From contig JADGIF010000539.1 in assembly GCA_018985225.1 (NCBI GenBank), forward strand, positions 1 through 6,882: DNA of 6,882 nucleotides. Direction: 5' to 3'. The position numbers and the translations under genes were made by a program. The DNA is from Amoeboradix gromovi X-113. Its lineage: Eukaryota > Fungi > Sanchytriomycota. This document shows, one piece after another, positions 1 through 6,882 of this stretch; the stretch's first letter is position 1; the number at the start of each line of letters is the position of its first letter. The notes below the pieces were generated by a model that was given only the letters and a program-made list of their open reading frames with translations, was not told the DNA's origin and made no database searches.

Positions 1-68
1 TCCTGCGTAGAATCCATATTTGCTGTCACGAAATAGCTCTCTTGTGTGTTAAATGGGTTCTGATTGGT
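1..68. repeat. Direct repeat copy 1 (runs off the left edge): 5' end and upstream region of a second copy of the transposase gene
   Basis: 1-68 is identical to 2811-2878 (tcctgcgtag...ctgattggt). It includes a minus-strand ATG at 17-15 (MDSTQ...) and a CCAAT box at 63-67. Confidence 0.95.
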
Positions 69-166
69 CATTAGATGTATAATTTGACAAAATGTAGCTA
101 TTTACTGTGATTGGATAAAAAATTAATTAAATGGAGTAAATCAAATCAAGTAGTTTTTAAAACAAA
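61..166. promoter_or_regulatory. Putative compact divergent promoter with two CCAAT boxes
   Basis: ATTGG at 63-67 and 110-114 lies between a leftward ATG (17) and a rightward aacaaaATG (167). ATTGG also occurs upstream of other genes (2873-2877, 3419-3423, 5099-5103). Function is inferred. Confidence 0.4.
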
Positions 167-956
167 ATGTCAGATCGTCATATTATTTCTCAATACCTTG
201 ACATAGTAAAAGAATCAAAGAGATCTTAATGATGAATATGTAGGTGAGCTTGAAGAATACATTAATAATATAAGTGGAGGAAATATGATAAATATTGTTG
301 CTAAAGGAGCTCGACCTTATTATCTAAGAAGTGAAGAACAGGAAACAACACAACATGAATTTGCTTTAAAAAAAGTTTATAATGAAGCTAGAAGTAAAGC
401 AAAAGTCATAGACGTAATGGATACAACTGAAAAGCTATTTATTCGATCACAAACAAACAGTCTGAGAATACTGAAGCTAGAAACAGAGTCGATGAAAAGA
501 GATGAAGAGATAAAACTTCTTAAAAAGAGACACATTTATGCAGATTTGATGATCTTGACCAAAAGAATTGCTCTTGGATCTGTTGACCATTCGTTGATTG
601 TAACAAAAAGTGAAAGGAAAGAGGAAATAACAGAATCAAATCGTGAGCTTGGTAAATTACATCAATACTTAAAAGAAAAACAAAATTTTACACTCTCAGA
701 TGAAAGATTACGCGAGCTTTTACAAATGAAAGAGATGAGAAATGACGAGGCTCATATAAATTGTGAAAGCATTGAAAAGATAGAAGAATACTGTAGATCA
801 AATGATATTCCTTTATCTAATCATGAAAAACAAGAGATGAAAACACTTATTTCATACAATGAAAAAATTACAATAGATGAGTGGACATTTTACACTCGTC
901 CTTCTAAAAAGCAGATTAATCACATAAACAAATACTTTGAAAACAACCCATTGTAG
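167..956 (+). CDS. Coiled-coil protein with a C-terminal HEPN-like RNxxAH motif; open 285-956, probable true start at 167 behind a frameshift
   Basis: 223-aa ORF with charged helical segments and LLQMKEMRNDEAH (RNDEAH at 738-755). The frame stays open upstream to about 210. Removing one A from the run at 208-211 joins it to ATG 167 (MSDRHIISQYLDIVKNQRDLNDEY...). AATAAA at 961-966 follows the stop. Confidence 0.65.
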
Positions 957-980
957 CATCAATAAATCCAAAACAATTTA

Positions 981-1144
981 CTATATATTTCTTCGTTTAT
1001 TACCAAACTAATTACGAGCACGTTGAACATCCCATCCAAGATCAAACGCTAAGTTTTCTATGACTTGCTTATTTGGATTGGGGTTCTCACTAAATACGTT
1101 TTTCAGCTTTTGGACTTCCTCAGCATTAGGTATTCTACGTTTTT
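981..1144 (-). other. Homeodomain-coding segment (C-terminus of the transposase)
   Basis: Reads (KK)RRIPNAEEVQKLKNVFSENPNPNKQVIENLAFDLGWDVQRARN*FGNKRRNI*. This gives R5, L16, F20, N23, P26, L34, A35, L38, F49, N51 and R53 at exact homeodomain spacing, with TAG at the W48 position. Confidence 0.88.
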
Positions 1145-2827
1145 AGGCTCAGTATCAATAACAAGCTCTTCTTCAGATTTAATTTGGGTGACTATAGTAT
1201 TGTTAGTTGGTCTAGGATATAGTACGTCTTTATAAGCATCAGGAATGAATGGACGTACTTTTGTGTAAAGACCTTCCTGTTTAATCATTTTGATTCCAGG
1301 AATAGGTAATTGTTCAGGATTAAATGCATAAGATGACAATGGTATCTTTAATAAATCAATCAACACGAAATCATCATCTACGGATTTACGCACTTTCACT
1401 TTACCTTTCCAATCTTTGTTAAACCAGAAGCACTGGTATTTAGAAATACCTTTAACATCATTGAACATATCGTCTAAAGGAGTTCGATAATCCTTGAATT
1501 TTGTACTTGGAAAGATAAAAGATTGATTAGAACTGGATGACTCGTTAATCGATGTATGAATATGATCCATTGTAAAACAGTCTCTTGTTTGAAATGTTTT
1601 CTTAATTACACCAAAATGACCATCAAGGCCAAATTTTGTATGTCCTCGTACCATAAACGTCAACTGAATATCATCTGAATGTCCTTGCATGACAAACCAA
1701 CATAGCGTCTTGATCATGCAATTGTTTTTGTTTTGACCTGTACAATTATCACAATGAAAGATAATCTGTTTTCGTTTTTCAGGTCTTAGTTTATAATAAT
1801 AATGGACTATCATTGACACAACATTATTGCTCCCTTTCTTACCTTGGCTTTCATCATAAATGTAATTCATTTTTATATTCTTCTTTTCATCGAGTAGACC
1901 AAAAATACAAACATTCAAAAGTGACATAAAATAAAATGAAGCAGGCTGGTTCGGTAAATGAGGTAACCATAGATTCTGTGCATAATCAAAGGAGAGATGT
2001 GTCACATCTTCCTGTCTTGAGTCAATATGATATTCTTCTCTAGCGTACCTTGCTTCCTTCAAATGATTTGCAAGGGTTTCATTTAATTCTGTCAACATTT
2101 TTACATCAGTCGGTTAGCAATCTTCATTTTAAGTTGTATACATTCATTACAAACATCAGATTTTGGCGCCTGAATTTTAATAGGTAATGCATCAAAAAGG
2201 CGTTTAAATGTTGAATAACTAATAACGTTTTCGTTTTCTGATTTATAACGCTCGTATATTGCTTGGAATGTATAATGGGATGGAATAATTGTATCTGTAT
2301 CTCGTATTTGACCATTATTTCTCCATTGGCCTGGACGTTGCTCACCTTCTCGATTCGCAAAAGATGTAATCCAATTACTTGTATCATCTTTCAGCATATT
2401 TGACAATGCATGCGGAGGTACTCTATTCGTGTTACCTTGTAATTGGAGCTGTAATCCATTTTGTTTTAATTCATCAACCCATCTTTTTACTGTTTGATGA
2501 CTTATACAAAAAAAGTCTCGTAAATGCATGAACACATACATTTTGAAAAGGATAGGATATATACTGAAGCGCTTCGCGTCAGTTTGGATTACTTTTGTTT
2601 TTTCGTCTACAACAATAAACAACTGTTTTCATACAAATCTGTTTTTGTTCTTTTGACCAAGAAAGGTAATTGTCTCTAAATTCCGTTAACGTGTTTTGCT
2701 TTTCATATAAACATCACTTTTGACAACATTCTAGCAAAGTCGATTCATTGACCCATTCTTCTACGACTTCTGTTTGCTCGTTTTCAAAATCTGAATGGTC
2801 GCTAAGCACGTCCTGCGTAGAATCCAT
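981..2827 (-). pseudogene. Disrupted Sola(1)-like DDD transposase with a C-terminal homeodomain (about 615 aa reconstructed)
   Basis: Catalytic motifs LSFDYAQNL, FHCDNCTGQNKN and FMVRGHTKFGLDGHFG; upstream PKSDVCNEC...HLKEAR metal-binding motif; N-terminal CCQKxC and NVCVHAFTRLFCIS. Lesions: TGA 2716-2714, TGA 2581-2579, +1 base in A7 at 2508-2514, -1 base near 2111-2116, -1 base in T5 at 1140-1144, TAG 1010-1008. Repair gives 1848 nt = 616 codons. The superfamily call is from recalled motifs. Confidence 0.85.
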
Positions 2828-2878
2828 ATTTGCTGTCACGAAATAGCTCTCTTGTGTGTTAAATGGGTTCTGATTGGT
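2811..2878. repeat. Direct repeat copy 2 (transposase start and upstream region)
   Basis: 68/68 identical to 1-68. Similarity is lost a few bases beyond the CCAAT box. Confidence 0.95.
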
Positions 2879-3220
2879 GATTGAACATCCAATCGATCCT
2901 GTTTTGAAAATTAAATTATGTAATGTAAATTTATTCACCGGCATCGCTGTTTCTGTTGCTATATTGATACCTAGGCTCTTTATTGGCAGCGTTTAGAAAC
3001 AAAGAATTTTGTGTTGTAATACAGACCCTAGGAACTTTATACACTTTGTTGCAATCGATATGTTACAAATTAAGTTTATTTTTGAAATAACATCCCTACG
3101 TATAATATATAAAGTATAATCATATTTGCTTGCAACCATCTAATCACTATACCTGGTGATTTAATTTGGAGCATATAAAAAGTCCCAAAAAACAACCAGA
3201 TAAATAAAAGAATAGCATAT

Positions 3221-3429
3221 GGGACAAACACTACAATAATTAGATATAATTCAAATTTTCAAATTTTAATTTTCTCATCTTGCTAAATCAGAATTTTATA
3301 TAGAGTTCCAAAATGATAGTCATTAAGCTCTAGCATCAATATTCATCGAGATGTCGCATGTTAAAGTTTTTTATTGAAATACACTACAATAATCAGACAA
3401 ATTTCAAGTTATAAACTGATTGGACCAAA
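3221..3429 (+). repeat. Transposon end-like repeat, copy A (about 210 bp, starts GGGAC)
   Basis: Aligns in direct orientation to 4689-4894 at roughly 80% by eye. Carries the subterminal motif twice (ctacaataattagat at 3231-3245; ctacaataatcagac at 3384-3398). Confidence 0.85.
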
Positions 3430-3537
3430 TACTTTATTTGTTTTGTATCGTCTTATAATCACATTTTGTGAAAAAGAAAGATAAAAATGATTTCACTGTG
3501 TTTGTTTGAAATATTTTTTTATTTTACTATTGAAACA

Positions 3538-3867
3538 ATGTTTAAATTTCTGATGGATTTTTTAATCCAGATTGGAATAAGAGATGTACCTGTGCCTTTT
3601 GGAGTGCGTAAGCAAATAAGGCAAGTAAAGCTTGTATCTTTAATTACAAGGTATAAATCCAGACCATATTGTGAGGCCATTTATGGAACTACTCGGACTA
3701 GAGAAATAAAAGATACGAGTTTGTGTAGAAAGTATGTCAAAAGGTTGAAGGTGTTAAGATCAAAAGCTGAGAAGTATAATTTTAAAAGTTCCTTTGACAG
3801 GCGGATACTTTTTGAGTTTCTTGAATTTGGGGAGACCAACCTTTCAAAATATGGCAGATTAAGCTAG
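3538..3867 (+). CDS. Small basic hypothetical protein (109 aa from gaaacaATG 3538; ORF open from 3487)
   Basis: Uninterrupted K/R-rich ORF just downstream of repeat copy A. No recognisable domain. The 3487-3537 extension is T-rich and looks like UTR. Confidence 0.5.
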   Translation: MFKFLMDFLIQIGIRDVPVPFGVRKQIRQVKLVSLITRYKSRPYCEAIYGTTRTREIKDTSLCRKYVKRLKVLRSKAEKYNFKSSFDRRILFEFLEFGETNLSKYGRLS

Positions 3868-3884
3868 TAACAAATATTTACTTA

Positions 3885-4514
3885 TTAATTTACCGGCTCA
3901 ATTCTTATTGGTGTAATACCACATGCTATTAATTTGTTATCAGTGTCTCTCTTCAGTGCATCACCCAATGGTTTAAATACTAAATCAAATGTTTGCACTT
4001 TATATTTCAATTTAGTGTAGAATAAATCAGGTATAATTAGTTCTGCAAAGTTTTCCTGCGCTAATTCTTCTGTCAAGTCTTCAGATTCATTAGATTCACT
4101 TAGCTCACTTTCTTGGAAGCTTTCGACGATCCATCTACAACAATCTATATAAGAAGAAGCGGTTATTCTTGCACGGTTTAAGTCTTCAAACTCCCTATAT
4201 TCTTGTTCAGCCCTTGAATTTCTTAAATTAACGAAGCGAACCACTGGTTCATTTACGCTAAAATACCATGAATATAATTTGACCATCGATAAAGCATATT
4301 CACTTTGTGTATCAGAGCAAAGTACATCCTTTAACAATCCAGAGAGCAATGTCACGGAATCTAACTCAGATTTGTTTCTTTCTATTAATATTGCTATTTG
4401 TAATGCATTCGCTCTGTTTTTAATATGAATAATGTAAAGAAGAACTGCTGCAGTGATTGCACCAACAACAGCTTAACTCCAATTTACACCCGTAAAAATA
4501 TCTTTATCCTCCAT
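3885..4514 (-). pseudogene. Hypothetical protein with an N-terminal transmembrane helix (209 codons) and one premature TAA
   Basis: The 156-aa ORF extends in frame to ATG 4514: MEDKDIFTGVNWS*AVVGAITAAVLLYIIHIKNRANALQIAILIERNKSELDSVTLLSG..., with a single TAA at 4475-4473. Confidence 0.7.
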
Positions 4515-4688
4515 GTTTAGTAAATTGAAACCCCAAAACAATCACCATACTAATCCCACCAAAATTTGTTTTCTTTTCTGTAAAAACGAAACCACATACA
4601 ATTCTCACAAGTCATGGTAATTTTATTATAATCGAATCGCATCCTGGACATGTCATTTCAGGATGAGTAGTCCATTTGGCTGATAAAT

Positions 4689-4894
4689 GGGACACGCTAC
4701 AATAACCAGATAGAATTCAAATTTCCAAATTTTAATTTTTTGATTTTTCCAAATCAGTATTTTGCATAGAGTTCAAAAATGATAGTCACTAAGCTGTAGC
4801 ATCAATATTTGTCGAGATATAACTCTTTAAAGTTTTTAATGAAATACACTATAAAAACTAGACAAAATTTCAAATTACACTCGATTTGTCCAAA
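4689..4894 (+). repeat. Transposon end-like repeat, copy B (starts GGGAC)
   Basis: Direct-orientation homologue of 3221-3429. Motif copies are ctacaataaccagat and ctataaaaactagac (4849-4863). Confidence 0.85.
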
Positions 4895-5079
4895 AAGAGA
4901 TCATTGAAAAAATTATCTCAAATTCAACACTTCCTCAAATAATTCTACCAAAACATCTTCAACTTCTTGAGTGTTTGTTGACTGCATGTGGTGAATATGA
5001 GACGCACTCTATGATTTCTAGACTAGGGTGAAAATAAAGTTATTGAAAAAACCGCTTTCAAGCCAATATTGGGTTTACA

Positions 5080-5141
5080 CTGTAAAAACGAGACTAGGAT
5101 TGGTTTCACTCAAAATACTCTGTAAAACCGAGACTAGGATT
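5080..5141 (+). repeat. Two 22-bp subterminal direct repeats with a 40-bp period
   Basis: ctgtaaaaacgagactaggatt (5080-5101) and ctgtaaaaccgagactaggatt (5120-5141) match at 21/22 and resemble the TIR core ctrtgatttctagactagg. Confidence 0.85.
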
Positions 5142-5173
5142 TTCAAAAAGTATCTTTTTTCTCAAACATTGTA

Positions 5174-6278
5174 ATGTCCAAAGTACGTCCATTTCTAACC
5201 AAATTTGAACTTTTTGACGACATAAACAGCATCAAATTAACTAAACCGGATAGAGTTTACTTGCAGAACCACTGGTCAGATTTAGATGAATTTATCAGAA
5301 AAATGACCATAAAATTAAAAGACACAAATACCTATATTGCCAAAACAGAAAGACATATAATGTCAGGTGTCATTTATTTATCCGTTATATGTGGTATTAA
5401 TGACTATTCTAAGATCAAACACGTCATAGAAATATTGGCTAAATCTTGCAGAAAAGAGAAGTTAAATAGATCAAGCAGAGACGAAATTTGCCATATATTA
5501 GAGCATTACTTAGAAAATGCTTTATCTAATAGAATGAACAATCTCCATTTACAAGTAAACGTGGACGAATTTGATAAATTTATCAAAGGATCTGGTGGAA
5601 TAGACAATAAACTATACGATGAATTGAGAAAGGTTGGCATATGGCGTGCTTCTGTTGACTTACATGCGAAGAAACTGAATTTATATGGTAGCTTATCAGA
5701 AACAGAATTTAAAAAGAAGTGTATCGATCTTATTCCTGAAAAATACGTATCTTATTCTTGCAAGAGAATGCCTAAAAATATAAAAGACGAAATAGAACAT
5801 GCATTGGATTCAGAAGTTATTCGATCTTCTAACTCTGATTGCAAGCATGCTATTTATGATGAGATTTCAGACATCGCTATGATACCAATCCCAAAAAGTG
5901 TGAACCATTCTAATGTTTTTCGAATTTGTCAATTTGATGTGCCTCGTCCAGTTTCCAATAATAAAGCTGTCGTGTTAAAATCGGGTAAATCAAGTGGGAT
6001 TACTGAAGGATACTGTGAAAGTGATAGTACTGTAGATTTTAGTGGATATAAAGATCTAACGAGTGTCCGAGGATAGTGGAAGTTTGTATGTTTTTAAAAG
6101 CGTTGATGGTTATTATCCTCTTGCACTACATCGTACATCTGATGACGAGATGAATAGTTATGGATGTGACTTTATCAGTTCTTTTAAGCGTCTTTTACAA
6201 AAGGCAAAACGAGAAATTGACCATTTCTATCCCTGCTTGCACCCAAAATGCAATTATTCTCATATAAAATCACCGTAA
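5174..6278 (+). pseudogene. Trypsin/chymotrypsin-fold serine-protease-like gene with an unknown N-terminal region, frameshifted at GDSGS (about 368 aa reconstructed)
   Basis: SDIAMI (Asp motif, 5870), VLKSGKSSGITEG (KxGxx[T/S]GxTxG motif, 5978-6010). The first ORF ends ...SVRG and the next frame continues DSGSLYVF...PLALH; restoring 2 nt at about 6073 gives RGDSGS. No clear catalytic-His motif at normal spacing. Confidence 0.7.
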
Positions 6279-6386
6279 GTAAATCTATTTTAATAATTAA
6301 AAATAACAGAAATCCTCGTGTTCGGTTATTAGTAAGACTATTTTAAATTCGCTCATTAATGATAACAAATATATGAAGGATGTAAT

Positions 6387-6573
6387 TCAATCTGCTATCT
6401 TTCGTTAATGAAAGATGGAAAACTACCTTTTTAGTATTTGCAATTGAACCAAAAAGAATCAAATTTTATTTACAGAGAAGATCATGGTAAGAAAGGTGGT
6501 GAACAATGTAGTGAGTCATTTAATAGATTACATTTTCCTATTGCCATCTGATCAAAGACGCCATTTGATTTTG
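6387..6573 (+). pseudogene. Fragment of a paralogous Sola-like transposase
   Basis: 6456-6573, with one frameshift near 6500, reads ESNFIYREDHGKKGG/NNVVSHLIDYIFLLPSDQRRHLIL. The window's transposase reads KMNYIYDESQGKKGSNNVVSMIVHYYYKLRPEKRKQIIF (17/39 identical, ungapped). Weaker upstream pieces are SICYLSLMK and YLFSICN. Confidence 0.8.
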
Positions 6574-6707
6574 ACTTCAAATCGATGTTTATCAATAACT
6601 TTATTTTCACCCTAGTCTAGAAATCACAGAGTGCGTCCCATTAGGTTGTCTATTTTTTAGAGGGTGTTGTCATTTCTAACATGCTTATTAATTAGGATAA
6701 AGACAAT

Positions 6708-6882
6708 GGGACACCAAATATAAAAACTAGACTAACTCGTTTTTAAAGGTGCTCCATACAGATGAAATGCTATCATTAATAAAAGATCTTCTATTATACC
6801 AATTTTCTTTCATTGATTGTATTCCTCTTTTTAAAATAAAACTAGATGACCCACTATCTCGTTGAAATATATGAGGTCTTTG
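6708..6882 (+). mobile_element. Probable left end of a further related element running off the window
   Basis: caat|gggacaccaaatataaaaactagact has the same GGGAC terminus and motif (tataaaaactagac is identical to the copy at 4850-4863). A second motif-like copy lies near 6835-6847. Confidence 0.55.

What the first reader, a model, noticed from the sequence alone, without database searches (positions are those of the whole stretch)
981..2098. Sola-like DDD transposase fused to a true C-terminal homeodomain hidden behind a frameshift
Seen: adding one base to the T5 run at 1140-1144 extends the transposase from ...IDTEPK into KRRIPNAEEVQKLKNVFSENPNPNKQVIENLAFDLGWDVQRARN(W)FGNKRRNI, with the homeodomain hallmarks at correct non-TALE spacing. 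Established: helix 3 WFGNKR (G50) matches that of PBX/Exd-class homeodomains, and transposases usually carry N-terminal HTH or zinc-finger DNA-binding domains. I am not aware of a canonical homeobox appended C-terminal to a Sola-type core, but could not search. Inference: it is a captured homeobox used for end recognition, targeting or autoregulation, and would be a route for homeobox mobilisation.
Basis: partly seen in the sequence, partly recalled or inferred. Interest (0 to 1): 0.85.

Follow-up and report, generated by a model that had tools for sequence, protein, structure and literature searches.

The report
Jumping-gene enzyme carrying a homeodomain
The window holds a broken copy of a Sola1-type transposon enzyme from the fungus Amoeboradix gromovi. 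Intact relatives of this enzyme end in a genuine homeodomain, a pairing I found no report of, so a classic developmental DNA-binding module can travel on mobile DNA.

Summary
On the minus strand, the DUF7869 transposase core (2098-1106) continues in the -1 frame into a homeodomain remnant (1142-984). The 44-residue piece before the TAG at Trp48 already passes Pfam's Homeodomain cut-off.

The fusion is native. A paralogue on contig C556 is one intact 686-aa ORF with core, disordered linker and a complete homeodomain ending the protein. Three other paralogues keep the junction in frame. The window copy has a 1-nt deletion (AAGAAA to AAAAA) and at least five further lesions, so it is a pseudogene.

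The homeodomain evolves under purifying selection (dN/dS 0.14-0.19; core about 0.1). Core motifs match Sola1, not Sola2 or Sola3.

Homeodomain-bearing relatives occur in five other lineages from environmental assemblies. Two of these lineages have 36-40-nt terminal inverted repeats and near-identical copies, so they are real transposons.

Sister subfamilies in the same genome lack the homeodomain. It is therefore an accessory DNA-binding module, probably for targeting or regulation. That function is inferred, not shown.

The resemblance to PBX is superficial. The termini of the A. gromovi copies were not found.

It is a new variant of a known kind.

The parts
984..1142 (-). Homeodomain-coding remnant, in the -1 frame relative to the core. 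KRRIPN...QRARN spans 1142-1011, TAG replaces Trp48 at 1010-1008, FGNKRRNI spans 1007-984, and two stops follow at 983-978.
   Evidence: PF00046 E 6.1e-6, 26.4 bits for the first 44 aa. (own-genome HMM hit C811:993-1142, 30 bits, 1 TAG). Aligned with intact paralogues.
1140..1144 (.). T5 run (A5 on the coding strand). It has lost one base relative to the paralogues' AAGAAA, which breaks the core-to-homeodomain reading frame.
   Evidence: The source run's contig shows the same run length.
1106..2098 (-). Open 331-aa piece holding the Sola1/DUF7869 RNase H-like catalytic core. The motifs SFDYAQN, HCDNCTGQNKN and GHTKFGLD (the DDD triad) are intact.
   Evidence: PF25273 E 1.7e-23. (Asp positions invariant or nearly so). 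(motif match to Sola1-1_AP). (dN/dS about 0.1 against paralogues).
2104..2628 (-). Frame-shifted piece encoding the N-terminal helix-turn-helix region and the CDxC motif. It ends in a stop where paralogues read on.
   Evidence: (weak HTH_23/HTH_32 hits). for the intact paralogue.
2717..2881 (-). N-terminal piece with the clade-wide NPFNTQESYF motif and CCQK. It is cut by a stop at 2716-2714.
2811..2882 (.). 72-nt stretch repeated at 1-72 (99% identical). It marks a second, near-identical copy of the element's start at the contig edge, and is probably a 2810-bp tandem duplication.

Best explanation
Window 984-2881 (minus strand) is a dead copy of a single-gene Sola1-type DNA transposon of Amoeboradix gromovi.

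The family's transposase is built in four parts:
- a disordered N-terminus with an NPFxTQ motif;
- a helix-turn-helix DNA-binding region;
- a DDD RNase H-like catalytic core (Pfam DUF7869);
- a disordered linker of about 25-40 residues followed by a canonical 60-residue homeodomain that ends the protein.

Shown here: the fusion is native, it is kept under purifying selection, and it is shared by several lineages, two of which are bounded by terminal inverted repeats.

Inferred: the N-terminal region and core do the cutting and pasting, as in homeodomain-less sister elements. The tethered homeodomain is an accessory sequence-specific DNA-binding module. It either steers the transposase to particular DNA (target-site or chromatin tethering) or regulates the element.

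The window copy lost function through a 1-nt deletion at the junction, a TAG at Trp48 and several upstream lesions.
For: Native fusion:
- C556 carries one 686-aa ORF with PF25273 (1.8e-23) and PF00046 (9e-10, residues 632-686).
- The junction is in frame in C1105, C908 and C426.
- This protein is EukProt EP00835_Amoeboradix_gromovi_P000800.

Selection:
- Window lineage against C556 lineage gives homeodomain dN/dS 0.14-0.19 at dS about 1.2, and core dN/dS 0.09-0.11.

Structure:
- The AlphaFold model has mean pLDDT 84.8. The core is confident, residues 608-632 are disordered, and three helices at 639-685 have pLDDT 92-95.
- Foldseek finds TnsB, Mos1, IstA and retroviral integrases.

Sola1 assignment:
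- The motifs FD..., SFY(F/Y), E(G/S)xGK(K/R)GSN, DNCxGQN(K/R)N and RGHT(K/Q) match Sola1-1_AP in Majorek et al. 2014, supplement file 5. They do not match Sola2 or Sola3.

Spread:
- P0001, P0002, P0012, P0045 and L078-L080 carry the same architecture.
- All six transposon homeodomains share Trp at the usual Leu40 position, which is absent from the seven host homeodomains.

Mobility:
- There are at least 7 copies in 10.5 Mb, most of them decayed, in different flanks.
- L078 and L079 are 96% alike and homology stops at their 36-40-nt terminal inverted repeats.
- L076 has 38-nt terminal inverted repeats matching at 37 of 38 positions.
- Two P0002-type copies in one sample have different 3' flanks.

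Accessory role:
- Intact sister subfamilies in the same genome stop right after the core (...RYIPEEFHTFYN*) and are more numerous.
Against: - No terminal inverted repeats or target-site duplications could be found for any A. gromovi copy, or for the P0001 and P0002 lineages. Homology stops 13-35 nt after the stop codon.
- Only one intact copy exists in the genome, and its N-terminal 35 residues differ from the other copies.
- No RNA run holds the gene, so expression is unknown.
- No DNA motif that a homeodomain might bind is enriched at the element ends.
- The function of the homeodomain rests on inference only.
- In the tree the homeodomain needs either one gain with about three losses, or two gains.
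Confidence: 0.72

Rival explanations
1. The homeodomain is the element's end-recognition domain, or a necessary part of it. It would bind subterminal sites and be required for synapsis and excision, as the C-terminal cysteine-rich domain of piggyBac binds repeats in its ends.
For: The homeodomain is under purifying selection as strong as that on the core. It hangs on a flexible linker that could reach subterminal sites. Residue 50, a specificity position, differs between lineages whose ends also differ. The piggyBac precedent is from my own knowledge.
Against: Sister subfamilies with the same N-terminal HTH region but no homeodomain are intact and more numerous in the same genome. The domain seems to have been lost about three times in the clade without extinction of those lines. 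No TAAT-type motif is enriched at the defined ends.
Confidence: 0.2
2. The homeodomain-bearing genes are not mobile any more. They would be a domesticated transposase-derived homeodomain protein (a host transcription or chromatin factor), and the decayed copies would be old duplicates.
For: No ends were found around the A. gromovi, P0001 or P0002 genes. There is one intact copy per genome or sample. Purifying selection is strong. The window locus was duplicated as a 2.8-kb segment rather than transposed.
Against: At least 7 dispersed copies have unrelated flanks, and most are dead. There is no synteny between lineages beyond the ORF. The catalytic Asp triad is kept in all of them. Relatives with the same architecture have clean terminal inverted repeats and 96-99.8% identical copies in different samples. 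Two diverged copies with different flanks occur in one metagenome.
Confidence: 0.12
3. The apparent fusion is an artefact. It could be a chance open frame, an assembly chimera joining a transposase to a host homeobox gene, or contaminant DNA.
For: The genome was assembled from amplified single-cell DNA and then decontaminated (PMC8371127). The window copy itself is out of frame.
Against: The same junction appears in four A. gromovi contigs at 73-93% nucleotide identity, and in independent assemblies from ENA, Logan, NCBI and GTDB genomes. Pfam scores are above the cut-off. dN/dS is well below 1.
Confidence: 0.01

Closest known systems
Sola1 group of the Sola superfamily of eukaryotic cut-and-paste DNA transposons (Bao, Jurka and Kapitonov 2009, recalled from memory; RNase H-like class E.10 of Majorek et al. 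2014, PMC3985635)
   Same: It shares the catalytic-core motifs and their order with Sola1-1_AP, the DDD triad, a single transposase gene, and terminal inverted repeats in the L076 and L078 relatives.
   Different: It carries a canonical homeodomain at the C-terminus. I found no report of one for any Sola element. A 4-bp target-site duplication could not be confirmed. Among fungi, Sola had been reported essentially only in Rhizophagus (PMC5751038). Here it is abundant in a sanchytrid.
piggyBac transposase C-terminal cysteine-rich domain (own knowledge)
   Same: It is an extra DNA-binding module at the very C-terminus of an RNase H-like transposase, behind the catalytic core.
   Different: The piggyBac domain is a zinc-binding fold, is essential, and binds repeats in the transposon ends. 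The module here is a homeodomain that sister elements do without, and its DNA target is unknown.
Targeting modules of integrases, such as the chromodomain of chromoviral (Ty3/gypsy) integrases or the Ty5 targeting domain (own knowledge)
   Same: It is a C-terminal add-on that is dispensable for catalysis and present in only part of a family. This is the pattern expected of a tethering or targeting module.
   Different: Those modules read chromatin marks or bind host proteins. A homeodomain reads DNA sequence. No integration-site data exist here.
'Homeodomain-like' helix-turn-helix domains of Tc1/mariner and pogo transposases, and the paired domain derived from them (own knowledge)
   Same: These are three-helix DNA-binding folds in transposases. 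The N-terminal region of this protein gives weak hits to such families (HTH_23, HTH_32).
   Different: Those domains are N-terminal, bind the ends, and do not match the true Homeodomain family. The domain here matches PF00046 above the cut-off, with the W48, F49, N51 and R53 hallmarks.
PBX/Extradenticle (TALE-class) homeodomains
   Same: Helix 3 reads WFGNKR in A. gromovi, as it does in PBX. PBX1 and Exd appear among the solved-structure matches at E about 1e-4.
   Different: There is no three-residue TALE insertion. Better matches are non-TALE domains such as DUX4, HESX1, PDF2 and LMX1A. G50 is not conserved in the other transposon lineages.

Membership tests
Sola1 transposases (DUF7869, PF25273) | Pfam DUF7869 profile match above the gathering score | tested here: met
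   The window core scores 83.7 bits against a cut-off of 26. The C556 protein scores 83.6 bits. L078 scores 89.9 bits.
Sola1 transposases (DUF7869, PF25273) | Catalytic-core motifs of the Sola1 reference, as opposed to Sola2 or Sola3 | tested here: met
   I compared motifs by eye with Sola1-1_AP, Sola2-1_HM and Sola3-1_HM as printed in Majorek et al. 2014, supplement file 5. Only Sola1 shares DESEGKRGSN, DNCGGQNRN and RGHTQ. No formal alignment was run, because the reference exists only as typed text.
Sola1 transposases (DUF7869, PF25273) | DDD triad on an RNase H-like fold | tested here: met
   D336, D415 and D457 are at least 90% conserved over 150 relatives and invariant among homeodomain-bearing members. 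Foldseek hits are DDE transposases and integrases. The spatial clustering of the three Asp residues was not measured.
Sola1 transposases (DUF7869, PF25273) | Terminal inverted repeats flanking the gene | tested here: inconclusive
   Met in the relatives L078 and L079 (36-40 nt) and L076 (38 nt, 37 of 38 matching). Not found for the window copy or any A. gromovi, P0001 or P0002 copy.
Sola1 transposases (DUF7869, PF25273) | 4-bp target-site duplication (recalled from Bao et al. 2009) | tested here: inconclusive
   The flanks of L076, L078 and L079 show no clear duplication. The exact outer ends are uncertain.
Homeodomain (PF00046) | Profile match above the gathering score | tested here: met
   The window piece scores 26.4 bits and C556 scores 38.7 bits against a cut-off of 22.9. 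L078 scores 42.7 bits.
Homeodomain (PF00046) | Hallmark residues L16, F20, W48, F49, N51 and R53 at 60-residue spacing | tested here: met
   All are present in C556 and C1105. In the window copy W48 is a TAG stop. In C908 F49 is L.
Homeodomain (PF00046) | Three-helix fold | tested here: met
   The model has helices 639-651, 657-667 and 671-685 at pLDDT 92-95. No separate fold search of the domain alone was run.
Homeodomain (PF00046) | Sequence-specific DNA binding | not testable with these tools
   This needs gel shift, SELEX or DAP-seq.
TALE / PBX class homeodomains | Three-residue insertion between helices 1 and 2 | tested here: not met
   Alignments to PBX1 need a 3-residue gap in the query (query 10-61 against chain 5-59). 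The Pfam match is to the 57-column typical profile without an insertion. The Homeobox_KN score of 21.9 is below its cut-off of 24.

The most novel reading that the evidence does not exclude
Homeodomain-bearing Sola1 transposons move between domains of life, so a eukaryote-type homeodomain has been carried into bacterial genomes on a transposon.

Evidence that leaves this open:
- One homeodomain-bearing gene (P0012) lies 350 nt from a bacterial-type operon. Its PhpK-family radical SAM protein is about 50% identical to Desulfarcum and Thiomargarita proteins, and it is followed by an NRPS C-T-TE module.
- A roughly 90% identical relative of P0012, bounded by terminal inverted repeats, is interrupted inside the homeodomain-coding part by an IS4-type bacterial insertion sequence with a 9-bp duplication.
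- Three near-identical copies sit in bacterial genome bins.

A companion reading is that the homeodomain steers integration.
Probability: 0.2. Interest if true: 0.85.

Novelty: new variant of a known kind. Interest (0 to 1): 0.62.

Why it matters
Transposases are known to pick up DNA-binding modules such as THAP, BED, Myb, WRKY and paired-like helix-turn-helix domains. Some host transcription-factor domains are thought to descend from them.

A true homeobox inside an active-looking, TIR-bounded DNA transposon is a concrete vehicle by which homeodomains can be copied, dispersed, fused to host genes or moved between genomes. I found no description of such an element.

It also offers a compact natural system, about 2.2 kb with one ORF, for asking whether a tethered sequence-specific domain redirects integration. 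That question matters for engineering targeted transposases.

For fungal genomics, Sola1 elements were previously seen in fungi essentially only in Rhizophagus. Here they are a major repeat family of a sanchytrid, and 4 of the 11 homeodomain matches above the cut-off in this genome are transposon-borne. Counts of homeobox genes in such genomes need that correction.

Tried and rejected
- **Programmed -1 frameshifting at the A-run.** Rejected. The site is U AAA AAC, not a full slippery heptamer. The paralogues have the fusion in frame with one more base. The same copy also carries a TAG at Trp48 and other lesions.
- **Mini-introns as a cause of the frame changes.** Earlier notes report 19-21-nt introns in this genome. 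Rejected, because the paralogue is colinear without gaps and the shifts are 1-2 nt.
- **Terminal inverted repeats around the window copy, C556, L016, L017 and L074.** None were convincing.
- **An apparent rule about flanking repeat ends.** The copies seemed always to be flanked upstream by a 'right end' and downstream by a 'left end' of the abundant GGGAC/TAAAAACTAGACTA repeats. On reflection this is trivial. Any neighbouring element with terminal inverted repeats presents an outer end to the gene. A 38-nt inverted match between the C426 5' flank and the C908 3' flank belongs to that abundant repeat (at least 384 copies), not to the element.
- **A conserved second gene downstream.** Convergent ORFs follow the stop codon in the window, L016 and L017, but they share no similarity.
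- **Synteny between lineages.** None beyond the ORF.
- **A host donor homeobox.** The closest, on C376, is only 36% identical.
- **A word-based database search with the homeodomain region alone.** It found nothing.
- **TAATTA sites at element ends.** No enrichment.
- **Reads.** Only one DNA run holds the gene, it is kept as contigs, and there is no RNA run. Expression and an independent check of the homopolymer were therefore not possible.
- **The Bao et al. 2009 paper.** It is not held, so statements about the Sola target-site duplication come from memory.
Full report
**1. What the sequence shows**

The window is a whole 6,882-bp contig (C811) of a 10.5-Mb, 1,319-contig assembly with 32% G+C. 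On the minus strand the pieces read as follows:

| Piece | Coordinates | Note |
|---|---|---|
| N-terminal piece with NPFNTQESYF and CCQK | 2881-2717 | stopped at 2716-2714 |
| Frame-shifted piece with weak helix-turn-helix hits | 2628-2104 | |
| Open 331-aa piece | 2098-1106 | PF25273 DUF7869, E 1.7e-23 |
| Homeodomain remnant, -1 frame | 1142-984 | KRRIPNAEEVQKLKNVFSENPNPNKQVIENLAFDLGWDVQRARN, TAG, FGNKRRNI, two stops |

The 44 residues before the TAG alone score PF00046 at 26.4 bits (cut-off 22.9, E 6.1e-6).

It has two frame-0 stops, three frameshifts and the TAG.

**2. The fusion is native**

A DNA search of the same genome found paralogues at 73-75% nucleotide identity to the window. These paralogues are 84-93% identical to each other.

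- **C556** holds one uninterrupted 686-aa ORF. It runs from the N-terminus through the core into ...NLKKRRITNADEIRKLTSVFSINPNPDKQVLETLAVDLGWDIQRVSFWFGNKRKRTK and then stops. Pfam finds DUF7869 (1.8e-23) and Homeodomain (9e-10, residues 632-686).
- **C1105** (5'-truncated) and **C908** keep core and homeodomain in one frame.
- **C426** keeps the junction in frame but is cut 16 residues into the domain.

At the junction the paralogues read CTTAAGAAACGTAGA and the window reads CCTAAAAACGTAGA. The window has lost one base of the A-run. I rejected programmed frameshifting for that reason and because of the other lesions.

An exact look-up shows that the 686-aa protein is EukProt EP00835_Amoeboradix_gromovi_P000800, which carries no functional name. 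This fixes the organism. The assembly size also agrees with the published 10.5 Mb (PMC8371127), and earlier scan notes had suggested the same species.

**3. The homeodomain is functional sequence, not a fossil passenger**

I computed Nei-Gojobori estimates between the window lineage and the C556 lineage.

| Region | dN/dS | Note |
|---|---|---|
| 51 homeodomain codons | 0.14-0.19 | dS about 1.2 |
| Catalytic core | 0.09-0.11 | |
| Homeodomain, C556 against decaying C908 | about 0.9 | |

The AlphaFold model of the C556 protein used 150 relatives as its alignment and has mean pLDDT 84.8. The body (residues 64-607) is confident. Residues 608-632 form a disordered linker. Three helices at 639-685 have pLDDT 92-95. 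Foldseek against the PDB returns TnsB, Mos1, IstA and retroviral integrases. The body is therefore a helix-turn-helix region plus an RNase H-like transposase.

**4. Which transposase**

DUF7869 appears in no paper in the library. The supplement of Majorek et al. 2014 prints the RNase H cores of Sola1-1_AP, Sola2-1_HM and Sola3-1_HM.

| Source | Core motifs |
|---|---|
| Sola1-1_AP | FD..., SFYY, DESEGKRGSNE, YSDNCGGQNRN, ERGHTQS |
| This family | SFDYAQN, SFYF, NEGQGKKGSNN, HCDNCTGQNKN, VRGHTKF |

Sola2 and Sola3 look different. 'Sola-like' is therefore right, and the group is Sola1. The three Asp residues (336, 415 and 457 of the C556 protein) are at least 90% conserved in 150 relatives.

**5. 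Which homeodomain**

By sequence the best solved relatives are DUX4 HD1 (2e-6), HESX1, PDF2, LMX1A and LHX4. PBX1 and Exd follow at about 1e-4, and only with a three-residue gap. It is a typical 60-residue domain of no assignable class.

A. gromovi has about seven host homeobox loci. The transposon domain is 25-36% identical to them, and no donor stands out.

All six transposon homeodomains have Trp where homeodomains normally have Leu40 (...L-G-W-D......L-A-W-D......L-Q-W-E......L-E-W-S......L-N-W-N......M-N-W-T...). The six are A. gromovi, P0001, P0002, P0045, P0012 and L078. None of the host domains has this Trp. Residue 50 is G, T or N depending on the lineage, so the PBX-like WFGNKR is not a family trait.

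**6. Distribution**

- The 90%-clustered protein collection holds two full-length relatives with both Pfam domains: P0001 (55% identical) and P0002 (50%). Relatives at 38% identity or below lack the homeodomain.
- A search of 1.84 billion representatives gave 5,063 DUF7869-type hits. Among the best 150, only P0012 and the fragment P0045 add the homeodomain.
- A scan of prokaryotic genome bins added L078, L079 and L080. Each has a 672-aa ORF, with DUF7869 at 2e-25 and Homeodomain at 4.9e-11.
- Within A. gromovi there are at least 30 Sola1 loci. Seven belong to the homeodomain subfamily. The other subfamilies include intact genes on C367 and C915 and stop right after the core.

In trees built without the homeodomain columns:
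- A. gromovi, P0001 and P0002 form a clade (support 100).
- That clade is sister to the homeodomain-less A. gromovi subfamilies.
- P0012 and L078 group with the homeodomain-less P0014.

This needs either one gain with about three losses, or two gains. The shared Trp40 favours one gain. I did not run an AU test.

**7. Are these real transposons?**

For A. gromovi I could not find the ends. Homology among copies stops 13-35 nt after the stop codon and 100-210 nt upstream of the NPF motif. The neighbours are unrelated repeats.

In other lineages the evidence is clear.
- L078 and L079 come from different samples and are 96% alike. Their homology stops at imperfect 36-40-nt inverted repeats (L078 72-112 and 2251-2297) that enclose a 2.2-kb single-gene element.
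- L076 has 38-nt inverted repeats matching at 37 of 38 positions.
- Two P0002-type copies that are 93.7% alike lie in one metagenome with different 3' flanks.
- No synteny links the lineages.

I therefore read the family as mobile. The homeodomain is encoded in the last 200 nt or so of the element.

**8. How it probably works**

Shown: the architecture, the selection on it, and the presence of terminal inverted repeats in relatives.

Inferred: catalysis and end binding work as in the homeodomain-less sisters, which share the N-terminal region. The homeodomain is therefore an accessory DNA-binding module on a flexible tether. Because it has been lost repeatedly while those lines went on multiplying, I favour target or chromatin tethering, or regulation, over essential end recognition. 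That preference is weak. No candidate binding site was found at the ends, and there are no expression data.

**9. Novelty**

Four searches of 8.4 million papers found no report of a homeodomain in a Sola or DUF7869 transposase. No database relative carrying both domains has a name. This scan's notes hold no earlier homeodomain-transposase note.

Domain accretion by transposases is a known theme, so I class this as a new variant of a known kind.

**10. An open lead**

P0012 lies on a 9-kb contig beside a PhpK-type radical SAM gene and an NRPS module. The closest named relatives of the radical SAM gene are bacterial. Its roughly 90% identical relative L076 is interrupted in the homeodomain-coding part by an IS4-type element with a 9-bp duplication.

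Homeodomain-less Sola1 genes occur in closed or isolate bacterial genomes. In the tree they form a separate clade.

Whether homeodomain-bearing elements really live in bacteria is unresolved.

Noticed in passing
window 4997-6641: An element with 54-nt terminal inverted repeats (94% complementary) that begin TGAGACGCACTC. It has subterminal repeats of CTGTAAAAACGAGACTAGG and an ORF of 300 aa plus 71 aa split by a frameshift (5174-6278). At 6446-6538 it holds a fragment of a different, homeodomain-less Sola1 transposase (...LIDYIFLLPSDQRRHLIL). Other readers of this scan noted it as a cargo-carrying element.
   Followed up: partly
whole genome; in the window at 4852, 5083 and 6721; also window 3228-3374 and 4694-4840: The motif TAAAAACNAGACTA occurs 859 times in 10.5 Mb, against 0 for the reversed control. 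It lies in the GGGAC-type ends of very abundant repeats that often sit 50-250 nt from contig ends. Homeodomain-less Sola1 genes (C426:5270-9838, C367, C915) lie inside such ends, so these repeats are probably Sola1 ends and their non-autonomous derivatives.
   Followed up: partly
window 1-72 and 2811-2882: A 72-nt direct repeat (99%) lies 2,810 bp apart. The source run's contig spans 39-2878 with overlapping ends. This points to a tandem duplication of element plus spacer, or possibly a circular form.
   Followed up: partly
window 285-956 (+): A 223-aa ORF converges on the transposase and ends 25 nt from its stop. It has no Pfam hit and contains RNDEAH, an Rx4H pattern. Another reader of this scan proposed a HEPN-like RNase. 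It is not repeated next to other copies.
   Followed up: no
L074:766-6956 and L076:66-3620: A homeodomain-bearing Sola1 gene sits next to bacterial-type genes (a PhpK-family radical SAM gene and an NRPS C-T-TE module). In a roughly 90% identical relative, an IS4-type element (DUF4372 plus DDE_Tnp_1, 9-bp duplication ACCACAATC) is inserted in the homeodomain-coding part.
   Followed up: partly
L083-L093, L100, L104 (prokaryotic genomes): Homeodomain-less Sola1/DUF7869 transposase genes occur in bacterial chromosomes. A 7.85-Mb uncultured Desulfobacterium chromosome has at least 6 copies, and they are also found in Desulfocicer vacuolatum DSM 3385, Thiomargarita nelsonii and a Poribacteria genome. 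All but the Poribacteria copy form one clade of their own.
   Followed up: partly
L002:96-737: A 213-aa ORF about 660 nt upstream of the intact C556 gene matches the C-terminal half of a protein kinase domain (PF00069, 4.2e-10). It is possibly a truncated gene.
   Followed up: no
window 3487-3867 (+) and 3885-4355 (-): Two ORFs of 126 and 156 aa lie between the GGGAC-type repeats. Neither has a Pfam hit.
   Followed up: no
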